Source: Enterobacter phage EC-F2. From it: a stretch of DNA of 64,000 bases. Below are positions 1-64,000 of this stretch, piece after piece. A model generated the notes under the pieces. That model saw only the letters and a list, made by a program, of their open reading frames with translations, was not told where the DNA came from and did not search any database. Every line of letters begins with the position of its first letter. The stretch's first letter is position 1. The stretch lies in the sequence record MN508624.2; one strand, written 5' to 3'. The position numbers and the translations under genes are program-made.

Positions 1-1
1 C

Positions 2-601
2 TCTATGGAACTCGCACAGGAACGCGGTGCATGTGGACTGTTCCACGAAACGAAATATGCACAAGGGCTGTTGCCTATTGACTGGTACTGCAAAAACGTT
101 GATGAACTGGCATCACCTGTGTATAACTGCGATTGGGAATGGTTACGCGGTGAAATCAAAAAACATGGCTTGCGTAACTCAACGCTTTCTGCTTTAATGC
201 CTTGTGAAAGTAGCTCGCAGGTAAGTAACTCAACCAACGGGATTGAACCCCCACGCGGCCCTGTGAGTGTGAAATCTTCGAAAGAAGGTTCATTCAATCA
301 GGTAGTACCAAACCAGAATAATCAGATTGACTTCTATGATTATCTCTGGACAATGGCAAAACGTGGAAACAAAGGTTATCTGTCTCATGTAGCGGTTATG
401 CAGAAGTTTGTTGATCAGGCTATCTCTGCAAACACAAACTATGATCCGGCTAACTTCCCAGATGGTAAAGTGAAATCTGAAATCATCCTTGAAGATCTGC
501 TGTATGCAAACTATTTCGGCATCAAAACGCTGTACTACCACAACACCCGCGACGGTGCAGGTGAGGAAGAAGCGGAAGATTGCGAAGGTTGCAAAATTTG
601 A
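2..601 (+). CDS. nrdA: ribonucleotide reductase alpha subunit NrdA, C-terminal fragment (gene continues upstream of window)
   Basis: In-frame ORF reaching the window edge. The acidic Cys-containing C-terminal tail (EEEAEDCEGCKI) is typical of class Ia NrdA. It is immediately followed by nrdB, as in T4. Confidence 0.8.
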   Translation, partial: SMELAQERGACGLFHETKYAQGLLPIDWYCKNVDELASPVYNCDWEWLRGEIKKHGLRNSTLSALMPCESSSQVSNSTNGIEPPRGPVSVKSSKEGSFNQVVPNQNNQIDFYDYLWTMAKRGNKGYLSHVAVMQKFVDQAISANTNYDPANFPDGKVKSEIILEDLLYANYFGIKTLYYHNTRDGAGEEEAEDCEGCKI

Positions 602-607
602 TTCAAT

Positions 608-626
608 GCCCCTTCGGGGGCTTTTT
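608..626 (+). terminator. GC hairpin gccccttcgggggc + T5 between nrdA and nrdB
   Basis: Perfect 5-bp stem with tetraloop followed by a T-run, seen directly in the sequence. Confidence 0.5.
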
Positions 627-639
627 ATAAGGTAAATCC

Positions 640-1815
640 ATGTTAACTGTAATGAACACAAACCCAGATCACAAACACTTAGAACAGCCTATGTTCTTTG
701 GTGAGGATACGGGCGTAGCACGATACGAAGAACAGAAACACCGTGTATTCGAAACCCTGACTGAAAAACAACTGTCATTCTTCTGGCGACCGGAAGAAGT
801 GGATCTGTCTATCGACCGTATGCAGTACGCGAAAATGCCGGAACACGAAAAAATCATTTTCGATTCAAACCTGCAATATCAAACCCTGCTGGATACCATT
901 CAGGGGCGCGGCCCGAACCTGGCGTTCCTCCCTATCGCTTCCGATGTCTCAATGGAAACGTGGATCGAAACATGGGCGTTCAGTGAAACAATCCATAGCC
1001 GCAGTTACACGCACATTCAGCGCAACCTACACATCGACCCGTCGAAAGAGTTCGATAAGATTCTGCGCAACGAAGCGATCATGAAACGTTCTGCTTCCAT
1101 GACAAAATACTACGATGATCTGATCGCAGAATGTCATGAACTGAAAAATATTGTACTCAAGCTGGAACTGTTTACCTCTCACGGATACCCAGACGAATCG
1201 ATCGCAGAGTACGAGAAGAAACGCAAAGAGCAAATGCGTAAATGCAAGGTTGCTCTATACCTGTGTATGCACGCTGTCAACGCTCTGGAAGCGATCCGCT
1301 TCTACGTGTCGTTTACCTTCACGTTCAACTTTGCCGAACAAGGCAAGATGGAAGGTAACGCGAAGATCATGCGTCTGATTGCCCGTGATGAAGCACTTCA
1401 CCAGAAAGGCACTCAAAGCAAGATCCGACTCTGGCAGATGGGTAAAGATGACCCAGAAATGGCGGAAATCGCTTACCAGTACGAAGAGGAAGCGACAAAG
1501 ATTTTCCTGGAAGTATACGAACAGGAAAAAGAATGGGCTGAACACCTGTTCTCTATCGGTGATGTAGACGGCGTATCCCTGAAAAGTACGATCGCCTATA
1601 TTGAACACCTGACGGATCAGCGTATGCGCGCGGTTGGCTTGCAGTCTCCATTTAAACCAACGCCGAACCCGTATCCATGGATGAACAAATGGTTGAAGTC
1701 TGACAACGTACAGGTAGCCCCGCAAGAGGTTGAAGTAAGTTCTTACCTGGTTGGCAACCTCAACACTGAGATCAGCGACGAAGCCTATGCAAAATGGCGA
1801 CAAAAATACGCTTGA
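640..1815 (+). CDS. nrdB: ribonucleotide reductase beta subunit NrdB (391 aa), uninterrupted by an intron
   Basis: 391-aa ORF with ferritin-like R2 features. Position after nrdA matches T4. Confidence 0.85.
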   Translation: MLTVMNTNPDHKHLEQPMFFGEDTGVARYEEQKHRVFETLTEKQLSFFWRPEEVDLSIDRMQYAKMPEHEKIIFDSNLQYQTLLDTIQGRGPNLAFLPIASDVSMETWIETWAFSETIHSRSYTHIQRNLHIDPSKEFDKILRNEAIMKRSASMTKYYDDLIAECHELKNIVLKLELFTSHGYPDESIAEYEKKRKEQMRKCKVALYLCMHAVNALEAIRFYVSFTFTFNFAEQGKMEGNAKIMRLIARDEALHQKGTQSKIRLWQMGKDDPEMAEIAYQYEEEATKIFLEVYEQEKEWAEHLFSIGDVDGVSLKSTIAYIEHLTDQRMRAVGLQSPFKPTPNPYPWMNKWLKSDNVQVAPQEVEVSSYLVGNLNTEISDEAYAKWRQKYA

Positions 1816-2098
1816 TTGTCGCGTCGTAAACAAGTATAAAAGTGATTGGGATGTCGATATTCAAAGAGGTACGAAGTTCGGCAATCCCTTTTACAAGGGA
1901 ACACGGGGTGAAAACATTCTTAACTTCATCCCGTATTTCCAAAACTTGATTCGAACTGGCGTGATCACAATCGACGAACTGAAAGAACTGGACGGGAAGC
2001 GGTTAGGCTGTAGTTGCAAACCCTTACCGTGTCACGGTGATTATATTGCTCACTGCGTCAATGTGTTGACCGGAAAGGTGAATAAGTTGGATATATAA
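1787..2098 (+). CDS. DUF4326-family protein (GNPF...C-x-C...CHGD motif); alternative TTG start at 1751
   Basis: Motifs FGNPFYKG and GCSCKPLPCHGD. Its stop overlaps the denA start (TAATG). Confidence 0.55.
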   Translation: MQNGDKNTLDCRVVNKYKSDWDVDIQRGTKFGNPFYKGTRGENILNFIPYFQNLIRTGVITIDELKELDGKRLGCSCKPLPCHGDYIAHCVNVLTGKVNKLDI

Positions 2099-2517
2099 TG
2101 GACGATGTAACGTTTGGTGTAATATTTCCTTTGCGTCTGGGTTCAGACAAAAGGATAGATCGGAGTTTTGTTAAATGTGGCGAATTCCGGCATTGTGTGT
2201 ATTTTATTGAAATCGACGGTCGGATAGTGTATGTTGGAAAATGTCGTGATTTGTGGAAGCGGTTAGACACATACCGCAATTCGAAATACTGGCGGGAAGC
2301 AAACCCCAGTAACATTTTGAAAACCGCACGTCTGGAAATGGCAATCAAAAAACGTAAGCGTGTAAATCTTATCGTGACAACACACGATGAAGAAACATAT
2401 CATGATTTTGAAATAAACATGATCCGAAAAATCAATCCTGAATGGAACAAACAGCACTATGACAAATCTAACCAAAAATCAGAAAACCTTATTCAACCAG
2501 TTGATGAAACTGTGTAA
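2098..2517 (+). CDS. denA: GIY-YIG endonuclease II (DenA-like)
   Basis: VYFIEIDGRIVYVGKC...YRN matches the GIY-YIG motif. 139 aa against T4 DenA 136 aa. Located between nrdB and gene 63, as in T4. Confidence 0.75.
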   Translation: MDDVTFGVIFPLRLGSDKRIDRSFVKCGEFRHCVYFIEIDGRIVYVGKCRDLWKRLDTYRNSKYWREANPSNILKTARLEMAIKKRKRVNLIVTTHDEETYHDFEINMIRKINPEWNKQHYDKSNQKSENLIQPVDETV

Positions 2518-3616
2518 CGAAAGCGAATGCTTCTACTTCATTGATCAAAAAACTGTGATGCAAACCAATGTTCGCATCTTTAACTATCGCATGGCGAGCT
2601 ATTCCGACTGGTTAAAACCTGGTGCGCTGGAATGTCGCGGCATCATGTTTGTAATGGATGGGGATACCCCCGTAAAACTCGCCAGTCGCCCTATGGAGAA
2701 GTTTTTCAACTATGCTGAGGTAAAGGCATGGGAAGCACTGAAAGCCTCTCCTGTGACGATTGGTGAAACCGTAGTGGATGTGATGATTAAGGAAGATGGT
2801 TCCCTGATCTCCACCTTCTGTGATTCCGGCTATCTGGGTGTTAAGTCTAAAGCATCCGTTCAATCTGAACAGGCTATGGACGCTATGAGCGTGATCCAGA
2901 CTAACCGCGCATTGTTCGATCGCCTGACCGAACTGGTTAACGATGGTTTCACAGTCAACATGGAATACGTCGCACCGACAAACCGTATTGTAATTGGCTA
3001 TCAGGAACCAGCAGTGGTGATCCTGAACATCCGTAATAACGACACGGGCGAATATGTCGATTATCAGGATATCTTCGCAGATGGTGTATTACGTCCGTTC
3101 CTGGTTGAGCGCGAGAAAATCGAAATCACCGATCTGGATGCGTTCATTACCGAAGCCTACACGAAAGAAGGTTTCGAGGGTTACGTGATCAAAACTGATA
3201 AAGGTTTTGTAAAAGCGAAAACCAACTGGTATGTAAACCTTCACCGCACGAAGGATAGCATCAACAATAACAAAGATCTGTTTTTAAATATTGTTGAAAA
3301 TACCGTCGATGACCTGAAACAAATGTTCCTCGATGATATGTACGCACTCAAGAAAATTGACGCATTCGAAACGTTATTCCTTGATAGTCTGAATCGTCTG
3401 ACTGCAAAAGCATTCCAGGCAATCGAAGACACGAAAGGCAAATCACGCAAAGACTACGCGATCGCCCTGAGCGCAGACTTAACCCCTGACGGTCGTATCA
3501 TCTTCGGGCCTATGATGCGTTATTTCGATGATACCGATAAGCAAAAGCTGGTCGATAACATCGTTGCATTAATGGCGAAGAACTACGAACAGTTTATACC
3601 GGAAGAATATAAATGA
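2459..3616 (+). CDS. rnlA: RNA ligase 1 (T4 gene 63 / RnlA)
   Basis: Strong similarity to T4 Rnl1 (LFNQLMKLC, YASYSDWLKPGALECRGIMF, ASRPMEKFFN, C-terminal FIPEEY). Confidence 0.9.
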   Translation: MTNLTKNQKTLFNQLMKLCNESECFYFIDQKTVMQTNVRIFNYRMASYSDWLKPGALECRGIMFVMDGDTPVKLASRPMEKFFNYAEVKAWEALKASPVTIGETVVDVMIKEDGSLISTFCDSGYLGVKSKASVQSEQAMDAMSVIQTNRALFDRLTELVNDGFTVNMEYVAPTNRIVIGYQEPAVVILNIRNNDTGEYVDYQDIFADGVLRPFLVEREKIEITDLDAFITEAYTKEGFEGYVIKTDKGFVKAKTNWYVNLHRTKDSINNNKDLFLNIVENTVDDLKQMFLDDMYALKKIDAFETLFLDSLNRLTAKAFQAIEDTKGKSRKDYAIALSADLTPDGRIIFGPMMRYFDDTDKQKLVDNIVALMAKNYEQFIPEEYK

Positions 3617-3939
3617 CATTACCAGCCTTTCCAAAGTTAACTTCTTTGGTGTGGCCTGTGCTTGTTGCCCTGTCTTTGGCAGGGCTTTTGTACATGACAA
3701 TCACGCTAAAGAGCGAAAACGATCAATTGGCTAAAGATATCAAAGAGTTACAGGCTGATATCAAAAAAGTCAAAGAGACAAACAACACCAATACGGTGAT
3801 CTATGTCGAACAAAAAGGTAAGGATCAGCAGTTGGTCAAGGATGCCGGACGTAAAGATCTGCTGTTCAAGAAACCAGGACTGATCGAAATCAAGATCAAC
3901 AAGTCCTTCGAAGAGTATATGGCGGAGTACGACAAATGA
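3613..3939 (+). CDS. i-spanin (Rz-like; T4 PseT.3 analog)
   Basis: N-terminal TM segment followed by a charged coiled-coil. Sits upstream of pnk with an overlapping start/stop. Confidence 0.65.
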   Translation: MTLPAFPKLTSLVWPVLVALSLAGLLYMTITLKSENDQLAKDIKELQADIKKVKETNNTNTVIYVEQKGKDQQLVKDAGRKDLLFKKPGLIEIKINKSFEEYMAEYDK

Positions 3940-4253
3940 AAATTGCAACGTTAGCCCTTGTTCTGGGCGTTCTGTTGGTCGGGTGTGCTGAGAAGCCCCC
4001 AGAAAAGATTTTGCCTACGCTCCCCGCTAAGGTGAATCCGGTGAATGTGAAATGGAAAGTGGTTGCAGAAGTCCGAGAGATTGACGGTAAAAAATACCTT
4101 GTCATGCCTTATGACGGAAACCCATACGTTGCCCTTTCATATCCCGATTCGTTAATCTTCCGTAGTTGGATGAATGACGTTAAGCGTCAGAAAGACCAGA
4201 CGGATAACATTCTGTGTACCGTGGGATACCCTGAGAAATGCAAGTCAAAATAA
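3936..4253 (+). CDS. o-spanin lipoprotein (Rz1-like; T4 PseT.2 analog)
   Basis: Signal peptide with LVGC lipobox. Partner of the upstream i-spanin. Confidence 0.65.
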   Translation: MKIATLALVLGVLLVGCAEKPPEKILPTLPAKVNPVNVKWKVVAEVREIDGKKYLVMPYDGNPYVALSYPDSLIFRSWMNDVKRQKDQTDNILCTVGYPEKCKSK

Positions 4254-4405
4254 TTGATACATTCTTTGATGACTTGACGGTCGGAAAGGTGTATGATGCT
4301 GTAGAATCCAAAAATGAACTATTGATTGATAGCGATTGGGGGATTGCAGTCAATCTGCATACCGAAGCCAATCAGGAACTAATTGAATATGAGATCTTGA
4401 AATGA
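4238..4405 (+). CDS. hypothetical 55-aa protein (not in ORF track, <60 aa)
   Basis: ATG at 4238 runs to TGA 4403-4405, which overlaps the pnk ATG (ATGA coupling). MQVKIIDTFFDD... Confidence 0.4.
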   Translation: MQVKIIDTFFDDLTVGKVYDAVESKNELLIDSDWGIAVNLHTEANQELIEYEILK

Positions 4406-5289
4406 ATCTGTTTATTACTGTAGGCGTACCAGGTAGCGGGAAAACTACATGGGCGAAAGAAAAAGCTCGTCAACTGGGGAACACGCTGACTGTTTCCCGT
4501 GACGATATCCGCAAAACCCTTTACTGTGCTGGCGGTGATCTCACTGGCTATCGCTTCACCGAAGAGAAAGAACTGTTTGTTTGCCGTGTGCAAGAAGATA
4601 CAGTTCGTAATGCCCTGGCGAGTGGAAAGAACGTTATCGTTCACAATACCCATTTACACCAAAAAGATCATGATGCGTGGCGAGCAATTGCGAAAGAGTT
4701 CGATGCTGATTTCCATATTGAATGGATTGATTCCGATATTGTAGAACTCCTGAAACGAAACCATAAACGCGGTGTGAATGCTCTGCCTGTTTCCCGTGTC
4801 TGGGCGATGTTCGAACAGTACCGTAAACTCCGTGGCTGGGTTCCGGCTATGAGCTATGCAGATCCGACGAAACCAAAATGCGTTATCTTCGACGTTGACG
4901 GGACTCTAACCAAAGTCGGACAACGTAGCCCGTATGATTTCACGAAAGTAATCAACGATCCGGCTAACCCTCCTGTGCAAGAACTGTTCAGGATGTATAA
5001 GGCCGCTGGCTATGCCTGTGTTGTCGTATCGGGGCGTGAGGGTACTGCGCAGTGCGCACATGATACCGCTGCAAGCCTGATCGGATATGGTGTTGACCTG
5101 AGCGATGGTATCTACATGCGAGAAGAAGGTGATCATCGTCACGATATTCACGTAAAAGAGCAAATACTTGTTGAAAAGATTCTCGATAAGTATTATCCTG
5201 TTCTTGCAGTGGACGACAGGGATACACCAGTCGGGATGTGGCGAATGAACGGTATCCCGTGTTTCCAGGTTGATTACGGCGACTTCTAA
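4402..5289 (+). CDS. pseT: polynucleotide 5'-kinase/3'-phosphatase (PseT/Pnk)
   Basis: Walker A GVPGSGKTTWA plus HAD motif VIFDVDGTL. Co-linear with T4 Pnk. Confidence 0.9.
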   Translation: MNLFITVGVPGSGKTTWAKEKARQLGNTLTVSRDDIRKTLYCAGGDLTGYRFTEEKELFVCRVQEDTVRNALASGKNVIVHNTHLHQKDHDAWRAIAKEFDADFHIEWIDSDIVELLKRNHKRGVNALPVSRVWAMFEQYRKLRGWVPAMSYADPTKPKCVIFDVDGTLTKVGQRSPYDFTKVINDPANPPVQELFRMYKAAGYACVVVSGREGTAQCAHDTAASLIGYGVDLSDGIYMREEGDHRHDIHVKEQILVEKILDKYYPVLAVDDRDTPVGMWRMNGIPCFQVDYGDF

Positions 5290-5296
5290 AAAACAG

Positions 5297-5324
5297 TTGA
5301 CAGTGAGTGCGGGTGTGATAAGAT
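5297..5324 (+). promoter_or_regulatory. sigma70-type early promoter TTGACA-N16-TAAGAT
   Basis: -35 at 5297-5302 and -10 at 5319-5324, upstream of the 5350 ORF. Confidence 0.5.
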
Positions 5325-5349
5325 ACCCGCACAAACAAAGGAGAATATT

Positions 5350-5616
5350 ATGGTTATTCGTGAAAATGAAAATGTGATGGTTGAACTGGGTGATCGTGTT
5401 AAAGTTGAGAATCCTGTTGAACTTCAACTGAAACTCAACCAGTTAGGCCAGCGCATTGCTGATAAAATTCCTGCTGGTTATACAGTGAAGATTGTCCGCG
5501 ATGGTCAGTTCTCCTTCCTTCTGGGTATTCTGAGTCAACGTAACATCGTTGAACAACAGTTCGGGATTCAGTGGAATCCGGTAACTAAATTCGTAACATG
5601 GGCGGCAGTATTATGA
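5350..5616 (+). CDS. hypothetical protein (88 aa)
   Basis: ORF with SD aaaggag upstream. Confidence 0.5.
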   Translation: MVIRENENVMVELGDRVKVENPVELQLKLNQLGQRIADKIPAGYTVKIVRDGQFSFLLGILSQRNIVEQQFGIQWNPVTKFVTWAAVL

Positions 5617-5867
5617 GTGACAAAATCAGAAAGATTCATCAGGCATGGCTCTGTACTGAACCAACGATGCTTCGTTATGGTTGTGTGTTTGGGTTGGTTG
5701 ATAATGATCCTCAACAGGACATTGCAACAAGTCCGGTTGTTGAATACGCGATTCCGGCGAACAAATCGTTTGTTGAAGTGGTGACACGTTCAGGTACTAC
5801 GTATCACATCGTCAACCCTGATAACGATTTCATCAAAGACATTCTGAAATATATGGATGACCGTTAA
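5613..5867 (+). CDS. hypothetical protein (84 aa; ATGA overlap with previous)
   Basis: ATG 5613 overlaps stop 5614-5616 of the upstream ORF. Confidence 0.45.
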   Translation: MSDKIRKIHQAWLCTEPTMLRYGCVFGLVDNDPQQDIATSPVVEYAIPANKSFVEVVTRSGTTYHIVNPDNDFIKDILKYMDDR

Positions 5868-6397
5868 TGAAATTCAAAGTAATGAATATGCTGAGAGCAA
5901 TCGATCGGAGTCAACGTTCTCAATGTATTTCGAATCGTGTAGGTGCTATTATCGCGATTGGTGGTCGTGCCGTCGCGTGGGGCGAAAATAATACGGTTGA
6001 CCTTGATTGTCGTTGCAACTCATGCAACAATCATATGGTGAATGATGACGGTAAACTGAAAGCGGTTGATCGTCCTGAACATTCAGCATGGTCAAACGAT
6101 AACGAAATTCATGCAGAAATGAAAGCGCTATTGAGTGCGCACACAAGAGGTGTTATACTCAAAGACGCAGCACTTTACACAACTGCATCGCCTTGCCCTA
6201 ACTGCGCGAAACATATCGAATGGTATGTTGCTAACGGGGCGATTACATCGGTGTATTATCTCGATAAATACGATCGTGGTAATGATGAATGGATTTCACG
6301 CTTGCAGAAATATGGCTGTGTCGTGGAACAAATTAAACGGGAAGAGTTAGAATCGTTTATCGACTTTTCCAAAGTAGTGTTTAACAACAATGAGTAA
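5867..6397 (+). CDS. cd: dCMP deaminase
   Basis: HAEMKAL and PCPNCAK zinc-binding motifs of cytidine/deoxycytidylate deaminases. T4 synteny pseT-cd-31. Confidence 0.8.
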   Translation: MKFKVMNMLRAIDRSQRSQCISNRVGAIIAIGGRAVAWGENNTVDLDCRCNSCNNHMVNDDGKLKAVDRPEHSAWSNDNEIHAEMKALLSAHTRGVILKDAALYTTASPCPNCAKHIEWYVANGAITSVYYLDKYDRGNDEWISRLQKYGCVVEQIKREELESFIDFSKVVFNNNE

Positions 6398-6746
6398 AGA
6401 AATGTCTGAACTGAAAGTAAAAGCATCCGGCGAATATGTGATCATCGAAGCTACTGCGCGTCCGCAGGGTTCCGAAATCAAATCTGAATCTGGTATCGTG
6501 GTTGGTGTACGCCAGCACGGGGAACAACCTTTTTATGGTAAAGTTGTTTCTGTAGGCGTAGACGTTCCAGCAGAAGCGGCAGAACGAATCCTGGGTAAAT
6601 ATATTCCACTGCCAAGCGCTCACATGGCGAATGTTCCTGACCCTGATCTGGTTGCGGGTTACATTTCCGAAAAAGAAGCAAAAGAGAAGGAAACAAAATA
6701 CGTTTCCGCACATTACAAAGCAATCCAGGCAATCTACGAGATCTAA
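6390..6746 (+). CDS. 31: co-chaperonin GroES-like gp31
   Basis: Aligns with T4 gp31 (GEYVII, SGIVVG, C-terminal HYKAIQAIYEI vs CHYKAIPCLYK). Confidence 0.8.
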   Translation: MSKEMSELKVKASGEYVIIEATARPQGSEIKSESGIVVGVRQHGEQPFYGKVVSVGVDVPAEAAERILGKYIPLPSAHMANVPDPDLVAGYISEKEAKEKETKYVSAHYKAIQAIYEI

Positions 6747-6748
6747 AA

Positions 6749-7000
6749 ATGGCTAAATCAATTCAAGCAATTATCGCTGATACCGTCAGCAAATCCAAAA
6801 AGCTGTTCGACAAAGGCGAAATTCTGGAAGCCCCAGCGCGTATTGACGTAATGACAGCAATGATCATTGATGCGCATCAGGGTAAACTTAAATCCCGTGC
6901 CGATGAAGTCATGGCGTACATCGTCCAGTTCGAAGACGTATGTAAGTACGCGAAAGATGTTGATCCGTTGGTTCGCGAGATCTATCGCAAACAGTTCTAA
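6749..7000 (+). CDS. rIII: RIII-like lysis-inhibition accessory protein
   Basis: 83 aa. Positioned immediately after gene 31 as in T4, with a helical charged composition. Confidence 0.5.
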   Translation: MAKSIQAIIADTVSKSKKLFDKGEILEAPARIDVMTAMIIDAHQGKLKSRADEVMAYIVQFEDVCKYAKDVDPLVREIYRKQF

Positions 7001-7007
7001 AAATTCC

Positions 7008-7084
7008 GGCCCTTTAGCTTAATTGGTTAGAGCGGGTGACTCATAATCGCGCGGTTGCTGGTTCAAGTCCAGCAGGGGCCACCA
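7008..7084 (+). tRNA. tRNA with anticodon CAT (Met, or Ile2 if lysidinylated), CCA encoded
   Basis: Cloverleaf checked by hand: acceptor ggccctt/aggggcc, anticodon loop ctCATaa, T-loop GGTTCAAGTCC. Confidence 0.8.
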
Positions 7085-7089
7085 AATAC

Positions 7090-7165
7090 GCAGGTGTAGT
7101 TCAATTGGTAGAATATCTGGTTTCCATCCAGATTGTTGAGGGTTCGAGTCCCTTCACCTGCTCCA
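7090..7165 (+). tRNA. tRNA-Gly (anticodon TCC), CCA encoded
   Basis: Acceptor gcaggtg/cacctgc, anticodon loop ttTCCat, T-loop GGTTCGAGTCC. Confidence 0.8.
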
Positions 7166-7310
7166 ATTCGGGTGCGTAGCGCAATGCCGTTAAATGGTTC
7201 GGAATATGCAACCTTATCGTATGCGATAGGCTCTGTTGGTATCCGGTAATAGGTTCCCCGGAATGCGGGGTGAAGTAAAGAAACTTCCAGCCCACAAATT
7301 TAAAAGAGAA
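7166..7310 (+). ncRNA. possible small stable RNA downstream of tRNAs (T4 rnaC/rnaD-like position)
   Basis: Non-coding 145-nt stretch with hairpins (e.g. ccccggaatgcgggg). Not a tRNA. Confidence 0.2.
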
Positions 7311-7314
7311 AAAT

Positions 7315-7734
7315 ATGAAAGGTCTTCAAAAGCTGTTTGAGTTAACCCCAAAAATTCGCGAAATCGTCGCTGCATCAACTGAAAAAGAAATCAACGGTAA
7401 ATTGATGAAACTGTTTACCGAAGAAATCACTGATTTCGATAAAGAATATCGTAAAGCGTTCGATGCGTATTCTGTTGATGGTTTCTTTGCATCACCGCAG
7501 GTGAATAGCAAACACGAATATCATCGACGATTCTTTGACTGGTCGATCGTCAATATCGTTCGTCGAACTGATATCGAACCTACGAACCATCAGTTGATCT
7601 CTATAGATTCTTCTGTATTCTTTATCCAGTACCTTATCACTGGTGGATTTAAAGCAGAAGGTATCCCGTTCTGTAACGAAGCTCTGGAAGAAGAGTTCGC
7701 AGAAGCGTATAAGTATATCAAAGCAGTTCGTTAA
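7315..7734 (+). CDS. hypothetical protein (139 aa)
   Basis: ORF with SD gagaaa upstream. Confidence 0.55.
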   Translation: MKGLQKLFELTPKIREIVAASTEKEINGKLMKLFTEEITDFDKEYRKAFDAYSVDGFFASPQVNSKHEYHRRFFDWSIVNIVRRTDIEPTNHQLISIDSSVFFIQYLITGGFKAEGIPFCNEALEEEFAEAYKYIKAVR

Positions 7735-7739
7735 TCAAC

Positions 7740-7765
7740 AGGCTATCTTCGGATAGCCTTTTTTC
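7740..7765 (+). terminator. hairpin aggctatcttcggatagcct + T6
   Basis: Perfect 8-bp stem with tetraloop and T-run. Confidence 0.55.
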
Positions 7766-7776
7766 TGGAGAAGCAT

Positions 7777-8346
7777 ATGCGCTTTTTGAAATACGCAAGC
7801 TGGCTTGTACTGGTTCCCCTGGATATTCTTTCGGGTGTTCTGGCTATTCTGCTGGCTCCTTTCGTGGTTCCGTTCTACAGTGACGAAACCGGACACTTAC
7901 CTAAAGGGTTCCGTTGGATGGAAACATTCGATAACCCGATCGATGGTGATGGTGGACATATCCGGCGTTGGGCTAACATCCGGTATCACTTAGGCGATCT
8001 GGGTGTGTATGCGCAACGTGTAGGCTGGTTGTGGCGTAACAAAGCGTACAACTTCGCTTATCACGTCTTAGGGCGTGAAGCACAGTCAGACTTCGCCTGG
8101 AAGGGCAACCCGAAAACAGAAGGTGGTTCCGATCCTTCGCGTCACGGTTATCTGTTGATGTGGAATGATTCGGCATGGGGGCTTTATGTCTTCAAACCGT
8201 GGCTTAAAGTCGGAAAGGTTCAGTTCTGCTTACGCGTGTATTGCGGGTGGAAACTGAAACAGGAAGTAACTGACCCTAACGGGCTGGATCGTGCAATGCT
8301 GGCGTTCCATATCAACCCGTTACGTTATTATGTCGTAGAAAGGTAA
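7777..8346 (+). CDS. hypothetical membrane-anchored protein (189 aa)
   Basis: N-terminal hydrophobic segment, Trp-rich. Confidence 0.55.
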
Positions 8347-8350
8347 TACA

Positions 8351-8713
8351 ATGAAAGCATATCAGATTTTAGAAGGTTTACACACTGGTACAATCTACCT
8401 GGAAGAAGGTAATGATGTTCGTGTGGTGGTATCCAAAACCCTCGAAATGGATTCAGTGATCGGTAAAGCTCGCGTTGCTCCATTCGCAAAACGTGAAGTT
8501 GATATTGAATTTCAACCCACTGTTAAAGTGGAAGGTGGACAACACTTAAACGTAAACGTGTTGCGTCGCGAAACTCTGGAAGATGCTGTGAAGCATCCAG
8601 AAAAATACCCACAGTTAACGATCCGTGTGTCCGGCTATGCAGTGCGTTTCAATTCACTGACTCCTGAACAACAGCGCGACGTTATCGCCCGAACCTTTAC
8701 AGAGAGTCTATAA
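8351..8713 (+). CDS. grcA: autonomous glycyl-radical cofactor (GrcA/YfiD-like; T4 Y06I-type spare part)
   Basis: C-terminus ...[62 protein letters not shown] carries the RVSGY glycyl-radical signature. Confidence 0.8.
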
Positions 8714-8994
8714 TGGCGATTGAAGACGTACAGGGCTATAAGCCCCATTCGAAAGAAAAGATCGACAAAGTAAACCGCATCAAGGCCGCAGAAGTTGCCC
8801 TGGGCGAAATCTTCAAAGAACTGGATGAAGAGTATTCAAGTGATTACGCGGTATCAGATACCGATTCATTCACTACAGAAGAACTCGATGCGATGCTTGA
8901 ACGTATCCATCAAATCCAAAAGGCGAAAGACCGACTGAAAGAAGCCTCTATGTGGGCGTGTCGCGCGGTGTTCCAGCCCGAAGAAAAGTATTAA
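8713..8994 (+). CDS. hypothetical acidic protein (93 aa)
   Basis: ATGG overlap with the grcA stop. Confidence 0.5.
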   Translation: MAIEDVQGYKPHSKEKIDKVNRIKAAEVALGEIFKELDEEYSSDYAVSDTDSFTTEELDAMLERIHQIQKAKDRLKEASMWACRAVFQPEEKY

Positions 8995-9044
8995 AATCAA
9001 GCCGTTGCCGAAAGGTAGCGGCTTTTTTCGTTTTTATGCAAAAT

Positions 9045-9109
9045 AATGCTTGCACTGAATCGTGAGTATGGTAAAGTACACACATCGAAACGAAACTGAG
9101 GATGACATT
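9045..9109 (+). promoter_or_regulatory. promoter (aaTGCTTgca box-like, then N12, then TATGGT) followed by conserved leader ACACATCGAAACGAAAC
   Basis: MotA-box-like motif 12 nt upstream of a -10-like hexamer. The leader is shared with other cassettes. Confidence 0.35.
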
Positions 9110-9406
9110 ATGAAGAAAACTTACAACATGAAAGAACTGGTTTGCTTCAACACTCGTCGTGAAGCCCGTGCGTATGTTCTGGCTGCTGGTAAGAATACCT
9201 CTGCTGTAATCGACCTGGGTACTGATAAAGCTGTTGGCGCACGTTGGGCTGCTGTTGTGGTTATCGCTGCTCCTGTGACTCCTGTTAAAACTCTGGTTCT
9301 GGGTGCGCGTAAAGCCGAAACTCTGAAAACCAGCACTTGCGGGGCGGGTGGTGTTCATAATGTTACGGTCATTCGAAAAAGATCTTTTAATCGAGTCGGT
9401 GTATGA
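9110..9406 (+). CDS. hypothetical protein (98 aa)
   Basis: ATG 9110 preceded by GAGGAtgacatt. Confidence 0.5.
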   Translation: MKKTYNMKELVCFNTRREARAYVLAAGKNTSAVIDLGTDKAVGARWAAVVVIAAPVTPVKTLVLGARKAETLKTSTCGAGGVHNVTVIRKRSFNRVGV

Positions 9407-9496
9407 AGGTATACGGGGAAAACAGAAAGAACAATCTCCGAAGAGATTGATGTAATCAATGAATTTCTATGTAGACCATACGTTAAGAGAGTTATT

Positions 9497-9937
9497 ATGA
9501 ATATTGGTAGTGGTGATTCATACCCATCATGCGCATTGAGCAACTTCGCCCCGCATCCGTTTACGTTTGACGGGGTAGAATGTGCATCAATGGAGGGCTT
9601 TTTACAAAGTCTGAAATTCAGCAATCCAGATATGCAAGCGCATGTGTGTACGCTGGTTGGTAAAGCCGCCAAGTTCAAAGGCAAGAAAAAGAAATGGTAT
9701 CGCGATCAGACCCTATACTGGAAGGGTATGCCGATTCACCGTGAATCAGAAGCGTATCAAATCCTGATTGAAAACGCGTACAATGCTCTTTTCCTGAATG
9801 ACGGTTTCCGCCGTGCGCTGGCTGCAACCGGAAAAAGTACCTTGACTCATTCAATGGGAAAGAATAAGATGAATGAAACTGTGCTCACTGAACGTGAGTT
9901 TGTCCGAAATTTAACCCGATTGAGAGATCTGTTATGA
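9497..9937 (+). CDS. NADAR (YbiA/DUF1768-like) domain protein
   Basis: LSNFAPHPFTFDGVECASMEGFLQSLKF aligns with the YbiA FSNFAAWPIKVDGKTWPTSEHYFQAQKF core. Confidence 0.6.
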   Translation: MNIGSGDSYPSCALSNFAPHPFTFDGVECASMEGFLQSLKFSNPDMQAHVCTLVGKAAKFKGKKKKWYRDQTLYWKGMPIHRESEAYQILIENAYNALFLNDGFRRALAATGKSTLTHSMGKNKMNETVLTEREFVRNLTRLRDLL

Positions 9938-10212
9938 TAGGTTATAAAGATTATGATGAAAGAGTAGAATGCGCGTTCCTGTTCAAAGGCGCGATCAATC
10001 CGCTGGCATTACTCCACGCGCAGGGCGCTTTGAGTTCTACCCTGATTATGGGTGTTATCTACAAAGCGGGTGTGTATTACGTTACCATCGGCGCGAACAA
10101 CATCAACGTGATCAACAGCTATGTTGAAAAATGCAAGCTGAGAGATATCGTATTCGATAAAATCGAAATGGATGTTCCGGGTTTCGACGCTGTTTATATG
10201 TACAAGGGCTGA
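9934..10212 (+). CDS. hypothetical protein (92 aa)
   Basis: Coupled ORF. Confidence 0.45.
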   Translation: MIGYKDYDERVECAFLFKGAINPLALLHAQGALSSTLIMGVIYKAGVYYVTIGANNINVINSYVEKCKLRDIVFDKIEMDVPGFDAVYMYKG

Positions 10213-10214
10213 TA

Positions 10215-10436
10215 ATGGGTTACGTAATTTATTTCGATTGTTCGGATCTTGATCCGTTCGTTCTGCAACAGGCAAAGAAATATCATCAAGATATCATTGG
10301 TATCAGTGTCACGAACGATGATATGTTGTGCATCGAATTTGATTATTATCGTACATTTGAGCGTGACAAATTCCTTGCGGATATTGAAGCGTTTAAAAGT
10401 ACCCTTTTCTTTGATCGTTATGAGGTTAAATCTTGA
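10215..10436 (+). CDS. hypothetical protein (73 aa)
   Basis: Coupled ORF. Confidence 0.45.
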   Translation: MGYVIYFDCSDLDPFVLQQAKKYHQDIIGISVTNDDMLCIEFDYYRTFERDKFLADIEAFKSTLFFDRYEVKS

Positions 10437-11050
10437 AACCAGTTATTCTTACCGACATTGACGGGATCGCCGTAAAATGGCAGTCGGGGTTGCCGTTCTT
10501 TTTGTCTAAACACAACATGCCGACCGATATCGCGCTGGATATGGTTACGGATGAAAAGTTCCGCGATATGACCGAAATCTTCGGGTGTGATCACCAACTG
10601 GCGAAAATTCTCATGGAAGAATACAACAACAGTTCGTTTATTCGCTATCTAAGCGCGTATGACGATGCGTTGATTGTGATCAACCGCCTGAAAGCCCAAT
10701 ATGATTTCGTGGCTGTCACGGCGCTGGGAACCACTCCTACGGCAAGCCTTAACCGTATTGCGAACCTGAACACGCTGTTCCCTTCTGCATTCAAAGAAGT
10801 GATGGTTGTCGGGCATGGTGAAACCAAAGTACACCGCTACCTGGAAGCGAAAGCCAAATATGGCAATCGTCTGGTTTGCTTCGTTGATGATCTTGCGGTA
10901 AACTTAAACGAATGTCATAACGTCATCAGTCAGTTGCCGTTATTCCATATGTTGCGTGGTGAACGTGAAACCCCGTGGTCGCCTCACCAGTCAGTTAAAT
11001 CATGGTTTGAAATCGAAGAGAAATTACATGATCTTACAGATTCTAAATGA
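10433..11050 (+). CDS. HAD-superfamily hydrolase/phosphatase-like protein
   Basis: N-terminal ILTDIDGI (DxDG motif I of the HAD family). Confidence 0.45.
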   Translation: MKPVILTDIDGIAVKWQSGLPFFLSKHNMPTDIALDMVTDEKFRDMTEIFGCDHQLAKILMEEYNNSSFIRYLSAYDDALIVINRLKAQYDFVAVTALGTTPTASLNRIANLNTLFPSAFKEVMVVGHGETKVHRYLEAKAKYGNRLVCFVDDLAVNLNECHNVISQLPLFHMLRGERETPWSPHQSVKSWFEIEEKLHDLTDSK

Positions 11051-12551
11051 ACTCGCTTCGACTCTGAAAATTTCAGAGAAGGAAGCGATCCTGAAACGTA
11101 ATGCAGGTAATGATCTGCTAAAAGAGATTTTCCGCATTACGTACACGAAACAGATTATGTTTCACATTAAGAAGTTTCCGCAGGTGGACGGTAAGCCAGG
11201 CACAACCCCGCTATCGAATGCTATCGCGGATTTGATGTCTGATTTGGCAACGCGAAAATATACGGGCAATGCAGCCCGTGATCGTCTGCTGGATATCGTA
11301 TCATCGGTGAATGAGAATGATCGCGAAGTGCTTCGCCGTATCATTAACCGCGATCTGGAATGTGGTGCTGGTACAACGTTACCAAACCGCGTATGGAAGA
11401 AACTCATTCCAGAACAGCCTCAGTGCCTCGCTACGCCGTTTAGCGAAAAAGCATTAAAACGTATTCGCTTCCCTGCTTACTCGCAGCTTAAAGCCGATGG
11501 TGCGCGTTGTATGTCCGATCTGTTAGAGAATCAGATCCGCAAAGCAACCCGCGCGGGAAATGAGTATGAAGGTTTGGTGAATCTGGACAAGGATCTGAAA
11601 AAGATTCGTGAATATCTGGGTTATGATGTTGTACTTGATGGAGAACTGATTTATGTCCCTGCTGAAAAAACTGCTGTCGTTCCTTCAAACAGCGTTCCAT
11701 TTAGTCTTGCTGGGTTTATGGGCGATGACGACGATTCTGTTTCTGACCTTGTGGCAGATGTTAGGCGGGAAGCTACCGAGAACGAGACACAAGCGGAAGC
11801 GAAACGCGAAGAGGGCAACGGGATTGTAAACAAATCCCTGAAAGGCACTATCAGCGACGAAGAACAGCGCAATATCGTTTATGTTGTCTGGGATATCGTA
11901 CCGTATGAAGTGTACTATGGTGATGCTCCGAGTGTTCAACCATATTGCGATCGCTTTAGCATCCTGGAAGGTGCGCTGGCTGGCTCTGGTGTAACATCGG
12001 TTAAGCTGATCCCTTCTATCCTGGTGCAGAACTACGCGGAAGCGAAAAAGGATTACAACAATTACCGCAATGACGGTAAAGAGGGTTCAATCCTGAAAAA
12101 CGTTGATTTCAAATGGAAGGATTCACGCGTTGCGGATCAGGTGAAGTTGAAGAACAAAACACCGATCGAACTGCGAATCATTGACGTGTACGAACACACC
12201 AAAGAACCTCATAAGGTTGGCGGGTTCGTGGTTGAGGACTTATCAGGAGAAGCCAGAACAAACACAGGTTCCGGTCTGACTGATACGGATTACCGATACG
12301 ATGAAGACGGTATTAACCGCGTGTACATCCCGTTAGAAGAACGTGGTGAACTGGATCGCGAATACATTATGGCGAACAAAGATGACTATATCGGCGCTAT
12401 CGTCGAAATGGAAGTTGACGGACTCCAGAAATCGAAAACGCGTAAGAAGGGCGAACCTGAGTTCAGTTTCTTCCTGCCAATCATCAAGAAGATTCGACGC
12501 GATAAGACCGAACCGGATGACATTCACGTTATCTTCGCTGATCTGTTTTAA
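11028..12551 (+). CDS. 30: ATP-dependent DNA ligase (T4 gp30)
   Basis: Co-linear with T4 ligase (MILQILNEL, YSQLKADGARC adenylation lysine motif, SNSVPF..NKSLKGTISDEE, C-terminal EGSILKN). Confidence 0.9.
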   Translation: MILQILNELASTLKISEKEAILKRNAGNDLLKEIFRITYTKQIMFHIKKFPQVDGKPGTTPLSNAIADLMSDLATRKYTGNAARDRLLDIVSSVNENDREVLRRIINRDLECGAGTTLPNRVWKKLIPEQPQCLATPFSEKALKRIRFPAYSQLKADGARCMSDLLENQIRKATRAGNEYEGLVNLDKDLKKIREYLGYDVVLDGELIYVPAEKTAVVPSNSVPFSLAGFMGDDDDSVSDLVADVRREATENETQAEAKREEGNGIVNKSLKGTISDEEQRNIVYVVWDIVPYEVYYGDAPSVQPYCDRFSILEGALAGSGVTSVKLIPSILVQNYAEAKKDYNNYRNDGKEGSILKNVDFKWKDSRVADQVKLKNKTPIELRIIDVYEHTKEPHKVGGFVVEDLSGEARTNTGSGLTDTDYRYDEDGINRVYIPLEERGELDREYIMANKDDYIGAIVEMEVDGLQKSKTRKKGEPEFSFFLPIIKKIRRDKTEPDDIHVIFADLF

Positions 12552-12570
12552 ATAGCACTTTTTGCTAAAG

Positions 12571-12643
12571 AAGCCCCTTGCATATGTGAGGGGCTTTTTG
12601 TATATTACACACATCGAAACGAAACAGACAAAAGGAACATCCC
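12571..12643 (+). repeat. PeSL-like cassette: terminator hairpin + TATATT + leader ACACACATCGAAACGAAACAGA + SD
   Basis: Hairpin agcccct-N10-aggggct + T5, then a conserved element seen at least 7 times in the window. Confidence 0.6.
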
Positions 12644-12916
12644 ATGCAAATCACTAAAGAACTCGAAGGCAAAGTAATCGTTCTGGTAAATGAAGACCGT
12701 TTGGCACAACTGGGTAACGGTGGTGAAAAACTGCCAGCGGACGCACTCGAAAGCCTTTCTAAAATGCGCGTGATGCGCGTTACTGACGGTTGGGTTACTT
12801 GTCTGCCTCTGAACGACGAAGACAAAGCCGTATACGATGCACAAGCGGATTCATGGGATATCGAAGTACCTCTGGTAAACATCGAAGTTGAAGAGTGCTA
12901 CGAAATCGAAAAATAA
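12644..12916 (+). CDS. hypothetical protein (90 aa)
   Basis: First ORF after the cassette. Confidence 0.5.
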   Translation: MQITKELEGKVIVLVNEDRLAQLGNGGEKLPADALESLSKMRVMRVTDGWVTCLPLNDEDKAVYDAQADSWDIEVPLVNIEVEECYEIEK

Positions 12917-12968
12917 TGCTTGCTTACTGGGTAATGTAGTGGTACATTACCCATATCGAAACGAAAGG
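12905..12968 (+). promoter_or_regulatory. promoter (aaTGCTTgct box-like) + variant leader CATATCGAAACGAAAGGAG
   Basis: Same architecture as 9045-9109. Confidence 0.35.
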
Positions 12969-13157
12969 AGAAACATCATGAAAATTATACACACTGCAAA
13001 TCAACTTCAAAACGGCAACTACGCTATCCACGATGCTATCGGTGCGCTGGTTGGGGTTTATCTTCATGGTATCAAACTCCTTGAAGTAAGTGGGAATACC
13101 TTTTATGGTGTTGAAAACATCGAAGCAGCGATGGAAATTATCGGTGACCTGAAATGA
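12969..13157 (+). CDS. hypothetical protein (63 aa)
   Basis: ATG 12969 after SD aaaggag. Confidence 0.5.
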   Translation, partial: RNIMKIIHTANQLQNGNYAIHDAIGALVGVYLHGIKLLEVSGNTFYGVENIEAAMEIIGDLK

Positions 13158-13345
13158 GTAAGAAACTCGAAATATTCGAAACTATCAGCGAAGACCCGAA
13201 TCTTCGCTGGTGCTGTGCGAAAACTGGGTTTGATGCTGCATGGGGTGATACTCCAGAACAGGCGCGTAAAAACTGGGAACACCAACAATTGTTTTTTGCC
13301 TGTCGGGTTCCTACCAATTATGAGGGGAGTCAATTGTTAGCATGA
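13154..13345 (+). CDS. hypothetical protein (63 aa)
   Basis: Coupled ORF. Confidence 0.45.
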   Translation: MSKKLEIFETISEDPNLRWCCAKTGFDAAWGDTPEQARKNWEHQQLFFACRVPTNYEGSQLLA

Positions 13346-13632
13346 AAAATAAAGAATATGACCCAATAGAAGTTAAAGAGCGGTTATCGGTAGCAAGAAG
13401 ATTCCTTGAATCTATCGACCCTGATAAACTTGGAAAATGCCCTGATACGATTTGCCTTAATTGTGGGCGATCCGTAATGGTTGGAAAGTGCTGTGATAAT
13501 CAGAATATCGTTATCATGGACAGGAAAGAAGTTTCACCGGAAGTGTGGGATCAGATTCAAGAGATCATCAAAAACCCACCTGAACCGACGAAACGTTTAC
13601 GCGAACTTATGAGCAGGAAAACCACGTTATGA
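13342..13632 (+). CDS. hypothetical Cys-rich (CxxC...CC) small protein
   Basis: CPDTICLNCGR...GKCC. Confidence 0.45.
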   Translation: MKNKEYDPIEVKERLSVARRFLESIDPDKLGKCPDTICLNCGRSVMVGKCCDNQNIVIMDRKEVSPEVWDQIQEIIKNPPEPTKRLRELMSRKTTL

Positions 13633-14003
13633 AAAATGAACCAAGTAAGACTGTGCGCCTTATCCGTTGGGAAGGACAAGAAATCCGTTATGAAGATCAG
13701 GATCGTGAATTCGTCCATGAAATGCTTGCGCATAATCTGGGATTCAAAAACGCCGCACTGGTGATGATGCAGCAAACCAGTGATGAAGACACCTGGCAAT
13801 GCGTCATTCTCGATCTGGACAAAAACAAGGATTACACCGAAGATGAACTGTTTGCGCTCACAGAGAACGCTACAGCGCGTCAGAAGTGCTTCATGATTGA
13901 TATGCCTCGCGAGAACTACGAGAATATCAAGAAAGCCCGTAAACAGAACAAGAACAACGTGTTCGACCTGTTCATGGGCTATCATGAAGAAACTACGGCC
14001 TAA
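13629..14003 (+). CDS. hypothetical protein (124 aa)
   Basis: Coupled ORF. Confidence 0.5.
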   Translation: MKNEPSKTVRLIRWEGQEIRYEDQDREFVHEMLAHNLGFKNAALVMMQQTSDEDTWQCVILDLDKNKDYTEDELFALTENATARQKCFMIDMPRENYENIKKARKQNKNNVFDLFMGYHEETTA

Positions 14004-15103
14004 GCCTCACTGGTTTTGCTGGTGTCGTTAGTAGCCGCTGCCACCTGTACACATTCTAATGTTTGCAGGTGGAAATCTTTTGATACGTCGCGGATACATT
14101 CAACGATCAGATACTTCCCTGAATATTCATCCCCTAACACCTCAATCAATGCCCCCACTTTAACATCCATTCGACCCTGATTGATATCAAACCGAATACG
14201 TTTTTCATAACTGGATAACGTCCGACACTTCACAGCCTGGAACGGTTGACCCTGTTTGTCTGGGTTCTGGAAGTTGTTCTCATATACCGCGTTCCTGTTC
14301 ATGGTGATCCATGCGTTTTCAATATCGGTACTCGCAAGGATATCACTGTACAGTTTTTTATCCGTCATCGAGAAACTAAAGAAACTTGCATCCCCTAACA
14401 GGGTAGTGTTATCCTTATGGGTAATGTATTCTGCTTTAGTGAATACCAAAGCGTCACCTAAAAACGGGTTACTTACGTTGAACTTGTAAGCCTTTAACGG
14501 GGTTTGTGCGAGGATCTCCGTATTGCTTTTCATAAAGATACCGGAACCATCTTCCCACAGATAACAGAAGTCAGACGAATCTACGCTCTGCCCGTTGTCA
14601 CGGATGTAATCAAACATGGTTTCATACGTCCCGCTCAGGCAAGCCGGAGGAATACGCACGTTTGATGCGTCGATAGGCGGCGTGATCAACTTCATATCAT
14701 TATACAGTGCCGTCATGCACTCTGTAATCGTCTGTACGGCGTTGTTACTGAACGAACGGGAAAACTTACGACGAAACACCGTATGCACCGGAGAAAGGTT
14801 TAGGCGCAGTATAGAGCGGTTCATATCATCGGTTTCGACGTTTGAATACAGAACACCGTAGTAATGCTGTTCTAACGTCTGGTTATACTGGAACGACACC
14901 TGGATAATCGGTTTCTCTGTCAACTGATAAATTAACTGGTTATCGTAGATCTGCATCAACGTTTCAGAAGTACCGTTGATGATGGTCTTCTCGCTCATTG
15001 AGACAAGGGCAGGTAACAATTCAAGATAGACGTTATCAGCGAACTTTTCATATGTTGGATATAATTTAACCGACACGACGCGGTTTATAACTTTACTGGA
15101 CAT
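14000..15103 (-). CDS. 27: baseplate hub subunit gp27-like
   Basis: 367 aa. Patchy alignment to the T4 gp27 C-terminal half. Divergent from gp28 across a late-promoter-like spacer. Confidence 0.55.
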   Translation of the reverse strand: MSSKVINRVVSVKLYPTYEKFADNVYLELLPALVSMSEKTIINGTSETLMQIYDNQLIYQLTEKPIIQVSFQYNQTLEQHYYGVLYSNVETDDMNRSILRLNLSPVHTVFRRKFSRSFSNNAVQTITECMTALYNDMKLITPPIDASNVRIPPACLSGTYETMFDYIRDNGQSVDSSDFCYLWEDGSGIFMKSNTEILAQTPLKAYKFNVSNPFLGDALVFTKAEYITHKDNTTLLGDASFFSFSMTDKKLYSDILASTDIENAWITMNRNAVYENNFQNPDKQGQPFQAVKCRTLSSYEKRIRFDINQGRMDVKVGALIEVLGDEYSGKYLIVECIRDVSKDFHLQTLECVQVAAATNDTSKTSEA

Positions 15104-15165
15104 TAGACATCCTCCCTTTATATTCTATTTACTAAATAGTAAATATCGGGATACTTGAGGCGATC

Positions 15166-15744
15166 ATGAAAGAGAAGAAAAACACACTTGATAAATTTAT
15201 GGTTACGCGTTTAAACATCAAGAACAGCAAAAATAAAGTAGTCACGTTGCCTACTGGTGAACAGGTTACGATCCCCCGTCTGGGCTATCGTCATTTCACC
15301 CAGATTAAAGCAATGAAAGACCCAATGCAGTTGCTTGAGTATATCATCAAAGAGATTCAACCGCGCGAATTAACCGCAGCAGAAACCGAATTCCTTTTGA
15401 TTCACCTGCATTATCATAATGACGATAAGGCAATGGCGATACTGAAAGAGATCGGTATTAATCTGGATGATATGAAAATCAGCGAAGCTAAGTATGAACA
15501 TACTTTTGATAACCTTCGATTGGTATTCAACAAACCGACCCTAATGCTGGATGATCTGGCATTACTGCTTAAAGAAGCGTATGACAACGGAAAGCAGATC
15601 GAACTGACGGACGAAAACCGTATTCAATTAATTAACTGCCTGTATCGTTATGAATATGACGATGTAAAACGTGGCGTACTCCAGGAAGTCTATATTGTGC
15701 ATGAGGGGAAAACCATTAAAGGGCTTAACATCATCGGTGAATGA
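15166..15744 (+). CDS. 28: baseplate hub distal subunit gp28-like
   Basis: Size (192 aa) and position immediately upstream of gp29. Confidence 0.5.
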   Translation: MKEKKNTLDKFMVTRLNIKNSKNKVVTLPTGEQVTIPRLGYRHFTQIKAMKDPMQLLEYIIKEIQPRELTAAETEFLLIHLHYHNDDKAMAILKEIGINLDDMKISEAKYEHTFDNLRLVFNKPTLMLDDLALLLKEAYDNGKQIELTDENRIQLINCLYRYEYDDVKRGVLQEVYIVHEGKTIKGLNIIGE

Positions 15745-17495
15745 TAATGGCTAGCAATCCATATTTTAACGAAGAACAACGTCGCCGGATGCAAAATCCA
15801 CCAAAACCACAGGCGCAACCAACTGTTCGGAAGATCCAGGCAACGTTAGATAAAGATTCGATGCGCGAGTTAAAGGATATCAATGATAACACCCTTGAAA
15901 CCGCGCTGAATACTCTGGACATCAAAGACAGTGTGAAATCCTTTGAGGATCGTTTCAAAGAGAAATTCGCTGGCTTCCAAGAACAATACGAACAGGATCA
16001 GCAACCACTTGCTGAACAGTTGCCCGATTTTGTTGGTCCATCGCGTCCACCATCACTGACAGACAACAGCACGAACAGTGTTGATAACTCCGTCAGTGTA
16101 TCGAACCAACACAACCCTTTCAGCAAGATCGAAACATACACCGGAACGATTGCGGAAGCAATCACCAAGTTCCTCGAACTCGCTGAGAAGAAACCGGAAC
16201 CGCCACCTGAACCTGAACCAGTACCGGAAGAGGAACCGGAGGTCGATCGGGACAACAAGAAGATCCGTGATAAGGATAAAGACGAGAAGAAATTCAGTAA
16301 GAAAGTATTGGCCTTACTGGGTTCAATCAAGGATAATACATCCGGTCTTCTGGCTCGCTTTATCGGGTATTCTCTCGAAGCGATAGCGAAGTTTGCCAAG
16401 TGGACTTTGATTATCGGTAGTATCGTGTTTGCTATTGAAGTTTTAGGTAAAGTCATCGCTTCATGGTTTAATGATTTGCTTAATGATGGAGAAGCATCCA
16501 AAAAGTTGTTTGGATCATATTTCAACAATATAAAAGCGTTAGCGAAAAGTATAGATGACGGATTAGATAAATTAGGTGATAAAGATGCAACATTAGCAGA
16601 AAAATTAAAAGCTCTGTTAGTAGAACCGTTTAAGATTCTGGGCAATACCATTAAAACCGCAATCACGGAAGGTATCGGTAATCTAATCTATGCTCTGGGC
16701 GAATATACCGGATCAGAAACGATTACTAACGCCGGACGCGGAATGAAAGTATCAGCACTGCGCGACAAACAAAAATACGGTCTTGACATTGATCCCGATG
16801 ACCTGATTCTGCTGAAACAACAGGAGATCCAGGATCAGAATGATAAAGTGGTTGAGGCACGTTCTAAGGTTGTCGAACAGGTTAAGGCTACTCAAGGTAC
16901 ATTCTCATATGGTTTCGGGCAACAGACGGACGCACAGAAAGCGCTATCTAAGCAATTGGAACAGATGCGCGATCGTGTGGCTATTGAAGAAAAGATCACC
17001 GAAGAGAAGAAGAAAGAACTGAAAGCATTGCAGGAAAACCCCAAACTGTTACAGGCTGAGGTTGATAAAGAGAATGCCGCTAACCGTAAGCGCGTGAACG
17101 AAACCAAACAGACCGAAACCGAGCAAGCGAAAGCGAAACCTAAAGCGGATAGTGAATTTGATCAGGGCGATGAAATTCTGAACAAAGACAATCTGACGGG
17201 CAACGATAAAAAGGTAATGGAAAAACTCATAGAATCGCTTGAAGAGAAAAACAATTCGAACAAGCTGAATGAGGACGACAAAGACCGCTATCGTGATATG
17301 ATCTCCCGCTGGCAGGAAAAGATCACCGCAGTACCGGAAACGAGTGCAAGTATTGACAAGCAACCGGAAGCAGCGAAAGCCCCTGTTCAGCCTACAACGC
17401 CTAACAGTGTTCAGGTCAATAACAAAACAGTAAACAACACGGTTCAGCATTCAGTACAACGAACTGACCGTAAACCATTGATTGCATTAGCTTAA
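15741..17495 (+). CDS. 29: baseplate hub / tail-length determinant gp29-like (584 aa)
   Basis: Size close to T4 gp29 (590 aa). Coiled-coil and PE-rich linker. Precedes gp48. Confidence 0.65.
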   Translation: MIMASNPYFNEEQRRRMQNPPKPQAQPTVRKIQATLDKDSMRELKDINDNTLETALNTLDIKDSVKSFEDRFKEKFAGFQEQYEQDQQPLAEQLPDFVGPSRPPSLTDNSTNSVDNSVSVSNQHNPFSKIETYTGTIAEAITKFLELAEKKPEPPPEPEPVPEEEPEVDRDNKKIRDKDKDEKKFSKKVLALLGSIKDNTSGLLARFIGYSLEAIAKFAKWTLIIGSIVFAIEVLGKVIASWFNDLLNDGEASKKLFGSYFNNIKALAKSIDDGLDKLGDKDATLAEKLKALLVEPFKILGNTIKTAITEGIGNLIYALGEYTGSETITNAGRGMKVSALRDKQKYGLDIDPDDLILLKQQEIQDQNDKVVEARSKVVEQVKATQGTFSYGFGQQTDAQKALSKQLEQMRDRVAIEEKITEEKKKELKALQENPKLLQAEVDKENAANRKRVNETKQTETEQAKAKPKADSEFDQGDEILNKDNLTGNDKKVMEKLIESLEEKNNSNKLNEDDKDRYRDMISRWQEKITAVPETSASIDKQPEAAKAPVQPTTPNSVQVNNKTVNNTVQHSVQRTDRKPLIALA

Positions 17496-17506
17496 AGGAA
17501 ATTTAA

Positions 17507-18601
17507 ATGAAAATTACAGTATTGCAAGACACTGTACAATCATTTGCAGAAATCAAAAATGCTGGCATCCCCTCTGGGGGTGCTGCAACAACTAAAAACG
17601 CGTTGACTCAACCGATCGTAACAGCGGAATTTCCTTCCCAACGTGCAGCAGGTATTGATAACGCTTATAATGCATCAAGCCTGTATAATAACGGCTTGCT
17701 GTTCACTGCATATGAATTCACGGGCGGACTTGCGCCAGGTAGCAAAGACAACTACCGCTCATTACGTCAGGCAGCACAGAATGCGCAACAGATCCTGAGC
17801 GCGAATACAGGCAACGTTCGATATAAACAAGTTTTGAATAGCCGTACTATTGGTACGCTCAACCCCATTTGTCAAATACTTTTACCGCGAAGCCTGAACG
17901 ATAACGAGGTTAACAGCCACCGTTACCAAGATGCAACCGATAGTATTGTTGCTAAAGGACCGTCAAGAGTTGTGTCTAACGTTATCTGGGGCGCTATTGA
18001 GTCTGCTAGTGGTGGTATTTTGGCAGACCGTAGAGAAGCAGTTGATGTTGGTACGAAAGCAGCGTTTCAAGGCTCTGATAAGCGCACAAAGATGTATTAC
18101 AATACATTCGTTATCGAAAGTCGTTATGACCTGTTGGAACTTATTAAAATCTATTATCTGTTCACGGTGCTGGGTTATGGTACGACATCAGGAGGAACTG
18201 CCGCCGAAATAGCAGAATTAGCTAAACAAACAATTAATACATCATCAACAGCAGGGGCAAAACTTATTAATAATGCAATTGCAGGAAATGGCCCTACACC
18301 TACTGTATCTAATGGTTCGATTATAAGCGATCAGGCGGTGGATTTTGTTACTAATATAGAAGTTATTAAATCGCCTCCAGTGTGGTTTATTCGTGACTTC
18401 CAGACAGGTGACAGTTTGCGGTTCCCTCATTCCACGTTCGGGCCAGCAGGTATTACCAGCGTTCGTTTCGGGCGTACAATGGACAACATTGTAAATACGT
18501 TAAGAGAATCACCGAACACCCCGATCGCAGTTGAAATCGAAATTCAGTTTATGGAACTGATCGATATGCGTCAGGATTCGATTTTTGATACGCAGTATTA
18601 A
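17507..18601 (+). CDS. 48: baseplate tail-tube cap gp48-like (364 aa)
   Basis: Same length as T4 gp48. Sits between gp29 and gp54. Confidence 0.65.
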   Translation: MKITVLQDTVQSFAEIKNAGIPSGGAATTKNALTQPIVTAEFPSQRAAGIDNAYNASSLYNNGLLFTAYEFTGGLAPGSKDNYRSLRQAAQNAQQILSANTGNVRYKQVLNSRTIGTLNPICQILLPRSLNDNEVNSHRYQDATDSIVAKGPSRVVSNVIWGAIESASGGILADRREAVDVGTKAAFQGSDKRTKMYYNTFVIESRYDLLELIKIYYLFTVLGYGTTSGGTAAEIAELAKQTINTSSTAGAKLINNAIAGNGPTPTVSNGSIISDQAVDFVTNIEVIKSPPVWFIRDFQTGDSLRFPHSTFGPAGITSVRFGRTMDNIVNTLRESPNTPIAVEIEIQFMELIDMRQDSIFDTQY

Positions 18602-18610
18602 GGGGGAACA

Positions 18611-19474
18611 ATGTTCTATAGCGTAGATGAATTTTTGTCAGGAATGGCAAACCGAGACTTCCAGCGAAGCAACCTGTTTAGTGTTGTATTCGCAACCAGT
18701 CCAGCATCACGCATTCTCGACAGCACGATCGGGAGTATCCGCGATACTTTAATTGATGGTACTATGAGTTCCATTAACGCGAATAACCCGAACGAGTTCA
18801 TGAACGCTATTACAGGGGGCGTAAGCAAGCTATTCAGCTATACGGTTGATAAAGCTATTATGTCCCTGAACAAAACAGGTTTCAGTAAAATCATGGGGGC
18901 GTTAAGCCCTCGTTTAATTACTTCCCTGTTTGGTGATAGTGTTTACGGACAGATGCTAACAGAATTCCGTGACAAAATGATGTACAATATGGGGTTGAGC
19001 ATCGTTGGTGTTCAGTTGCCTGGTAAAACACTGGGTTATGAATACGTGTATAATGGCGGTGTACCCCAGATCCGATTCACCCGACCGGAGAATGGTGAAT
19101 TATCGCTAACGTTCCGTGTGGATTCAGAAGCGCGTAACCTGAAAGTATTCAACGAATGGTTATCAGCTATTCGTGATGATGTCTCAGGCCAGTTCGCATT
19201 CATTGATGAAGTATCAAGCGCGATCCAGGTAAACTTGCACAATCGCGATGGTGTCCCGCACAGCACGTATGTATTCCAGAAGTGTTTGCCTGTTAAAGTC
19301 AGCAACCCAGAACTGAGTTATGAAAGCAATAACGAAATCTGGACATTCACTGTTGACTTTGCATATAAAACAGGCTGGCTTGTTGAAGCAGATAAAGAAG
19401 GTTGGGACGGATTCAAACAATCACTTATCGAAGGTGCAGCAATTGCCGTTCGTGGTGTGGTTACAGGACAATAA
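18611..19474 (+). CDS. 54: baseplate tail-tube initiator gp54
   Basis: N-terminus MFYSVDEFLSGMANRDFQRSNLFSVVFATSP aligns with T4 gp54 MYSLEEFNNQAINADFQRNNMFSCVFATTP. A gp19-like motif is also present. Confidence 0.85.
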   Translation: MFYSVDEFLSGMANRDFQRSNLFSVVFATSPASRILDSTIGSIRDTLIDGTMSSINANNPNEFMNAITGGVSKLFSYTVDKAIMSLNKTGFSKIMGALSPRLITSLFGDSVYGQMLTEFRDKMMYNMGLSIVGVQLPGKTLGYEYVYNGGVPQIRFTRPENGELSLTFRVDSEARNLKVFNEWLSAIRDDVSGQFAFIDEVSSAIQVNLHNRDGVPHSTYVFQKCLPVKVSNPELSYESNNEIWTFTVDFAYKTGWLVEADKEGWDGFKQSLIEGAAIAVRGVVTGQ

Positions 19475-19495
19475 GGGGCGAAAGCCCCTTTTGAG
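19474..19495 (+). terminator. hairpin aaggggcgaaagcccctt + TTT between gp54 and gp51 (attenuator?)
   Basis: Perfect stem-loop. Confidence 0.4.
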
Positions 19496-19501
19496 GTTAA
19501 A

Positions 19502-20245
19502 ATGATTGATATAATCCGCGTAAAACTCCCTGGTGGAGTGAAGCGATTCCCTATGTTTACCGTGCGCGATCAGTTGAGTTTCTTACTCACAAGCGCGGAC
19601 ATGGAAGGGAAGACGCTCACAGAACAGCAAGAAATGCTGGATGAAATTTTAGATATTCTGTATCCGGGTTATTCCCGCACCGAACAGGAAAACATTTTCA
19701 CTAAGGTGTATTGTGTATCGTTCGGTAAGAACGCAATCAAGATCCGAATCAAAGGCAGCAGCGGACAATCAGAAGCATTCATGCATGTAACTGATTACGT
19801 TTTGCAAAATGAATATGCCCTTGATGACTCGCTTACTCTGGGATTCAAATTCCCGAAACATCGTAACAACAGTGAACAATTATTCCTTGAATGTATCCAG
19901 TATGTCAAGCAGGACGGCGAAAGATACGAATGGAATGCATTAGACGAGGATACAAAGAACGCGATCCTGGATCTGGTGTCTATTGAAGATATGGAAAATA
20001 TCGTTAAACTGTTACGCAAGTCCTGTCATGTTACCGTGCGTGATATTGAGTTCAGCGACTTATTGACACTGTACAAAATCCTGTTCAACAAATCAGAACT
20101 GAATGAGTTCTTCAAAACCAACTATTTGTTAAATAAGAATACCGTACAGATTGAACCTATAATGAATGGAAGCCCGATGGAACGTTCAATTTACGTTGCA
20201 CTGCTGGCGGAAGACTTGAAACGAAAAGAGAATGCAAATGCGTAA
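19502..20245 (+). CDS. 51: baseplate hub assembly protein gp51-like (247 aa)
   Basis: Size matches T4 gp51 (249 aa). Within the hub cluster. Confidence 0.45.
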   Translation: MIDIIRVKLPGGVKRFPMFTVRDQLSFLLTSADMEGKTLTEQQEMLDEILDILYPGYSRTEQENIFTKVYCVSFGKNAIKIRIKGSSGQSEAFMHVTDYVLQNEYALDDSLTLGFKFPKHRNNSEQLFLECIQYVKQDGERYEWNALDEDTKNAILDLVSIEDMENIVKLLRKSCHVTVRDIEFSDLLTLYKILFNKSELNEFFKTNYLLNKNTVQIEPIMNGSPMERSIYVALLAEDLKRKENANA

Positions 20246-20795
20246 ACATACACCCCGACATATCCCAAAATATAATGTGACTTATCGCCCGTTAACCATT
20301 GGCGATCTTGATGACACGGATAACTTCATTATTGAAGGTGATGTGTTCAAGCATCAGCGCGATTATGTTTACATTATGGCTCTGTTCGACAGTATCAACA
20401 AAGAGACTGTAGATCTCCAAATCAAATGCCCTGAATGCGGGGAACTGATTAAGTTTGTGCTCAATCGTCATCATATCATGGTGGATGAATACGAAGAAAA
20501 GCTGTACGGCAATGAGATCAAGATTTCAGTCGAACCACACCGCACCGGAAAGGAAGAGTTACCCGAACTGATTAAGTTTGTAGTCATCGACGGTGAACAA
20601 ATCTTATGGGATGACTGTAAAGAGTCAGAGAAAGAAGCCGTTCTGGATAGTATCGACTATCCGGTCTTTAAATCAATAAATAGCGCTCTGGATAAGCCAG
20701 CAATCGTTGCAAACATTCCGGTAAGGTGTTCGTGTGGCTACGAGCATATCGTTGCACTGAGAGGCTTAGAGGCGTTTCTAAAGGTGGTTGGATAA
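20232..20795 (+). CDS. 26: baseplate hub subunit gp26-like (two CxxC pairs)
   Basis: 187 aa. Sits between gp51 and gp25. CPECG...CSCG. Confidence 0.45.
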   Translation: MQMRKHTPRHIPKYNVTYRPLTIGDLDDTDNFIIEGDVFKHQRDYVYIMALFDSINKETVDLQIKCPECGELIKFVLNRHHIMVDEYEEKLYGNEIKISVEPHRTGKEELPELIKFVVIDGEQILWDDCKESEKEAVLDSIDYPVFKSINSALDKPAIVANIPVRCSCGYEHIVALRGLEAFLKVVG

Positions 20796-21189
20796 AATGG
20801 GTGTTAACCTTCGCTTACTGTATAGCGATATCGATCCCAACTTAACAAAAGACTGGAACAATGACGTAGCCGCCTCGAAAGGGGCGGCAGCGGTAAAGAA
20901 TAGTCTGATCGGTATCGTAACAACACAAAAAGGCACACGGCCTTTCGATAGCAACTTTGGTTGTGAGATCGGGGAACAGATTTTCGAGAACATGAACCCG
21001 CTAACAGCGGAAGCAGTAAGGACTTCGATTGTCTCCGCGATCCGTGCATACGAACCCCGTGTTTACAATCTGGATGTTGAAGTGATTCCGCAGTATGACG
21101 AAAACGCAATCACCGTGACGATTTACTACAGCATCATTGATGAACCGGAAGAAGTAGAAAGAATCAAACTCCAGCTATCATCCTCATAA
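20788..21189 (+). CDS. 25: baseplate wedge subunit gp25
   Basis: LYSDIDPNLTKDWNNDV...GTRPFDSNFGC...IKLQLSS aligns along the full length with T4 gp25. Confidence 0.9.
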   Translation: MDKMGVNLRLLYSDIDPNLTKDWNNDVAASKGAAAVKNSLIGIVTTQKGTRPFDSNFGCEIGEQIFENMNPLTAEAVRTSIVSAIRAYEPRVYNLDVEVIPQYDENAITVTIYYSIIDEPEEVERIKLQLSSS

Positions 21190-21191
21190 CA

Positions 21192-21217
21192 AAAAGCCCC
21201 GAAAGGGGCTTTTCTTA
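21192..21217 (+). terminator. hairpin aagccccgaaaggggctt + T-rich
   Basis: Follows the gp25 stop. Confidence 0.55.
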
Positions 21218-21712
21218 TTCCATCACGATCCAGCCCATTAGCTGTTGATATCGCAATTCGAACGGGGTGATGAAAGAGCGGTTATTGATAACCTTCGTTC
21301 CGTTGTAGGACTTAATCACTTCCTCACCACGAAGCACATATTCGTATACTTCGTCCATCGTATCATAACGCACTTCTTCGACTTCGAAGCAGAAGTTGGA
21401 ATATTCAATCATCCCGATCTTGTTCGCGTAACGACGTTCGATACAGCCCTGTTTTTCAATCTGAGTGATCGCAGTATCAATGAACTGCGCAAGTGCTTGC
21501 ATGAAATTACCACATTCGACTTCACGGCCTCCGCTTGAGATAGCCAGGTAAACGCGGCTCAATCCATCATTGCCGATGTAACCGATACAGTCACCGCCAA
21601 TATAGACAGACCAGACTTTACCCATCGGCCCCATACCCATACGATTCTCACTACCAGAAACACCTTTCAGTAACAGTGCCATGATACCGCCGCGAACGTA
21701 ATTAATTTTCAT
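21215..21712 (-). CDS. hypothetical protein (165 aa)
   Basis: ORF. Start could be at an internal Met. Confidence 0.5.
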   Translation of the reverse strand: MKINYVRGGIMALLLKGVSGSENRMGMGPMGKVWSVYIGGDCIGYIGNDGLSRVYLAISSGGREVECGNFMQALAQFIDTAITQIEKQGCIERRYANKIGMIEYSNFCFEVEEVRYDTMDEVYEYVLRGEEVIKSYNGTKVINNRSFITPFELRYQQLMGWIVME

Positions 21713-21722
21713 GATAAGCCCC

Positions 21723-21953
21723 TTATTTTTTCAGGTTGATTAACCAAGATGGTTGGGTTTCTAAACTAACCGCTTTCCAAGCATATGCAACACTATAACC
21801 GGAATACGTCTGACATACAACAGCATTTTCATTTAAATATTTCACTTTGTGATCTGCCTCTTGTTCATCCAGGGCAGCACACACGATATTCTTTTCATAC
21901 ACTCCGCCGTTTGGCTGGATAATGGTTTCTTCAATCAGATAAACGCTGTTCAT
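21723..21953 (-). CDS. hypothetical protein (76 aa)
   Basis: ORF. Confidence 0.45.
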   Translation of the reverse strand: MNSVYLIEETIIQPNGGVYEKNIVCAALDEQEADHKVKYLNENAVVCQTYSGYSVAYAWKAVSLETQPSWLINLKK

Positions 21954-22222
21954 GCTAATTCCTTCTCGATTGCTTCGATGATGTGGAGAACGTAACCGTT
22001 CAGTTCTTTTGCTTTATCAGCGGCTTCAACCATACCATAACGAGGAACTTCTAAAACGTTCGCACCTTCGAGCAGGTTGCTTTCGATGTCTACGATTACA
22101 TAGCTCTCACCGATTGCCGCGCCTTTTCTCCAGTCTTTTACGAACTTCATCATTTTAGCTTTCATGTTCTCGTTCCTTTTGGCTGTTCCGTTTCGATATG
22201 TGTAATATAACAAAGCCCTCAC
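21950..22222 (-). CDS. hypothetical protein (90 aa)
   Basis: ORF immediately downstream of a PeSL cassette. Confidence 0.5.
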   Translation of the reverse strand: MRALLYYTYRNGTAKRNENMKAKMMKFVKDWRKGAAIGESYVIVDIESNLLEGANVLEVPRYGMVEAADKAKELNGYVLHIIEAIEKELA

Positions 22223-22245
22223 GCGAACGCAAGGGCTTTTTTGGA
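22183..22245 (-). repeat. PeSL-like cassette (hairpin gccctcacgcgaacgcaagggc + TTATATT + ACACATATCGAAACGGAACAG)
   Basis: The hairpin is an exact copy of the one at 33221-33247. Confidence 0.6.
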
Positions 22246-22899
22246 TTAACTGAATTTATTATAGAGAGTAAAATTAATCCCTATAGAATTCAGTGCTTTA
22301 CATGTTGCATCAAGATCTGTTGGTTCGATTTCGATGATGTATTTCAACGCTGTGTTTACTGGAATGGTTTCTGGTTCTTCGAAAGATGCCAGGGTTGGTG
22401 CTTTCACCGTTTCTGGTTCAGCAAGCACGGTTTTCTTTACGTCAAACGCTTCTTTGAACTTGTTGATTCTTTTTAGCAGGTCATCAATCAATTCGATGTT
22501 AGCTCCGTCGAATTGTCTGGTTTGTTCCAGCATACTCGTAATCTTTCCGTATGTAGTGCGTCTGGTTTGTTCCGTGTAATTCCCGACTTCATAACGGTCG
22601 ATCCGGTCGATGATTGCCCGAATGTGTCCAAGATTAGCGCGATCGAAATACGCAATCAGCTTAGATTTTCTGAACACGAACATATATGGAGCATTACCGA
22701 CAATGTAATGAGTTGCCGTTAGACCAAAACTAGGATCGATCAGAATTTTAACCGTGTTGAAATACGGGATTAAATTTATTTCACGTTCAGGTAAACGGAA
22801 AACTTCATCTTTAAAGTTCTTCCCAATCCGGTCGATCTCTTCCAGAGTTTTACCCATCATCGACGAAATTATTTCAATTTTTTTAGATACATAAGCCAT
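22246..22899 (-). CDS. hypothetical protein (217 aa)
   Basis: ORF. Confidence 0.55.
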   Translation of the reverse strand: MAYVSKKIEIISSMMGKTLEEIDRIGKNFKDEVFRLPEREINLIPYFNTVKILIDPSFGLTATHYIVGNAPYMFVFRKSKLIAYFDRANLGHIRAIIDRIDRYEVGNYTEQTRRTTYGKITSMLEQTRQFDGANIELIDDLLKRINKFKEAFDVKKTVLAEPETVKAPTLASFEEPETIPVNTALKYIIEIEPTDLDATCKALNSIGINFTLYNKFS

Positions 22900-22917
22900 T
22901 TTTCAATTCTCATTTAA

Positions 22918-23208
22918 TTAATGCATAAAAGATTTGACGTACTTCACGATTTCTTCACGACACATATCGACCGGAGTATCCTCAGCAATAGCAGCATGAC
23001 AGAAGATTTCACCATCCAGCCAGAACGATAGCATGTACTGAATATCCCGACCTTCGTTTTCTTTCTGGTGTTTCTTGATGCGATCAAATGCATCATCCAT
23101 GCTTTCGGTAGCTGTAAGCATTTCAGATTCACCCGCTACAGCAGCCATTTCCCCAGCTTCATCACTGAATTCGCTTTCCAGTTCTTCCCAGTATACTATC
23201 GTTATCAT
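22918..23208 (-). CDS. hypothetical acidic protein (96 aa)
   Basis: ORF. Confidence 0.5.
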   Translation of the reverse strand: MITIVYWEELESEFSDEAGEMAAVAGESEMLTATESMDDAFDRIKKHQKENEGRDIQYMLSFWLDGEIFCHAAIAEDTPVDMCREEIVKYVKSFMH

Positions 23209-23341
23209 GGATTACCCCAAACAGATTTTACATTTACAGAGAGGACATTCCGCCTCTTTAACGCGCAAGCGCTTTGTTGCTGTTCGCTTCGCTGTGTTGT
23301 GATCATACACATGCAAACAGCGATAACAGATCACCAATCGT

Positions 23342-23809
23342 TTAGCCGTCATAACCACCACCGCAACGAACATCACCTTCAATGAACAGTTCGCGGTTAT
23401 CTCTCAGGAGATTGTATTTCTTTTCGAGTTCCGGCCCGAATGCGTCCGCGTCGTCATACCAGTCATAGTCATAACTTCCGGTTTCATCGTCGTATTCCGG
23501 TTCGTCGCCGCGCTCATTGAAGTGAACGATTTTAACATCATCCAGATTCAGTTCTTTCAGCTTGTCCCAGATGCGGGTTATTTCGACGCTATTACATCCG
23601 AACGCTTCCAGTGTGATTGTGCCGTCATCGTGTATTTGAGGTAAATCCCAGCGAGGACGAGTATCATCAAACATATCCATCAGAGATTCAACGTTTGACT
23701 CACCGTAAATCTTTGCAACTTCCTGTTCTTTACCAGGGCGGACAAGTCCGACCCCGATGATAAAACTACTGCTTGAGCTATTGCTAACGAACCCAGAACG
23801 AATCTTCAT
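23342..23809 (-). CDS. hypothetical acidic protein, paralog A of the MKIRSGFVSNSSSSSF family
   Basis: 17-aa N-terminus identical to the 27247-27759 product, with many synonymous nucleotide differences. Confidence 0.6.
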   Translation of the reverse strand: MKIRSGFVSNSSSSSFIIGVGLVRPGKEQEVAKIYGESNVESLMDMFDDTRPRWDLPQIHDDGTITLEAFGCNSVEITRIWDKLKELNLDDVKIVHFNERGDEPEYDDETGSYDYDWYDDADAFGPELEKKYNLLRDNRELFIEGDVRCGGGYDG

Positions 23810-23997
23810 CGTCTTGCCTCATATTTCGCGTTCTCCGCGATTTTCTCATGATACAGGTTGTATGACAACACCAGCGGGATACAAGCTACTATAAGCCCGA
23901 TGATAGCCAGTTGATATTCGCGTTTATCGAACGCCATGAATGTAATCGTAGCGCCCAGAATAAACACACCTAACGCAATGATGAAGAATAATGTCAT
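23806..23997 (-). CDS. small membrane protein (63 aa, two TM segments)
   Basis: Hydrophobic ORF. Confidence 0.5.
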   Translation of the reverse strand: MTLFFIIALGVFILGATITFMAFDKREYQLAIIGLIVACIPLVLSYNLYHEKIAENAKYEARR

Positions 23998-24620
23998 TTT
24001 GGCAGGGTATCCATTTCACGAGATTTTGCTTTCAGGATGTCAATCACAGTAGTCATCGCCTGTTCTACATCACCATCATAGTGAATCAGGAATGTTTTGT
24101 GAAGTCCCATGATCAGACGATTGATGATATAAGCCATTTCTGACGGCAACAGTTTACCATTCTGGCGATCGTACTTTCCAAACAAGCGGTAGAGTTCTGC
24201 GCTGTTGCCTGGCTTCTCAATGCTGAAATTATGCATCCCAGACAGAATACCATCCAGATACAGAACAGTTTTGTTATCACTGCGCAGGTGTCCGCCGACC
24301 TTGTAGTAGTTGCTGAATACATACGGTTTTTCGCGGATATCTTCGATATCGAAATCACCATGATCTTCGATGTTGCCAACATGGGCGAAGAAATGATGAT
24401 CTTCCAGTTCGAGAAGGATTGCACCCTTTTTGTATGGGAATCCGACTAAATCGATCTGCCAGCCATTTTCACCGACAAAGACATCATCGACAACCACGAA
24501 ATCCGGCAGCATAGGCGCGTATGCGTGGTTCTTTTCGTTGTTTTCACGATAGGCTTGTGGTTCGGACAGATACAGGATATCGCCTTTTACAACTTCACCC
24601 CAGAATACGTTACGTGACAT
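23994..24620 (-). CDS. hypothetical protein (about 208 aa; start set at MSRNVFWGE after the terminator)
   Basis: The ORF track start at 24659 lies inside the terminator hairpin, so the internal ATG at 24620 is preferred. Confidence 0.5.
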   Translation of the reverse strand: MSRNVFWGEVVKGDILYLSEPQAYRENNEKNHAYAPMLPDFVVVDDVFVGENGWQIDLVGFPYKKGAILLELEDHHFFAHVGNIEDHGDFDIEDIREKPYVFSNYYKVGGHLRSDNKTVLYLDGILSGMHNFSIEKPGNSAELYRLFGKYDRQNGKLLPSEMAYIINRLIMGLHKTFLIHYDGDVEQAMTTVIDILKAKSREMDTLPK

Positions 24621-24635
24621 ATTATTTTCCTCAAT

Positions 24636-24660
24636 ATGCCCCCTTTCGGGGGCGGTCATT
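24636..24660 (-). terminator. bidirectional hairpin gcccccgaaagggggc
   Basis: Perfect 6-bp GC stem, downstream of the vWA gene. Confidence 0.5.
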
Positions 24661-24661
24661 G

Positions 24662-26908
24662 TTAGATTTTGACTTCTTTTTCTTCCAGGACGATTTCACA
24701 TTCGAATGATGTGGTTTCCCAGACTTTCCAGAAATCGGATGGAATATTATCTTCTTTCGGAAGAATATCTTTTGCAGCGATAGAAACTTTGGTTTCTTCG
24801 AAGTCCAGATCCGCGAACCATGCATGGGCTACTACAACACCGTACATTACGCGACTTAAACGGGCATTCAGTTTACGGACTTCCTGAATCGTTGCCTTTG
24901 TCTGCTTATCAAGATACTCGACTACCTGATCTTTGTCAAGCGCATCCAGTTCAGATTTCACCTGATCATAAGCCCACAGGATAATCAGGTCGCCGTTGTT
25001 CAGTTTCTTCTTACCTTCTTCACGCTTCGCGACGGTAGCCGCTACAGCAGGAAGGGAGGAAACACCCTTGATTTTCACGTTCAGTTCTTTCGACATGTAA
25101 ACATCAGTCGATTCTGTGCGCTCAACCTTCGGAGAGAACCCGTAATCACGAATACCCTGTTCAGACAGCCATTCACCCGCAGCCTCACCAAAGCGCTGTT
25201 TCAGCCCTTCTGCGTTGCGCAGTCCGATCGCGTTGTCACGGAAGAACTTCATAACCTTCTGACGGCCTTTCAGGATTTCCAGACGCACGTTATCAGTCAC
25301 GAACTCTTTACCGCTTAACCCGCGAGTCATGCCACGGTTAACCAGAGGCAGAGAGGTAAAGTCTACCAGAACAGACATACGATCATCACCGATTTTTTCG
25401 AGCGGCTTGATAGTCAGGCCAGAAGCACGAAGGTTTTTCAGTGTCGGAATATCGGTTTCCAGCGGCAGAACTTTAACGTTCACGATACCATCTTTAACGA
25501 TGGTGAAGTTACGCACCTGCTTAGTTTCGACTTTTTCCGGCAGACCGAATTCTTTCTGTTTGCTTTCTGGGATAGTCACATACCCTTCCAGATCCGTGTT
25601 GATGGAAATGTTCGGACGGGAACTGTTACCCACCAGATGTTTAACCGATACTTTGGTTGTGGTTTGGGTAAATTTCGGTGTCCAGACTTCATGCGCTACC
25701 ATTTGCGCCGCCAGTGCTTTACGTTCTTCTGGGGTTGCAGCGTTTGCGATCTGTTCGGTCAGTTGATCCAGTGTATCATCTTCTTTCTGTACCGTCTGAC
25801 GGCCTGTGCGGTTGTACGCCCAGTGCTCAGAAGACAGGTCGATCACTGTGTCAGTTTGTGCCAGCAGTTCGAGCGCATCAACCAGAGTGAACGCGTTTTC
25901 GTCTGGAACCATGTTGTAATCAATACCATCAACGAAACGCTGTGATGGATCTACAACAGCCTGTGCAATCAGGTCTTTCGCGTTGGAGTAGTCCTGTTTG
26001 GTAAAGCAGTTGTCATACGCCTTGATCAGACGGACATCACCCAGCTTTTGAAGCACTTTCCATGCCAGATCAGGGTTCATTGTGTGCAGTGCATGATAAA
26101 GCACGACATACAGAACTTGCTGTTCGCTGGCGATGTTCGGATCGAAACCGTCAACATCGTTGATCGCGTTTTCACCCAGCGCCCAGATGTTTTTGATGTG
26201 TTCTGGAACCAGCACAACACCGTTTGCAGCGTTCAGGACATACACGCGCCCTTCGTCCAGGTAGATCGCGTGGGTAGCATCAGCAACTTTGACTTCGATA
26301 CGTGCGGAAGTCTGCGCGGTGATGATTTCGTTAAATGCTGGTTCGTATGCGTCGAAACCTTCAACGAATTTGTGCAATGCGTTGGTTGCTTCTGCCATTT
26401 TTTCCAGCAGAGGACGGTTTACATAATAACCGTATTCCAGGAACGCGATACTGTTGAAAGTCAGTGGCAGAACCGCACACGCTTTCAGAATATCATCGGT
26501 ACGCCAGCAGTTATCATAACCATCGGTCAGGAAGATCAGGCTGTTCAGGTTGCCGTTTTCGGATTGCAGATCGGTAGCGATTTCCGCAGCCAGATTCAAC
26601 GGCTCAACAAAGCCAGTACAACCCGTAGGTTTCAGGTAACGGTCGATAGCCGCGCAGATGTTAGACAGGTCAGAGACATTGCTAACCTTCTCACCACGGA
26701 ACACCGTGCCGTAATCGCCTTTGCTGGAGAAGTACAGGATCGAAACGGTGTCATCCTGTTTAACCAGACTCGCCAGGTTTGCTTTCAGGTGTTTACGGAT
26801 CTTAGGCAGTTCGTTGTACATTGAACCGGATACGTCACACACGAAAACGTGGTTTGTCGGGGTTGGCTTCGATACAGCGTTTTTGAATTCGATATTTGTG
26901 ATTGACAT
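24662..26908 (-). CDS. von Willebrand factor A (vWA) domain protein, 748 aa
   Basis: N-terminal MIDAS motif VFVCDVSGSM...T...LTDG. Large uncharacterised C-terminal region. Confidence 0.65.
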   Translation of the reverse strand: MSITNIEFKNAVSKPTPTNHVFVCDVSGSMYNELPKIRKHLKANLASLVKQDDTVSILYFSSKGDYGTVFRGEKVSNVSDLSNICAAIDRYLKPTGCTGFVEPLNLAAEIATDLQSENGNLNSLIFLTDGYDNCWRTDDILKACAVLPLTFNSIAFLEYGYYVNRPLLEKMAEATNALHKFVEGFDAYEPAFNEIITAQTSARIEVKVADATHAIYLDEGRVYVLNAANGVVLVPEHIKNIWALGENAINDVDGFDPNIASEQQVLYVVLYHALHTMNPDLAWKVLQKLGDVRLIKAYDNCFTKQDYSNAKDLIAQAVVDPSQRFVDGIDYNMVPDENAFTLVDALELLAQTDTVIDLSSEHWAYNRTGRQTVQKEDDTLDQLTEQIANAATPEERKALAAQMVAHEVWTPKFTQTTTKVSVKHLVGNSSRPNISINTDLEGYVTIPESKQKEFGLPEKVETKQVRNFTIVKDGIVNVKVLPLETDIPTLKNLRASGLTIKPLEKIGDDRMSVLVDFTSLPLVNRGMTRGLSGKEFVTDNVRLEILKGRQKVMKFFRDNAIGLRNAEGLKQRFGEAAGEWLSEQGIRDYGFSPKVERTESTDVYMSKELNVKIKGVSSLPAVAATVAKREEGKKKLNNGDLIILWAYDQVKSELDALDKDQVVEYLDKQTKATIQEVRKLNARLSRVMYGVVVAHAWFADLDFEETKVSIAAKDILPKEDNIPSDFWKVWETTSFECEIVLEEKEVKI

Positions 26909-27247
26909 TTAAATTTTCTCGTATTTGAATTTTTCTAAAATTTCGTTAACTTTATTGCTTACTGCTTCGACTGTACGATCACACCCGAACTTACGCGCCA
27001 GGAGTTCAACGTATTCATCCATCGTAGTGAGTTTGGATTCAGCAACGTCAAACGCAAGCGCATACATTACCGGATTCCATACCCGAACGATTTGGAGAGT
27101 ATACTCGTTCAGTTCAAATCGTTCAAGATATTTTCGCAAAGAAAATACATCAAACGGTGCGGGACGATCCTGGCTAAAGGGGATCGACTCCCCTAATGCA
27201 TAGCGAGGCATAACAACACAAACTTCTGTTTTCAGTTTATTATCCAT
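26909..27247 (-). CDS. hypothetical protein (112 aa)
   Basis: ORF directly upstream of the vWA gene. Confidence 0.5.
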   Translation of the reverse strand: MDNKLKTEVCVVMPRYALGESIPFSQDRPAPFDVFSLRKYLERFELNEYTLQIVRVWNPVMYALAFDVAESKLTTMDEYVELLARKFGCDRTVEAVSNKVNEILEKFKYEKI

Positions 27248-27759
27248 CAGTGATGACTCTTTGATGTGTGTTCAAGGTTGCGGAAGATGTTTCCATGTTC
27301 CAGTTGAGTTCCGATCGGGCCGCATTCATCGGAGTACGTGAATTCATAGATAAACACGCCGTCCTGATTGCCGAACTTCGTGTTGTACTCTTCGTACAAC
27401 CACATTTTGATCAGAGCGTCTTTCTCTTCTGTTTCCAGATCGTACCAGTCTCGCCCGTCATACGCAAGCGCGATTTGAGGGTTTGAACGGTAGCGGGTTT
27501 CCGCGTTTTCTTCGGTTTCCCAGTCATAGCGCTTATCGTCGTAGAACGATTCAAAGCTATTACCCAGATGACCGCCTAAGTCACGATGAACGTGACTGAC
27601 CACTTCTTCCGCTGTCAACGGCGGATCGTAGTAACCACAATCAGGGACGCAATCGCCCATCATTTCGCGCAGGTTGTCGATATTAGTCGGATCTTTCGGG
27701 AACCGGACGATGAAACTACTTGATGAACTGTTGCTCACAAAACCAGAACGGATTTTCAT
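27247..27759 (-). CDS. hypothetical acidic protein, paralog B of the MKIRSGFVSNSSSSSF family
   Basis: Shares the N-terminus with the 23342-23809 product. Confidence 0.6.
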   Translation of the reverse strand: MKIRSGFVSNSSSSSFIVRFPKDPTNIDNLREMMGDCVPDCGYYDPPLTAEEVVSHVHRDLGGHLGNSFESFYDDKRYDWETEENAETRYRSNPQIALAYDGRDWYDLETEEKDALIKMWLYEEYNTKFGNQDGVFIYEFTYSDECGPIGTQLEHGNIFRNLEHTSKSHH

Positions 27760-27989
27760 TTTACATCCTCAAATTGTAAGTTTTCTTTGGTTGCGTTCGC
27801 AATGGCTTTTTCGTTGTTCAGTGTTACTATGCGCAGACGTTCGCCAGTAAAGCCGTCGCATTCAGTGATACTCACCCAGTCAAAAGGTTTAGCCATTTCA
27901 ATCGCACGTTCCAGCGATACGGTAGAACCGACTAAATCACTAAATGTATAGTAATCTTCGCTTAAACTTTCAACAGTATAAATTTTCAT
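27756..27989 (-). CDS. hypothetical protein (77 aa)
   Basis: Coupled ORF. Confidence 0.45.
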   Translation of the reverse strand: MKIYTVESLSEDYYTFSDLVGSTVSLERAIEMAKPFDWVSITECDGFTGERLRIVTLNNEKAIANATKENLQFEDVK

Positions 27990-28228
27990 GATACTTTACC
28001 CTTTGTTTCGGATTTCAGGACGATGTTACTGTAAGGATCTTTTGCTACCAGTTCCCACAGGTCGCCAGGATGTTCCCCGCTACGGTAGACGGATGAACGG
28101 ATGATTTCGTTAAACTTGCTCAGGGCTTCGTCGATGTCGTCATACCCGCGTTTGAGGGGCTTACGATTGCAACGAATGAAGAACATTTCGTTGGTATTCT
28201 CCCCGCGTTCGGCGTTTTTATTTTTCAT
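27986..28228 (-). CDS. hypothetical protein (80 aa)
   Basis: Coupled ORF. Confidence 0.45.
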   Translation of the reverse strand: MKNKNAERGENTNEMFFIRCNRKPLKRGYDDIDEALSKFNEIIRSSVYRSGEHPGDLWELVAKDPYSNIVLKSETKGKVS

Positions 28229-28497
28229 TCGAGCACCATTTTACCAATAACTTCTTCATAGGTCACAGGGTTCGGTTCATAACCGTTAGCGCCTATTGTA
28301 TCGCCTACTCTGTTCCCCACCAATACAGCAACCGCAACTTTCTTACCGTCTTTCCATGCGATGAATTCGAGATCATCGGCAACATACGGGAAGGTTTCGT
28401 GATTGTTCACTGCGTCGATACAGTCCAGAATGGTATCGGATGCGCAGATCAGATTACCAGGCTCACAATCAACAAGACATTCAACAGTATAGATCAT
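28225..28497 (-). CDS. hypothetical protein (90 aa)
   Basis: Coupled ORF. Confidence 0.45.
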   Translation of the reverse strand: MIYTVECLVDCEPGNLICASDTILDCIDAVNNHETFPYVADDLEFIAWKDGKKVAVAVLVGNRVGDTIGANGYEPNPVTYEEVIGKMVLE

Positions 28498-28518
28498 AAT
28501 AACTTCCTCACGAAAAAA

Positions 28519-28540
28519 GCCCCTTTCGGGGCTTGATTAA
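28519..28540 (-). terminator. hairpin agccccgaaaggggct + T6 (minus strand)
   Basis: Follows the stop of the 28541-28819 gene. Confidence 0.5.
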
Positions 28541-28819
28541 TCAGTGTCCGAACACACCACGGATAGACTCTGCGAAAGCGTACAGTTCAGGGTTTTTCGC
28601 TTTCACTGTTTCGATTTGTTCCAGGATGTAATCTGGTTTGTATTTCGCACCGAACCAGCAGTAAGAGAAAGAACGATCCCACATGAACACGTTGTAGTAT
28701 TCACCGTTACGCACTTCAACCATCACGTAACCTGGATTAGAACCCAGCGGGTAATCTTTCAGGAGATTGAATTTCGCACCAGCGCCAGTACATCCGTTAA
28801 ACAGGTCATTAAAAGTCAT
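28541..28819 (-). CDS. hypothetical protein (92 aa)
   Basis: ORF preceded by a leader variant GAAACGAAACTGAAAAGGAACA. Confidence 0.5.
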   Translation of the reverse strand: MTFNDLFNGCTGAGAKFNLLKDYPLGSNPGYVMVEVRNGEYYNVFMWDRSFSYCWFGAKYKPDYILEQIETVKAKNPELYAFAESIRGVFGH

Positions 28820-28860
28820 GGTATGTTCCTTTTCAGTTTCGTTTCAACAAGGCCAATATA

Positions 28861-29076
28861 TTACACTTCGTTAAACCATGCAAGATATTTCTTCTCTTGT
28901 CTGTTCAAAACGTCATAACAAGAGGCGACACAAACGGTTTCCCACACAACTTCATCGTAAGCATTCACGAAGCGAATGATCAGAGTTTTGCCATTAGTCA
29001 TCAAAGCCGGAGTGAACCCAAGTTCTTTAACCGCTTTTACTTTCTTCTGGAATAACGCTTTAGTCATGTTAGCCAT
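28861..29076 (-). CDS. hypothetical protein (about 71 aa, start MANMTK)
   Basis: Start chosen after SD aaaggagg. Confidence 0.45.
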   Translation of the reverse strand: MANMTKALFQKKVKAVKELGFTPALMTNGKTLIIRFVNAYDEVVWETVCVASCYDVLNRQEKKYLAWFNEV

Positions 29077-29116
29077 TTTGTGCCTCCTTTGTTTCGGTAA
29101 AGCTAAGGTATCACTA

Positions 29117-30037
29117 TCAATCAGACAGTGCAAGCACTTTTTTAATTTGTTTTGCAATTGCTTCGATCACCGGAACCGAAACAGAGTTCCCTGCCTGTTT
29201 ATATGCTTGCTTCTTGCTTGTCGGGATCTGGAATGAATCTGGGAAGCCCTGCAAGCGGAAACATTCACGCGGGGTTAATCGTCGTGGGTTCTTCCCGTCC
29301 TGTAACACCAGACATTGAACACCGTCCTTGAAGTATTGGGCTGTTATCGTCCCAGTACACACAGAATCGCTTGTGACGGCCTGATAACCGAAACCCTTAC
29401 CGTTTGCCTTATTTCGTTCCTTACGCTCTCTAAAGCCTTTCCATGCGTTATCTGAGAGGGTGAATGAATCATCAGCATCTTCGAGGATGTCGCCTACGCG
29501 TGTAGGTGTACGCGGGGGAACAGGAAATGAAAAGAATACATCATCCAGGAAGCAGACAATAAACACGCGTTCCCGTCTTTGGGGTAGTCCGAAATCCTTT
29601 GTGTTCAGGCGTTGATAGAATACGTTATATCCTTCGGCCTCCAGAAGCCCGTAAATCGTTTTAAACGTCTTCCCCTTGTCATGGGTTAGCAGTTCAGGCA
29701 CGTTCTCAAAGAACAACACACGGGGCTTTTTAGCGCGTATAATGCGGAGGATTTCGAAGAACACCGTACCGCGTACATCATCAAAGCCCAGTTTCAATCC
29801 GGCTTTACTGAACGCCTGACACGGGAACCCCGCGAGCAGGATATCATGATCAGGTACTTTGTTTTCATCAATGGCGAATAGATCACCCTGTAGGTTATCA
29901 TCGCCCCAGTTTTCGATATATGTTTGCTGTGCGAACTTGTCGATTTCAGACGTTAAAAGGCATTCGACACCGCCGAACGCCTTATCAAATCCTAATCGAA
30001 CCCCGCCCACACCAGCGCAGAGGTCAATTATTTTCAT
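29117..30037 (-). CDS. DNA (cytosine-5)-methyltransferase, Dcm-like orphan MTase (306 aa)
   Basis: Motif I IDLCAGVGG, motif IV GFPCQAFS, motif VI ENV, and a QRRERVFIV region. Confidence 0.85.
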   Translation of the reverse strand: MKIIDLCAGVGGVRLGFDKAFGGVECLLTSEIDKFAQQTYIENWGDDNLQGDLFAIDENKVPDHDILLAGFPCQAFSKAGLKLGFDDVRGTVFFEILRIIRAKKPRVLFFENVPELLTHDKGKTFKTIYGLLEAEGYNVFYQRLNTKDFGLPQRRERVFIVCFLDDVFFSFPVPPRTPTRVGDILEDADDSFTLSDNAWKGFRERKERNKANGKGFGYQAVTSDSVCTGTITAQYFKDGVQCLVLQDGKNPRRLTPRECFRLQGFPDSFQIPTSKKQAYKQAGNSVSVPVIEAIAKQIKKVLALSD

Positions 30038-30303
30038 ACGTCAAAATCAATCTCGTCGATTTTGTATGAGTTTTCGTCAATGTCCGCCCATAGGGTTACA
30101 TTAACGTGTTTGCTATCTTCGTACAACTGGCGACCATCAATCCCGCCCGTGTAATTACTTTCGGTACGTTCAGTAACTTCCAGTCGGAGGCTATCGCGCA
30201 TGATCTGAACAACAGCCTGTTCCAGTGTAACTGCGTCTGGGTTTTTGGTATCGCCCAGTACAACATCTTTAACGTTCAAAATAATATCAGTCATTAGTGC
30301 CAC
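30034..30303 (-). CDS. hypothetical protein (89 aa)
   Basis: Coupled ORF. Confidence 0.45.
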   Translation of the reverse strand: MALMTDIILNVKDVVLGDTKNPDAVTLEQAVVQIMRDSLRLEVTERTESNYTGGIDGRQLYEDSKHVNVTLWADIDENSYKIDEIDFDV

Positions 30304-30536
30304 TCCGTTTTAATACCATGTCGGTATGCGTCAATCCCCAGCGGGGTAATCAGCAACCATGCTTTCGAATTATCGTGATAGCCCGTTACCCTTCGAGCGT
30401 AACCTTTTTGAATCAGGGCATCACGCCCTGATTTGCTGGGTACGTCATCGAAATCTAAGTCTAGCACCTTAGTTGCATATCCGTAAAGTTTATACAGAAC
30501 ATCAATTTCAGCGCCGGACAATTTAGGATACATCAT
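30294..30536 (-). CDS. hypothetical protein (80 aa)
   Basis: Coupled ORF. Confidence 0.45.
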   Translation of the reverse strand: MMYPKLSGAEIDVLYKLYGYATKVLDLDFDDVPSKSGRDALIQKGYARRVTGYHDNSKAWLLITPLGIDAYRHGIKTEWH

Positions 30537-31534
30537 TTGTAATACCCCACAACATGATCGCGGTATACGCGTTCGATGAAATCGTTCCAGAATTCGCGGT
30601 CAACTTCTTTCGGATATGTTGAAATCGCTGCAAGCCGTTCGACTTCGCCCATGACTTCTTCCAGCTTTTCCTGTACGGTTGCGAACGGTACACCGCCAGC
30701 TTTAACCAGTTTCAGGAATGCGCTATCAGGCAGAGGATAAACGATATCACCATCTTTGTAAATCTGGATCAACTGCATACCACCGCGTAAAGCGTGACTT
30801 AAAGCCTTCCAGTCGATGCCGTTGTTGGCTTCTGCTTGTCGTGCGCGTTCTCCGTATTCATCCCAGAGTTTATACACAGACTTACGCATTTCATCGGCTT
30901 TGATCGTGAACTGGAATTTACGCCCCAGCACTTCATAGAAGTCCTGACAACCAGATTTCATTGTCGTGTCGGTAACGAATCGACAGAACTCGTTTGTAGG
31001 GAAACGATCCTTGATGTCAGACACTTTCACTTCACGCGTATAGCGTTTCATATCTGGTGTGAATTCCTGAATACCACCGATCGTTTCGGTTTCTTTCAGT
31101 ACATCGACAACTTCGCGCAGTGCAGCCAGTCGGGAACCCTTCACGCCATATTTCGCGGCTTGCTTACGAACATAACCGAACAAGCCAGTTAGTTCAGTGG
31201 TGTAAAAACGCCAGCGGTTAGCGCGGATATACTGCCAGATTTCAGAGTTAGCGATCAGCTTGTCATCCGAAGCGTGAAGCATATCGAGCGCTACGGTATC
31301 ACCATCACACGCAAGACTAATGAACTTAGTCAGACTATACAACTGACGGTCAACGTCGTCTACGGTGTTTTTAGAGCTTTTATCGCCTGTGCTGGTGTCA
31401 ATAGTCTTCGGGGCTTTCCCCAGGAGAATATCGCGCGGGTGCGGGAGAAAGATCCCTTTATAGTCTTTGTCGCTTGTCGGTGTGTTCAGTCCGTACAGGT
31501 GAGAACCGAACACGGTTTCCATTACAGTTTTCAA
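30533..31534 (-). CDS. polymerase-beta-superfamily nucleotidyltransferase-domain protein (333 aa)
   Basis: N-terminal GSHLYGLNTPTSDKDYKG fits the NTase GS-x9-13-[DE]h[DE] motif. Long helical C-terminal region. Confidence 0.55.
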   Translation of the reverse strand: MKTVMETVFGSHLYGLNTPTSDKDYKGIFLPHPRDILLGKAPKTIDTSTGDKSSKNTVDDVDRQLYSLTKFISLACDGDTVALDMLHASDDKLIANSEIWQYIRANRWRFYTTELTGLFGYVRKQAAKYGVKGSRLAALREVVDVLKETETIGGIQEFTPDMKRYTREVKVSDIKDRFPTNEFCRFVTDTTMKSGCQDFYEVLGRKFQFTIKADEMRKSVYKLWDEYGERARQAEANNGIDWKALSHALRGGMQLIQIYKDGDIVYPLPDSAFLKLVKAGGVPFATVQEKLEEVMGEVERLAAISTYPKEVDREFWNDFIERVYRDHVVGYYK

Positions 31535-31929
31535 AATTCAACCCCCAGGGTTTTTGCGATACCGCGCAGTTCAGCGGTAGTGATATTTGGTACACGCGTT
31601 ACATGTCCACGACCGAACGCGTCTTTGATTTTATCAGTAAGTTCGACACGGTACAAATGTTCTTTGTATTCGTCTTCGCTGTGATAACCCTGTGTATGGT
31701 TATTCCAGTCATTAGCGCTACCAGTTTTTCGATCAAGTCGCTCAACACGGAAATCTTTAATATCGGTGATATTTGGATCTTCCGACGCATACAGGTATTG
31801 ACGGGCAACCTTGATCACATACAGGGTGCGCGGTCGTGGGGTATTGTGATGACTGTATCGACGAATACCAGGATCAAACAGGGTATCACCCACTTTCACA
31901 TCAGTTAAATCTATCATTTCATTTTCCAA
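31531..31929 (-). CDS. hypothetical protein (132 aa)
   Basis: ORF. Confidence 0.5.
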   Translation of the reverse strand: MENEMIDLTDVKVGDTLFDPGIRRYSHHNTPRPRTLYVIKVARQYLYASEDPNITDIKDFRVERLDRKTGSANDWNNHTQGYHSEDEYKEHLYRVELTDKIKDAFGRGHVTRVPNITTAELRGIAKTLGVEF

Positions 31930-32165
31930 CGTTTTGACTTTTCACAGTAGAACACCGGAAGACGTGCCAGAACTGGCTTCACTACGTCTTCCCCTGTGTT
32001 CGTGTTATGAACCACTTCGATCGTAAGGGATTGCCCTTCGGACGGCCTTACAATGTCCAGTTCCAGGATCTCGCGATTACCCTTTGTATTGATTTCCGCT
32101 ACGTAGTAATCGTGCCCGTTGATGTTTACGACATCACCCATAATAACGCTAATTGTGTGAATCAT
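31914..32165 (-). CDS. hypothetical protein (83 aa)
   Basis: ORF. Confidence 0.45.
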   Translation of the reverse strand: MIHTISVIMGDVVNINGHDYYVAEINTKGNREILELDIVRPSEGQSLTIEVVHNTNTGEDVVKPVLARLPVFYCEKSKRWKMK

Positions 32166-32719
32166 GAGTATGCAAACTTAATTTTAACATTCAGGGAATC
32201 CAGCAGGATCGCGTCACGTCCATCAATGACGGTTAATCCCATGTATTTGTTATCGTCTGTGCTCTTACGGGAGTACATGCGACAAACCAGAGAACCATCT
32301 TGTGCGATGTATTCGACGTGGTATTCACGGCGTTCTGACGTGAAGATATCCCCAACAACAACCGGACGATCGACGGGTTGGCGTTTAGTCCCTTCGTAGG
32401 ACAGTTTGCCGTTGCCGTCTGGGGTACATTCCGCACCTTTCAGCAGGATTTGTGTCACTCGAACAGATTCTACGGTTCCCGCGATCAACATTGCTGGATC
32501 AGCGGTTCCCATTTTCAGGATCAGCGTTGAACTTGTTTTGTACCGTGATGGTTCAGTGACGAACACGTAAACCATATCGTTCTTATCACGGGCAACAGAT
32601 TGCAGCGTGAATTGCATTTGACCAGGCAGTCCAGACATCGCAATGTGAACACGATTACCAGGTTCCAGCGCCATACGAGATTTTACATCAGTGATACCGC
32701 TAACAGTTGCTACTTTCAT
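32162..32719 (-). CDS. hypothetical protein (185 aa)
   Basis: ORF. Confidence 0.5.
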   Translation of the reverse strand: MKVATVSGITDVKSRMALEPGNRVHIAMSGLPGQMQFTLQSVARDKNDMVYVFVTEPSRYKTSSTLILKMGTADPAMLIAGTVESVRVTQILLKGAECTPDGNGKLSYEGTKRQPVDRPVVVGDIFTSERREYHVEYIAQDGSLVCRMYSRKSTDDNKYMGLTVIDGRDAILLDSLNVKIKFAYS

Positions 32720-32988
32720 GATTTAATTCCTTCAAAGTCTTCATTATATTTCCAGTACACGTTAAAGTTACGACAATCGTGGTCAGAAGTCAACGTATAT
32801 TTTTCTTTTGTTTTCTCGTCGGTGATCACCATCGTTTCGTTTTCAATCGAGTCAACACCATAGACGAACACTTTATCACCGCGTTTATTCAGGAACGCTT
32901 CACCTGTTTCAATCAACTGCCAGCAGTTGACGGGTAAACCACCCGCGCAAATCGGACGGTTTACGAGGCAGTAAGGACGTTTAATCAT
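32716..32988 (-). CDS. hypothetical protein (90 aa)
   Basis: ORF. Confidence 0.45.
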   Translation of the reverse strand: MIKRPYCLVNRPICAGGLPVNCWQLIETGEAFLNKRGDKVFVYGVDSIENETMVITDEKTKEKYTLTSDHDCRNFNVYWKYNEDFEGIKS

Positions 32989-33179
32989 TTAAATTCTTCC
33001 ATTGCATAGGAAGTAAGATCTTTGAAATACCTTGCGGTGTTGCCTTCTGGGTTGTTTGTAATCTCCATCAGGATAACAGCACCATCAACTCCTGCTTTCT
33101 TAGCCATGAATGAAATGGCTTCGGTAGCAATAATCGTTGCTTTCATAACATCAGCTTTAGAAACGTTGATCGTATTCAT
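32985..33179 (-). CDS. hypothetical protein (64 aa)
   Basis: First ORF after the PeSL cassette. Confidence 0.45.
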   Translation of the reverse strand: MNTINVSKADVMKATIIATEAISFMAKKAGVDGAVILMEITNNPEGNTARYFKDLTSYAMEEFK

Positions 33180-33189
33180 TTTTCTTCCT

Positions 33190-33247
33190 TTTCATTATTC
33201 ATGCGGTATGTGTATATAATACAAAAGCCCTCACGCGAACGCAAGGG
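33190..33247 (-). repeat. PeSL-like cassette (same hairpin as 22209-22242; degenerate leader)
   Basis: aaagccctcacgcgaacgcaagggctttttt is duplicated exactly. Confidence 0.55.
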
Positions 33248-33263
33248 CTTTTTTAATCTTTTA

Positions 33264-34331
33264 TCAGAGTCCCGTGAAAGCCACAACGATTTGATAGTGG
33301 TCATCGAAGAATTCCCCTTGTCGTTGTACGACCTCATGTAAGGGCATCCAGAACGCCTCTAGCGCATCGTCAGAACCGCCCATAATGCGGGGCAGACTAC
33401 CATCATTGTTAGGCTCTAACTTGATGTACTGCGCCACAGTCGGTTTTGAGAAGTATACGGAACGCTTCGGATGATCGAACAGCATCGAATTACGGATTGA
33501 ACCACGAATAACCTTTTCAGGAACCTTGATCCGTACCTCTTCGAGCAGTTCACGGATCGCACAATCCAGGAACGTTTCATTTGCGTTTTTGTGTCCACCA
33601 GGAAGGGCTAACGCGTCTTTACCTGGGGCAAACTTACGGCGAATTACCAGCAGGTGATTGTTACACACAACCACACTATCACCCGTGCAGCAGTTTAGCG
33701 CTTCTGGGTATGGGTAGTTTTTGAATTTCTCCAATTCGCTTTCCCATTTCTCGTATTCGTAGTACAGTCGCCAAAATGTATCCGTCATCATCCATGAATT
33801 GATATAACTCACAGTAGACGAAGGAACATAACGAGATAGTTTCTTATCCCATCCATTCTTATGCAAAAAGATGGTTGGTCGCAAATCGGTCGCAGATAAA
33901 TCTTTCCCGTCAACCTTAACTGGATCTACCGGAACATGAGTCCATCCAAACGCTTTCAGCCAGTATGAATCAGCATCCTTTTCGTAACCATAGATCGCGA
34001 TGTTGTCGCCTTTGGTTTCGTCGATTGCTGTACGAACAGAGGTTTTCCATTTTTCTTCGTTGTAAAGATAATCAGGAATATGAGCAAATTTAACACGACA
34101 AACATCTTCGTATTTGTATTCAGTCATCAGCCACGAAAAGATCATTCTTTCGCGTTCGTTCGCTGTCAGCGGGTTTAAAACGTTAGGGTAAGCATATGCT
34201 GAACCCAGAAGGATGTAAACGGTTTTTGCTTCTTCGAGTGCTTTACGCACCATTGCTGCATGACCATTATGGAAGGGTTGGAATCTGCCAATTACGACAG
34301 CTTTATCAAATTGTTTCATAACGTGCTCCAC
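33264..34331 (-). CDS. natV: bifunctional nicotinamide-mononucleotide adenylyltransferase / Nudix ADP-ribose pyrophosphatase (NadM/NatV-like)
   Basis: N-terminal VIGRFQPFHNGH (HxGH nucleotidyltransferase motif). C-terminal Nudix box GGHKNANETFLDCAIRELLEEV. Confidence 0.75.
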   Translation of the reverse strand: MEHVMKQFDKAVVIGRFQPFHNGHAAMVRKALEEAKTVYILLGSAYAYPNVLNPLTANERERMIFSWLMTEYKYEDVCRVKFAHIPDYLYNEEKWKTSVRTAIDETKGDNIAIYGYEKDADSYWLKAFGWTHVPVDPVKVDGKDLSATDLRPTIFLHKNGWDKKLSRYVPSSTVSYINSWMMTDTFWRLYYEYEKWESELEKFKNYPYPEALNCCTGDSVVVCNNHLLVIRRKFAPGKDALALPGGHKNANETFLDCAIRELLEEVRIKVPEKVIRGSIRNSMLFDHPKRSVYFSKPTVAQYIKLEPNNDGSLPRIMGGSDDALEAFWMPLHEVVQRQGEFFDDHYQIVVAFTGL

Positions 34332-34343
34332 GTTTAAAGGTTA

Positions 34344-34442
34344 ATCATAAAACAGACGCAATCACCAATACACCAAGAAAACCGCCAATAAAGCCGAAGA
34401 ATAGCGAAATGAAGATAGTAAGGATGATCTGTTTTATGTTCA
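34344..34442 (-). CDS. 32-aa hydrophobic micro-protein (MNIKQIILTIFISLFFGFIGGFLGVLVIASVL)
   Basis: ATG with SD. A single TM helix. Lies between the SPFH gene and natV. Confidence 0.35.
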
Positions 34443-34454
34443 TTGTAGTATTCT

Positions 34455-34480
34455 CGTTCGGAGAAAGCCCCCGCTCTGGG
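34455..34480 (-). terminator. hairpin agcccccagagcgggggct
   Basis: After the SPFH gene stop. Confidence 0.45.
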
Positions 34481-34492
34481 GGCTTTAAACCC

Positions 34493-35419
34493 TTATTTAC
34501 GAGAATCGAAAATCACTTTACCAGCGTAATCAGAACCCATGACAGTTTGAGGTACACCGCCCTGATATTTTTCCGCGATGGTCTGCTGAACATCAAGTTC
34601 TTTCCAGCGGATCATTTCTGGGGTGATTGTGCGTTGCAGAATGGCGTTCGCTTCGGCTTCTTTCTTAGCCGCATACAGACGGGCATCAGCATCACGTTCG
34701 TTAGCTTGTGCAGCGTTGCTACGGGCTTCTTTGTCGGCTACTGCCTGAACAACCGCCTGTTGAGCGATTTGCTCTTTACGCGCAAGTTCTGCTTTTTCTG
34801 CATTCACCTGTTCTTCACGAATTTTCGTGTTTTCAACCTGTTTCTTGATCGCTTCCGGCAGGTCGATATCCTGCAAGAATACCTGTTTCACGGTGTAACC
34901 GTAAGGACGGGCATACTCTTCTACTTCCTGCTGAATCGCGATCTGTAGCTGGCTTTGAACTTCTGCATTATACAGATCCTGTGCTTTCGGTACAGATTTA
35001 CCGAACTCACGGACAGTTGACAGAAGTTTTTCAGTCACATATTTATCCAGCGCCTGATCCTGACTACCCGCATTGATACGGTTGATCGGGGCTTTGCTAC
35101 CATCGAACTGTAACATCACGGTCATATCCACAGTGGATTTGAATTTATCCTGGGACGGAACCTGCAATTTGTCAAACTTCATTGCGATGTCTTTGGTGTT
35201 GAACACCTCGAAATCAGCCAGTGGGTTTACCAGGTGGAAGCCAGGCAGAACAGGCTTCGGTGAAACTTTACCCATGAAGGTTTGAGTTTTTACCGTACCA
35301 TCCTGAACGATAGTGTACGAGTTCGGAACCAGCCACAGTGCGGCGATTACGCCCAGAGCGATCAGAGTGGTTTTCTTTGGGTTGTTTACGATAGTGTTTA
35401 AGTTCATCATTATTTCCAT
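34493..35419 (-). CDS. SPFH/band-7 (prohibitin/HflK-like) membrane protein
   Basis: N-terminal TM segment, band-7 core, and a C-terminal AQ/E-rich coiled coil. Confidence 0.65.
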   Translation of the reverse strand: MEIMMNLNTIVNNPKKTTLIALGVIAALWLVPNSYTIVQDGTVKTQTFMGKVSPKPVLPGFHLVNPLADFEVFNTKDIAMKFDKLQVPSQDKFKSTVDMTVMLQFDGSKAPINRINAGSQDQALDKYVTEKLLSTVREFGKSVPKAQDLYNAEVQSQLQIAIQQEVEEYARPYGYTVKQVFLQDIDLPEAIKKQVENTKIREEQVNAEKAELARKEQIAQQAVVQAVADKEARSNAAQANERDADARLYAAKKEAEANAILQRTITPEMIRWKELDVQQTIAEKYQGGVPQTVMGSDYAGKVIFDSRK

Positions 35420-35480
35420 TGGGTTTATGTTTCAATTCGATAGTTATTCTATCATCACTTTTTCGCTTGTCAAACTCTTT

Positions 35481-35870
35481 TTAAGAAAGTTTTGTCAGCT
35501 TGTAAATCGTTTGATAGCACAAGCCTTTGATCTCGTCCAGGACGTTCTTCAATGAACTATCTACTGAATCATAGATTTCGTTGGCTTCATCGGCTATTTT
35601 ACGGAGATACGCGACCGTGTCAAGCACATTTTCTGTTTTTAATACGGGTTTGTATCGACCAGTAATGCCTATATGGATTTCGGTGAATTTATCAACCAAA
35701 TCCTGCATATCTTCGTAAAACCCTTCAAATGCTTTATGCTGTGAATATGAACCAGTCGCAAAATGTGCGCTGTGCATATAGGTTACAGACATTAAGCAAG
35801 TGCCAATAAAGGCATCAATTTTACTCGCGGTATCGCGTTCTGTTACTTCGTTAAACGTCTGCATCTTCAT
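35481..35870 (-). CDS. hypothetical protein (129 aa)
   Basis: ORF. Confidence 0.5.
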   Translation of the reverse strand: MKMQTFNEVTERDTASKIDAFIGTCLMSVTYMHSAHFATGSYSQHKAFEGFYEDMQDLVDKFTEIHIGITGRYKPVLKTENVLDTVAYLRKIADEANEIYDSVDSSLKNVLDEIKGLCYQTIYKLTKLS

Positions 35871-35873
35871 CCC

Positions 35874-36164
35874 TTATGAACGATGAATAGCGGCGAATTC
35901 ACTTGCAACCCGTAGCCCTAAACGTTTACATTCGGGTTCGGATTTACATTGCTTCTGCTGCCATTTTCGTTCCATGTAATTATAGAATAGTTCACTGGTA
36001 TTTACGCTGGGAGGGATGGTGTCAAGATATACCTGTAGCGCCGCATTGATATAGTAATCGAACTCTTTGGCGACTACTGACCTATCATCAGCATGTGATG
36101 ACGGAGACAAGATTAACAAACCAAACATCAGCGCTTTAGATATGCGTTTAATGTTCATAAGCAA
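35874..36164 (-). CDS. secreted/periplasmic hypothetical protein (signal peptide ...SSHA|DD)
   Basis: N-terminal signal peptide. Confidence 0.5.
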   Translation of the reverse strand: MLMNIKRISKALMFGLLILSPSSHADDRSVVAKEFDYYINAALQVYLDTIPPSVNTSELFYNYMERKWQQKQCKSEPECKRLGLRVASEFAAIHRS

Positions 36165-36224
36165 TTCTCTACGTGCTTACGGATCAACAATAGATCCGTT
36201 CCTGTATATATTTATAGCAAAAAA

Positions 36225-36250
36225 GGGGCGAATCGCCCCTTATGTAAAAT
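36225..36250. terminator. bidirectional hairpin aaggggcgaatcgcccctt flanked by A/T runs
   Basis: Perfect 7-bp stem. Confidence 0.5.
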
Positions 36251-36265
36251 TAGTCTAAAAATACA

Positions 36266-36658
36266 TCAAGTTATCTCATACCAGCATAAGCTACGCTCAA
36301 AAGCGCGGATCTTATTTGCGTTCTCGATATTTTCATCCCATCCAATCACGCCAGCTTTCATCCGGCGTAACTCCTGACGCATTTTAGCGCGTACTTTCGA
36401 ATCAATCTTTTTCACAGCGATTGAAAGCATCGCGGAGATATCACGATGAGCTTTGTTACCGTCGCGATTCAGGTTTTTATCGAACCGGATATATGCACAA
36501 CCTGATTTGTGTTTCCAGTTGGTTGTATACCAACGTAAACCATCAGAACTTTCCCCGTGCTGTGCATAATACTCTGAAAATGCTTTTGTCTCTTCGATCT
36601 GTTCGATGGAGGACTTATCACGGACTGGAACATATTTCTTACGGTAAGTACGGCTCAT
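36266..36658 (-). CDS. hypothetical basic protein (130 aa)
   Basis: ORF. Confidence 0.5.
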   Translation of the reverse strand: MSRTYRKKYVPVRDKSSIEQIEETKAFSEYYAQHGESSDGLRWYTTNWKHKSGCAYIRFDKNLNRDGNKAHRDISAMLSIAVKKIDSKVRAKMRQELRRMKAGVIGWDENIENANKIRAFERSLCWYEIT

Positions 36659-36688
36659 AGTGTTCTCCTTTGTTTGTCTGAATACACC

Positions 36689-37243
36689 TTAACAGTTCAG
36701 ACCAACATTATCAAGAAGTTTTTCGTGATAATGTTTGCGACAGAGCGAAACGTATTTGTCTTCGGCTCCGATCTCAACCTGCTCCCCTTCGGTTACGAAG
36801 TTGCCTTGTGCGTCGATACGTGCAACCGTAGTTGCTTTGCTTCCACAGTGACACATTCCGCGCAGTTCTCGGATCTCGTCTGCCCAGGCCAACAACCAGT
36901 AAGAACCCTCGAACAGATTCAACTGGAAATCAGTACGCAGACCGTAAGCCATTACAGGGATTTCGAGTTCGTCAACAACGCGACATAGATCGAAAACATT
37001 TTTCTTCGAAAGGAATTGCGCCTCGTCAACGAAGATGCAAGCAATTTTATTCCGGCGCTGAATGTCCCAGAACAGATCCATATCAGGCGCAATCAATTGA
37101 CACTTTTCGTTCAGCCCGATACGCGAACTCACTGTGTTTGATGTGCGGGTGTCGATTGCTGGCTTATAGATTACAACACGCATACCGCGTTCTTTGTAAT
37201 TGTGCGCGTCCGTCAACAGTCGCGCACTCTTTCCAGCGTTCAT
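36689..37243 (-). CDS. tk: thymidine kinase (ATG MNAGKS start; may extend to a TTG at 37273)
   Basis: MNAGKSARLL P-loop, VDEAQF, VMAYGLRTDF, CHCG...SLCRKHY zinc ribbon. Co-linear with T4 Tk. Confidence 0.85.
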   Translation of the reverse strand: MNAGKSARLLTDAHNYKERGMRVVIYKPAIDTRTSNTVSSRIGLNEKCQLIAPDMDLFWDIQRRNKIACIFVDEAQFLSKKNVFDLCRVVDELEIPVMAYGLRTDFQLNLFEGSYWLLAWADEIRELRGMCHCGSKATTVARIDAQGNFVTEGEQVEIGAEDKYVSLCRKHYHEKLLDNVGLNC

Positions 37244-37265
37244 TGATGCATAGTGATAATACAAT

Positions 37266-37481
37266 TTAGCCAATTGTAAACCATCCTTTACCCATGAGTT
37301 TTTTGTTACGTCGCGCAAGATGCTCTTTGATTTCCGGCATCTGGATAGCAATATCATACTCTTCTTTCGTCATGGTATGATTTGCGCAACCCATACACCC
37401 GCACACCTGCGCGTTACACCAACGGAGTGTTCCGTATGTCGCAATCACCTTCATTGCTTTAGCTTTGATTTTGTCAGTCAT
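37266..37481 (-). CDS. hypothetical Cys-rich small protein (CNAQVCGCMGC)
   Basis: ORF. Start trimmed to avoid overlap with the upstream gene. Confidence 0.4.
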   Translation of the reverse strand: MTDKIKAKAMKVIATYGTLRWCNAQVCGCMGCANHTMTKEEYDIAIQMPEIKEHLARRNKKLMGKGWFTIG

Positions 37482-37761
37482 GATTATAACCGCCCATTTC
37501 GCTATCTTGTGCTTTATGGATATCAAGATACCACATATTGATTTTGCTTTTCAGTTCGCCCATTTCTTTATCCAGTCCTTCATCAACAAGACAAAGAATG
37601 TCAACCACCGTTTTACGCTGTGTGATGTTGATTTTGTTCGCTTTCATGGACTGCGCCAGCGCTTCACAGGTTTTCACCAGTGCGGCGCGTTGTCCTTTGA
37701 TTGCGGCGATCCGTTTGTTCGCTTTCTTGATCGCCCGACCTGCTTTGATAGGATCAATCAT
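37474..37761 (-). CDS. hypothetical protein (95 aa)
   Basis: ORF. Confidence 0.45.
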   Translation of the reverse strand: MIDPIKAGRAIKKANKRIAAIKGQRAALVKTCEALAQSMKANKINITQRKTVVDILCLVDEGLDKEMGELKSKINMWYLDIHKAQDSEMGGYNHD

Positions 37762-37966
37762 GATTAGCTCGCTCCACTGCTACCGCATCACGAACAGCAT
37801 CTTCGATTTCATTTTCAACGAAATCCAGGATATCCGCTGTAATGTCGTCGATACAGGATTGATTGTAGTTGCGTGAATCAGGATCATCATCTTCGGCATA
37901 ATCCTGATACGCTTCGCCCAGTTGTTTCAGTTTATGTTTTAACAGCTTTTGTTCTTGTGGTCTCAT
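37754..37966 (-). CDS. hypothetical acidic protein (70 aa)
   Basis: ORF. Confidence 0.45.
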   Translation of the reverse strand: MRPQEQKLLKHKLKQLGEAYQDYAEDDDPDSRNYNQSCIDDITADILDFVENEIEDAVRDAVAVERANHD

Positions 37967-38139
37967 TCTCTCGCCTCTTTACGTCCGGCATCAACCAGAT
38001 CATCCACAAAGCTAACGATATCATCCCACCAATCCAGCGCTTCCTGTGATGCTTTCGCGTCACCATCAAGGAAACGGTCACGAGCGCTCGCAAACTTCTC
38101 TATTTTGCTATAGAGCTTTTCTTTATTTGCTTCAATCAT
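37967..38139 (-). CDS. hypothetical 56-aa protein (not in track)
   Basis: ATGA overlaps at both ends (38136-38139 and 37966-37969). Confidence 0.35.
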
Positions 38140-38633
38140 GATAAGTCCGCCTTACGTGGATCAACCGATGGATCGAAGTGAACGACGATGATCGGGTAAT
38201 CTCCCGTACACTCGTCAATAATAGCGCTAATACGCAACCAATCGCCCCCAGCAAGCCCCGCACCGATAAGAGGGGTAATGATAGGCAATTTTTCAGGAAA
38301 CGCACTGGCGCGTTCTACGGCGCTCACAAAGCATGACCGGATTGCATCATAATCCACTTGTGGGCCAGTACCCCAGAATTTAAACTGAGTGTAGGCATTG
38401 AAGACAATCTGACCTTCTTCCGTCATGTAGATGGAGTTAGTGCCTAACTTCCGCTGATCGCCTTTCATAGTCAGTGCATCAATTTTGAACGCACCAGGGA
38501 TTTTGTGCTTCACTTCTTTAGCAATACCCGCGCCCATGTTGCAATAACAGTTACACCCATGAATCAAGTGTACTTTTCGTTTCAGGAACAACTCTACAGC
38601 GTTCCCTTTGATTTCTTTAATAATCATTTTCAT
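38136..38633 (-). CDS. macrodomain (ADP-ribose binding/hydrolase) protein
   Basis: HGCNCYCNMGAGIAKEV and PLIGAGLAGGDW match macrodomain Gly-rich motifs. Confidence 0.65.
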   Translation of the reverse strand: MKMIIKEIKGNAVELFLKRKVHLIHGCNCYCNMGAGIAKEVKHKIPGAFKIDALTMKGDQRKLGTNSIYMTEEGQIVFNAYTQFKFWGTGPQVDYDAIRSCFVSAVERASAFPEKLPIITPLIGAGLAGGDWLRISAIIDECTGDYPIIVVHFDPSVDPRKADLS

Positions 38634-38715
38634 CACCTGTATAGTGGCGGTAAGCCAGCACAGCCAGCCCCGCGATCACAACCACAACACACATTAAGAT
38701 ATAACCTGTGTTCAT
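38618..38715 (-). CDS. 32-aa single-TM micro-protein (MNTGYILMCVVVVIAGLAVLAYRHY...)
   Basis: Translationally coupled upstream of the macro gene. Confidence 0.35.
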
Positions 38716-38848
38716 TTAAATTGGTCATCCCATCTTTGCCACGCTTCCAACTCGTCATCATACACAGGGAACGAGGTTTCGTTTGGCTGTTTAACGTAAT
38801 ACCAGATAATGATTGCAGCAGCAATCACACACCCATAAAAGATCACTA
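38713..38848 (-). CDS. 45-aa single-TM micro-protein (MLGLVIFYGCVIAAAIIIWYY...)
   Basis: ATGA overlap with the next ORF. Confidence 0.35.
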
Positions 38849-38857
38849 ATCCCAACA

Positions 38858-39178
38858 TCAGTATAATCCTATGCCAGCAACATATTCATCAACCAGGTAA
38901 GTACGGAGTTTTTCACAACGTTCCTTATTTGGCGCATTGGTACAGAGGTTCATCATTGGTTCAGACTGTAAAAACTCATGCAGTTTAACCAACTTCTGAC
39001 GCTTGAAGAGGTGCGCGTTTTCTTCGCCCCACACATAAGCCGCGTCCAGTTGTTCGGCAATCACCTGTTCACATACCGCAACGTCTTTAATGTCACGATT
39101 ATTGCAGAGTTCAGCCAGTCGATCATCAGCATGAGCAAAGCCAGCAAACAGAGTGAGTAACAGCGCAAGTTTTTTCAT
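38858..39178 (-). CDS. secreted hypothetical protein (signal peptide ...AHA|DD; 4 Cys)
   Basis: Signal peptide. Confidence 0.5.
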   Translation of the reverse strand: MKKLALLLTLFAGFAHADDRLAELCNNRDIKDVAVCEQVIAEQLDAAYVWGEENAHLFKRQKLVKLHEFLQSEPMMNLCTNAPNKERCEKLRTYLVDEYVAGIGLY

Positions 39179-39187
39179 CGTTTTACC

Positions 39188-39799
39188 TTAGTATGAATCG
39201 TTTTCGATAGGGGTATAATAATGGGTTTCACAGACATACGCAAGCACTGATCGCAAACTATCGCTTTCAAATTCTGGCTTTTGATTGCGTTTCAGGCTCC
39301 AGCCAGTGAAACACATCCAGCGTTCTTCTGCAACGTCAAATGCTAACCAGTACGTATTGAACTCTGAACATGTATGTTCGAAGATATCGAACAGTAATTT
39401 ACCGCCGATCGGCTTCACATATGGCTTCACGCGTTGAAGCGATTTCAGAACTGATTCGAGGTTACTGCGATCCTCATTCATCGCAATACGGAGAATATGC
39501 TGATTGGTTTCTGGGTTATACCCATCGATCGCAAGTCCCATATCCTGGAAGAACTTAGTCGCATCACGGAAAATTTCATGTCCGCTGTTCGGTGAATTGA
39601 TGTAAAACTCCATACGTTGTTTTGGAGTCATCGCACGGACGCGGGACGCGGTAGCCTTGTCGATCTCTTCTTTGATCTCCTGACGGCCTTTCAGTAACCC
39701 GTTCAGCTTTTCCTGATAGGGTTTCATTACCGCCCTGATCTCGTCGATACGTTCATCAACGATCGCTAACTGCTGTTCCGGTGTCAGTTTAGTTTCCAT
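39188..39799 (-). CDS. hypothetical protein (203 aa)
   Basis: ORF. Confidence 0.55.
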   Translation of the reverse strand: METKLTPEQQLAIVDERIDEIRAVMKPYQEKLNGLLKGRQEIKEEIDKATASRVRAMTPKQRMEFYINSPNSGHEIFRDATKFFQDMGLAIDGYNPETNQHILRIAMNEDRSNLESVLKSLQRVKPYVKPIGGKLLFDIFEHTCSEFNTYWLAFDVAEERWMCFTGWSLKRNQKPEFESDSLRSVLAYVCETHYYTPIENDSY

Positions 39800-39800
39800 G

Positions 39801-40205
39801 TTAAGCCCCTACGCGCACAAAGCGATCTTCAATTGCATCATTAACACATTCGTAAATGCTAACGTCATTCGGGACGTGCTTACGAATACCCACTTTCACG
39901 ATATCCATGATCTCTTTGTTGCTACCCCACACGTTCAGGTTGAAGTAAACACCGCCGCTATGAATTGTGTTGTTGCCAACATCAAGATACGTATCTTGAC
40001 TTTCGCAGATAAACAGTTTGCGTTTTTCTTCACCATATGCGAAGTAAATGCTGAAAGATTCCATGCGATGACGATCGACCGTGATGGTGTCTACTTTAAC
40101 CTTTGGATCTTTGTTCAGTTCGTCCAGCACACCCTGAATGATGTGCAGCATGTTAGGCTTGATGATAGTTGGATGACTGGTAATAACTCGATGTGATGTG
40201 CTCAT
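39801..40205 (-). CDS. hypothetical protein (134 aa)
   Basis: ORF downstream of a PeSL cassette. Confidence 0.5.
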   Translation of the reverse strand: MSTSHRVITSHPTIIKPNMLHIIQGVLDELNKDPKVKVDTITVDRHRMESFSIYFAYGEEKRKLFICESQDTYLDVGNNTIHSGGVYFNLNVWGSNKEIMDIVKVGIRKHVPNDVSIYECVNDAIEDRFVRVGA

Positions 40206-40221
40206 AATTTAATCCTCAATA

Positions 40222-40270
40222 GTTGGTACACACATAATAAAAAAGCCCCTGCGAAATTGCAAGGGCTTTT
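40222..40270 (-). repeat. PeSL-like cassette (hairpin gcccctgcgaaattgcaagggc; variant leader)
   Basis: Same hairpin family. Confidence 0.5.
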
Positions 40271-40272
40271 TA

Positions 40273-40923
40273 TCAGATAATGCGTTTTTCTTCTAACAGC
40301 TTCGCGGTATGGTTAACCATGCGAGCGTAATCACGGGCTTCTTTCTTTGAATACTTGAATCCCGCGTTGTAACTCGCCAGCGCCTTTTTCAAGTCGCCTT
40401 TGTGGTAATCAAGCCAGTATTCCAGTTCGTGAAGTGCATACTTGGAACCACCCCGAAGGGTTTCGAGCTTATTGATTACTACGCGTTTGGAATATGATTT
40501 ATCCATTCGTGCGGACGCGCTACGGGCTGTTACTTGAAAACAACCATAAGCATGATGATTCTTTTTGCCTTTCCCTACGTTCTCACATGCGCGAGACTCG
40601 ATCCAGGCAATAGCCGCTAAATGATATCCCAAACGTTTCGATGTTTCCGATTCAACTGGCTTTGCAGTTTTGAGATCGTATTCGTTACCGATCCTGAAAG
40701 CGTACTCCAAAACCTTTTTCTGCTTTGGTGTAATATCATCCAATTCCTTAACATAACTGGGGGCATTGGCTGGCGCTTTCTTCATTACTGTTGCTTGTTG
40801 TAGCGGTAAAGTTGACTTCACAGAAGGGAGTGTTTGGATAAACTCTCCTAACGGATCAGTCGCCGCGTTGCCAGAAAAAGAGCATAAGGCAACAACAAAA
40901 GGTAGTATCCATTTGAATTTCAT
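40273..40923 (-). CDS. soluble lytic transglycosylase (SLT-domain) with signal peptide
   Basis: Signal peptide MKFKWILPFVVALCSFSGNAA, then WIESRA...YGCFQV (catalytic Glu plus GLMQ-like motif). Confidence 0.6.
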   Translation of the reverse strand: MKFKWILPFVVALCSFSGNAATDPLGEFIQTLPSVKSTLPLQQATVMKKAPANAPSYVKELDDITPKQKKVLEYAFRIGNEYDLKTAKPVESETSKRLGYHLAAIAWIESRACENVGKGKKNHHAYGCFQVTARSASARMDKSYSKRVVINKLETLRGGSKYALHELEYWLDYHKGDLKKALASYNAGFKYSKKEARDYARMVNHTAKLLEEKRII

Positions 40924-41459
40924 GGGCTTTCCTTATTATAAAAAGTTCCAAAATTTAACAACGCTGATTTTTTATACACATTACTTGCTTCTTCGGGATC
41001 ATCAAAAGAACCGAGATATGTCACTTTACCATACAATGTTATTTGCGCAATCCATTTTTGGTTTGAGCTATTCCATGTAACACCAGTAAATCCAGAAGTG
41101 TTGTTTTTCTGCATACCTTTCTTTTGTGAATTTTGTGTGTTGGTTACTTCTTGTAAGTTTCTAATACCATCACCAAAAGCAACGCCTTTTTTATGATCTA
41201 TCATGACAGGGAGATTGCCAGTAGAAACATAATAGACTATTCGATGTCTTCTAAGCTGTTTTCCTTTGAAGTTTATAACTGTGTATCCGTCCTTTCTTAG
41301 TGTTCCTGCAACAGAACCAATTTTAATCTTTCTATTGGTTGATACAGTCCATACACATAGTCCGGTTGACGTATCAACACTAATATAGTTAAGTAATTCG
41401 TCTATCAGGTCTTTTTCTTCTGATAGCGTTCTTTCTCCCCATCCATAAGATTTCTTCAT
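40920..41459 (-). CDS. HNH-AP2 homing endonuclease (free-standing)
   Basis: HRIVYYV...MIDHKKG...NL (HNH_3) plus C-terminal GVTWNSSNQKWIAQI...GSFDDPEEASNVY (AP2 domain). Confidence 0.75.
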   Translation of the reverse strand: MKKSYGWGERTLSEEKDLIDELLNYISVDTSTGLCVWTVSTNRKIKIGSVAGTLRKDGYTVINFKGKQLRRHRIVYYVSTGNLPVMIDHKKGVAFGDGIRNLQEVTNTQNSQKKGMQKNNTSGFTGVTWNSSNQKWIAQITLYGKVTYLGSFDDPEEASNVYKKSALLNFGTFYNKESP

Positions 41460-41511
41460 TGTAATACCTTTTTTGTAACAAGAGAGGGCTATGATACCCT
41501 CGTCTTATTAT

Positions 41512-42081
41512 TTATGCAACGATTTCACGCTGTTTTGCTTCGGTCAGCTTGTTCTCGATGAATTCAGCAATGTTATAGTTTGAAATTGACGCAATCGGAT
41601 CGTGCAGCGCTATGATTTCATCAAACGATACCCGAACCACATGTTTAAAGTGAACGCTCCAGCTAGTCGTAAAGATTTCGCTGTTGTTGAACCCACAATC
41701 AGGGCTGAACATGGCGCGATATTCGTACCCTGTGTATTCTTTCAAACGGTTTGCGCTGTGCGCGTTGCTGGTGATCAGGAATTTCCCCTGGTGAGTCTCA
41801 ACCACAAAGAAATAGCCCAGACGTTCTTTATTGTCCAGCATCGTTTCAAACTTACGATTATTTTCTTCGCGATCAACACGGGTTTCGATCATCTTCCAGA
41901 CCTGTTCATATTCAGGCCAATCATGCTCGACAACAACCGCTTCCAGGGGTTCTTTGTGTTGCTCTTTTCGGTAGCGCTCAACTTTACTTAGCACCGCAGA
42001 GAGAAGCAGTTTATCGCTATCACTTAACGCGGAATCAATATCCGCATGTTTCATCACGACATAACGTTCTTCACGTTTCAT
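41512..42081 (-). CDS. hypothetical protein (189 aa)
   Basis: ORF. Confidence 0.55.
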   Translation of the reverse strand: MKREERYVVMKHADIDSALSDSDKLLLSAVLSKVERYRKEQHKEPLEAVVVEHDWPEYEQVWKMIETRVDREENNRKFETMLDNKERLGYFFVVETHQGKFLITSNAHSANRLKEYTGYEYRAMFSPDCGFNNSEIFTTSWSVHFKHVVRVSFDEIIALHDPIASISNYNIAEFIENKLTEAKQREIVA

Positions 42082-42247
42082 ACTACTACATCCTTATCAC
42101 AGACCGGACACCGAATCACACGATACACATCACGACCGCCAGTGTAATCAGTTGATACCTTTTCTTTGACATCCTGCGCAGTGTATGACAGAACAGCACC
42201 ACAACGACAGGCAGTTTGTTTTGGGGTAATGCTTACAACTTGAACCA
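42075..42247 (-). CDS. 57-aa zinc-ribbon micro-protein (CRC...CPVC)
   Basis: ATG with SD. Its stop overlaps the downstream ATG. Confidence 0.35.
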
Positions 42248-42255
42248 TAATAACC

Positions 42256-42450
42256 TCACAAGAATAGTTTCACTTCGCTACCGCATTTCGGGCAGACGAT
42301 ATGTTTTTTCACGATGTAATCAGCAGCACGGAAGAAACCGTTGTAGAACACTTCGTTTTTCTTCTGTACATCAGACAGTTCATACTCTAACCCACTTTTG
42401 CAATTAGCGCAAACGGTAATTAGCTTTGGACTGATAATAACGTTGATCAT
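42256..42450 (-). CDS. zinc-ribbon protein (CANC...CPKC), 64 aa
   Basis: Two CxxC pairs. Confidence 0.45.
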   Translation of the reverse strand: MINVIISPKLITVCANCKSGLEYELSDVQKKNEVFYNGFFRAADYIVKKHIVCPKCGSEVKLFL

Positions 42451-42454
42451 GTAT

Positions 42455-42485
42455 ACCTCACGAAAAAGGGGCCGAAGCCCCCTTG
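42455..42485 (-). terminator. hairpin ggggcttcggcccc + T6 (minus strand)
   Basis: Downstream of the phoH stop. Confidence 0.5.
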
Positions 42486-42486
42486 A

Positions 42487-43833
42487 TCAAAAATTGTCTT
42501 CAACAAAAGCTGCAAGTCGCCCACGATATACGGTATCCAGGATCACATGACTTGAATGACCGTACTCTTTAAGTTTTTCAACCGCATACACAAAGCCGTT
42601 GTTAACAGCAGTATTGCGCGGGTTGTCAATCTGTTTAATGTTCCCGCATAGTATCAGAAGGGTGTTCTCACCGCAACGGGAAATGATGGATTTGATTTCG
42701 TGATTGCTCAAGTTTTGACATTCATCAACAATCAGAACCGAACCTTTACCCGGATCAGGATGCCCGATTGAGCGCCCACGGAAGTAATACAGGCTAGGGA
42801 ACTGGACAACGTTTTTCTCCAGCAGCCCTTCTACGTATTTGTCAACTTCCGGTTGATCCTTAAACAGAATGTTCAGGCTCGTAATACATGGTTCTACAGC
42901 AGGACGCAGTTTTTCGCCAAGAGTACCAGGTAAGAACCCGATTTCGCCCGACAGAGGGCTATCTGCCTTGACATACATCAGGTTTGCGAAGTGTCCCGCG
43001 TTTACCATGTGCATTGCACCAGCAACAGCCAGCATGGTTTTACCTGAACCCGCCGCGCCCATGATGGTCACAACGTCATTGTTTTTGTCCAGAATAGCAT
43101 CAACGAATGACGCTTGCAGAGCATCGCGAGGCTGGATTGTTTTCATCAGCTTACGCTTTAACGCCTGTTCGTGCTTAATAGGCAACACTTCAAGCTGAAA
43201 CTCTCCAGCATTCACCACACGCCCTACAATCTCACCACACGATAGAATGTATTGGTTAGGGTAGAAATCCGCGTCAGGAAGCGATGAATACGTTATAACG
43301 GCAACAGGCCCGACATACTCCAGGACTTCAACAGTTTCCCAGAACAGAGGCAGGTCGATATAACCTGAATACAACACATCACTATCTTTCAGCGAGTCAT
43401 CGCCAGTGTATTGAAGAACCGAACAACCTTTAGACATCGCGATCAACAGCATGTTAATGTCACGAGTCACCAGAGTTGCGCCCTGCTGAATACAAGTTGC
43501 AATGATCCGCACATCCTGTTTATCCAGAGGGAATTCTTCGGTGCCGTCATAATCGACGATTTTCAGTGTTACGCTTTCCGGTACTGCTGGGTTCGATAAG
43601 TTTAACGAAACCCCTGTTTGGGTAATTGCTTCATAATTTTGTCCCAGGATTGCTTTGGACAAAAGCCGGATCGCCAGTCGTGCTTCATGAGCGGTTCGCT
43701 CTTTGCTTTTCAGGTGATCCAGTTCTTCCATCGTTGCAGCGGTGATAATGATTTCGCTGTCAGGTTCGATGTAAGAATAGATTGAATATGGGTTACTAAT
43801 CAAAACATTGGTGTCTAATACGTATTTTGACAT
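42487..43833 (-). CDS. phoH: PIN-domain + PhoH-like ATPase (PhoH2-type)
   Basis: N-terminal VLDTNVLI (PIN), Walker A GAAGSGKT, Walker B LIVDECQN. Confidence 0.8.
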   Translation of the reverse strand: MSKYVLDTNVLISNPYSIYSYIEPDSEIIITAATMEELDHLKSKERTAHEARLAIRLLSKAILGQNYEAITQTGVSLNLSNPAVPESVTLKIVDYDGTEEFPLDKQDVRIIATCIQQGATLVTRDINMLLIAMSKGCSVLQYTGDDSLKDSDVLYSGYIDLPLFWETVEVLEYVGPVAVITYSSLPDADFYPNQYILSCGEIVGRVVNAGEFQLEVLPIKHEQALKRKLMKTIQPRDALQASFVDAILDKNNDVVTIMGAAGSGKTMLAVAGAMHMVNAGHFANLMYVKADSPLSGEIGFLPGTLGEKLRPAVEPCITSLNILFKDQPEVDKYVEGLLEKNVVQFPSLYYFRGRSIGHPDPGKGSVLIVDECQNLSNHEIKSIISRCGENTLLILCGNIKQIDNPRNTAVNNGFVYAVEKLKEYGHSSHVILDTVYRGRLAAFVEDNF

Positions 43834-43842
43834 ACATTAACC

Positions 43843-44430
43843 TTATGTGGTTTCGTTAAAAAATGTGCCGAAAACCTCTTTCGCTTTCCGGTCATAAACG
43901 GCTTTTGCTTCTTCTGGAGTGGTATAATACCCCAAAAATTTTCTTTTTCCATCTATGTTTATCTGCGCTTTATACTTCCCATTTGCTTTGTGATAAGAAA
44001 CACCTTTCAACCCCGTACTGCTGTTTGAATTACATTTCTTTTTCATCGCGTTTTGTTGGTTCGTCGCTTTCTGTAGATTTCTTGCTGTATCTCCATTTTC
44101 AACACCATGCACATGATCTACGATAGGAGGAAGATAACCATTCTCAACGTAAAACACTATTCGGTGTCGCAAATACATAGAACCTTTAAAATGAATTTGG
44201 GAATACTCGTTCTTGCTTCCGGCTTCACTTCCAGGAGACATAGGGCCGCGCTGAATTTTCCAATACACTTTTCCCGTAGATGTATCAACATCTACATAAC
44301 TCAGAAGAGACTCAATCCCTTGAATCTCTTCCTGTATGGTTCTTGATGAATAACCATGACTTTTCATTACATACCCAAACGGATAATATGGATATATGGG
44401 AACGGGTGAAGATGACTTGAACGCATACAC
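43843..44430 (-). CDS. HNH-AP2 homing endonuclease (second copy)
   Basis: HRIVFYV...VDHVHG...NL plus GVSYHKANGKYKAQINIDGKRKFLGYYTTPEEAKAVYD. Confidence 0.75.
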   Translation of the reverse strand: MYAFKSSSPVPIYPYYPFGYVMKSHGYSSRTIQEEIQGIESLLSYVDVDTSTGKVYWKIQRGPMSPGSEAGSKNEYSQIHFKGSMYLRHRIVFYVENGYLPPIVDHVHGVENGDTARNLQKATNQQNAMKKKCNSNSSTGLKGVSYHKANGKYKAQINIDGKRKFLGYYTTPEEAKAVYDRKAKEVFGTFFNETT

Positions 44431-44837
44431 AAGGTCAGCGTTTTTGCCAGTTCAAACCGTTCGTCGATCGTCGTGTCACATTCATCGAAAATCAGGTTGA
44501 TTGCCTGATACTTGATCGTTTGTCCACGGAAAATGGTATTCAGATCTTGTTTTTTCGACAGAATGAAAGACGAATCATCGCCCTTATCCAGTCCATGTTC
44601 TGTCGCAGCACAAATACCCATTTGCTTTGTCGGTGCAACGTAGATATTCAGTGTCCCTTTCGACTGCTTGATGATATCGAAAGCTGCTTTGGTTTTACCC
44701 GACATCCGGCCCATATCCAGCGCAGTTTCGAAAATAGACACACCGCCGCATTCTTGCCCCCAACGCCCATCAATGATTCGCGCAAGGTGCAGGTTACGTG
44801 ACTGCTTTACAGCGTCAACATAGAATTGTGAAATCAT
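44367..44837 (-). CDS. small P-loop NTPase-like protein (GRMSGKT Walker A, LIFDECD Walker B); its 3' end reads into the HNH gene
   Basis: Motifs seen. The C-terminal 21 codons overlap the HNH ORF start. Confidence 0.4.
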   Translation of the reverse strand: MISQFYVDAVKQSRNLHLARIIDGRWGQECGGVSIFETALDMGRMSGKTKAAFDIIKQSKGTLNIYVAPTKQMGICAATEHGLDKGDDSSFILSKKQDLNTIFRGQTIKYQAINLIFDECDTTIDERFELAKTLTLCMRSSHLHPFPYIHIIRLGM

Positions 44838-44846
44838 GTTGTCGCC

Positions 44847-45242
44847 TTATGCAAGTTCAACGTGTGGTGCGTCGATAAATTTCGTTTCAATAGGAAGATT
44901 TGGATCGTTCTTCCAGTTGATACCGTAACGCAGTTTTACACCCTGTTCATCAGCGGCTTGTTTCACTGCATTCAGGACAGGCAACCACACTTTCGGGTTA
45001 GTCTGCCAGCCAGCAGGGAGAACGCTAGGATACAGATCCACAGCATCACCAGTGATGTGTTTTGAGTTCATGGTCTGGGAAACACCCTTGCGGACGTTCT
45101 CGCGCTGTTGCTCTACGGTGCGCAAACCTTCGCGTACACCAAAATCAACAGGTGAGAGTTCCAGAGCACGTTTTACTACCTTAACCAGTTCCGGCTTCAC
45201 GCCTTGCAGGTTGTTCAGGCTTTTCTGACTAAATTTAAACAT
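44847..45242 (-). CDS. peptidase M15-family (VanY / L-Ala-D-Glu peptidase-like) cell-wall hydrolase
   Basis: SKHITGDAVDL (HxxGxAxD) and DAPHVE motifs. Confidence 0.55.
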   Translation of the reverse strand: MFKFSQKSLNNLQGVKPELVKVVKRALELSPVDFGVREGLRTVEQQRENVRKGVSQTMNSKHITGDAVDLYPSVLPAGWQTNPKVWLPVLNAVKQAADEQGVKLRYGINWKNDPNLPIETKFIDAPHVELA

Positions 45243-45312
45243 ACATACCTCTATTATGAAAATACCCTATATGGGCTACACAGGGTATTTACGGTTTAAG
45301 AGGCGCAACGTT

Positions 45313-45738
45313 TTACATGTAACCCCAAATTGCATCTTCCGCGCGATCGCGTTTCCAGCGAATCGTCATTTCAACACTCTCCTGTTTGTCATCAGGAGGA
45401 AGTTTATCATTATTGATTTGTTCAATATATGCTTGCGCATCTGCTTCGCTACGGAACAACGCATGGAAATTATAATGGTTGCGCCCAGTTACGTTACGAT
45501 CATCCAGAGAGAATTGACCTTTATTTTCCCAATCATCATACACAGTGATTCCGTTAACAAACAGCCCCAGCCCACGATGTTCACGCGGGAAGCCAGTGAT
45601 GATATGTTTTCGACCCATCTGTGCCTTTTCACCAGTGATACTGATTACTTCGTACAGGATTGCGCCAGGTTTGATATCTTTCAGGACAGCACGTTTTTCA
45701 AAAGCGTTCATAATGTATTCCTCACAATTAGTTTTCAT
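45313..45738 (-). CDS. hypothetical protein (141 aa)
   Basis: ORF. Confidence 0.5.
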   Translation of the reverse strand: MKTNCEEYIMNAFEKRAVLKDIKPGAILYEVISITGEKAQMGRKHIITGFPREHRGLGLFVNGITVYDDWENKGQFSLDDRNVTGRNHYNFHALFRSEADAQAYIEQINNDKLPPDDKQESVEMTIRWKRDRAEDAIWGYM

Positions 45739-45766
45739 ATACAGATTACCACAATCTGTTTTGATG

Positions 45767-46087
45767 TCAACAAGGTTTATCGTTTTTATTTGGGAAAGTT
45801 AGCGTAAACAGGCGATCGTGTAATGCCTCGATCCGGTCATACGCTTGTTTCAGGATCGTCTTATCTTCTGGGTTCGTTGTCTCGATGCAGATCAGTTCGT
45901 CCGAGTCGATAGCGATCACATCATCCATCAGTGAAGCGAATACGTTCACGTCAGGGTGAGTCAATTCCTTTATCTCCGCTTCCATCCCGTCATGCTGGGA
46001 TAACAGTTCGATGATATCGCGCTGTAAATCTCCCTGGTACGGGAATCCGGTTTGAAGATGGTTGATAATTCTTTCTGCTTTGGTCAT
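45767..46087 (-). CDS. hypothetical protein (106 aa)
   Basis: ORF. Confidence 0.5.
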   Translation of the reverse strand: MTKAERIINHLQTGFPYQGDLQRDIIELLSQHDGMEAEIKELTHPDVNVFASLMDDVIAIDSDELICIETTNPEDKTILKQAYDRIEALHDRLFTLTFPNKNDKPC

Positions 46088-46094
46088 ATTTCAC

Positions 46095-46125
46095 CTACAA
46101 AAAAGCCCCTTTCGGGGCTGGGATT
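46095..46125 (-). terminator. hairpin agccccgaaaggggct + T6 (minus strand)
   Basis: After the stop of the 46124 gene. Confidence 0.5.
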
Positions 46126-46387
46126 AAATGTCTTTGCACTGGCAAACACCGTATTTGGTGAAAGGCTTGTCACCGCTCAGGTAAGACCAGAAATCGCAAG
46201 CCTGTTCAGCGGTTTCGAAGATTGCAGCATCATAGAAGCCGTGTTCTTCGTTACCATCTTTATTGAGGAACACAGGAAGCCAGCTTTGCGGTTTGAAGCA
46301 GTCAGTAACAACTACCCAACCTTCTTTCGCTTTCATTGCTTCTTTGTTCGCTTCAACCATTTCCAGCATTTCGTTCAGTAAGTTCAT
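46124..46387 (-). CDS. hypothetical protein (87 aa)
   Basis: ORF. Confidence 0.5.
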   Translation of the reverse strand: MNLLNEMLEMVEANKEAMKAKEGWVVVTDCFKPQSWLPVFLNKDGNEEHGFYDAAIFETAEQACDFWSYLSGDKPFTKYGVCQCKDI

Positions 46388-46459
46388 TTTAATCCCCTTG
46401 TTTATCTGTTTCGTTGTCTACGAGAGAGATATTACCACAACGGGGATTAGTGTCAACAG

Positions 46460-46723
46460 TTATTCGAAACGAATTGTGCTATTTTTGAAAAACATTCCAG
46501 AGCACACAGATCCTTTGATCTGCTTGCCGTTCACACCAGTTGCTTCGAATCCGGTTGAATATGTGTCTTTTTCGGAACACGCAAACCACTTGTAACCCGT
46601 GAACTGGATGTTCGTATAACCCTGTGCTTCCAGGATACGCTGTGCTTCTTTCTCGTCAGTACAGCTTGACTGCAAGAGCACAACAACGGCAACCATCAAA
46701 ATACACACAACAATTTTCCACAT
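46460..46723 (-). CDS. putative lipoprotein/secreted protein (MWKIVVCILMVAVVVLLQSSC...)
   Basis: Signal peptide with Cys after LLQSS. Confidence 0.5.
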   Translation of the reverse strand: MWKIVVCILMVAVVVLLQSSCTDEKEAQRILEAQGYTNIQFTGYKWFACSEKDTYSTGFEATGVNGKQIKGSVCSGMFFKNSTIRFE

Positions 46724-46726
46724 AAT

Positions 46727-47155
46727 TTATACTCTTTTAAGGTTAGTTTTGCTGGCTTCGATCCAGCTTACTTGGTTAGATCCAATATCACCCAGACATA
46801 CAGTTGTATGACTAAATGTGTTCGGTAAAGAAACACCATCAGGAGATAACAACAAATCATGTACACTTACGCTGGTTGCATACAAATAACCACCGGACGT
46901 ATACAGTGTTTTTATGAAATCATATGAATCGTTGGGCCACTTGAAACGGTATTTCTGGTTCCAGAGTTCAACTTCATGCACATCATATTCATCGAACAGG
47001 GGATCGTTGCCCTTTGTCGCTTCGTAAAGCGCACCGCGCCATTCAACTAAATCCGCTTCGATATCACTTACACAAAACTCTTCTTTTGCGCTCAGTTTAT
47101 CAAGCATCATTTCAATAGTGCGGATAGCCATGCTTAATTCACGATCGAGTTTCAT
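46727..47155 (-). CDS. hypothetical protein (start MKLDREL; ATGA overlap)
   Basis: The internal Met gives an exact ATGA junction with the upstream gene. Confidence 0.45.
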   Translation of the reverse strand: MKLDRELSMAIRTIEMMLDKLSAKEEFCVSDIEADLVEWRGALYEATKGNDPLFDEYDVHEVELWNQKYRFKWPNDSYDFIKTLYTSGGYLYATSVSVHDLLLSPDGVSLPNTFSHTTVCLGDIGSNQVSWIEASKTNLKRV

Positions 47156-47475
47156 ACAATACCCTCTTCTTCGAGCACTTCCCAGATCAGGCGATCCAGG
47201 TGCATCAGGTTCCACATAACGGAGTCATACGAACCCAGCGAGCGGGAGTAAATCACTCCCCATGAACGATAAGCCTTTTGGAATGATTCAGCACTGTTTT
47301 CATCGTGCGGCATATCGTCACCCGAAGCGATCAGCAGTTTCAGAACCATCAGGCTATTAAGCGCCTTTGGCGTGAATTCTTGTTCGCTTAACTTCATCGC
47401 GTAGCGTTCGATGATCGCGATTGACTTCGGATCTTTAATACGCCCATCTGTACGGCGCGTTTTAAACGCGCTCAT
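47152..47475 (-). CDS. hypothetical protein (start uncertain; alternatives at 47505/47565)
   Basis: The ORF overlaps the upstream gene if the first Met is used. Confidence 0.4.
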   Translation of the reverse strand: MSAFKTRRTDGRIKDPKSIAIIERYAMKLSEQEFTPKALNSLMVLKLLIASGDDMPHDENSAESFQKAYRSWGVIYSRSLGSYDSVMWNLMHLDRLIWEVLEEEGIV

Positions 47476-47479
47476 TAAT

Positions 47480-47860
47480 TCATCGACTACGGCGATACAC
47501 TTCATATGCTTCATCCTTTTCCTGTGCAGACATCCGATTATAGCGGATCTCTTCGCGCTGTTCAACTTCTCTCACGGCTTCGGCTTTCTTCTCAGCAGTG
47601 AGTATGTGATGAACTACAGCGTTTCGGATTCCCCAGAGATATTCAATCATCTGCATATCTTCAACGGTGTGATAACCTTTCGCATCACATTCAAATACAA
47701 TTTCATCGCGTTCTGTCATTGCTAACTGTGCAGTAGAAGGACAAATAACCATTCCAGAGTATTTTTCAATCAACGATTCCAGTGTACGCGGTTTTGCTGG
47801 AATGTCAATAGATACCGGAACCATTCGCATCGTTGAATCGTTATGGGATTGATAAATCAT
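47480..47860 (-). CDS. hypothetical protein (126 aa)
   Basis: ATGA overlap with the upstream gene. Confidence 0.5.
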   Translation of the reverse strand: MIYQSHNDSTMRMVPVSIDIPAKPRTLESLIEKYSGMVICPSTAQLAMTERDEIVFECDAKGYHTVEDMQMIEYLWGIRNAVVHHILTAEKKAEAVREVEQREEIRYNRMSAQEKDEAYEVYRRSR

Positions 47861-48153
47861 CAGTAAGTAATCTCCGCAAACTGCATTCTACGCTCAATCG
47901 CATGGATAGCGTTATCACGCTGTTCTTTGTTTTCATATCCAGCCCAGGTAATCGGGGTTGAACAGATCAGGTGAAAAGTGATTGCTGGGTGTCTCTTCCC
48001 TTCAACAACGATTGTTGCATCATCTTCGATCCAGGTTACGTGATCCAGATTCACCGGATAGTTTCTTACGGTAACAGATTCACCAACCAAAGGCGACACG
48101 TCCAGAATATCACGATCGCTGACATATGATTTAATACGAGATACGATTAACAT
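47860..48153 (-). CDS. hypothetical protein (97 aa), translationally coupled to the radical-SAM gene
   Basis: Stop/start overlap at 48153. Confidence 0.5.
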   Translation of the reverse strand: MLIVSRIKSYVSDRDILDVSPLVGESVTVRNYPVNLDHVTWIEDDATIVVEGKRHPAITFHLICSTPITWAGYENKEQRDNAIHAIERRMQFAEITY

Positions 48154-49304
48154 TATTTTAACTCCACTGCATATACATCGGTTTCAGGGGCTTTGTGTAC
48201 GCGCATATCTTTACCACATACCGCATAAGCCGGACAGTTACGGCAACCGTTATGATCCTTGTTGCCCGTCAGTTCTTTACGGAACTGTTTTGTTTTCGGG
48301 TGTTCCCAGATATCCTTCACAAAATCTTCGGCTTCCAGAACATCCAGACCTTCTTCCCAGCCACCTTCAACCCAGCGTTCGGTAAACGAGCAAGGGAAGA
48401 ACTGACCACGTTCGTTGATATAAGAGCTAAACATCGTCGCTTCACAGTCTTCGGCGTATTGCTTGTACTGTTCGAAGTTCGGGTGTCCCTCCATCGCTTC
48501 AACGAAAGCGGGGGCTGAACAGCTATCGAATCCAAATCCTACACCAGAATCGAGGCAATATTCAACAAGTTTTTTATATTGTTCGCGGGTAACGGTGTCC
48601 CAGTTCTTACCGCGTCCTTTTTGTTTCAGTCCCAGGAACACGATCGCGTTGACTTGTTTCAGGCGCGGATCATTCTTCACGGCATCAACCACGTTAAACG
48701 CATCATCATAGGTTTTCGAGCTAACCATGAAGTGAAGGTTGATTTGCTGTTGTCCGGCTTCTGTCAGGTTCGCTACTGAGTCGAAAGCGACATCAAAACC
48801 AGCGTGTTTATAAACCGATACCGCAACAGCCCCAGCAACCGCCGCTAAACGCGCTGCAACGTCTTTTGATACGTCAGCAATGGTAAGGTTCGGCACAATG
48901 CCTTTAGAACGCGCATACGCCATCATATCGAACATATCGGGGTTTGTTTGCCCCTGTGCATCAGCACCGAGTGCGCATTGAGTAAGCCAGGGCATTTTGT
49001 CGATGATTTTTTTGAAGTTGGCAAGATCCATGTTGAACCCGTTCGGGTTATTGGACTTGTAGCAGAACCCGCAGAGTTTACCCGCTGGACCGTTGCATTT
49101 GGTAGTGATCTCGATATCGAGAATTTCGGGGAATGGTGCGTATTCTGGATCGTGGGAATATGTTGCACCCCAGCGAGCGAATTCACCAGTATCAACGTTG
49201 AAATTATAGTTGTAGAACTTCGAGCGAGCGAAGCGCATATTGCCGTGTTGATAGATGAACAGGGACGGCGCTTTGATGCTGGTAACGATATCGACAGTTT
49301 TCAT
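48153..49304 (-). CDS. radical-SAM-like enzyme with atypical Cys spacing and a C-terminal Cys cluster (start set at MKTVDIV)
   Basis: TTKCNGPAGKLCGFCY (C-x8-C-x2-C), glycine-rich GADAQGQTNPD region. C-terminal CSF...NGCRNCPAYAVCG is twitch/SPASM-like. Confidence 0.5.
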   Translation of the reverse strand: MKTVDIVTSIKAPSLFIYQHGNMRFARSKFYNYNFNVDTGEFARWGATYSHDPEYAPFPEILDIEITTKCNGPAGKLCGFCYKSNNPNGFNMDLANFKKIIDKMPWLTQCALGADAQGQTNPDMFDMMAYARSKGIVPNLTIADVSKDVAARLAAVAGAVAVSVYKHAGFDVAFDSVANLTEAGQQQINLHFMVSSKTYDDAFNVVDAVKNDPRLKQVNAIVFLGLKQKGRGKNWDTVTREQYKKLVEYCLDSGVGFGFDSCSAPAFVEAMEGHPNFEQYKQYAEDCEATMFSSYINERGQFFPCSFTERWVEGGWEEGLDVLEAEDFVKDIWEHPKTKQFRKELTGNKDHNGCRNCPAYAVCGKDMRVHKAPETDVYAVELK

Positions 49305-49314
49305 AATATAATTC

Positions 49315-49521
49315 TCAAAATTTAACATGGGATTGGAAGACAGCGCGAGCAAGGCTTTCATTGTCGAACGGTATCGACTGGTGTTTCTCTTTGCTGTCAA
49401 TGTTAACGCGCCAGAACTCACTCGAACCGTTTTTGGTGGAGTAATGCATCAGCGTTACCGTTTTATTCTTTTCCAGGAAAGTACGTTTGTCAATCTCTGT
49501 TTTGATTTCGTGCTGCATCAT
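49315..49521 (-). CDS. hypothetical protein (68 aa)
   Basis: ORF. Confidence 0.45.
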   Translation of the reverse strand: MMQHEIKTEIDKRTFLEKNKTVTLMHYSTKNGSSEFWRVNIDSKEKHQSIPFDNESLARAVFQSHVKF

Positions 49522-49778
49522 TTTACACTCCGTTTCAGTTTACGTTCGTCAGCCAGTTCTTTTTTGTACAGTTTAATGTACTTCCCGTTAAGGGTGCGAA
49601 GCTGTTGGAAAACCTTGTTGCACAAAGCACGTTTCGCTTTGTATTCCGGCGTATTGCGGATTGATTCGATCGTCATACCCATTTCGTTTTTAGGGTAAGC
49701 GCTTAACTCCGCGCCGATCTCTCTGTACCAGTTGCTTAACTGATCACGCTGTGCTTTGTACTCTTCAAAAGTTAACAT
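49518..49778 (-). CDS. hypothetical basic protein (86 aa)
   Basis: ORF. Confidence 0.5.
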   Translation of the reverse strand: MLTFEEYKAQRDQLSNWYREIGAELSAYPKNEMGMTIESIRNTPEYKAKRALCNKVFQQLRTLNGKYIKLYKKELADERKLKRSVK

Positions 49779-49924
49779 TATAACTGATCTCCGTAATCTT
49801 TCGCTGCATCTTCGGGGGTTGCATCCAGTCGGTAAAGCTCAACGGCTAACGGACTGGGTTTGATTTCGCGGTTCAGGATCTCACTGATACCGCGAAGGAA
49901 TTCGATATAAGGACGGAATCTCAT
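49779..49924 (-). CDS. 47-aa hypothetical protein (not in track)
   Basis: ATGA overlap at 49921-49924. Stop abuts the next ATG. Confidence 0.35.
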
Positions 49925-50172
49925 TTGATACGTACCGCGTTAAAAGCCTGGTTGCGCAGTTCATAAGCCTGTTCAAGCTGTTCAGTAGTGAACAGAGGGC
50001 TATCGGTATTAGTGGTGAAACTACAAATGGTTTTGTTGTCGGCGTTGACTTCTTCAACAACGATTTCATAACCCCATGCCCCACTGTACTCACATTTCAC
50101 GTTCCGGTACTTGATGTAAACTGCTGCAACATCTTCTTTTTTGTAGTTCCGGCTTTTGTAGATGATTTCCAT
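49921..50172 (-). CDS. hypothetical protein (83 aa)
   Basis: Preceded by the leader motif CACACATCGAAACGAAGGAGG. Confidence 0.5.
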   Translation of the reverse strand: MEIIYKSRNYKKEDVAAVYIKYRNVKCEYSGAWGYEIVVEEVNADNKTICSFTTNTDSPLFTTEQLEQAYELRNQAFNAVRIK

Positions 50173-50226
50173 GATTTCCTCCTTCGTTTCGATGTGTGTA
50201 CAATAACAGATCAGGGTTATGGAGTT

Positions 50227-50400
50227 TTAGCAATTCGTGCTAATTACAGTAGCATTTCCATTTGCAACAGAACGCTCCAGGGATTCGGCGGTAACAGTGA
50301 ATTCAGGGAACCATTGACCGATATTGCTTGACCACCACCAGACATTCACGCCGTCAGTTTTGAATTCGATGTTCAGGTAGTTACTGAAAATATGTTTCAT
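50227..50400 (-). CDS. hypothetical Trp-rich protein (57 aa, start MKHIFSN)
   Basis: Internal ATG after SD aagggga. Avoids overlap. Confidence 0.4.
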   Translation of the reverse strand: MKHIFSNYLNIEFKTDGVNVWWWSSNIGQWFPEFTVTAESLERSVANGNATVISTNC

Positions 50401-50410
50401 GTTATTCCCC

Positions 50411-50689
50411 TTATGCCATTTTCTTAGCGATTTTCCATGCGGCTTTGAACGCTGGAACATCTTCAACATCAACCCAGAAACCAGAACCGAAACCATCGTT
50501 GTAGCAAGGGCAACCGTCGCAGTAGTTTTCCCAGGTCATCACTTTACCACCAACAGAAGCACCAGTTTCCATCGCACGTAATGCATCTTCAACTTTTTCC
50601 AGTTTTTCTGCATTGTCGTCATAAATGATGAAGTACCATTTGCCGTTGTATTCGTTACCCAGTTTGATTGCTTCGCGAACAAGTTTCAT
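50411..50689 (-). CDS. hypothetical protein (92 aa, start MKLVREAIK)
   Basis: The true start follows the PeSL leader. The longer ORF-track version includes the leader. Confidence 0.5.
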   Translation of the reverse strand: MKLVREAIKLGNEYNGKWYFIIYDDNAEKLEKVEDALRAMETGASVGGKVMTWENYCDGCPCYNDGFGSGFWVDVEDVPAFKAAWKIAKKMA

Positions 50690-50699
50690 GATGTTTTCC

Positions 50700-50765
50700 T
50701 TTCTCTGTTTCGTTTCGATGTGTGTAATATAACAAAAGCCCCTGGCGGTTGCAAGGGGCTTTTTA
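50700..50765 (-). repeat. PeSL-like cassette (hairpin gcccctggcggttgcaaggggc + TTATATTACACACATCGAAACGAAACAGAGAAAGGAAAA)
   Basis: Near-identical to the cassette at 52411-52487. Confidence 0.6.
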
Positions 50766-50776
50766 AACAAAAAGTG

Positions 50777-51022
50777 CTATTTTGTTTCTTCGAGGATTCG
50801 AAGGATTTCGGCGCGGGTGATTGGATGTTTTGCCAGCTCACGGATCGCGTGGTCAACGTGTATCTTACACATCAAAAACTTCTCCCCGCACTTGTCGCAT
50901 GTTGCATACATATCGCCATGTATACGCCCGATTGCATCAGTCACCCAATAACGCATCCATGCATAAGGAGTTCCCCGCATCCATCCGGTAGCAACATGAT
51001 TGCATTTACGTTTACCGAACAT
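50777..51022 (-). CDS. small Cys/His-rich protein (CDKCGEKF...C..HVDH), possible zinc finger
   Basis: ORF. Confidence 0.45.
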   Translation of the reverse strand: MFGKRKCNHVATGWMRGTPYAWMRYWVTDAIGRIHGDMYATCDKCGEKFLMCKIHVDHAIRELAKHPITRAEILRILEETK

Positions 51023-51023
51023 A

Positions 51024-51626
51024 TCACCACCCGTTAGGATTGCGGAAATGGGTTTGCCAGTAGCGCAGTTGTTCGCGGTTCATGTTTTGGTTATCAATCA
51101 CCATACCCTGAATCATCTGCAACATCATGCGGGTTTGATTGACATCCTCCAGGCTCGCTATACGCTGTTTTAAGGCTTTGTTTTCCTCTTCTAACTCAAC
51201 CATACGGTTGTATGCGTTGACGCGCTCCAGAGGCATATCAGGGCGCTCTTTGAGGACACGGGCGCGGGATACTTCGCATTCGTGATTTGCTTTCCAGTGC
51301 GCGGCTTCTGATTCTGCTTTTTGCTTGTCTCGAAGCGCGAGTGACAGATCGCTAACCAGATCCAGAACCGTTTGCGGATCTACGGTTTCCAGATATTTTC
51401 CGAGACCCTCTTCCCAGCTTTTAATCTGTGTAGGGCTGTCGCCATATGGAACACCATATGAGAACGCGCGTTTATACTCTTTGCCCCTGAAACCATATTC
51501 CTGATTTCCCTGGATGCTCATATTTTCAACGAGAGTCCACTTACTACCCATCATAGAAGAAATCGAACGGGCTGATTTTTCAATTTCTTCAAGTTTTTCA
51601 CTTGTTACTTTCATTTTGTACTCCAC
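51024..51626 (-). CDS. hypothetical coiled-coil protein (200 aa)
   Basis: ORF. Confidence 0.55.
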   Translation of the reverse strand: MEYKMKVTSEKLEEIEKSARSISSMMGSKWTLVENMSIQGNQEYGFRGKEYKRAFSYGVPYGDSPTQIKSWEEGLGKYLETVDPQTVLDLVSDLSLALRDKQKAESEAAHWKANHECEVSRARVLKERPDMPLERVNAYNRMVELEEENKALKQRIASLEDVNQTRMMLQMIQGMVIDNQNMNREQLRYWQTHFRNPNGW

Positions 51627-52027
51627 AAATCATATTGTGCGCGAAGGATAGCGTAAAGGCTACCGATATTGATTGAATCGACCGGACACTGGAACAAATC
51701 AGAGCGCATCATATTGAACTCAATATTGTTCTGTTCAACGAAGTTACCGATCATTGATGTCCAGCCCATCACCAGGTTATATCCGTCTTCGGATAACCCG
51801 TAAGCTAGGTTAACCCTGATACAACGCTTATCAGCCAGTTCTACGCTGATACAGTTACTTGAATGCATGGAATTGCATGGGAATTTGCTAGGAAACTTAC
51901 GGAACATCTGGGTAAGGAGTTTAGCCGTTTCAATGTTGATTGCGCGTTCCTGATCCCTTTGCGCCTGGTTGTCATGACGGCGATTCAGATACTTTTCCAT
52001 TTTTGGGTTGAGATTCACATGTTGCAT
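51611..52027 (-). CDS. hypothetical protein (138 aa)
   Basis: ORF. Confidence 0.5.
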   Translation of the reverse strand: MQHVNLNPKMEKYLNRRHDNQAQRDQERAINIETAKLLTQMFRKFPSKFPCNSMHSSNCISVELADKRCIRVNLAYGLSEDGYNLVMGWTSMIGNFVEQNNIEFNMMRSDLFQCPVDSINIGSLYAILRAQYDLWSTK

Positions 52028-52236
52028 AATATATTCCTCACAGGTTTAAAGCGTTCTTTTCCGGTTCCATTACATGAACTGCATTTCGGAGATCGGTCGC
52101 TATCATATCGCCCCGATCCGTTACATGCAACACATTTCCGTAATTTCCAGCCATACACGAACCGCATGTAATAATCGGTTCGTGCGGCCTTGCGTTCGTG
52201 GAAGTTCATACTTTGTTGTAAACCTGAACCAGCCAC
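52015..52236 (-). CDS. DnaJ-type zinc-finger-like small protein (CVACNGSGR...CSSCNGTGK)
   Basis: Two CxxCxGxG repeats. Confidence 0.5.
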   Translation of the reverse strand: MAGSGLQQSMNFHERKAARTDYYMRFVYGWKLRKCVACNGSGRYDSDRSPKCSSCNGTGKERFKPVRNILCNM

Positions 52237-52409
52237 ATTTCGATGTTCGGCGCGTAAGTAACGTTTACCATCGGCATAGTGCGGTATTTGTAAGCGGCTT
52301 TGTATGCTTCCAGTTCGGTCGCAACACAGAAAGAGAAACCGTTGTCATAACGTTCGGCGTTAGCAACTTCACAACCAACAACAGCAGCAATGTTTTTGTT
52401 CATGTTCAT
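52206..52409 (-). CDS. hypothetical protein (67 aa)
   Basis: First ORF after the PeSL cassette. Confidence 0.5.
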   Translation of the reverse strand: MNMNKNIAAVVGCEVANAERYDNGFSFCVATELEAYKAAYKYRTMPMVNVTYAPNIEMWLVQVYNKV

Positions 52410-52410
52410 G

Positions 52411-52487
52411 ATGATTTTCCTTTCTCTGTTTCGTTTCGATGTGTGTAATATAACAAAGCCCCTGCATTACTGCAAGGGCTTTTTTGA
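52411..52487 (-). repeat. PeSL-like cassette (hairpin gcccctgcattactgcaagggc + conserved promoter/leader)
   Basis: Identical 40-nt leader to 50700-50740. Confidence 0.6.
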
Positions 52488-52489
52488 TA

Positions 52490-52795
52490 TTATTCGAAAT
52501 TTTCCGGCAATTGATCTACAAGTGCTTGAGTTTGATGAAGTTCTTCACTCAATTTATCGCGATAATGAACCAGTTCGCGGGTTCTTGCCGCTGAATAGCT
52601 AATGATTTTATCAGCAGTAGCGGTGTACCCGTAGCCGGAACACGCAATTTCCAGCTTTGCATTATCACCGTTAGGTACGCGGATATGAGCATAACCAAGC
52701 AGGTTTTTAACCGCTTGCAACAGGTCATGATCTTCTTTACCGATGATAAACTGGTTTGGTTCTACTGAATCAATAAGTTCTTCGTCTTTGTTCAT
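52490..52795 (-). CDS. hypothetical protein (101 aa)
   Basis: ORF. Confidence 0.5.
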   Translation of the reverse strand: MNKDEELIDSVEPNQFIIGKEDHDLLQAVKNLLGYAHIRVPNGDNAKLEIACSGYGYTATADKIISYSAARTRELVHYRDKLSEELHQTQALVDQLPENFE

Positions 52796-53304
52796 TTTGC
52801 AGCCTTATACATTTCCAGGACGCGGTTCATATGCTCTTGTGATTGAGGCACACCCGCGAAGTTCAATTTGATGAAGAATTCCAGACGATCCTTTTTGGTA
52901 CATTCATCCAGCCCCAGGGCAGGTAATGACATGTTTTCAAAGGTTCGCTGTTCGTGTCGTGGCAATTCGTCCCAGAACAATCGGGAACCGTCCGGCATAG
53001 GAAGACCAATTTCACCTTCGTAAAATTTGATAATCGTTGTCAGGCGTTGTTTGCCGTCGATGACTTCTACCCAGTGAGTTTCATTAAACTGACTATCAAC
53101 CGCGATCGCGATGACACCACAAGGGAAACCAGTCATTAACGTAGTCAGGAATGCATCTTGCTCTTTCTGCGTCCACACATAGGGGCGCTGATAGGATGGA
53201 TTCAGATCCAGATCGTTATGCTTCCACCAGTTGAGATAGCTCCCAACCATGATCGCGACTGCGAAAAGTTCGGAGTTCCCGAAGTCGGTTATGTATAATT
53301 TCAT
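52792..53304 (-). CDS. stand-alone DUF262 (ParB/GmrSD N-terminal-like) domain protein
   Basis: NPSYQRPYVW and VIDGKQRLTT match the DUF262 signature motifs. Confidence 0.6.
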   Translation of the reverse strand: MKLYITDFGNSELFAVAIMVGSYLNWWKHNDLDLNPSYQRPYVWTQKEQDAFLTTLMTGFPCGVIAIAVDSQFNETHWVEVIDGKQRLTTIIKFYEGEIGLPMPDGSRLFWDELPRHEQRTFENMSLPALGLDECTKKDRLEFFIKLNFAGVPQSQEHMNRVLEMYKAAK

Positions 53305-53642
53305 CAGACATGATTAATCACCCATCCCAACAAACCAGTATTGATAGCCGCAACGGTAAAGCAGATCACAGCCAACACCCGCGCGTTGTGTACTTTGGTT
53401 TTCAGTTCTGCGATCTCCTGATCCTTTTCACTTTCGAACTCGTCACGGGTTCCATAGTAACCAGGATCAGCAGCGGTTGCGATACGCACCTTATCGGTTT
53501 CGAAGAGTGTTGATTTGCCATGATCAACGCCAACCACACCCAGAATACCATCACGATCGGTATTCACGATCCCGTGCTTTCCGGCTTCGGCATATTTGCC
53601 GTTCTTAATGGTAACTACACGATCGCCAGCTTTGTAAGTCAT
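53304..53642 (-). CDS. hypothetical protein with C-terminal TM segment (112 aa)
   Basis: ORF. Confidence 0.5.
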   Translation of the reverse strand: MTYKAGDRVVTIKNGKYAEAGKHGIVNTDRDGILGVVGVDHGKSTLFETDKVRIATAADPGYYGTRDEFESEKDQEIAELKTKVHNARVLAVICFTVAAINTGLLGWVINHV

Positions 53643-53647
53643 AATAA

Positions 53648-53908
53648 TTACTCTTTCACGTTTTGTTGTAGGAACTCTAACAGCTTTCCTTCGGCCTGTA
53701 AAGCATAAAGTTTATTCAGCTTTGCTATGTTCTCAAAGTCTGATTTTTCGCTGAACGACCAGACACCATCATCGGAAACCAGCGCACCAACCGATACGCC
53801 AGTTTCAGGATCACGCGTCAACGCCAGCCCCAGGGGATGTAGGATATCTTTATTGATTTTCCAGATCAACCCCAATTGAGATAAGGTGTTGAAATCAACG
53901 TGACTCAT
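53648..53908 (-). CDS. hypothetical protein (start MSHVDFNT)
   Basis: Internal Met chosen. 14-nt overlap with the upstream gene. Confidence 0.4.
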   Translation of the reverse strand: MSHVDFNTLSQLGLIWKINKDILHPLGLALTRDPETGVSVGALVSDDGVWSFSEKSDFENIAKLNKLYALQAEGKLLEFLQQNVKE

Positions 53909-54290
53909 TAGGCATCGCACCGAATGACAACAGCCCCATACGATGATCGTTATCTGATTCACCAGTGCTGAATTCAAATTCTTCACCGCTGATACTGATA
54001 GCACGGAAACCATCTTTCAGGTACGGCAACAGATACAGAGGGATCAGCATCATTTTTGAATCGTCATCCCACTTACGGAAGCCCAGGTTTTTCATTTCTT
54101 CCAGAGTCAGGTCATTTGGATCGACTGGTTCGAAATCAGGGGAAGCGTAAAGGCGTCCTGGAAGATCGCGAATATTTTTCACGGTGAATGAATCACCCCA
54201 TGACTTATACGCGATAGGTTCAGCGGCGCGGGTTGCGGTAGCCAGAAGGATCATTTGGCAGATTTGGAAAGTAGTTGCTTTTGGTTTCAT
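53895..54290 (-). CDS. hypothetical protein (131 aa)
   Basis: ORF. Confidence 0.5.
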   Translation of the reverse strand: MKPKATTFQICQMILLATATRAAEPIAYKSWGDSFTVKNIRDLPGRLYASPDFEPVDPNDLTLEEMKNLGFRKWDDDSKMMLIPLYLLPYLKDGFRAISISGEEFEFSTGESDNDHRMGLLSFGAMPNESR

Positions 54291-54700
54291 GATGTATATC
54301 CCACAAGTTTAGTCAGTAAATTCCCCATAGTCTTACGCGCATGATCGCGGATCTGGCTATACGGAACATATTTGAAGTCATCCATTTCAGTAATGGTTCG
54401 ACCATTTTTAACGAAGGTTGAAGCACAAACACATTTTTCTGCTTCGGGGTAATTATTACCCACATATACGAATAACACAAGCTCTTTTTTACTCGTATAA
54501 TCAATCAGACCCAGGCTCAACAGTTCGTGTTGTTCAACTACAACGCCCGTTTCCTCGAAGCATTCACGGATAGCAGCATTGATCGGGGATTCGCCTTTTT
54601 CGATATGCCCCTTTGGGATGTCCCAATGAGGCGTTTCGGTTGCGTGGCCCATTAAAACGCTGCCGTTATTCAGGAAGAGAATACCAGCAGACCGTTCCAT
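54287..54700 (-). CDS. Nudix hydrolase
   Basis: Nudix box GHIEKGESPINAAIRECFEETGV. Confidence 0.75.
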   Translation of the reverse strand: MERSAGILFLNNGSVLMGHATETPHWDIPKGHIEKGESPINAAIRECFEETGVVVEQHELLSLGLIDYTSKKELVLFVYVGNNYPEAEKCVCASTFVKNGRTITEMDDFKYVPYSQIRDHARKTMGNLLTKLVGYTS

Positions 54701-54945
54701 TACTGTGCTCCGAACTTACGATCGTATGCTGCCAGCGCTTTATCTGCTGCATCAACTGCCTGAGTGTGTTTGTTAGCGGATTTCTCGCTGAACACTTCGC
54801 GGTAAATGGCAACCCAGAGGGATCGGCGGGTCTGTTCGCTTTCTTCATTGACGCGAGAAGCCGCAAAAGCGTTATGTTCTTTGATCAGTTGTGCGAATTC
54901 AGCATCATGATCAATGGTTTGTTGTTGAATAGCTGTAGAAGTCAT
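54700..54945 (-). CDS. hypothetical protein (81 aa)
   Basis: ORF. Confidence 0.45.
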   Translation of the reverse strand: MTSTAIQQQTIDHDAEFAQLIKEHNAFAASRVNEESEQTRRSLWVAIYREVFSEKSANKHTQAVDAADKALAAYDRKFGAQ

Positions 54946-55208
54946 AATTCACCTATTTCTTTCAGTTCAGTTTTGAGTTTTTCGAGGGTTGATTGGTACT
55001 GAATGCCGTTCACAATGTCGTTGCGTCGGGCATAATACAGCGTACCAGTTTTGTTTATCTCTGCCAACACTTCTTTATCGAGTTTATCAGGTTCATTGCT
55101 AAATGCAATCCTGAACATTTCTTCGGCGTTCGGCGCGAATCCGTTACAGAACGTGATACCGAGTTTCGGATCGAAGAATATCAGGGATACTTTATTCACT
55201 TTTTCCAT
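54942..55208 (-). CDS. hypothetical protein (start MEKVNKV)
   Basis: Internal Met chosen to limit overlap. Confidence 0.4.
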   Translation of the reverse strand: MEKVNKVSLIFFDPKLGITFCNGFAPNAEEMFRIAFSNEPDKLDKEVLAEINKTGTLYYARRNDIVNGIQYQSTLEKLKTELKEIGEL

Positions 55209-55494
55209 AATGTTCTTCGTAATCCTCGCATTCTGGGAGATAGGTTTCGCAGAACATACACAGCGTGAAGAATGTAGGCTGGCGAATTCCGATATTATCG
55301 GGTAAGTACATCCAGAACGTGTTAGCAAACACGATGAACGTTTTCAGGTTTTCAACGGTTACGGTACTGATACCGTCATAACCGGATTGAGTAATTGCGC
55401 GTTCCAGGGGAACAGGGTATTGCTCGCAGTAGTTGGCGTAATGTTCGCTTGTCACCAGCGCATTAGCCGCTTTTACGAGATCGGTAATTTTCAT
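55192..55494 (-). CDS. hypothetical protein (100 aa)
   Basis: ORF. Confidence 0.5.
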   Translation of the reverse strand: MKITDLVKAANALVTSEHYANYCEQYPVPLERAITQSGYDGISTVTVENLKTFIVFANTFWMYLPDNIGIRQPTFFTLCMFCETYLPECEDYEEHYGKSE

Positions 55495-55757
55495 TCAATA
55501 TATCCCCAACGAATTTTTACGTTATCTTCTGACGCCGGACTTGTAGGAGTCGGGTACGGATAGCTTTGCGCTTCCCACAGATAAACAACAGCATGTTTTG
55601 TCAATTCTTCGATAACTTCATCGAAAGTACCGACACTGGTTTGTAAAGGCAACGAGAAAGGTTTATCGTTGGTTTCTACTTGAGCGATTGGCCCATCTAC
55701 CAAGATAACACGAACCGTTGTGTGCTCAGACATATGAGCATAGATTTTGTTTTTCAT
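55491..55757 (-). CDS. hypothetical protein (88 aa)
   Basis: ORF. Confidence 0.5.
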   Translation of the reverse strand: MKNKIYAHMSEHTTVRVILVDGPIAQVETNDKPFSLPLQTSVGTFDEVIEELTKHAVVYLWEAQSYPYPTPTSPASEDNVKIRWGYIE

Positions 55758-56092
55758 GCGGGTACATATTCCACTTTGACAGGTTTTGCGATAAGGCGTT
55801 CTTTAGTGAAGCCTTGCCCGTTACAGATATCACAAGTAACATTGAAGTCTTCCATCTGATCAACCCAGCCAGAATCCGGTAAGCCAGAAGGATACGTGTT
55901 AACACGTTTGACTTCGAACCCTTTACCCTCGCATTTCGGGCATTTGTGTGGGTACTGGGATTTAACCATACTCAGCAGTTGCCCCAGCGTTGTTGAACGA
56001 TCGAAGCGTTCGACCAGTGCCATTACATCAGCAATACGAATCGAACCAGCATCAATAACGGTATACAGGTTTTTCGGTACATTTGAGCGCAT
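55754..56092 (-). CDS. DnaJ-type zinc-finger-like protein (CPKCEGKGF...CDICNGQGF), start MRSNVPK
   Basis: Two CxxCxGxG motifs. Start set after the upstream micro-ORF. Confidence 0.45.
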   Translation of the reverse strand: MRSNVPKNLYTVIDAGSIRIADVMALVERFDRSTTLGQLLSMVKSQYPHKCPKCEGKGFEVKRVNTYPSGLPDSGWVDQMEDFNVTCDICNGQGFTKERLIAKPVKVEYVPA

Positions 56093-56101
56093 AGTATATT
56101 T

Positions 56102-56242
56102 CTCACTTAAAAAATTTTTTGATGAAAGAGAGGAACAATCCACCACCGAACATGATCCAGTATCCCGCGCCGTCACCGTTAAACAGGACATACACAGCGA
56201 CACCATAGCAAAAGATTTCCGCGATATTCAGTAAGTTTCTCA
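56102..56242 (-). CDS. 46-aa two-TM micro-protein (MRNLLNIAEIFCYGVAVYVLF...)
   Basis: Strong SD aaaggaggg, hydrophobic. Confidence 0.4.
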
Positions 56243-56332
56243 TAACTCCCTCCTTTGTCTACACCAGGTATTTTACCAGAAAGTAGATTACTGTCAACAA
56301 CAAAGTTTTATCAACCCACTTATCACCAGTCA

Positions 56333-56473
56333 TTAGTAATCCCCTACAGGTTGAGAAGATGCAACGCTCAGGATACGGAAAGAGCATTCATTCCATTTGC
56401 AATAAGTTTTCGCACAGTGAACAGTGCCTTTCATTACAAACCCGTTTGAGAACACCAGCCAGTAAAGTTTCAT
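56333..56473 (-). CDS. 46-aa Cys-containing micro-protein (MKLYWLVFSNGFVMKGTVHCAKTYCKWNEC...)
   Basis: First ATG after the PeSL leader (GAAACAAAGGAGGcaatcATG). Confidence 0.35.
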   Translation of the reverse strand: MKLYWLVFSNGFVMKGTVHCAKTYCKWNECSFRILSVASSQPVGDY

Positions 56474-56477
56474 GATT

Positions 56478-56537
56478 GCCTCCTTTGTTTCGACACCCCT
56501 AATATAACAAAAGCCCCTGCACTAATGCAAGGGCTTT
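56478..56537 (-). repeat. PeSL-like cassette (hairpin gcccctgcactaatgcaagggc + TTATATTAGGGGTGTCGAAACAAAGGAGG)
   Basis: Same hairpin family. Confidence 0.55.
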
Positions 56538-56539
56538 TT

Positions 56540-57097
56540 TCAAATATTTTTCAACATGTGTAGTTGAGGCGGACAATCTTTTGAAGCAATCAGGCGATCC
56601 AGGCGTGACATAACGCGTCTGTAGCCGTCATACTCGAACTTGATTTTGGGTGCGATGTAGTTTACATGGATTGCGTTTCGCGTGTTCAGGCTCAACGTGT
56701 ACTCAGGGATAACGGTTCGGAATCGTAAAGCAATCACTGGCTTTTCGTGAGCAACCGAATCATCCATGTTTTCTAACATCTGGACGGTGAACGCACAGGC
56801 AAACACTTTGCCATTAATCCGGCGATATGCAATGACTTCTTGCATACCTTCGTTTTTCGCTTTCACCGCGTAATACAGAACGTTACACGAATAATGTTTA
56901 GCGAGACTATTAAGAATTTCACTGTAGATCGCAAAGTCTTTTTTGACTGACGCGGAACGATCCAGGAATCGGTCTGCGATGTGATCTGTAGTCATTGAAA
57001 CCTTTGTCACATACCAATCACTTAACGCTTTACTGAAATTTTGGTTAACTTCTCTGCGTAAGTTATTGATAACATACATCAATCGTGCTCTGTTCAT
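56540..57097 (-). CDS. hypothetical protein (185 aa)
   Basis: ORF. Confidence 0.55.
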   Translation of the reverse strand: MNRARLMYVINNLRREVNQNFSKALSDWYVTKVSMTTDHIADRFLDRSASVKKDFAIYSEILNSLAKHYSCNVLYYAVKAKNEGMQEVIAYRRINGKVFACAFTVQMLENMDDSVAHEKPVIALRFRTVIPEYTLSLNTRNAIHVNYIAPKIKFEYDGYRRVMSRLDRLIASKDCPPQLHMLKNI

Positions 57098-57100
57098 AAA

Positions 57101-57724
57101 TCACCCATTATGTTTAAAGTATTCGATTTGACGCAGACGTTTTTCCGCTGCCTCTTTCGAATCATATTCACCAAGTTCTTTCGTGCGATCATGGTTCAGT
57201 ATAACCCACTTATCGCCGCGATGTTCGATGTGCTCCGTGATGTCTTCGACTTTTTTATCCAGATCCAACGGTTCAGCATCTTCCTGGATGATAGTCAAAT
57301 CTACGGGCAATGTCAACAGTCTTTTAACTCCGCTGATATCTTCGATGCGGGAATCATACGCGAGGGTTACATGTGGTTTGTAATCGTCATAATCGTATGT
57401 TGCTCCAGCATCCATTGCATCTTTGAAGCGGCTATGGAGATAATCAGACTCCAGAACACCCACGATCGTATTACCGTATTTCGTTTCCCACTTCTCCACG
57501 TCAACCAGTCGGGCAGGTTCAGAGATACCGGATGCAGGGAACAGATCAACCGTCTTACGGCTATACACAATCGTTGTATGCAGCTTTGCAGCGGAAACAG
57601 GATTCTCTACACCCAGAAGTTTTTGCACCTTCGCGAGCGCTTCACAGGAAGCCTGATCGAACTTCGCACACATATAGATCCCCGGATCAACTACGGGTTT
57701 CGCTACTTCAATAAAACTTTTCAT
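57101..57724 (-). CDS. 2H phosphoesterase (LigT / Acb1-like; T4 57B position)
   Basis: Two H-x-T-x motifs (LHTTIVY, PHVTLAY). Adjacent to the 57A- and gene 1-like genes. Confidence 0.6.
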   Translation of the reverse strand: MKSFIEVAKPVVDPGIYMCAKFDQASCEALAKVQKLLGVENPVSAAKLHTTIVYSRKTVDLFPASGISEPARLVDVEKWETKYGNTIVGVLESDYLHSRFKDAMDAGATYDYDDYKPHVTLAYDSRIEDISGVKRLLTLPVDLTIIQEDAEPLDLDKKVEDITEHIEHRGDKWVILNHDRTKELGEYDSKEAAEKRLRQIEYFKHNG

Positions 57725-57734
57725 GTGTACTCCA

Positions 57735-57765
57735 AATGAAAAGGGGGCTTTCGCCCCCCAGTGGT
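57735..57765 (-). terminator. hairpin ggggggcgaaagccccc + T-rich (minus strand) between 57A and the 2H gene
   Basis: Strong GC stem. Confidence 0.5.
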
Positions 57766-57783
57766 TAAACGCCTAAGCGTTAA

Positions 57784-58050
57784 TTATGCTTTTGATGCAT
57801 CAATCGCTTCATCGTCGCCAGCGGTTTCTGCTGTTGCTGGCAGAAGTGCTTTGATCGCGCCGACCAGGGCATCAGGGGATACACCCTGCGAACCGTCGAT
57901 TTCCAGAAGACTGCAAATTTGGCCTACGAGTTGACGGTGATTTGCCAGTTCTTGTTCTTTACCCTGAATGATTTCGTTCAGGTCGAATACACGGGCTTTC
58001 AGGATCAGGACATCGTTTTGAAGCTGTTGGGTTTGGTTTTGTTCAGTCAT
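57784..58050 (-). CDS. 57A: gp57A-like tail-fibre assembly chaperone
   Basis: MTEQNQTQQLQNDVLILKARVFDL resembles T4 gp57A MSEQTIEQKLSAEIVTLKSRILD. Size 88 against 79 aa. Sits next to gene 1. Confidence 0.55.
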   Translation of the reverse strand: MTEQNQTQQLQNDVLILKARVFDLNEIIQGKEQELANHRQLVGQICSLLEIDGSQGVSPDALVGAIKALLPATAETAGDDEAIDASKA

Positions 58051-58053
58051 TGT

Positions 58054-58722
58054 TTACACTCTTAAAAGATTGAATACATTAAGCACGTTACGTTTCAAAT
58101 CGTCTAACGTACCATTATTTAGGATTGTATAATCACTCAAGCCAGGTGTCAAACCTTGCTCTGTTGAATGATTATCTTCAATACCAGTTTCACGTTCAAG
58201 GAACACAAAGCGAGTCCCGAACTTGCTCAGGTATTTATATTCATGCGGTTGACGCACATCGGTAATGATAAAGTGATCCTCGTAGGATTTCAACATTTTT
58301 TGAAGCGCAATTGAAGTCCAGATAGACGGATCTATTTTACAAACAATATCAGTCCCGAACACCTGCATCAAACGGCGAATCGTCCAGGGCTGGCTGTTTT
58401 CTTCGCAAATTTTATGAGCGATAACATCTGCGTTACTCATGAAGAACCCGCGAGAACTTAATTTTTTGATACCGCTAGAAAACAGCGCGTATGCATCGTT
58501 ATTGGACATCACCAGCGGGGCTTCACGATCACCCTCATAGAATGGGTTCTTCGCTGCCAGCGCTCGCAATTGCGTGTTATCGTGATGTTCCATAGAACGT
58601 TTCAGGATAGCTTTGATTTCGTCGGCTAACGCGATAACTTCAACATTGCGGAAGTTATGCACAACCATTTGAGCAACGGTATCTTTACCCGTTCGCTTTT
58701 TACCACAAATACCATAAATCAT
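58054..58722 (-). CDS. 1: deoxynucleoside monophosphate kinase (T4 gene 1)
   Basis: GICGKKRTGKDT against T4 GVKRSGKDT, and WTIRRLMQVFGTDIV against WSVRRLMQALGTDLI. Confidence 0.85.
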   Translation of the reverse strand: MIYGICGKKRTGKDTVAQMVVHNFRNVEVIALADEIKAILKRSMEHHDNTQLRALAAKNPFYEGDREAPLVMSNNDAYALFSSGIKKLSSRGFFMSNADVIAHKICEENSQPWTIRRLMQVFGTDIVCKIDPSIWTSIALQKMLKSYEDHFIITDVRQPHEYKYLSKFGTRFVFLERETGIEDNHSTEQGLTPGLSDYTILNNGTLDDLKRNVLNVFNLLRV

Positions 58723-59270
58723 TTTTGCGTTTTCCGTGGAGTAGGCACGATCACCCGTCCGTCGATCTCAATTTCCATGTGAGCGAAGTTGAACATCGTC
58801 ATACAGGATACGGCTTCATCCGAATCATTGGTATACATAAGCTCAAGCTCTCCGAGGTTGGAGGGCCAAGCGCCATAGAAGCGAAATGTCGCTACAGTTT
58901 TTGACTGCGAGTTATCCAGGATATGCAAAGCCATTGCCTGTTGTGGTTCACTCCAACGCACGGAATCGAAGGTGTTAAAATCGACAGTACCGAGCATCCA
59001 AAGGTAAACCCCAAGATACGATCGCAGTTCTTCATCAACAGCAAAACGAATAGTCAGTGGATCGAACTCCATTGCAGATCCTGGGATCTTCCCTCGAATC
59101 ATTGGGTTCAGTGGGACATCCGTAATTGGAATGTTGATAGCAGGTAGTGTAACACCCTGAACCTGTAGTTTCAACCCTTTTACATAATCATTGTCAGGAA
59201 TATCTAACATGAAGTTAGTAGGTGAAATCTGGTTCAGGATCATAGCAGTTGTATTCATGATGATCTCCAT
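58719..59270 (-). CDS. 3: tail completion / tube-terminator protein gp3-like (tail-tube gp19-family motif)
   Basis: YGAWPSNLGELELMY resembles gp19 LWPTNVGELQLDW. Adjacent to gene 1 as T4 gene 3. 183 against 176 aa. Confidence 0.5.
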   Translation of the reverse strand: MEIIMNTTAMILNQISPTNFMLDIPDNDYVKGLKLQVQGVTLPAINIPITDVPLNPMIRGKIPGSAMEFDPLTIRFAVDEELRSYLGVYLWMLGTVDFNTFDSVRWSEPQQAMALHILDNSQSKTVATFRFYGAWPSNLGELELMYTNDSDEAVSCMTMFNFAHMEIEIDGRVIVPTPRKTQK

Positions 59271-59294
59271 TTTATAGATATTTAGATCAAGACC

Positions 59295-59454
59295 GTGAGC
59301 GAAGCGAACACACGAACGAAGTGAGTGTTATGTACGATGTACTGTTTATAATATTTATATTTTATATATAGAGAAAACAGTACATTTCCGTATACTTTTT
59401 ATACAATCGTTAACTATCCGTCTTCGCTTCGCTTGACGGAACTCGCTTCGCTCG
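59295..59454. promoter_or_regulatory. divergent control region with nested inverted repeats (outer GAGCGAAGCGAA / TTCGCTTCGCTC; inner GTACTGTTT / AAACAGTAC) around an AT-rich core
   Basis: Seen directly. Lies between gp3 (-) and the internal-protein gene (+). CTAAATA-type late promoter motifs sit at both edges. Confidence 0.45.
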
Positions 59455-59526
59455 CGATCTAATTTTTAGTTGATCTATTCAATAAATAGGTATATCATAC
59501 CTATACTTTCAAAAGAGATTGAAAAC

Positions 59527-60312
59527 ATGAAATCATTCAAAGAACTACTTTCTGAATCTGTTCAGAACAAAAAATTTGCTAAGACCGTTGATCTGGTTGA
59601 CCGTGGTAACGCTGCAAAAGGTCAGATTGGTTTCCTGCATTTTGCACATGGTGCTGATTACGATGTGTATGCGCCGGACTCCCACGATCTCGCTTACTTC
59701 GGTAAAGGTGTTGTCCGCCTGAAAGGTAAAACCACTGGCAAGACTCAGGCAGCGTATATTGACTGGGCGAAAGGCACTGTTTCATTCTACAGCGGTGATC
59801 CTGCTGACGATCTGAAATTTGACAAGCCACTGAAATTCAAAGGCGCTTCCCTGTACAAAGAAGCCGAAGAAAACCTGGATCTGTACAATCAGTTGGCGGA
59901 AGATTTCGAGATTGATCTGCCTCTGGATGAAGCATTGGTGAAAGGAAAGGTGTACAAGCTCCCAAGTAACGATATGTGCTTGCTGTATACCGGACGTACC
60001 AAAACCAAAGAAACAGGTGAATACGCCGTGTTTACGGTTGTAGATGCCTCTGGAAAGCCTCGTCTGGTATCGGGTAAACGCTTTACCCAGGAATACAAAG
60101 GTGATGTTCTGTCTAAACTGGTTCTAGCTGAATCAGAAGATTTGAACGAAGCCGCTAAAGGTATTCGCGAAAAAGTTATTGCGGTGTTGGTGAAACGCGG
60201 GTTTAACGAAAAAGACGCAGAAAAGATGGTTGATAAAAACCTGAAAGATGCGATGAAGATTCGACCTGGTGCAACCCCTGGCAAACTCGCGGAAATCGTG
60301 AGTACCCTGTAA
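59527..60312 (+). CDS. internal head protein (IPIII-like) with capsid-targeting sequence MKSFKELLSE
   Basis: N-terminus matches the T4 CTS MKTYQEFIAE pattern, including the LxE prohead-protease site. Lys-rich. SD agag upstream. Confidence 0.65.
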   Translation: MKSFKELLSESVQNKKFAKTVDLVDRGNAAKGQIGFLHFAHGADYDVYAPDSHDLAYFGKGVVRLKGKTTGKTQAAYIDWAKGTVSFYSGDPADDLKFDKPLKFKGASLYKEAEENLDLYNQLAEDFEIDLPLDEALVKGKVYKLPSNDMCLLYTGRTKTKETGEYAVFTVVDASGKPRLVSGKRFTQEYKGDVLSKLVLAESEDLNEAAKGIREKVIAVLVKRGFNEKDAEKMVDKNLKDAMKIRPGATPGKLAEIVSTL

Positions 60313-60315
60313 AAA

Positions 60316-60345
60316 TAAAGCCCCTTCCTTTCGGTTGGGGCTTTT
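60316..60345. terminator. bidirectional hairpin agcccc-ttcctttcggtt-ggggct + T5
   Basis: Lies between the convergent IP and gp2 genes. Confidence 0.55.
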
Positions 60346-60347
60346 TG

Positions 60348-61202
60348 TTAATATCTGTTCCAAACTTTCTTCGCGCTGTATGGTTTTCCTTTGGACTGGA
60401 AAGCCTGTGTAGGCAACCAAACTGCTTTAGCCCAATCTTTCGGGGCGATCTCTGCAAGCGGTGAACGTAGATGGGCTGGCAGGTAGGCTTTGATCATTTG
60501 ATCAGCCCCGCGCATTCCCTTCACGTTGTTCCAATTGATTTTCAGTCTGGTTTTGTTAGAAAGTCGATCTGTTGATCCGTAGCCACGTTTCAGGAGTTCT
60601 TCTAAAAACTCTTGACGTGCTCGCGGTGGCGCATAGTGCAAGTTCAGCCCGTACAGAACCAAGTTACCCGCTTTCGAACGTCCTGAACCCAGGAAAATGA
60701 TCAGCGGGAACCGATCCCAGTATGGCAGGGTGTCTTTGTATTTCGCATCGTAGATGAACGTATACAAGCGACCCGTTGCTGGTTTCGCAACCCTGTGCGT
60801 CTTAATGCTGGTTTTGATGAAATCACCAAACCAATCGGTCGAATCTTTCTGACGTTTCGCAGCGGTTACGCCAACAGTCATTTTCTTCAAACTGTTGCGG
60901 AAATCGTTTACGATATCAACCGCGTGTTTTTTGCGATAGTCATTACGTTTGCGTCGGGCTTCGGTTTCTGCTTTACGGCGTTCGATTTCATCATCAATCT
61001 GCTGCTTATAGCGGTGCATAGACTTTGTGAACGTTGCGTATGCAATCCCGTTTTCGTCCGCGAACTTTTTGGCTGTCATGCCTTTTAATTTTGCGCGTCG
61101 GAATTTGATACCAAGTTCAACCCATTCACCCAGCTTTCGCTTCGGTGGCGGTTTTGGCTTGTCTTCTTCTGCGATGATCTCGAACTCAAAAATAAAACTC
61201 AT
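60348..61202 (-). CDS. 2: DNA end-protector protein gp2-like (basic, 284 aa)
   Basis: Size and position next to gp4. K/R-rich. Confidence 0.5.
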   Translation of the reverse strand: MSFIFEFEIIAEEDKPKPPPKRKLGEWVELGIKFRRAKLKGMTAKKFADENGIAYATFTKSMHRYKQQIDDEIERRKAETEARRKRNDYRKKHAVDIVNDFRNSLKKMTVGVTAAKRQKDSTDWFGDFIKTSIKTHRVAKPATGRLYTFIYDAKYKDTLPYWDRFPLIIFLGSGRSKAGNLVLYGLNLHYAPPRARQEFLEELLKRGYGSTDRLSNKTRLKINWNNVKGMRGADQMIKAYLPAHLRSPLAEIAPKDWAKAVWLPTQAFQSKGKPYSAKKVWNRY

Positions 61203-61223
61203 AATTCCCTCCGTTTAGGGTAT

Positions 61224-61691
61224 TTATTGCCCTTTCCATCCGAACACACGTTTCAATGTGTCCTCTGTGATGATCTTGAACTCCCAGCCCTTTTGTTTTG
61301 CTGCTGCATTCGCGGCTTTCCATTTGTCGATGTTTACCGCATAAGTATACAGCGCATCAACAAATTTCTTTTTGTTGTGAACGTTGTTGTTCGCTGGCTT
61401 AGGTGGGGGCAACGTTTCTTTCATCGGTTTGACTTCCCAAAGGTAGGTCACACCGTTATCCATTTCAACATAGAAATCCATGAAATAGCGCCGTCGCTTT
61501 CCGTCTGCGTTGCTGAAATAAGGGATCACAACCTCTTCACTGTTCCAGCGTTTCACATGCGGGTTTCTATCAAGCCAGTTCATAATATATTTTTCCCAGC
61601 TTGAACGATACGTTATCTTTCGCGGATCTCCCTTATATTTCTGTATGTTCTGGGGCATAAAAGACCCCTTGTATGTCTGTCTTCCAGCCAT
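61224..61691 (-). CDS. 4: head completion protein gp4
   Basis: RSSWE...EEVVIPY...FKIITEDTLKRVFG pattern matches T4 gp4. Confidence 0.7.
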   Translation of the reverse strand: MAGRQTYKGSFMPQNIQKYKGDPRKITYRSSWEKYIMNWLDRNPHVKRWNSEEVVIPYFSNADGKRRRYFMDFYVEMDNGVTYLWEVKPMKETLPPPKPANNNVHNKKKFVDALYTYAVNIDKWKAANAAAKQKGWEFKIITEDTLKRVFGWKGQ

Positions 61692-61734
61692 TTTAGATCC
61701 TAAATATAGTAAACATTAGATAGGGGAAATTACA

Positions 61735-62289
61735 ATGTTATTTTCGTTCTTTCCACCAGTTGATTACAAAGGCACACCAACTACTGATATCTACCGCGAT
61801 TATCGTTTTTACTTTAACCGTGTGATCAGGAATTATAAGCCGCGTACATATCAACTGACAGGTTCATTAAGACCCGAACAATTAGCGGAAACGCTATACG
61901 GAAACCAGCAATACTACTGGGTTATCCTGATGCTTAACGATAATTATGATCCGTTTTACGGATGGATTACCGATCAGGAAACGGCTTATCAATGCGCTAT
62001 CCAGCGTTATTCAAAAGCAGGTGGTGAACAGGTTCTTTATCATATGGATGGTAAGGGCAACCGTTATTACAATTTGGTTGAAGACCCTACGAATTCCGGT
62101 CATTGGTATGACAAAGGCGATAAGAACATGCGTTATTTGCAGTACCAGGGAACATTAGTCCCTGTAGATATTTATGAAGATGCGGTGCTTCAAAATGAAG
62201 CAAAACGAACCATCAAGATTATTAACCCCTCTGATATTCAATCGTTTGTAAGTGATTATATCAAGGAAATGGAAAAGGCAAACCTATGA
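61735..62289 (+). CDS. 53: baseplate wedge subunit gp53
   Basis: Aligns along the full length with T4 gp53 (MLFSFFPPVDY, RTYQLTGSLRPEQLAETLYGNQQYYWVILMLNDNYDPFYGWITDQETAYQ). Confidence 0.9.
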   Translation: MLFSFFPPVDYKGTPTTDIYRDYRFYFNRVIRNYKPRTYQLTGSLRPEQLAETLYGNQQYYWVILMLNDNYDPFYGWITDQETAYQCAIQRYSKAGGEQVLYHMDGKGNRYYNLVEDPTNSGHWYDKGDKNMRYLQYQGTLVPVDIYEDAVLQNEAKRTIKIINPSDIQSFVSDYIKEMEKANL

Positions 62290-64000
62290 AATACGGTGGA
62301 AATAAATACTCCCCTTTCTTTGAGGGGGTGGTCGAAGAAGTCGATGATCCTCGTCTATTGGGGCGTGTTCAGGTGCGTGTATTCGGTGAGCATCCGGCAC
62401 AGAAACAAAAATCTGAAACTATCGGTATTCCGGTTGAGGAATTGCCGTGGATGATGCCTATTCAGGATATTCGCAGCGCCGCTATTTCTGGTGTTGGTTT
62501 TTCCCCGACTGGTATCACGCGCGGTAGTTTTGTTATCGGTTACTGGCGCGATAAATGGCACCAGGACGGCGTTATACTGGGAACCTTTGCGGGTGAGTAC
62601 CGAGAGAAGCCGGACACCCAGAAAGGCTTCTGTGACCCGTTTGGCGAGTATCCTCGTTATGTAGGTAACGATGTCAACGTACTGGCTCGTGGTGGCGCAG
62701 AGGGGCGCGGTTCTTCGAGCGTGATTATTCGTGATGCTAACAGTTCGTTAGCTGTCAATCCAGATGATCGCCCACTTGACGAGATCCCAGAAGATAACCG
62801 TCCTGATACTGGCGGGTTCACTATCGAAACCATGCTTAAACAGGATGAAGGTATCCGCACAAAATGGTATATTGATAGTGAAGGTTATCCGACTATCGGG
62901 ATCGGGCATTTGCTTATCATGGAGAAAACCCGTGATACTGCGAAGATTAACGCCGCGATCAGTAAAGCAGTTGGTCGAGAAGTAACCAATGGAACGATCA
63001 CAGCAGAAGAAGTTTCAACGCTGTTTGCTCAGGATTTGGCAAAAGTCCGGCAGGGGATCAGCAACACTTCAAACGTTCGAGAAGTATACGTGACGTTAAA
63101 CCGTCCTCGTCAAATGGCAATCGAAAACATGTGCTTCCAGATGGGTGTTGGTGGTGTTGCCAAATTTACTAATGCTCTGGCTGCTATGAAGCGTCAGGAC
63201 TGGCAAACCGCTTACAACGAACTGCGAAACTCAACATGGGCTAACCAGACACCAGGACGTTCTTCACGCGTATCTAAAATCGTGCTGACGGGCAACCTCG
63301 AATCATACGGTGTTCAGGTTCCAGATCCAGAAGGGCGTTCATTGAGTGCTGCATACAATGCTGTTGTGTTGGCTGCATCAAACCCAGAAGATCCTTTTGT
63401 TCCTGGTGATACTCGCGTAATGTTCGAGGAACCTAAATCCGCATACGCTGCTGAATATCCATACAACATGGTATTCGAATCCCGTTCTGGACACATTCAG
63501 GAATTCGACGATACACCAGGCTTTGAACGTTACAACCGTGTTCACCCAGCAGGATCATACGAAGAAATTCGCCCTGATGGAACCCGTGTTGTTAAAATCG
63601 TTGGTGATGATTATCAAATCGTCATGCAAGGCCGTAAATTAAACGTTAAGGGTAATTTACAGGTTGTTATCGAGGGTGATGCGTTCATTTACAATATGGG
63701 TAACGTTCAACAGACCGTTGATGGTAACGTGACCGAGTTCGTTCGCGGTAATGTAAATCAAACCGTTGAAGGTGAATATTTTGGGCTGATTAAAGGCAAC
63801 GCAGAATTAACCGTTGAAAAAGATGCAACCGTAAACGTGAATCAGAATTTAATGGCTAACGTTAAACAGAATGCAACCGTTGCCGTAACAGAAGATGCAA
63901 CAATTACCGCAAAAAATGCTCTGATTGATATTGAGCAAGATTTGGATATTGGCGCACGTAATATCAACATGCGAGCATCGAATAATACTTTCATTGATTC
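62286..64000 (+). CDS. 5: baseplate hub + tail lysozyme gp5 (N-terminal approx. 571 aa; continues past window)
   Basis: N-terminal OB domain VVEEVDDPRLLGRVQVRVFGEHP. T4-lysozyme motif YIDSEGYPTIGIGHLL. VxGxxxx beta-helix repeats at the end. ATGA overlap with gp53. Confidence 0.9.
   Translation, partial: MKYGGNKYSPFFEGVVEEVDDPRLLGRVQVRVFGEHPAQKQKSETIGIPVEELPWMMPIQDIRSAAISGVGFSPTGITRGSFVIGYWRDKWHQDGVILGTFAGEYREKPDTQKGFCDPFGEYPRYVGNDVNVLARGGAEGRGSSSVIIRDANSSLAVNPDDRPLDEIPEDNRPDTGGFTIETMLKQDEGIRTKWYIDSEGYPTIGIGHLLIMEKTRDTAKINAAISKAVGREVTNGTITAEEVSTLFAQDLAKVRQGISNTSNVREVYVTLNRPRQMAIENMCFQMGVGGVAKFTNALAAMKRQDWQTAYNELRNSTWANQTPGRSSRVSKIVLTGNLESYGVQVPDPEGRSLSAAYNAVVLAASNPEDPFVPGDTRVMFEEPKSAYAAEYPYNMVFESRSGHIQEFDDTPGFERYNRVHPAGSYEEIRPDGTRVVKIVGDDYQIVMQGRKLNVKGNLQVVIEGDAFIYNMGNVQQTVDGNVTEFVRGNVNQTVEGEYFGLIKGNAELTVEKDATVNVNQNLMANVKQNATVAVTEDATITAKNALIDIEQDLDIGARNINMRASNNTFID

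Follow-up and report, generated by a model that had tools for sequence, protein, structure and literature searches.

According to the passages of PMC8683613 that draw on Wagner et al. (2001), only two spare-part proteins for pyruvate formate-lyase (PFL) are validated, YfiD (GrcA) of E. coli and Y06I of phage T4; given a glycyl radical by PFL-AE, both restore O2-cleaved PFL. The biochemistry of the T4 protein dates from 2001 (Wagner 2001, via PMC8683613). In YfiD, residues 61–127 form the structured radical domain and residues 1–60 are disordered in solution; the latter are needed for cPFL binding and for efficient activation, and are dispensable for catalysis (PMC8683613). The gene encoding Y06I, vs.6, was present in six of six T4-like genomes, RB43 among them (Nolan et al., 2006; PMC1524935). 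In T4-like phages it is well known as an auxiliary metabolic gene and is widely annotated, and its presence is ordinary for this phage group.

The stretch of DNA analysed here (the window) comprises 64,000 nucleotides of Enterobacter phage EC-F2 (MN508624.2), an RB16/GAP161-type T4-like phage of the Straboviridae; RB16 itself is classified in Pseudotevenvirus. An ATG-initiated open reading frame at 8351..8713 of the plus strand, encoding 120 aa plus stop, is preceded by a Shine-Dalgarno-like GAAAGG, found by inspection at 8338..8343 (plus strand), 7 nt 5' of the ATG. We read its product, at a probability of roughly 0.8, as a vs.6/Y06I-type autonomous glycyl-radical cofactor that repairs O2-cleaved host PFL and has been inherited vertically. 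The original prediction, made from the sequence alone, had labelled it a GrcA/YfiD-like spare part analogous to T4 Y06I; the label stands and can be sharpened, as comparison of the proteins shows an RB16/GAP161-lineage ortholog of T4 vs.6. The product is 76% identical to T4 vs.6 over all 120 residues without gaps (54% in residues 1–59, 97% in residues 60–120) and 99% identical to vs.6 of RB16. It matches PHROG 1209 with an E-value of 1.1e-59 over positions 1–120 of 121 (1.9e-12 for the N-terminal half alone) and carries the phage-type N-terminal pattern MKAYQIL.G.H.GTIY...R.IVSKT.

The 2.2 kb around the gene are 99.0–99.6% identical to those of Cronobacter phages JC03 and GAP161, Klebsiella phage Kp_GWPR59, Citrobacter phage Citrof4, and Enterobacter phage PF-CE2, with 99.6% reached by JC03 and Kp_GWPR59; for Escherichia phage RB16 the figure is 92.7%. 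The gene already bears the annotation "autonomous glycyl radical cofactor" in several near-identical genomes. More widely, homologs occur in 1,587 phage records, as judged by tblastn. The GrcA homologs of T5-like phages (Demerecviridae) and of jumbo phages likewise stand alone, measure about 120 aa, and share the two-part design, their genes frequently lying close to tRNA genes; however, they are only 52–61% identical to the EC-F2 protein, and their C-terminal blocks keep 47–50 of 61 host GrcA residues.

Gene order points the same way as protein similarity. In RB16 the counterpart of 8351–8713 is annotated as vs.6 and the next ORF as vs.4, and the proximity of these two genes is kept in T4, RB16, KMB17, and the Jiaodaviruses. 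T4 vs.6 has the same length of 120 aa, no indels, the same PHROG, and vs.4 nearby; the T4 order is, however, vs.6–vs.5–vs.4, whereas in EC-F2 vs.4 follows vs.6 directly, and T4 vs.6 lies between denV/vs.8/vs.7 and regB, whereas the EC-F2 gene is located after cd–31–tRNA and before 30.3/30. The placement downstream of tRNA genes, as originally described, is borne out by ARAGORN, which finds tRNA-Met (CAT) and tRNA-Gly (TCC) at 7008..7165 on the same, plus strand, about 1.2 kb upstream of vs.6; the arrangement of the tRNAs is the same in RB16.

Immediately upstream of vs.6, a gene at 7777..8346 (plus strand) encodes a DUF7338 protein (PF24027, E = 5e-65; PHROG 2143), with a gap of 4 nt between its stop and the start of vs.6. 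Downstream, vs.4 at 8713..8994 (plus strand; PF24729, Acb2/Tad1-hairpin family, E = 2e-16) overlaps vs.6 by 1 nt, its ATG sharing a base with the vs.6 stop (TAATG). Members of the Acb2/Tad1 family are anti-CBASS cyclic-nucleotide sponges. The three genes are bracketed by terminator-like hairpins on the plus strand, one 5' of DUF7338 at 7740..7759 and one just 3' of vs.4 at 8999..9024, the latter with an 11-bp stem and a T-run; this arrangement suggests that DUF7338, vs.6, and vs.4 form one transcription unit. A simple scan upstream of vs.6 gave no sigma-70-like promoter. Bacterial grcA, in contrast to this operon-like unit, occupies the chromosomal context ung–grcA.

Elsewhere in the window, the minus strand encodes a cytidylyltransferase-like protein fused to a NUDIX domain (33264–34331), a PIN domain fused to a PhoH-like ATPase (42487–43833), and a VWA-domain protein of 748 aa (24662–26908); the ORFs at 15741–17495 (plus strand) and 48153–49421 (minus strand) give no Pfam match.

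The C-terminal half of the vs.6 product (aa 60–120; 8528..8710, plus strand) is a glycyl-radical domain, as had been proposed for the last 60 or so residues. The glycyl-radical signature [13 protein letters not shown] occupies aa 92–104 (8624..8662, plus strand), and Gly95, encoded at 8633–8635 (plus strand) and placed within RVSGYAVRF, which contains the RVSGY motif, is the counterpart of Gly102 of GrcA and Gly734 of PflB. Pfam assigns Gly_radical (PF01228) to residues 60–101 with 66.9 bits against a cut-off of 22.2. The NCBIfam matches are to GrcA and PFL families, with the NrdD model absent from among them; the best PDB match by sequence is 6OWR (E = 3e-42), and structure comparison of the model relates the predicted C-terminal half to the YfiD NMR structure 6OWR and to the glycyl-radical domains of PFL, CutC, and related enzymes. 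Against the GrcA model TIGR04365 the phage protein scores 155.5 bits, with residues 18–120 aligned to model positions 23–126, while E. coli GrcA scores 233.9 bits; the phage score falls short of the curated equivalog cut-off of 170 bits because the N-terminal half is divergent. Formally, the protein belongs to the phage vs.6 subfamily and is not a bacterial GrcA equivalog.

The 61 residues of this block are identical to E. coli GrcA 67–127 at 61 of 61 positions, the radical glycine included. Against PflB 699–759 the signature [13 protein letters not shown] is unchanged, and 48 of 61 residues are identical (79%); the near-identity to the C-termini of both proteins that had been predicted thus holds for GrcA and was overstated for PFL. 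The phage protein also differs from PflB in general design: PflB carries its radical domain on a catalytic barrel enzyme, whereas the phage protein is a stand-alone polypeptide of 13.5 kDa without a barrel.

The N-terminal half (aa 1–59; 8351..8527, plus strand) is fast-evolving, 7 residues shorter than that of E. coli GrcA and about 25% identical to it. It had been predicted to be unrelated to GrcA, and on this point our results differ. BLASTP with the N-terminal halves alone, one of the checks proposed with the prediction, yields a collinear alignment of the phage and E. coli sequences with 25% identity over 51 aa. Comparison of N-half profiles by hhalign (8 phage against 60 bacterial sequences, built with the invariant C-terminal block removed) gives a probability of 96.8% and an E-value of 2.8e-10 over 64 collinear columns, and the TIGR04365 alignment, beginning at residue 18, likewise extends into this half. 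In an alignment of 41 phage and bacterial sequences intermediates are present; Arg24 is invariant, and Gln5, Ile6, Lys29, Asp34, Arg48, Glu49, and Pro56 are near-invariant across phage and bacterial N-halves. AlphaFold2 predicts five strands in the same order for the N-halves of both the phage protein (pLDDT 91–93) and E. coli-type GrcA (pLDDT 84–90). Judged by profiles and predicted topology, the phage N-half is a diverged homolog of the GrcA N-half. An origin of the N-half from PflB 560–699 was also considered and rejected, since hhalign detects no similarity (probability about 0.1%). As for the fold, Foldseek returned only insignificant KOW/SH3-like matches.

The phage protein is, therefore, a full-length GrcA homolog, with its C-terminal 61 residues identical and its N-half homologous to those of E. 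coli GrcA (YfiD; 6OWR; TIGR04365): the docking half has diverged, and the inserted half is frozen. By analogy, this split fits the published division of labour in YfiD. The confident beta domain predicted by AlphaFold2 stands against the NMR disorder of YfiD residues 1–60; judging from the models, this region of GrcA may fold on binding cleaved PFL. The 25% identity of the N-halves leaves room for altered partner recognition.

How the C-terminal block came to match the host so closely is a question of synonymous sites. The same 61 residues occur in GrcA of E. coli, Citrobacter, Edwardsiella, Trabulsiella, Pantoea, Pectobacterium, Serratia, and Xenorhabdus. This invariance across many genera of Enterobacterales indicates that the amino acid identity to the host reflects purifying selection, not recency. 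At the nucleotide level the phage block and E. coli grcA share 83.1% identity, with changes at 31 of 45.5 synonymous sites (pS 0.68) and at none of 137.5 non-synonymous sites (pN 0). For scale, pS is 0.59 between E. coli and Serratia and 0.64 between E. coli and Vibrio; the phage–host value of about 0.7 is thus as large as those between enterobacterial families. We also considered GC3 as a signature of transfer, and found it uninformative: the value of the block (0.44) fits both the window genes (mean 0.48) and E. coli grcA (0.43). The N-half has a low GC3 of 0.29.

In sister phages, tracts of host sequence are readily seen in the same gene. The T4 block is 97.8% identical to E. coli grcA in nucleotides (the EC-F2 value of 83.1% differs clearly), with two synonymous and two non-synonymous differences, and that of Mosigvirus RPN187 is 98.4% identical. 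In T4/Mosigvirus, identity to E. coli grcA, about 50% on the 5' side of the I/V-EGGQ codons, jumps to about 98% exactly there, and the tract, which spans the 3' 183 nt of vs.6, ends at the stop codon, with only 10–11 of the next 40 nt matching. Altogether, an identity of 95% to nt 200–384 of E. coli grcA is reached or exceeded in 486 phage records. In Jiaodavirus phages of Klebsiella and Salmonella the block shares 92.9% identity with a Klebsiella grcA and includes a tract of about 125 nt that is almost perfect. Synonymous divergence is discordant between the halves: T4 and RPN187 have pS 0.28 in the N-half and 0.09 in the block, while among Jiaodaviruses pS is higher in the block (0.32) than in the N-half (0.18). 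This discordance indicates recurrent host-to-phage gene conversion of the vs.6 block in T4, Mosigvirus, and Jiaodavirus relatives, as judged by their nucleotide patterns.

Klebsiella-infecting phages (Roth88, a Slopekvirus-like Klebsiella phage, and the Jiaodaviruses) have ETLLDAVEH in place of ETLEDAVKH, i.e., two Klebsiella-type residues. In Roth88 they occur despite an identity of only about 79% to Klebsiella grcA at the DNA level, so that the phage protein tracks the host protein at the level of amino acids.

The EC-F2 block has none of the marks of such a mosaic, taken here as an identity of at least about 93% to a host grcA together with an abrupt 5' breakpoint: its maximum identity is 84.2%, and no abrupt 5' breakpoint is seen, identity to host grcA declining gradually. 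Synonymous divergence from other phages is, moreover, concordant between N-half and block, 0.05 and 0.02 for RB16, 0.57 and 0.56 for Roth88, 0.70 and 0.68 for T4, and nucleotide identity to Roth88 changes smoothly along the locus (DUF7338, 76%; N-half, 81%; block, 85%; vs.4, 76%). These comparisons indicate vertical inheritance of both halves within the phage lineage. For the T4-like phages at large, we give about even odds to the view that the 3' half of vs.6 is a recurrent conversion target, the EC-F2 lineage being either unconverted or anciently converted, with its match to the host maintained by purifying selection alone. In the literature searched we found no published account of recurrent vs.6 conversion; key older T4 papers lie outside that search.

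The most durable rival differs from the preferred explanation in history alone, the function being the same: the C-terminal block might have been overwritten by an unsampled enterobacterial grcA before the split of the RB16/GAP161 and Slopekvirus-like phages, with synonymous drift thereafter. Such an old conversion would accord with the recurrence of conversion in T4/Mosigvirus and Jiaodavirus, with the 59–61 of 61 host-type residues kept in the EC-F2 lineage against 47–56 of 61 in the copies of KMB17, GEC-3S, PM2, T5-like, and jumbo phages, and with the two Klebsiella-type residues of Roth88. However, no donor was found among the sampled bacteria, N-half and block agree in pS, and the blocks of E. 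coli and Xenorhabdus differ with pS 0.95 and pN 0 in the absence of conversion; purifying selection alone is therefore sufficient. We consider an old conversion possible but unlikely, and retain vertical inheritance of the whole gene under purifying selection.

With respect to function, the EC-F2 protein is likely a radical-bearing stand-in for the C-terminus that cleavage removes from host PFL, with host PflA as its activase, by analogy with the validated proteins. Oxygen would cut active host PFL at Gly734; the phage protein would then bind the cleaved enzyme, with its N-half aiding docking, and its C-terminal 61 residues would fill the place of the lost PFL C-terminus. Host activase PflA would put the radical on Gly95, and PFL activity, converting pyruvate and CoA to acetyl-CoA and formate, would be back. 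A GrcA copy of its own could sustain fermentative ATP and formate output in micro-oxic hosts, and would be useful to these phages because they shut down host gene expression. That the EC-F2 protein has the same activity as its T4 ortholog and YfiD, and that the phage benefits from it, we infer by analogy.

Formate is the reductant of class III ribonucleotide reductase (RNR), and sustained PFL activity, as this suggests, may also feed phage dNTP synthesis through formate and NrdD. The window itself contains no nrdD or nrdG, and encodes the small subunit of an aerobic RNR at 640–1815 (plus strand); NrdD is encoded by the near-identical phage EC-F1. In Yersinia jumbo phage fHe-Yen9-04 the GrcA homolog (g132) is located between nrdD (g130) and nrdG (g135), an order which hints at a functional link of PFL repair and formate supply with anaerobic dNTP synthesis. 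The same order could be taken to mean that the phage protein serves the phage class III RNR (NrdD/NrdG), and not host PFL, as a spare radical domain; phage groups with the homolog also carry NrdD, and a role in nucleotide metabolism was speculated on by Nolan et al. (2006; PMC1524935). Against this, the block is identical to that of GrcA and 79% identical to that of PflB, the NrdD model is missing from the NCBIfam matches, and the T4 ortholog complements PFL, according to PMC8683613. A spare part for NrdD is thus very improbable, and repair of host PFL is preferred.

A recent chimeric capture, i.e., the joining of a 3' half lately copied from host grcA or pflB to an unrelated 5' half of phage origin, had been proposed for this gene in the original prediction. 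Such an event is indeed visible in relatives, namely in the T4 and RPN187 blocks with their sharp 5' breakpoint, and the EC-F2 block is identical in all 61 amino acids not only to E. coli GrcA, but also to GrcA of Salmonella, Cronobacter, and Citrobacter. The nucleotide comparison with the 3' ends of E. coli grcA and pflB, suggested at the time as a check, goes against it, as the two values are 83.1% and 70.5%. About 90 sampled bacterial grcA genes, including those of known host genera, are 76–84% identical to the block, and a set of 80 bacterial species has its top match at 84.2% (Serratia and Morganella). By genus, the identities are 80.9% for Salmonella, 79.8–80.3% for Klebsiella, 76.5–79.2% for Enterobacter, 80.9% for Cronobacter sakazakii, 78.1% for Kluyvera, and 82.5% for Citrobacter; hence, E. 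coli, Salmonella, Klebsiella, Enterobacter, Cronobacter, Kluyvera, Citrobacter, Serratia, and Morganella were all rejected as donors at only 76–84%. Among 5,426 complete E. coli genomes, no copy of the block exceeds 90% identity. Metagenomes were scanned twice for MITGIQI, a start of the bacterial type, with one or the other of two 23-mers of the window type after it, and no matches were obtained; the geometry of the pattern was validated by its recovery of E. coli-type genes in fetched loci, and, as the matching was exact, this is a weak negative. With block identities of 76–84% and pS of about 0.7, with equal pS in the two halves, and with an N-half that is homologous to GrcA and not foreign, recent capture is excluded at the sampling used, and we assign it only a slight residual chance, below that of the NrdD alternative. 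The idea of chimeric capture holds, on nucleotide identities of 93–98%, for T4, Mosigvirus, and Jiaodavirus relatives, and not for EC-F2. The choice first posed, between identity to phage Y06I homologs across the whole protein and a host-identical C-terminal block, is a false dichotomy, as both the full-length match and the host-identical block are real.

Least probable of all is a role as decoy or inhibitor, in which the protein would titrate PflA or block host PFL and so redirect pyruvate; its divergent N-half could alter binding behaviour. Against this, the catalytic glycine and all radical-domain residues are kept with pN = 0, which would be needless for a mere blocker, and the T4 ortholog restores activity according to PMC8683613.

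Generally, amino acid identity to a host protein is not evidence of recent transfer when that protein is invariant across genera, and synonymous sites are needed to judge it. The 183-bp block in T4, Mosigvirus, and Jiaodavirus would provide a clean case for the study of phage–host recombination and of why an exact copy of the host radical domain is needed. If the pattern is general, a phage auxiliary gene would be kept matched to the host enzyme by recombination with the host chromosome, and vs.6 would be a natural model system for this process.

Follow-up and report, generated by a model that had tools for sequence, protein, structure and literature searches.

The 64,000-nt stretch of Enterobacter phage EC-F2 DNA analysed here (the window) belongs to an RB43/GAP161-like Pseudotevenvirus, a class of T4-type phage, and carries seven copies of a short intergenic element that very probably acts as a compact stop/restart cassette in this RB43-like lineage, with several transcription signals superimposed on one another; in a secondary part it may occasionally serve as homology for recombination. 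The cassettes are real, yet of an already known kind, the promoter-early stem-loop (PeSL).

All seven copies listed in the initial annotation are present, each intergenic in a strand-block gene map of the window and each on the strand of the genes that flank it. A covariance model trained on five of the copies and scanned with filters off returned exactly these seven from the window, all on the gene strand, with 58-65 bits for the training copies and 30.6 and 29.5 bits for the two held out (E ~4e-4 to 8e-4); the matches that rank below them are unrelated terminators. Chance is excluded as the source of the resemblance: a search with the hairpin pattern yielded 8 matches at 5 sites (0 in 100 shuffles), and one with the leader pattern 5 matches in the window (0 in shuffles). 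The hairpins fold at -18 to -21.2 kcal/mol (z = -4.1 to -6.3), a stability reached by 0/200 shuffles. Six of the seven copies lie at 21-59 kb, where small leftward genes form a block. The genes 3' of the cassettes encode 46-134 aa, and a Pfam scan of three of them gave a match for frd.1 (DUF5417) alone. The complete genome of one relative holds about 12 covariance-model copies, all on the gene strand and all in early regions; an extra copy there lies between regA and an ORF adjoining the DNA polymerase gene. With an 80-nt cassette query, blastn matched 186 records, all of them RB43-like and none from RB49, and the KP15, KP27 and Miro records have a cassette site annotated as promoter and/or terminator.

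Table 1. Cassettes, promoter/leader variants and one adjoining ORF in the window, by position; starts (+1) are predicted, and bits are covariance-model scores.
Feature	Span	Strand	Context	Hairpin and upstream elements	Promoter	Leader	Score, folding
Cassette 1	12552-12643	+	between DNA ligase gp30 and 90-aa ORFan; ATG at 12644	marbox-like AATAGCACTTTTTGCTAAAG 12552-12571 (+); hairpin GCCCCTTGC-ATAT-GTGAGGGGC	-35 TTGCAT 12578-12583; -10 TATATT 12601-12606; predicted +1 A 12613	ATCGAAACGAAACAGACAAAAGGAAC	29.5 bits; -21.2 kcal/mol, z -5.9
Cassette 2	22166-22245	-	71-aa ORF (-) next	hairpin AAAGCCCTTGCG-TTCG-CGTGAGGGCTTT	-10 TATATT	ACACATATCGAAACGGAACAG	63.6 bits
Cassette 3	33180-33263	-	3' of NMN adenylyltransferase/Nudix gene; 64-aa ORF next	hairpin identical to cassette 2	-10 TATTAT	diverged, GAAAC absent	65 bits
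Cassette 4	40206-40272	-	3' of vs.1; 134-aa ORF next	hairpin GCCCTTGC-AATTTC-GCAGGGGC	-10 TATTAT	unrelated	58.4 bits
Cassette 5	50690-50776	-	5' of frd.1 (DUF5417)	marbox-like TAGCACTTTTTGTTTA 50779-50764 (-); hairpin GCCCCT(T)GC-AACC-GC(C)AGGGGC	-10 TATATT	full	30.6 bits
Cassette 6 (exemplar)	52410-52489	-	ATG 52409-52407	A-tract 52485-52480; left arm GCCCTTGCA 52479-52471; loop GTAA 52470-52467; right arm + T-run 52466-52455	-35 TTGCAG 52475-52470; spacer 17 nt; -10 TATATT 52452-52447; predicted +1 A 52440	GAAAC 52437-52433; SD ~52422-52417	64.6 bits; -20.4 kcal/mol
Cassette 7	56474-56539	-	46-aa ORF (-) next	hairpin AAAAGCCCTTGCA-TTAG-TGCAGGGGCTTTT	spacer 18 nt; -10 TATATT	AGGGGTGTCGAAACAAAGGAGG	60.7 bits
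Variant 9045	8995-9109	+		own separate terminator hairpin 8999-9024, 5' of promoter	CTTGCAC-N16-TGgTAAAGT	ACACACATCGAAACGAAAC	26.6 bits (hairpin)
Variant 12905	12917-12977	+		stem-loop GGGTAATGTA-GTGG-TACATTACCC over -10	GCTTGCTT...TACATT	CATATCGAAACGAAAGGAG	
Variant P2	28820-28884	-	-35 inside end of 71-aa ORF		CTTGCAT-N17-TATATT	GGCCTTGTT-GAAACGAAAC	
Variant P1	29077-29134	-			CTTGCAC-N17-TACCTT	AGCTTTACC-GAAAC	
Variant 50168	50173-50242	-		consensus marbox TAGCACGAATTGCTAA 50242-50227 in place of -35	no -35; marbox, 21 nt, extended -10 TGtTATTGT	ACACAC-ATCGAAACGAAGGAGG-ATG	
81-aa ORFan	50777-51022	-	exactly between upstream stop codon and 5' edge of cassette 5 (TAGCAC...)				

Comparison of the copies shows, at the level of sequence, the anatomy of the family as well as its copy number, strand specificity, conservation and covariation. 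The initial annotation described a GC hairpin, TTATATT and a leader running into an ATG; these parts are all there, but its hairpin consensus was a plus-strand or hybrid reading instead of the gene-strand sequence, its -10 is not uniform and its leader is not universal. Read on the gene strand, the hairpin is AAAAAGCCC(C)TTGC-loop-G(C/T)(A/G)(A/G)GGG(G)CTTT, with stems of 12-13 bp that are conserved while the loops vary, as had been stated. The -10 is TATATT in five copies and TATTAT in cassettes 3 and 4 (copies 33190 and 40222). Four of the seven (copies 12571, 22183, 50700 and 52411) have the quoted leader ACACACATCGAAACGAAAC, and the reported identity of 50700 and 52411 over about 40 nt is borne out; the other three lack it, copy 56478 keeping TCGAAAC alone and 33190 and 40222 having different leaders. 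What recurs in every copy, and in four of the five variants (the exception being 50168, which has no -35), is an invariant CTTGC, then N17-18, then TAnnnT. The -35, TTGC(A/G)N, is located in the invariant left arm CCCTTGC, and the loop, right arm and T-run make up the 17-nt spacer (18 nt in one copy). An A-tract 5' of the stem occupies -40 to -45, the position of an UP element; the stop codon of the upstream gene lies 2-21 nt ahead of this tract, and a Shine-Dalgarno sequence (SD) and ATG are found in 7/7 copies.

On the transcribed strand the cassettes have the G+C-rich hairpin and U-rich tract of an intrinsic terminator, and a terminator consensus scan listed all of them except cassette 1. 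The tail 3' of the stem is TTT(T)(T)GTTATATT; with 3-5 U its U-tract is short and interrupted, so that termination may be partial. Among 32 unique hairpin variants from eight genomes, the gene strand was the more stable one in every case (mean -18.8 vs -14.5 kcal/mol), because G-U wobble lets the bases opposite the invariant TTG be A/G, A/G and C/T. In the same eight genomes the loop-closing pair shows covariation (A-T 15, C-G 3, G-C 3). This strand asymmetry and covariation point to selection on an RNA hairpin of one orientation.

The hairpin with its T-run is the strongest signal in the cassettes and the -35 is weak, matching TTGACA at 3-4 of 6 positions. The window also contains plain terminators that lead straight into an SD with no promoter (28498-28540, 42451-42486 and 46088-46123). 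On these grounds the cassettes could be intrinsic terminators only, with incidental hexamers and with downstream genes expressed by read-through from upstream. We consider this very unlikely, since pairing alone demands neither an invariant left arm, nor a fixed 17-18 nt to an invariant TAnnnT, nor GAAAC exactly 9 nt beyond it; CTTGC-N17-TAnnnT-N9-GAAAC is kept in hairpin-less variants, and an independent HMM called all the RB43 orthologues early promoters. These orthologues (Pe:57694, 67362, 79242, 85900, 95419, 96875 and 100921) appear in the supplement of Nolan 2006 (PMC1524935), and a number of the RB43 Pe sites coincide with TransTerm terminators. An invariant left arm facing a variable right arm is what would be expected if the left arm were also read as a -35, and while loop sequences vary among close relatives, their total length is kept, and with it the spacer. 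A generic TTGACA/TATAAT scan listed two of the seven cassettes and gave about as many matches as shuffled sequence (40 vs 38, 26 vs 35, 35 vs 36), and is thus uninformative for this family.

The predicted start of transcription is the A of ATCGAAAC, located 7 nt past the -10. The annotated starts of T7 A1 and A3 are the A of ATCGAGAGG and the A of ATGAAACGACAG, respectively, and in phi80 pL the -10 TTTAAT is followed after 6 nt by ATCGAAACGAAAC. A literature search found no Pseudotevenvirus transcriptome. The conservation of the leader among copies and among phage families could also be explained by a structured cis-regulatory RNA or a small RNA, which we regard as extremely improbable. The A-rich leader has no predicted pairing, and GAAAC is fixed relative to the -10 and variable (18-28 nt) relative to the ATG; in phi80 pL no start codon follows the motif at all. 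Rfam searches returned two tRNAs and no other family for the whole window at gathering score, and no match for 50100-52600 at E <= 1 or for two phi80-type loci.

The stop/restart scheme that best accommodates these observations is as follows. A cassette would stop or attenuate the transcript arriving from the upstream gene and at once restart early transcription by host RNA polymerase (sigma70) for the next, usually small, gene. The A-tract would serve as UP element, TTGC(A/G)N of the left arm as -35, and the loop, right arm and T-run as spacer, the U-rich terminator tail continuing into the -10. Transcripts would begin at the A of ATCGAAAC and pass through an unstructured, A-rich leader to the ribosome-binding site and ATG. 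We infer promoter activity, terminator activity, start site and early timing from this arrangement. Since copies share 40-90 nt, they may occasionally provide homology for recombination by which a gene is added or swapped, as in the PeSL model; this role is secondary and the weaker part of the inference.

Four promoter/leader-only variants had been proposed. They exist, but are heterogeneous and not of one uniform type (Table 1), and a fifth, P1, was absent from the earlier list. The Mot-box-like AATAATGCTTGC in variants 9045 and 12905 was considered as a MotA middle promoter, for which the T4 box is (a/t)(a/t)(a/t)TGCTTtA at -30. RB43 has no motA gene and no middle-promoter consensus (Nolan 2006, PMC1524935). 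This reading was rejected because RB43-type phages lack motA and because the TTGC aligns as the sigma70-spaced -35 of the other copies.

Cassettes 1 and 5 and variant 50168 match the marbox of MarA/SoxS/Rob. The core is exact at 12555-12569 (+) and 50240-50226 (-) and has one mismatch in cassette 5; cassette 4 has a core match at another spacing (+29), perhaps by chance. Two other explanations of the TAGCAC-type motif were discarded. A sigma54 promoter (TAGCAC-N-TTGC) would need a GG that is absent, its spacing is 2 nt short and the motif sits at about -40 to -50, while an UP element alone leaves the conserved GCAC, and the TGCTAAA of the GAAT version, unexplained.

It is possible, and we put it forward tentatively on sequence grounds, that cassettes 1 and 5 and variant 50168 are activator-dependent promoters at which a host monomer of the AraC family (Rob, MarA, SoxS or, in Klebsiella/Enterobacter, RamA) would bind a forward marbox lying 5' of the -35 or replacing it; this would supplement the stop/restart explanation without excluding it. 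The motif AATAGCAC(TTTT/GAAT)TGCTAAA fits both published consensus forms, AYnGCACnnWnnRYYAAAY and gcannwwntgnnaaa. In variant 50168 the box is forward, centred at about -40 from the predicted +1, with no separate -35. This would be a class II position (forward, -36 to -55; the micF site is at ~-41), and the arrangement resembles that of class II marbox promoters such as micF, where a forward box at ~-40 replaces the -35, and of T1-like phage promoters. The boxes of cassettes 1 and 5, also forward, are centred at about -51 from the predicted starts, 11 bp (one helical turn) further 5' than in variant 50168 and beside a separate -35. In a T1-like Webervirus we found 17 exact core matches vs 0.4 expected, at least 10 of them exactly 20 nt before a -10, usually an extended one (TGn). 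Against this reading, the motif is missing from four of the seven cassettes and imperfect in cassette 5; the match is purely one of sequence, which a phage-protein site or an UP element could also produce, and our literature search found no publication tying marboxes to phage promoters.

A broader proposal, doubtful at present, is that the cassettes are assembled from portable promoter modules common to unrelated enterobacterial phage families and recruit a host activator of the MarA/SoxS/Rob/RamA type. Besides the fixed ATCGAAAC(GAAAC), the modules would include a consensus marbox (at -40 or -51), a -10 that is often extended and, optionally, a stem-loop. They are present in myoviruses of the RB43-like and RB49-like kinds and in T1-like siphoviruses, and the start motif occurs also in phi80-type pL; the literature searched held no publication describing either host-activator recruitment or a common start sequence. 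If true, the proposal would connect early transcription of the phage with stress or bile signals of the host and suggest a start sequence in common use that is tuned to the host's RNA polymerase, and the marbox and start-sequence leads, if they hold, would point to host-factor-dependent early promoters common to phage families.

The cassettes were initially held to drive gene shuffling and to mark the boundaries of acquired modules. When gene junctions of the window were compared with those of five relatives at 96-97% identity, one of the seven cassette junctions had a breakpoint vs 25/118 others (one-sided Fisher p = 0.81), and 4/12 vs 22/113 when variants were included (p = 0.22); there was no enrichment against RB43 either (p = 0.60). 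Against the distant p4515, 5/7 cassette junctions had breakpoints vs 36/118 (p = 0.038), a signal confounded by the fact that a conserved cassette beside diverged genes itself creates alignment breakpoints. RB43, at 81% identity, has each of the seven cassettes at the orthologous position, which marks them as stable and not as actively mobile. A MITE/REP-like mobile repeat was also dismissed, the copies being intergenic, on the gene strand and orthologous in RB43, GAP161 and phi1_146002.

Gene gain or replacement joined to cassettes is seen at two loci, 28.8-29.1 kb and 50.7-51.0 kb. The former has three gene arrangements, joined at promoter/leader repeats (CTTGCA, GAAAC), and here a window-specific 71-aa ORF (28861-29076) is flanked by P1 and P2. 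At the latter, the 81-aa ORFan that adjoins cassette 5 is absent from GAP161, RB43 and p4515, and the cassette type (hairpin and leader) changes with its presence. Furthermore, the ends at 12552 and 50776 share extra 5' sequence although 38 kb apart on opposite strands, and the 50700 and 52411 leaders are identical over 40 nt. Such observations, together with the p4515 breakpoints, would suit a mainly mobile or recombinogenic role, in which the cassettes spread through PeSL mini-circles, ferry ORFans and mark acquired modules. We think this unlikely given the breakpoint counts and the shared positions in RB43; moreover, most indels sit at overlapping stop/start junctions or are homing endonuclease genes, such as the HNH-AP2 gene at 40920-41459, and transposase, target duplication and orientation variation are all absent. 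That the cassettes drive gene shuffling is only weakly indicated.

As stop/restart elements, the cassettes offer a usable map of early transcription units, with about 12 stop/restart points ahead of accessory genes, for a group of phages of Klebsiella, Enterobacter and Cronobacter that are widely put forward for therapy. Through them the reach of the PeSL concept widens to the RB43 lineage, whose version is unusually compact: the terminator is overlapped by UP element, -35, spacer and -10 alike. Their positional stability, with no preference for rearrangement among close relatives, tempers the 'mobile cassette' reading.

PeSLs are defined as a sigma70-like early promoter with a stem-loop terminator/attenuator, bounded by an A/T-rich 5' region with the upstream stop codon and by a 3' SD and ATG, and located in hyperplastic early regions ahead of small ORFans; one of their five published positional subclasses has the stem-loop overlapping the -35 (Arbiol 2010, PMC2839356; Comeau 2014, PMC4122927). 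The identification with PeSLs holds for this architecture. All seven cassettes have TTGC(A/G)N and TATATT/TATTAT 17 nt apart (18 once), the stable stem-loop overlaps the -35, the stop codon lies in an A/T-rich 5' region with SD and ATG on the 3' side, and the location is preferentially hyperplastic, early and ahead of ORFans. It does not extend to hairpin homology with RB49. Neither blastn nor the covariance model, whose best score on 11 kb of RB49 was 11 bits, related the hairpin and -35 to RB49 PeSLs, whereas in both groups the initial transcribed motif CATCGAAAC(GAAAC) follows the -10 at a distance of exactly 9 nt.

Among other T4-like branches, the PeSLs/PmSLs of T4/PST and KVP40/nt-1 extend the concept, and nt-1 has the stem consensus A3-4G3-loop-C3T3-4 and a -35 of TTGYVH (Comeau 2014, PMC4122927); they share the idea with our cassettes, but stem and -35 are lineage-specific, and lineage and sequences differ. 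The RB43 group was outside that analysis, and Arbiol 2010 (PMC2839356) mentions RB43 solely in connection with 'PeSL-like sequences' of the gene 43 locus, which holds the regA-adjacent extra copy found in the relative. The RB43 Pe preferences of Nolan 2006 (PMC1524935), G at -33, G/C at -36 and A-rich at -40 to -44, are matched by the cassettes; that study gives promoters and terminators in separate tables, with the overlap, repeat family and shared leader undescribed. T7 A1/A3 and phi80/HK225/HK639-type pL have a similar initial transcribed sequence (ATCGAGAGG, ATGAAACGACAG, ATCGAAACGAAAC), a likeness that may be convergent, but are promoters without a terminator hairpin and with other functions downstream, in phi80 nutL and N.

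Close counterparts are the PeSLs of RB49/phi1 (Krischvirus), for which promoter and terminator activity and mini-circles have been demonstrated (Arbiol 2010, PMC2839356). They have the same composite build and early/ORFan setting as the RB43-type cassettes, whose subclass is among those listed for PeSLs. In RB49, however, the -35 is a near-consensus TTGACA and most of the polyG/polyC stems are placed between -35 and -10 or else cover the -10, whereas in the RB43 type TTGCxx is set inside an A-tract/T-tract terminator stem. RB49 has ~50 PeSLs compared with ~12 of the hairpin type per RB43-type genome, and, in contrast to RB49/phi1 PeSLs, no significant association with indels was found for the RB43-type cassettes. 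In RB49 the mini-circle crossovers map to the stretch from the -10 to the SD/ATG, like the junctions at 28.8-29.1 kb described here.

All seven copies of the repeat proposed in the initial annotation are present, each intergenic and on the gene strand. The family is real and statistically solid, and neither the hairpin pattern nor the leader pattern gave any match in shuffled sequence. The leader quoted for every full copy is found in four; the copy at 56478 keeps only TCGAAAC and those at 33190 and 40222 differ, while the proposed -10 holds except in two copies, which have TATTAT. A covariance model was trained on the five in-register copies and used to search the window with filters off. The training copies scored 58-65 bits and the two others 30.6 and 29.5 bits, and since the next gene-strand matches were unrelated terminators (8990-9039, 60309 and 21180), the window holds exactly seven cassettes. 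The same model recovered these seven and further copies from the complete phi1_146002 genome, every one of them on the gene strand and within an early region (see table). A blastn search with one cassette matched 186 phage records, none of them RB49; almost all are large RB43-like genomes, each matched at 4-11 places, and a few are short or partial records matched at 1-2. The family is best read as composite terminator, early-promoter and leader cassettes of the promoter-early stem-loop (PeSL) type belonging to the RB43 lineage. Bidirectional terminator hairpins at 21190-21214 and 60313-60347 (AAAAAGCCCCGAAAGGGGCTTTT; AAAGCCCCTTCCTTTCGGTTGGGGCTTTTT), between convergent genes, are weak matches to the cassette model and lack a promoter.

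Coordinates of cassettes, promoter elements, start motifs and marbox-like sites (window positions unless another genome is named)
Feature	Location	Strand	Basis
Cassette 1 (copy 12571)	12552-12643	+	
Cassette 2 (22183)	22166-22245	-	
Cassette 3 (33190)	33180-33263	-	
Cassette 4 (40222)	40206-40272	-	
Cassette 5 (50700)	50690-50776	-	
Cassette 6 (52411)	52410-52489	-	
Cassette 7 (56478)	56474-56539	-	
Extra phi1_146002 copy	after Erf-like gene	gene strand	covariance model
Extra phi1_146002 copy	denV region	gene strand	covariance model
Extra phi1_146002 copy	between regA and ORF adjoining DNA polymerase	gene strand	covariance model
Extra phi1_146002 copy	after nrdD	gene strand	covariance model
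Extra phi1_146002 copy, weak	before topoisomerase gene	gene strand	covariance model
Promoter/leader element P1	29077-29134		
Promoter/leader element P2	28820-28884		
GAAAC sites	12613-12625, 52440-52428, 50718-50706, 22196-22187, 9082-9094		9 nt after -10
GAAAC sites	12953-12965, 28838-28826, 29094-29090, 56490-56486		9 nt after -10
GAAAC sites outside window	RB49 locus L017; phi80 locus L139, 408-420		
Marbox-like site	12552-12571	+	consensus match
Marbox-like site	50779-50764	-	consensus match
Marbox-like site	50242-50227	-	consensus match

Between 10 and 20 kb the window is 98.5% identical to Klebsiella phage phi1_146002 and ~97.8% identical to Cronobacter phage GAP161 (megablast), the latter classified in Straboviridae, Pseudotevenvirus, RB43/RB16 group. 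Rightward early genes (nrdB, denA, rnlA, pseT, cd, ligase) lie at 1-14 kb, and a leftward block of ~90 mostly small hypothetical genes occupies 21.2-59.3 kb, flanked by baseplate gene 25 and gene 3. Tandem tRNA-Met (CAT) and tRNA-Gly (TCC) genes are found at 7008-7165; RB43 lacks the Gly gene, and its one tRNA at the equivalent place carries an Ile annotation. Two unusually long 'intergenic' gaps, 34320-34492 and 50226-50396 (-), contain small unannotated ORFs, one encoding a 32-aa hydrophobic peptide (MNIKQIILTIFISLFFGFIGGFLGVLVIASVL) and the other, of ~56 aa, absent from GAP161 and p4515 and adjoining the promoter at 50168. The divergent gap of 256 bp that separates gene 3 from a rightward ORF (59271-59526) has an 18-nt inverted repeat, AGACCGTGAGCGAAGCGA / TCGCTTCGCTCGCGATCT (89%), around a 135-bp A/T-rich core with its own 23-nt palindrome, together with a direct repeat of TCGCTTCGCT, and could have an origin-like or regulatory role.

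When the seven copies were aligned with the hairpin-less variants, an invariant CTTGC was followed after 17-18 nt by TAnnnT, the one exception being the 50168 variant, which lacks a -35. This alignment places the -35 hexamer, TTGC(A/G)N, within the left arm of the stem. The spacer is made up of the right arm and T-run, so that the U-rich terminator tail runs on into the -10, and the A-tract that pairs with the T-run is located at -40 to -45, where RB43 early promoters have an A-rich UP-like region, along with G at -33 and G/C at -36 (Nolan 2006 PMC1524935). Folding energies of the hairpins are -18 to -21.2 kcal/mol (z -4.1 to -6.3). Four intergenic gaps (5290-5349, 35420-35480, 46388-46459 and 56207-56300) hold promoters of a second class, near-consensus TTGACA-N16-(TGn)TAnAAT; in the one at 5297-5340 a stem-loop (GTGCGGGT...ACCCGCAC) spans the -10, as is most usual among RB49 PeSLs.

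Among 32 distinct hairpin variants from eight genomes, the left-arm TTG is constant, while its partners vary (A/G, A/G, C/T) with pairing kept by G-U wobble. This one-sided invariance is the best sequence-level argument for reading the left arm as a -35. The loop-closing pair covaries (A-T, C-G, G-C), and at the cassette-5 locus one base pair is A-T in RB43 and G-C in the window. Loops vary even among close relatives (TTAG, TTCG, CGAA; GTAA, GCAA) at constant length, as expected if the hairpin must also keep promoter spacing. On the gene strand all 32 variants fold more stably (mean -18.8 vs -14.5 kcal/mol), in keeping with an RNA terminator that acts on the transcript from upstream and out of keeping with a DNA cruciform or a terminator that works equally in both directions. 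At the cassette-4 locus (40242-40269) the loop is inverted relative to phi1_146002 (L005, ~41180-41210), AATTTC against GAAATT, and the relative has a perfect palindrome (GCAAGGGC vs GCAGGGGC), the pattern left by quasi-palindrome template switching or by inversion of the hairpin.

The cassettes had also been taken to mark the boundaries of modules likely acquired horizontally. The window was compared by chained blastn with five close relatives (96-97% identity), RB43 (81%) and the KP15-like p4515 (77%), and breakpoints were scored within 40 bp of each of 125 gene junctions. Against close relatives a breakpoint fell at one of seven cassette junctions and at 25 of 118 others (p = 0.81), or, with the variants added, at 4/12 vs 22/113 (p = 0.22), and RB43 gave no excess at cassettes (p = 0.60). 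The p4515 comparison (5/7 vs 36/118, p = 0.038) is confounded, as a conserved cassette beside diverged genes yields alignment ends. Many of the indels are homing endonucleases or fall at junctions where stop and start codons overlap. A 179-aa gene at 40920-41459 (-), beside vs.1, has weak HNH_3 and AP2 Pfam matches, is absent from all seven compared relatives and is not cassette-bounded; it is a window-specific homing-endonuclease insertion. At 51611-55494 GAP161 is 87% identical vs ~97% elsewhere, indicating a mosaic segment probably exchanged by homologous recombination, and the ends of this block do not coincide with hairpin cassettes.

Two loci nevertheless agree with the PeSL model. The first, at 28.8-29.1 kb, exists in three gene arrangements: methylase-[P]-gene115 in p4515, methylase-gene116-[P1]-gene115 in GAP161 and RB43, and methylase-[P1]-71-aa ORF-[P2]-gene115 in the window. 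The junctions lie within the shared -35 CTTGCA and the leader GAAAC|GAAAC, the zone from -10 to SD in which the crossovers of RB49 mini-circles have been mapped. The second locus, at 50.7-51.0 kb, carries an 81-aa ORFan that fits precisely between the stop codon of the upstream gene and the 5' edge of the cassette. This ORFan occurs in the window, phi1_146002, ENT3, BHU20 and EcL22g; GAP161, RB43 and p4515 lack it. In the seven genomes captured for hairpin comparison (phi1_146002 left out), those with the ORF have the hairpin GCCCCTTGCAACCG(C/T)CAGGGGC and those without it a CCCCTTG(C/T)CTATGGTGAGGGG-type hairpin; on direct comparison the leader is cassette-6-like in the window and cassette-1-like in GAP161 and RB43. 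Cassette-joined exchange is thus real but occasional, the pattern being neither dominant nor statistically visible, and the mobility or module-boundary reading is weakly supported.

The most interesting leads are a shared start motif and a marbox, the MarA/SoxS/Rob binding site. GAAAC, usually as CATCGAAAC and often as GAAACGAAAC, occurs at many early promoters, with or without a hairpin. A spacing of exactly 9 nt from a promoter-like -10 to GAAAC is seen nine times in the window and 11 times in the whole genome of a relative, against a background of 0-2 at other spacings. Because the intervening 9 nt are variable, as is the distance to the ATG (18-28 nt), the motif appears linked to where transcription starts and not to translation. 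Judged by the annotated starts of T7 A1 (ATCGAGAGG) and A3 (ATGAAACGACAG), whose start regions resemble the motif, and by phi80 pL, +1 is predicted to be the A of ATCGAAAC and the transcript to begin AUCGAAAC. The motif could serve in promoter escape, as an operator, as a 5'-end element or as a site of recombination. Full-text literature searches found no paper containing the leader string.

T1-like promoters and variant 50168 have TAGCAC-N4-TGCTAA(A) in place of a -35, and the same sequence forms a 5' extension common to cassettes 1 and 5. The motif (AATAGCAC-N4-TGCTAAA) matches both published marbox forms in forward orientation. Its centre, counted from the predicted start, is at ~-40 in variant 50168 and the T1-like phages, the class II position, and 11 bp further upstream, at ~-51, in cassettes 1 and 5. 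One Webervirus genome (L140) has 17 exact core matches vs 0.4 expected, and at least 10 of these lie exactly 20 nt from a -10, usually with an extended TGn. At the level of sequence, the motif suggests phage early promoters that may depend on a host activator. Full-text searches found the TAGCAC-N4-TG string in no paper, and among the papers listed none connected marboxes to phage promoters.

The hairpin model had no match in 11 kb of RB49. Intergenic regions of RB49 have TTGACA promoters whose -10 is covered by a stem-loop, and the start motif recurs after the -10 at the same distance (TAAGAT-ACTCCCATC-GAAACGAAAC, TATAAT-ACAAACATC-GAAAC, and others). This spacing is common to RB49 PeSLs, T1-like phages and phi80-type pL. 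An IMG/VR scan for TAnnnT-N5-CATCGAAACGAAAC matched at least 120 stretches; among the matches listed, 85 are pL promoters of phi80/HK225/HK639-type lambdoid phages, and most others are from T1-like siphoviruses (NBD2, Webervirus) and T4-like phages. Stem-loops over the -35 are one of five subclasses in the PeSL definition (Arbiol 2010 PMC2839356; Comeau 2014 PMC4122927), and the HMM-predicted early promoters of RB43 include orthologues of all seven cassettes (Nolan 2006 PMC1524935), several RB43 promoters overlapping TransTerm terminators. The KP15/KP27 authors predicted promoters by MEME and terminators by ARNold without the PeSL concept, and in some records the site carries the label 'promoter | terminator'. 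From these papers, lists and annotations the elements are known singly as predicted signals, and predictions for RB43, KP15 and KP27 already covered the components; treating them as one family whose signals overlap goes beyond earlier descriptions of the RB43 lineage.

Follow-up and report, generated by a model that had tools for sequence, protein, structure and literature searches.

Genes at the Locus

The window analyzed here is a stretch of 64,000 nucleotides (64 kb) from Enterobacter phage EC-F2 (sequence record MN508624.2). The phage is a Pseudotevenvirus (the RB43 group, or pseudo-T-even phages), and the window shares 96–98% identity with sequenced phages of Cronobacter and Enterobacter. 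Its minus strand contains a genuine, intact gene for a DNA cytosine-5 methyltransferase (MTase), as claimed in the preliminary description. The features of the window discussed here are listed in Table 1.

Table 1. Positions of genes, protein motifs, and hairpins in the 64-kb window.
Feature	Position	Strand	Details and basis
rnlA	2459–3616	+	tblastn, 45% identity, E = 2e-97
Position of alc in T4, vacant here	2459–4253	+	rnlA followed directly by two spanin genes; tblastn and ORF coordinates
First spanin gene	3613–3939	+	rnlA overlaps its start by 4 bp
Second spanin gene	3936–4253	+	ORF coordinates
pseT	4402–5289		After the second spanin gene; ORF coordinates
dCMP deaminase (cd)	5867–6397	+	tblastn with T4 Cd, 31% identity, E = 4e-19
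Terminator-like hairpin	28517–28534	-	Would close the MTase transcription unit; sequence
Downstream small ORF	28861–29076	-	~71 aa, counted from an internal ATG; phrog_26802 over residues 28–98 of a 98-aa ORF
C5-cytosine DNA methyltransferase CDS	29117–30037	-	306 aa, ATG start; PF00145 and TIGR00675 matches
Motifs IX, RRLTPRE (aa 252–258), and X, QAGNSVSVPV (aa 281–290)	29168–29284	-	Alignment and motif location
Target-recognition domain (aa 162–251)	29285–29554	-	Between motifs VIII and IX; M.Ecl18kI comparison
Motif VIII, QRRERVFIV (aa 153–161)	29555–29581	-	Alignment and motif location
Motif VI, ENV (aa 111–113)	29699–29707	-	Alignment and motif location
Motif IV, GFPCQAFS (aa 70–77)	29807–29830	-	Catalytic Cys73; invariant in alignment
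Motif I, AdoMet binding, DLCAGVGG (aa 5–12)	30002–30025	-	Cys for the usual Phe at aa 7 (30017–30019)
Upstream 89-aa ORF	30034–30303	-	phrog_7342, unknown function; its TGA overlaps the MTase ATG (ATGA)
Second terminator-like hairpin	33223–33252	-	Upstream of the MTase unit; sequence

The stop/start overlap between the upstream ORF and the MTase gene indicates translational coupling. The downstream ORF has no Pfam match and is not a nuclease. Searches against Pfam and PHROGs found no nuclease domain in the ORFs flanking the MTase, which encode small phage proteins of unknown function, and no EcoRII-C/Ecl18kI-like gene is present among the flanking genes. The same searches of the flanking ORFs and the larger ORFs of the window found no nuclease or base-modification enzyme, and the idea of a hidden restriction partner or further DNA-modification genes nearby was dropped. 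The MTase is a solitary (orphan) phage methyltransferase, conserved in a lytic phage lineage; the earlier statement that no cognate restriction endonuclease is adjacent was correct. Other ORFs of the window contain an RlaP-type nucleotidyltransferase, a ProQ-C-like domain, NMN adenylyltransferase/Nudix, VWA, PhoH, SPFH, and an SLT domain. There is also a protein with a SPASM (iron-sulfur cluster-binding) domain, whose counterpart in the phage vB_CsaM_leE (leE) is annotated as a putative radical SAM protein.

About 174 genomes of Pseudotevenvirus and Slopekvirus phages carry an annotated ortholog of the MTase in this position. They are present in RB43, Lw1, Miller, vB_CsaM_leE/leB/leN, and EC-F2 (Pseudotevenvirus) and in KP15, KP27, and phiEap-3 (Slopekvirus) as a “DNA-cytosine methyltransferase”, with nothing substantive to distinguish them from the enzyme described here. 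The protein is 100% identical to the annotated EC-F2 protein, 93.7% identical to the RB43 ortholog, and 85.5% identical to the KP15/KP27 ortholog. In leE and some other relatives, a homing endonuclease gene lies just downstream of the MTase gene; it is absent from this isolate.

Catalytic Motifs and Conservation

The protein matches the Pfam model PF00145 over its entire length (1–324 of 324), with E = 1.7e-92 and 310.7 bits where 22 is the cut-off, and the NCBIfam model TIGR00675 with 321 bits (cut-off 100.65). The catalytic motifs IV, VI, VIII, and X of C5-MTases are arranged in the canonical order, with the recognition domain between motifs VIII and IX. Motifs I, IV, and VI had been described as clear. 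This is true for motifs IV and VI. Motif I is a variant, in which the glycines of the F-x-G-x-G consensus are kept and Phe is replaced by Cys.

This replacement (F7C) is seen in all 23 phage-clade sequences in the alignment, while all 98 bacterial homologs have Phe. It is fixed across the phage clade. In M.HhaI, the Phe of motif I probably stacks on the adenine of AdoMet. Besides F7C, the phage clade shows K114P, N154R, H202F, R204E, S240V, E241Q, I242C, and F282A at sites invariant in the bacterial homologs. Among these, H202F, R204E, S240V, E241Q, and I242C are inside the recognition domain. Because the phage clade differs at bacterially invariant positions, in motif I and in the recognition domain, either the specificity or the handling of the cofactor may have changed.

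Two of these substitutions, the Phe to Cys change in motif I and the Phe to Ala change in motif X, could be taken as signs that the MTase is an inactive remnant. This explanation, together with its variant that cytosines are hypermodified in another way and the MTase is irrelevant, is hardly credible. The dN/dS ratios against the orthologs of leE, RB43, and KP15 are 0.06–0.11, with dS above 1 against KP15, and the MTase is under purifying selection across the two genera, Pseudotevenvirus and Slopekvirus. A remnant is also unlikely given the intact catalytic Cys, ENV, and RxR and the conservation of the gene in about 174 genomes. The MTase is probably active.

Recognition Domain and Related Enzymes

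The preliminary description called the enzyme Dcm-like. The resemblance to Dcm and M.EcoRII holds at the level of the superfamily (TIGR00675); Dcm is likewise solitary, and at CCWGG the phage enzyme could plausibly act on the same base. At the subfamily level, the description does not hold. The score against the E. coli Dcm subfamily model NF007772 is 198.9 bits, far under its cut-off of 710. Dcm has an N-terminal extension of about 90 aa and insertions in the recognition domain, whereas the phage enzyme has neither; only four residues precede its motif I, and an N-terminal HTH domain is absent. The vsr gene, which is associated with Dcm, has no counterpart in the window or in leE, where tblastn with E. 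coli Vsr gave no significant match (best E = 0.27). Orthology to Dcm was rejected on three grounds: a score below the NF007772 cut-off, a different architecture, and a dissimilar recognition domain.

The recognition domain is 51% identical to that of M.Ecl18kI/M.SsoII (target CCNGG), 26% identical to that of E. coli Dcm (CCWGG), and 22% identical to that of M.HhaI (GCGC). It is collinear with the domain of M.Ecl18kI save for two short indels: M.Ecl18kI has five extra residues after motif VIII, and a single-residue indel lies beyond these. The domain is 53–60% identical to those of bacterial homologs adjoining Ecl18kI-type restriction endonucleases. Among plasmid proteins, the best matches (54% identity over aa 2–302) are MTases encoded by pECL18, by pKPN2, and by 4.2-kb plasmids of Shigella sonnei. 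The partner gene on pECL18 encodes R.Ecl18kI, matching PDB 2fqz with E = 3e-203. The bacterial homolog P0068, 59% identical to the phage enzyme, is fused to an HTH domain and adjoins Vsr and a restriction endonuclease 53% identical to Ecl18kI.

Across the whole MTase domain, the phage enzyme is 54–55% identical to M.SsoII, M.Ecl18kI, M.Kpn2kI, and M.NlaX. In CCNGG, the base methylated by M.SsoII is the second C, and M.NlaX represents a naturally occurring delta(1–71) form of the same specificity (PMC3978073). Like M.NlaX, the phage protein has a single domain and is without the 71-residue regulatory N-terminus (PMC3978073). By sequence, it can be classed with the single-domain enzymes of the M.NlaX or M.SsoII-MTase-domain type. 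SsoII/Ecl18kI-type systems differ in that they have a partner endonuclease, an HTH domain, and Vsr, all of which are missing for the phage enzyme. Among other bacterial homologs, some adjoin genes of the GmrSD type, and another lies beside a truncated Ecl18kI-like gene in a P2-like prophage of Morganella; the genomic context of these homologs does not discriminate between the candidate targets.

A specificity unrelated to CCNGG or CCWGG, such as GCGC, is improbable. M.HhaI is the best match among solved structures (E = 4e-63) and is also a similar-sized, single-domain enzyme. One GenBank record labels an ortholog as hhaIM, and the phage-specific changes in the recognition domain would permit a shift of specificity. 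However, the similarity to M.HhaI is limited to the catalytic core. The low identity of the recognition domains, compared with that to M.Ecl18kI, and a different loop structure make the same specificity unlikely, and M.HhaI was rejected as a guide to the target. GCGC is not avoided in the phage genome (observed/expected, O/E, 0.95–0.99), but most 4-bp palindromes are also not avoided, and the retention of GCGC is thus uninformative.

Probable Cytosine DNA in the RB43 Group

The absence of alc between rnlA and the spanin genes, noted previously from the sequence, is confirmed. There is no room for alc between them because rnlA and the first spanin gene overlap, and the T4 Alc query has no tblastn match in the 64-kb window. 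The tblastn matches in the spanin region are pseT.3 (E = 9e-6) and pseT.2 (E = 2e-6). The dCMP deaminase gene reported earlier is present as well. Its retention is uninformative because T4 also has cd.

Statements on whole genomes are based on leE, which is the complete genome of a 96–97% identical relative, and on KP15 and RB43. Searches of the complete leE genome by tblastn with T4 proteins found no gp42, the query matching only thymidylate synthase (td) with 23% identity, and no alpha-gt, beta-gt, alc, denB, or arn. The T4-type hydroxymethylcytosine system (gp42, glucosyltransferases, Alc, and DenB) was not found in leE. This agrees with Petrov 2010 (PMC2993671, Table 4), in which the RB43 group is tabulated without the hydroxymethylcytosine/alc apparatus. 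leE carries Dam (54% identical, the ortholog of T4 Dam), gp56 (46% identical to T4 gp56), cd, and denA. The retention of gp56 (dCTPase/dUTPase) and denA is odd in a phage with cytosine DNA. The proposal that this is a cytosine-DNA phage is supported by these results: the DNA of RB43-like phages would contain ordinary cytosine and not hydroxymethylcytosine, gene 42 being absent in the close relatives.

Retention and Avoidance of Restriction Sites

In leE, CCWGG is found 342 times against 453 expected (O/E 0.76), close to the ratio in E. coli (0.75), and GATC has an O/E of 0.94. CCSGG is found only 17 times against 133 expected (O/E 0.13; 0.23 in KP15), and GGWCC 5 times against 94 expected (O/E 0.05). 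These two sequences are the most depleted among 508 5-mers in leE. Besides, 27 of the 64 6-bp palindromes are missing from leE. T4 shows none of this pattern of avoidance. Unmodified cytosine DNA fits these data, since such extreme avoidance of restriction sites is lacking in T4, which is protected by hydroxymethylcytosine.

The avoidance bears also on the hypermodification of cytosines mentioned above, because it is a sign that type II enzymes have access to the DNA. The broad and unexplained resistance of KP27 to restriction digestion (PMC5219037) might point to hypermodification, but searches of leE and of the larger ORFs of the window revealed neither gp42 nor a glucosyltransferase nor any other modification gene.

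The contrast between CCWGG and CCSGG suggests that CCWGG is protected by methylation within a mixed anti-restriction strategy. Here is a tension: going by the homology of its recognition domain, the enzyme should target CCNGG, yet both of the genera in which it occurs show strong purging of CCSGG, which a true CCNGG protector ought to make needless. Hence, either the enzyme gives no protection at CCSGG or methylation of these sites brings no benefit.

The second case corresponds to an enzyme with its full ancestral specificity, which methylates all CCNGG sites in a genome from which CCSGG was purged for other reasons. This can be considered a real possibility, if one to be doubted. Possible reasons are that C(5mC)GGG is a target of type IV enzymes of the McrA kind, or that CCSGG-specific enzymes of the BcnI/NciI kind are not blocked by this methylation. 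McrA-kind 5mC-dependent type IV nucleases target Y-5mC-G-R. The identity of the recognition domain to those of M.Ecl18kI and of the homologs beside Ecl18kI-type endonucleases is in favor of CCNGG, as is M.NlaX, which has the same architecture and is reported as CCNGG-specific (PMC3978073). The KP15 record also cites similarity of the MTase to M.NlaX and M.ScrFIA. On the other hand, several residues of the recognition domain that are invariant in the CCNGG homologs are altered in the phage clade. The depletion of CCSGG in leE and KP15 is upheld at dS above 1 and in all lineages with the enzyme, and the simplest reading is that CCSGG is unprotected.

Another explanation is that methylation serves the biology of the phage itself, either as a self-mark against functions of the DenA/gp56 type or in the control of transcription or packaging. 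Homologs of denA and gp56 coexist with the MTase in the RB43 group, and self-marking was suggested by Nikulin & Zimin (PMC8056088). However, with methylation at about 340 sites in 180 kb, a nuclease of low sequence specificity cannot be kept off the DNA, nor can an enzyme of the nucleotide pool be affected, and which sites are kept and which are purged fits known host restriction enzymes. This explanation is very improbable.

The products of 5mC decay (CTWGG/CCWAG and CTSGG/CCSAG) were also compared with expectation. CTTGG/CCAAG and CTCGG/CCGAG are depleted, CTGGG/CCCAG is near expectation, and none is clearly enriched; counts of CTAGG/CCTAG are too low to judge. The signal is confounded by the avoidance of CTAG, StyI-type, and AvaI-type sites. 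The decay signature was discarded as uninformative evidence owing to this confounding avoidance.

Possible Function and Evolution

Taken together with the recognition domain, the MTase is quite likely an orphan C5-MTase descended from the SsoII/Ecl18kI type in a cytosine-DNA RB43-like phage, where it would protect CCWGG, possibly CCNGG, as part of a mixed anti-restriction strategy. Its ancestor is probably the MTase of an SsoII/Ecl18kI-type restriction-modification system, which methylates the second C of CCNGG. The phage form would resemble M.NlaX in having neither the HTH regulatory domain nor the partner endonuclease. The MTase would be expressed from a minus-strand cluster of small genes and, after replication, would methylate the inner cytosine of phage DNA, most likely at CCWGG and possibly at all CCNGG sites. 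Such methylation would block endonucleases of the EcoRII type (CCWGG) and of the SsoII/Ecl18kI/Kpn2kI type (CCNGG), both common on small plasmids of the host genera of the phage. The other arms of the strategy would be the T4-type Dam (GATC) and the near-total loss of other restriction sites.

It can be speculated, tentatively and as a somewhat unlikely refinement, that a domesticated CCNGG MTase has had its recognition domain remodeled by the five substitutions there and now protects CCWGG only. The enzyme would then mimic Dcm from a different scaffold, with CCSGG purged instead of protected. If so, comparison of the phage and plasmid enzymes would show how C5-MTases read the central base in CCNGG and CCWGG.

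Since annotations and publications already cover both the gene and its interpretation, the finding is an ordinary one. The phage “Dcm” was discussed in 2013 (Kesik-Szeloch; PMC3620542) and 2016 (Maciejewska; PMC5219037), with restriction-digest data on the Dam and Dcm pair, and the C5 methylase of the RB43 group by Nikulin & Zimin in 2021 (PMC8056088). As reported previously, virion DNA of KP15 and KP27 contains 279 and 276 EcoRII sites, respectively, and is uncut (PMC3620542). This resistance is confounded because host Dcm alone can protect phage DNA, as seen in a siphovirus without a cytosine MTase gene (PMC3620542). No methylome report, bisulfite or nanopore, was found in the literature on the RB43-like phages. 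The new points are modest: the enzyme has a CCNGG-type (SsoII/NlaX) and not a Dcm-type recognition domain, CCWGG is kept while CCSGG is purged, and many 6-bp palindromes are absent. They could steer a simple experiment on specificity. These phages, whose hosts are Enterobacter, Cronobacter, Klebsiella, and E. coli, are among the candidates for phage therapy. Part of what sets their host range would be which restriction systems the methylase neutralizes and which ones the phages evade by avoiding the sites.

T4 Dam is a comparable case: a T4-like phage has its own copy of a host solitary methylase, the sites of which occur too often to be removed from the genome. The two enzymes differ in chemistry (N6-adenine and C5-cytosine), protein family, and target.

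The methyltransferase gene

The predicted 306-aa product of the minus-strand ORF is unambiguously a C5-cytosine DNA methyltransferase (MTase). It covers the entire Pfam profile PF00145 (E = 1.7e-92) and scores 321 bits against NCBIfam TIGR00675 (cut-off 100.65). The preliminary description gave the ORF correctly; it begins with ATG, and the motifs I, IV and VI named there are present in the canonical order I, IV (PCQ, Cys73), VI (ENV), VIII (QRRER), IX and X. The variable region between motifs VIII and IX is 90 residues long.

The start codon overlaps the stop codon of an 89-aa ORF upstream (ATGA), and terminator-like hairpins flank the run of small minus-strand genes in which the MTase gene lies. 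The flanking ORFs encode an RlaP-type nucleotidyltransferase, a ProQ-C-like protein and phage proteins of 70–185 aa of unknown function. No nuclease domain is found in any of them, in keeping with an orphan enzyme, and no other DNA-modification enzyme is found among the larger ORFs across the window.

The window is 96–98% identical in nucleotide sequence to Cronobacter, Enterobacter and Klebsiella phages of the RB43 group (Pseudotevenvirus). Enterobacter phage EC-F2 has the identical protein, under the annotation "DNA-cytosine methyltransferase". With tblastn, orthologues are detected in 206 phage records; T4-like genomes of the genera Pseudotevenvirus and Slopekvirus account for about 174. 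The identity is 93.7% to RB43 (Pseudotevenvirus) and 85.5% to KP15 (Slopekvirus), and the genomic position is the same in KP15, RB43 and the Pseudotevenvirus relative vB_CsaM_leE (leE), the annotated records examined. Among the window, leE, RB43 and KP15, pairwise dN/dS is 0.06–0.11, and synonymous divergence between the two genera exceeds 1. These values indicate sustained purifying selection on the gene.

Features of the window and of related sequences (L001 and L002, pieces of the leE genome; L007, Morganella morganii prophage; L008 and L010, metagenome contigs)
Feature	Sequence	Position	Strand
MTase ORF	window	29117-30037	-
Codon of residue 7 (motif I)	window	30017-30019
Terminator-like hairpins	window	33252-33223; 28534-28517	-
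rnlA	window	2459-3616
First spanin gene, start	window	3613
DenA homologue	window	2098-2517
CCSGG sites	window	7257, 10177, 19664, 42749, 57681
GGWCC sites	window	16035, 17957, 49087
VWA protein (748 aa)	window	24662-26908	-
SPASM protein (422 aa)	window	48153-49421	-
gp56 homologue (leE gp027)	L002	14771-15304
leE gp031	L002	17061-17792
HNH gene in alc slot (absent from window at 3613)	L001	6393-6929
Homing endonuclease after MTase gene (absent from window, 28861-29157 compared)	L001	34111-34647
Truncated Ecl18kI-like gene	L007	3523-3993
GmrSD-family gene/MTase homologue	L008	3312-3986
GmrSD-family gene/MTase homologue	L010	1995-3986

Lineage and recognition domain

The E. coli Dcm subfamily model is failed by the MTase (199 bits, cut-off 710), and the recognition domain (aa 162–251) is 26% identical to that of Dcm versus 51% to that of M.Ecl18kI. 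A Dcm lineage is therefore rejected. The best match among solved structures is M.HhaI (E = 4e-63), but this likeness lies in the catalytic core, and the recognition-domain identity is 22%. The closest plasmid-borne relatives, 54% identical over aa 2–302, are methyltransferases of pECL18, pKPN2 and 4.2-kb Shigella and E. coli plasmids. The pECL18 gene adjoins that of R.Ecl18kI (match to PDB 2fqz, E = 3e-203), whose target is CCNGG (PMC2577355). Two short indels interrupt the alignment with M.Ecl18kI: M.Ecl18kI carries 5 extra residues after motif VIII, and a single-residue indel follows further along. The second C of CCNGG is the base methylated by M.SsoII, and M.NlaX, a natural form without the 71-residue regulatory N-terminus, has the same specificity (PMC3978073). 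The architecture of M.NlaX is common to the phage MTase. This architecture and the Ecl18kI-type recognition domain indicate that the earlier term "Dcm-like" is right for the superfamily, and perhaps in function, but wrong for the lineage.

A bacterial homologue with 59% identity carries a fused HTH domain; its neighbours are Vsr and an endonuclease that shares 53% identity with Ecl18kI. In the Morganella morganii P2-like prophage, a truncated Ecl18kI-like gene (156 aa, 45% identity over 106 aa) is just upstream of an MTase homologue (61% identical to the phage MTase); the locus looks like a decaying CCNGG restriction-modification system leaving an orphan methylase. In the two metagenome contigs, homologues of 310 aa (59–60% identical) are directly downstream of GmrSD-family genes; it is unusual for a C5 methylase to be paired with a type IV, modification-dependent nuclease.

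Comparison of the 23 phage-clade sequences with 98 bacterial homologues was confined to positions where at least 90% of the bacterial set agree. Fixed in all 23 are F7C, which replaces a motif I Phe invariant in the bacterial homologues, K114P (after ENV), N154R (motif VIII) and F282A (motif X); the recognition domain adds H202F, R204E, S240V, E241Q and I242C.

Absence of the hydroxymethylcytosine apparatus

T4 proteins (NC_000866) were searched by tblastn against the window and the complete leE genome. Alc, alpha-gt, beta-gt, DenB and Arn have no match in either, and the sole match of gp42 is thymidylate synthase (23% identity, E = 4e-6). Homologues of gp56 (46%), Dam (54%), Cd, DenA, RnlA, PseT and both spanins are found. 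In the window, the first spanin gene begins within rnlA, so the alc slot of T4 is empty. Both the missing alc and the retained dCMP deaminase gene had been described correctly. In leE the DNA polymerase gene directly follows uvsX, whereas T4 has beta-gt and gene 42 there.

The RB43 and RB49 types were tabulated as having gp56 but no gene 42, alc or denB (Petrov et al. 2010, PMC2993671). According to Nikulin and Zimin (2021, PMC8056088), none of the known genes for non-canonical bases occurs in these groups, which keep DenA and gp56 and have C5 or cytosine methyltransferases of their own. Publications and GenBank annotations already cover both the MTase and the cytosine-DNA interpretation. The gp56 dCTPase/dUTPase homologue and DenA coexist with the loss of gp42, Alc and DenB, a puzzling combination for a cytosine-DNA phage.

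Restriction-site avoidance and the target

Expected site counts were obtained from maximal-order Markov models. In leE (181.6 kb), CCSGG occurs 17 times against 133 expected (0.13) and GGWCC 5 times against 94 (0.05), the two most depleted among 508 5-mers. CCSGG is not depleted in T4 (1.30) or in the E. coli sample (1.00). The pattern is repeated in the window (CCSGG 0.11, GGWCC 0.10) and in 50 kb of KP15. Among six-bp palindromes, 27 of 64 are missing from leE, each expected 23–53 times from base composition, versus 4 of 64 in T4 (92 kb). TCCGGA occurs 0 times against 77 under the Markov model, while GAATTC (73) and GATATC (126) are conspicuously unavoided. Such extreme avoidance leads to the conclusion that the lineage encounters type II restriction, which unmodified cytosine DNA would lead one to expect. 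The cytosine-DNA reading gains independent support here, and with no hmC genes in leE and an orphan MTase, the earlier interpretation is supported overall.

GGSCC (0.84–0.87) and CCWGG (0.70–0.76) are not depleted; in leE, CCWGG is observed 342 times against 453 expected (0.76; 0.75 in a 50-kb E. coli sample), and GATC stands at 0.94. The kept sites are those covered by the phage Dam (GATC) and, plausibly, by the MTase (CCWGG). CCSGG is still purged in both MTase-carrying genera across saturating synonymous divergence, so the MTase brings no relief of selection on this site. The MTase may recognise CCWGG only; alternatively, methylation of CCSGG may bring no benefit or do harm. Harm could arise if methylated CCSGG presented a Y-5mC-G-R target to McrA-type nucleases.

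The MTase most likely acts as a solitary C5 methyltransferase, AdoMet-dependent and descended from the SsoII/NlaX type. Its predicted target on replicated phage DNA is the inner cytosine of CCWGG (possibly of all CCNGG). Methylation there would shield the DNA from EcoRII-type and SsoII/Ecl18kI-type endonucleases, which are common on plasmids of the hosts, and would work alongside Dam and the extreme site avoidance. This general picture is held with good confidence. A full CCNGG target, as in the M.Ecl18kI relatives, is a tentative reading in view of the purged CCSGG. A specificity unrelated to either sequence seems improbable; the remainder of the expectation falls on CCWGG only.

In virion DNA of KP15 and KP27, 279 and 276 EcoRII sites are uncut, which was credited to the phage "Dcm"; in the same study host Dcm protects a siphovirus without any cytosine methyltransferase gene (PMC3620542). 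The attribution is therefore unproven. Dcm and Dam genes were tabulated in all "Kp15virus" members (Maciejewska et al. 2016, PMC5219037). No bisulfite or nanopore methylome for this phage group was found in the literature.

Other genes

In leE, an HNH gene occupies the alc slot between rnlA and the spanins, and a homing endonuclease gene directly follows the MTase gene, overlapping its end. Both are absent from the window, a presence/absence polymorphism of homing endonucleases. Outside the window, leE gp031 (243 aa) is a third gene annotated as "DNA methyltransferase"; its matches are weak and generic (MTS, E = 3.5e-5; N6_Mtase, 1.5e-3), with no NCBIfam DNA-MTase match. A von Willebrand factor A domain forms the N-terminal part of another protein encoded in the minus-strand block of the MTase; the protein is conserved in KP15, with a MIDAS site in the annotation there. 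Elsewhere in the window, a protein with a SPASM iron-sulfur domain is annotated in leE as a putative radical SAM protein.
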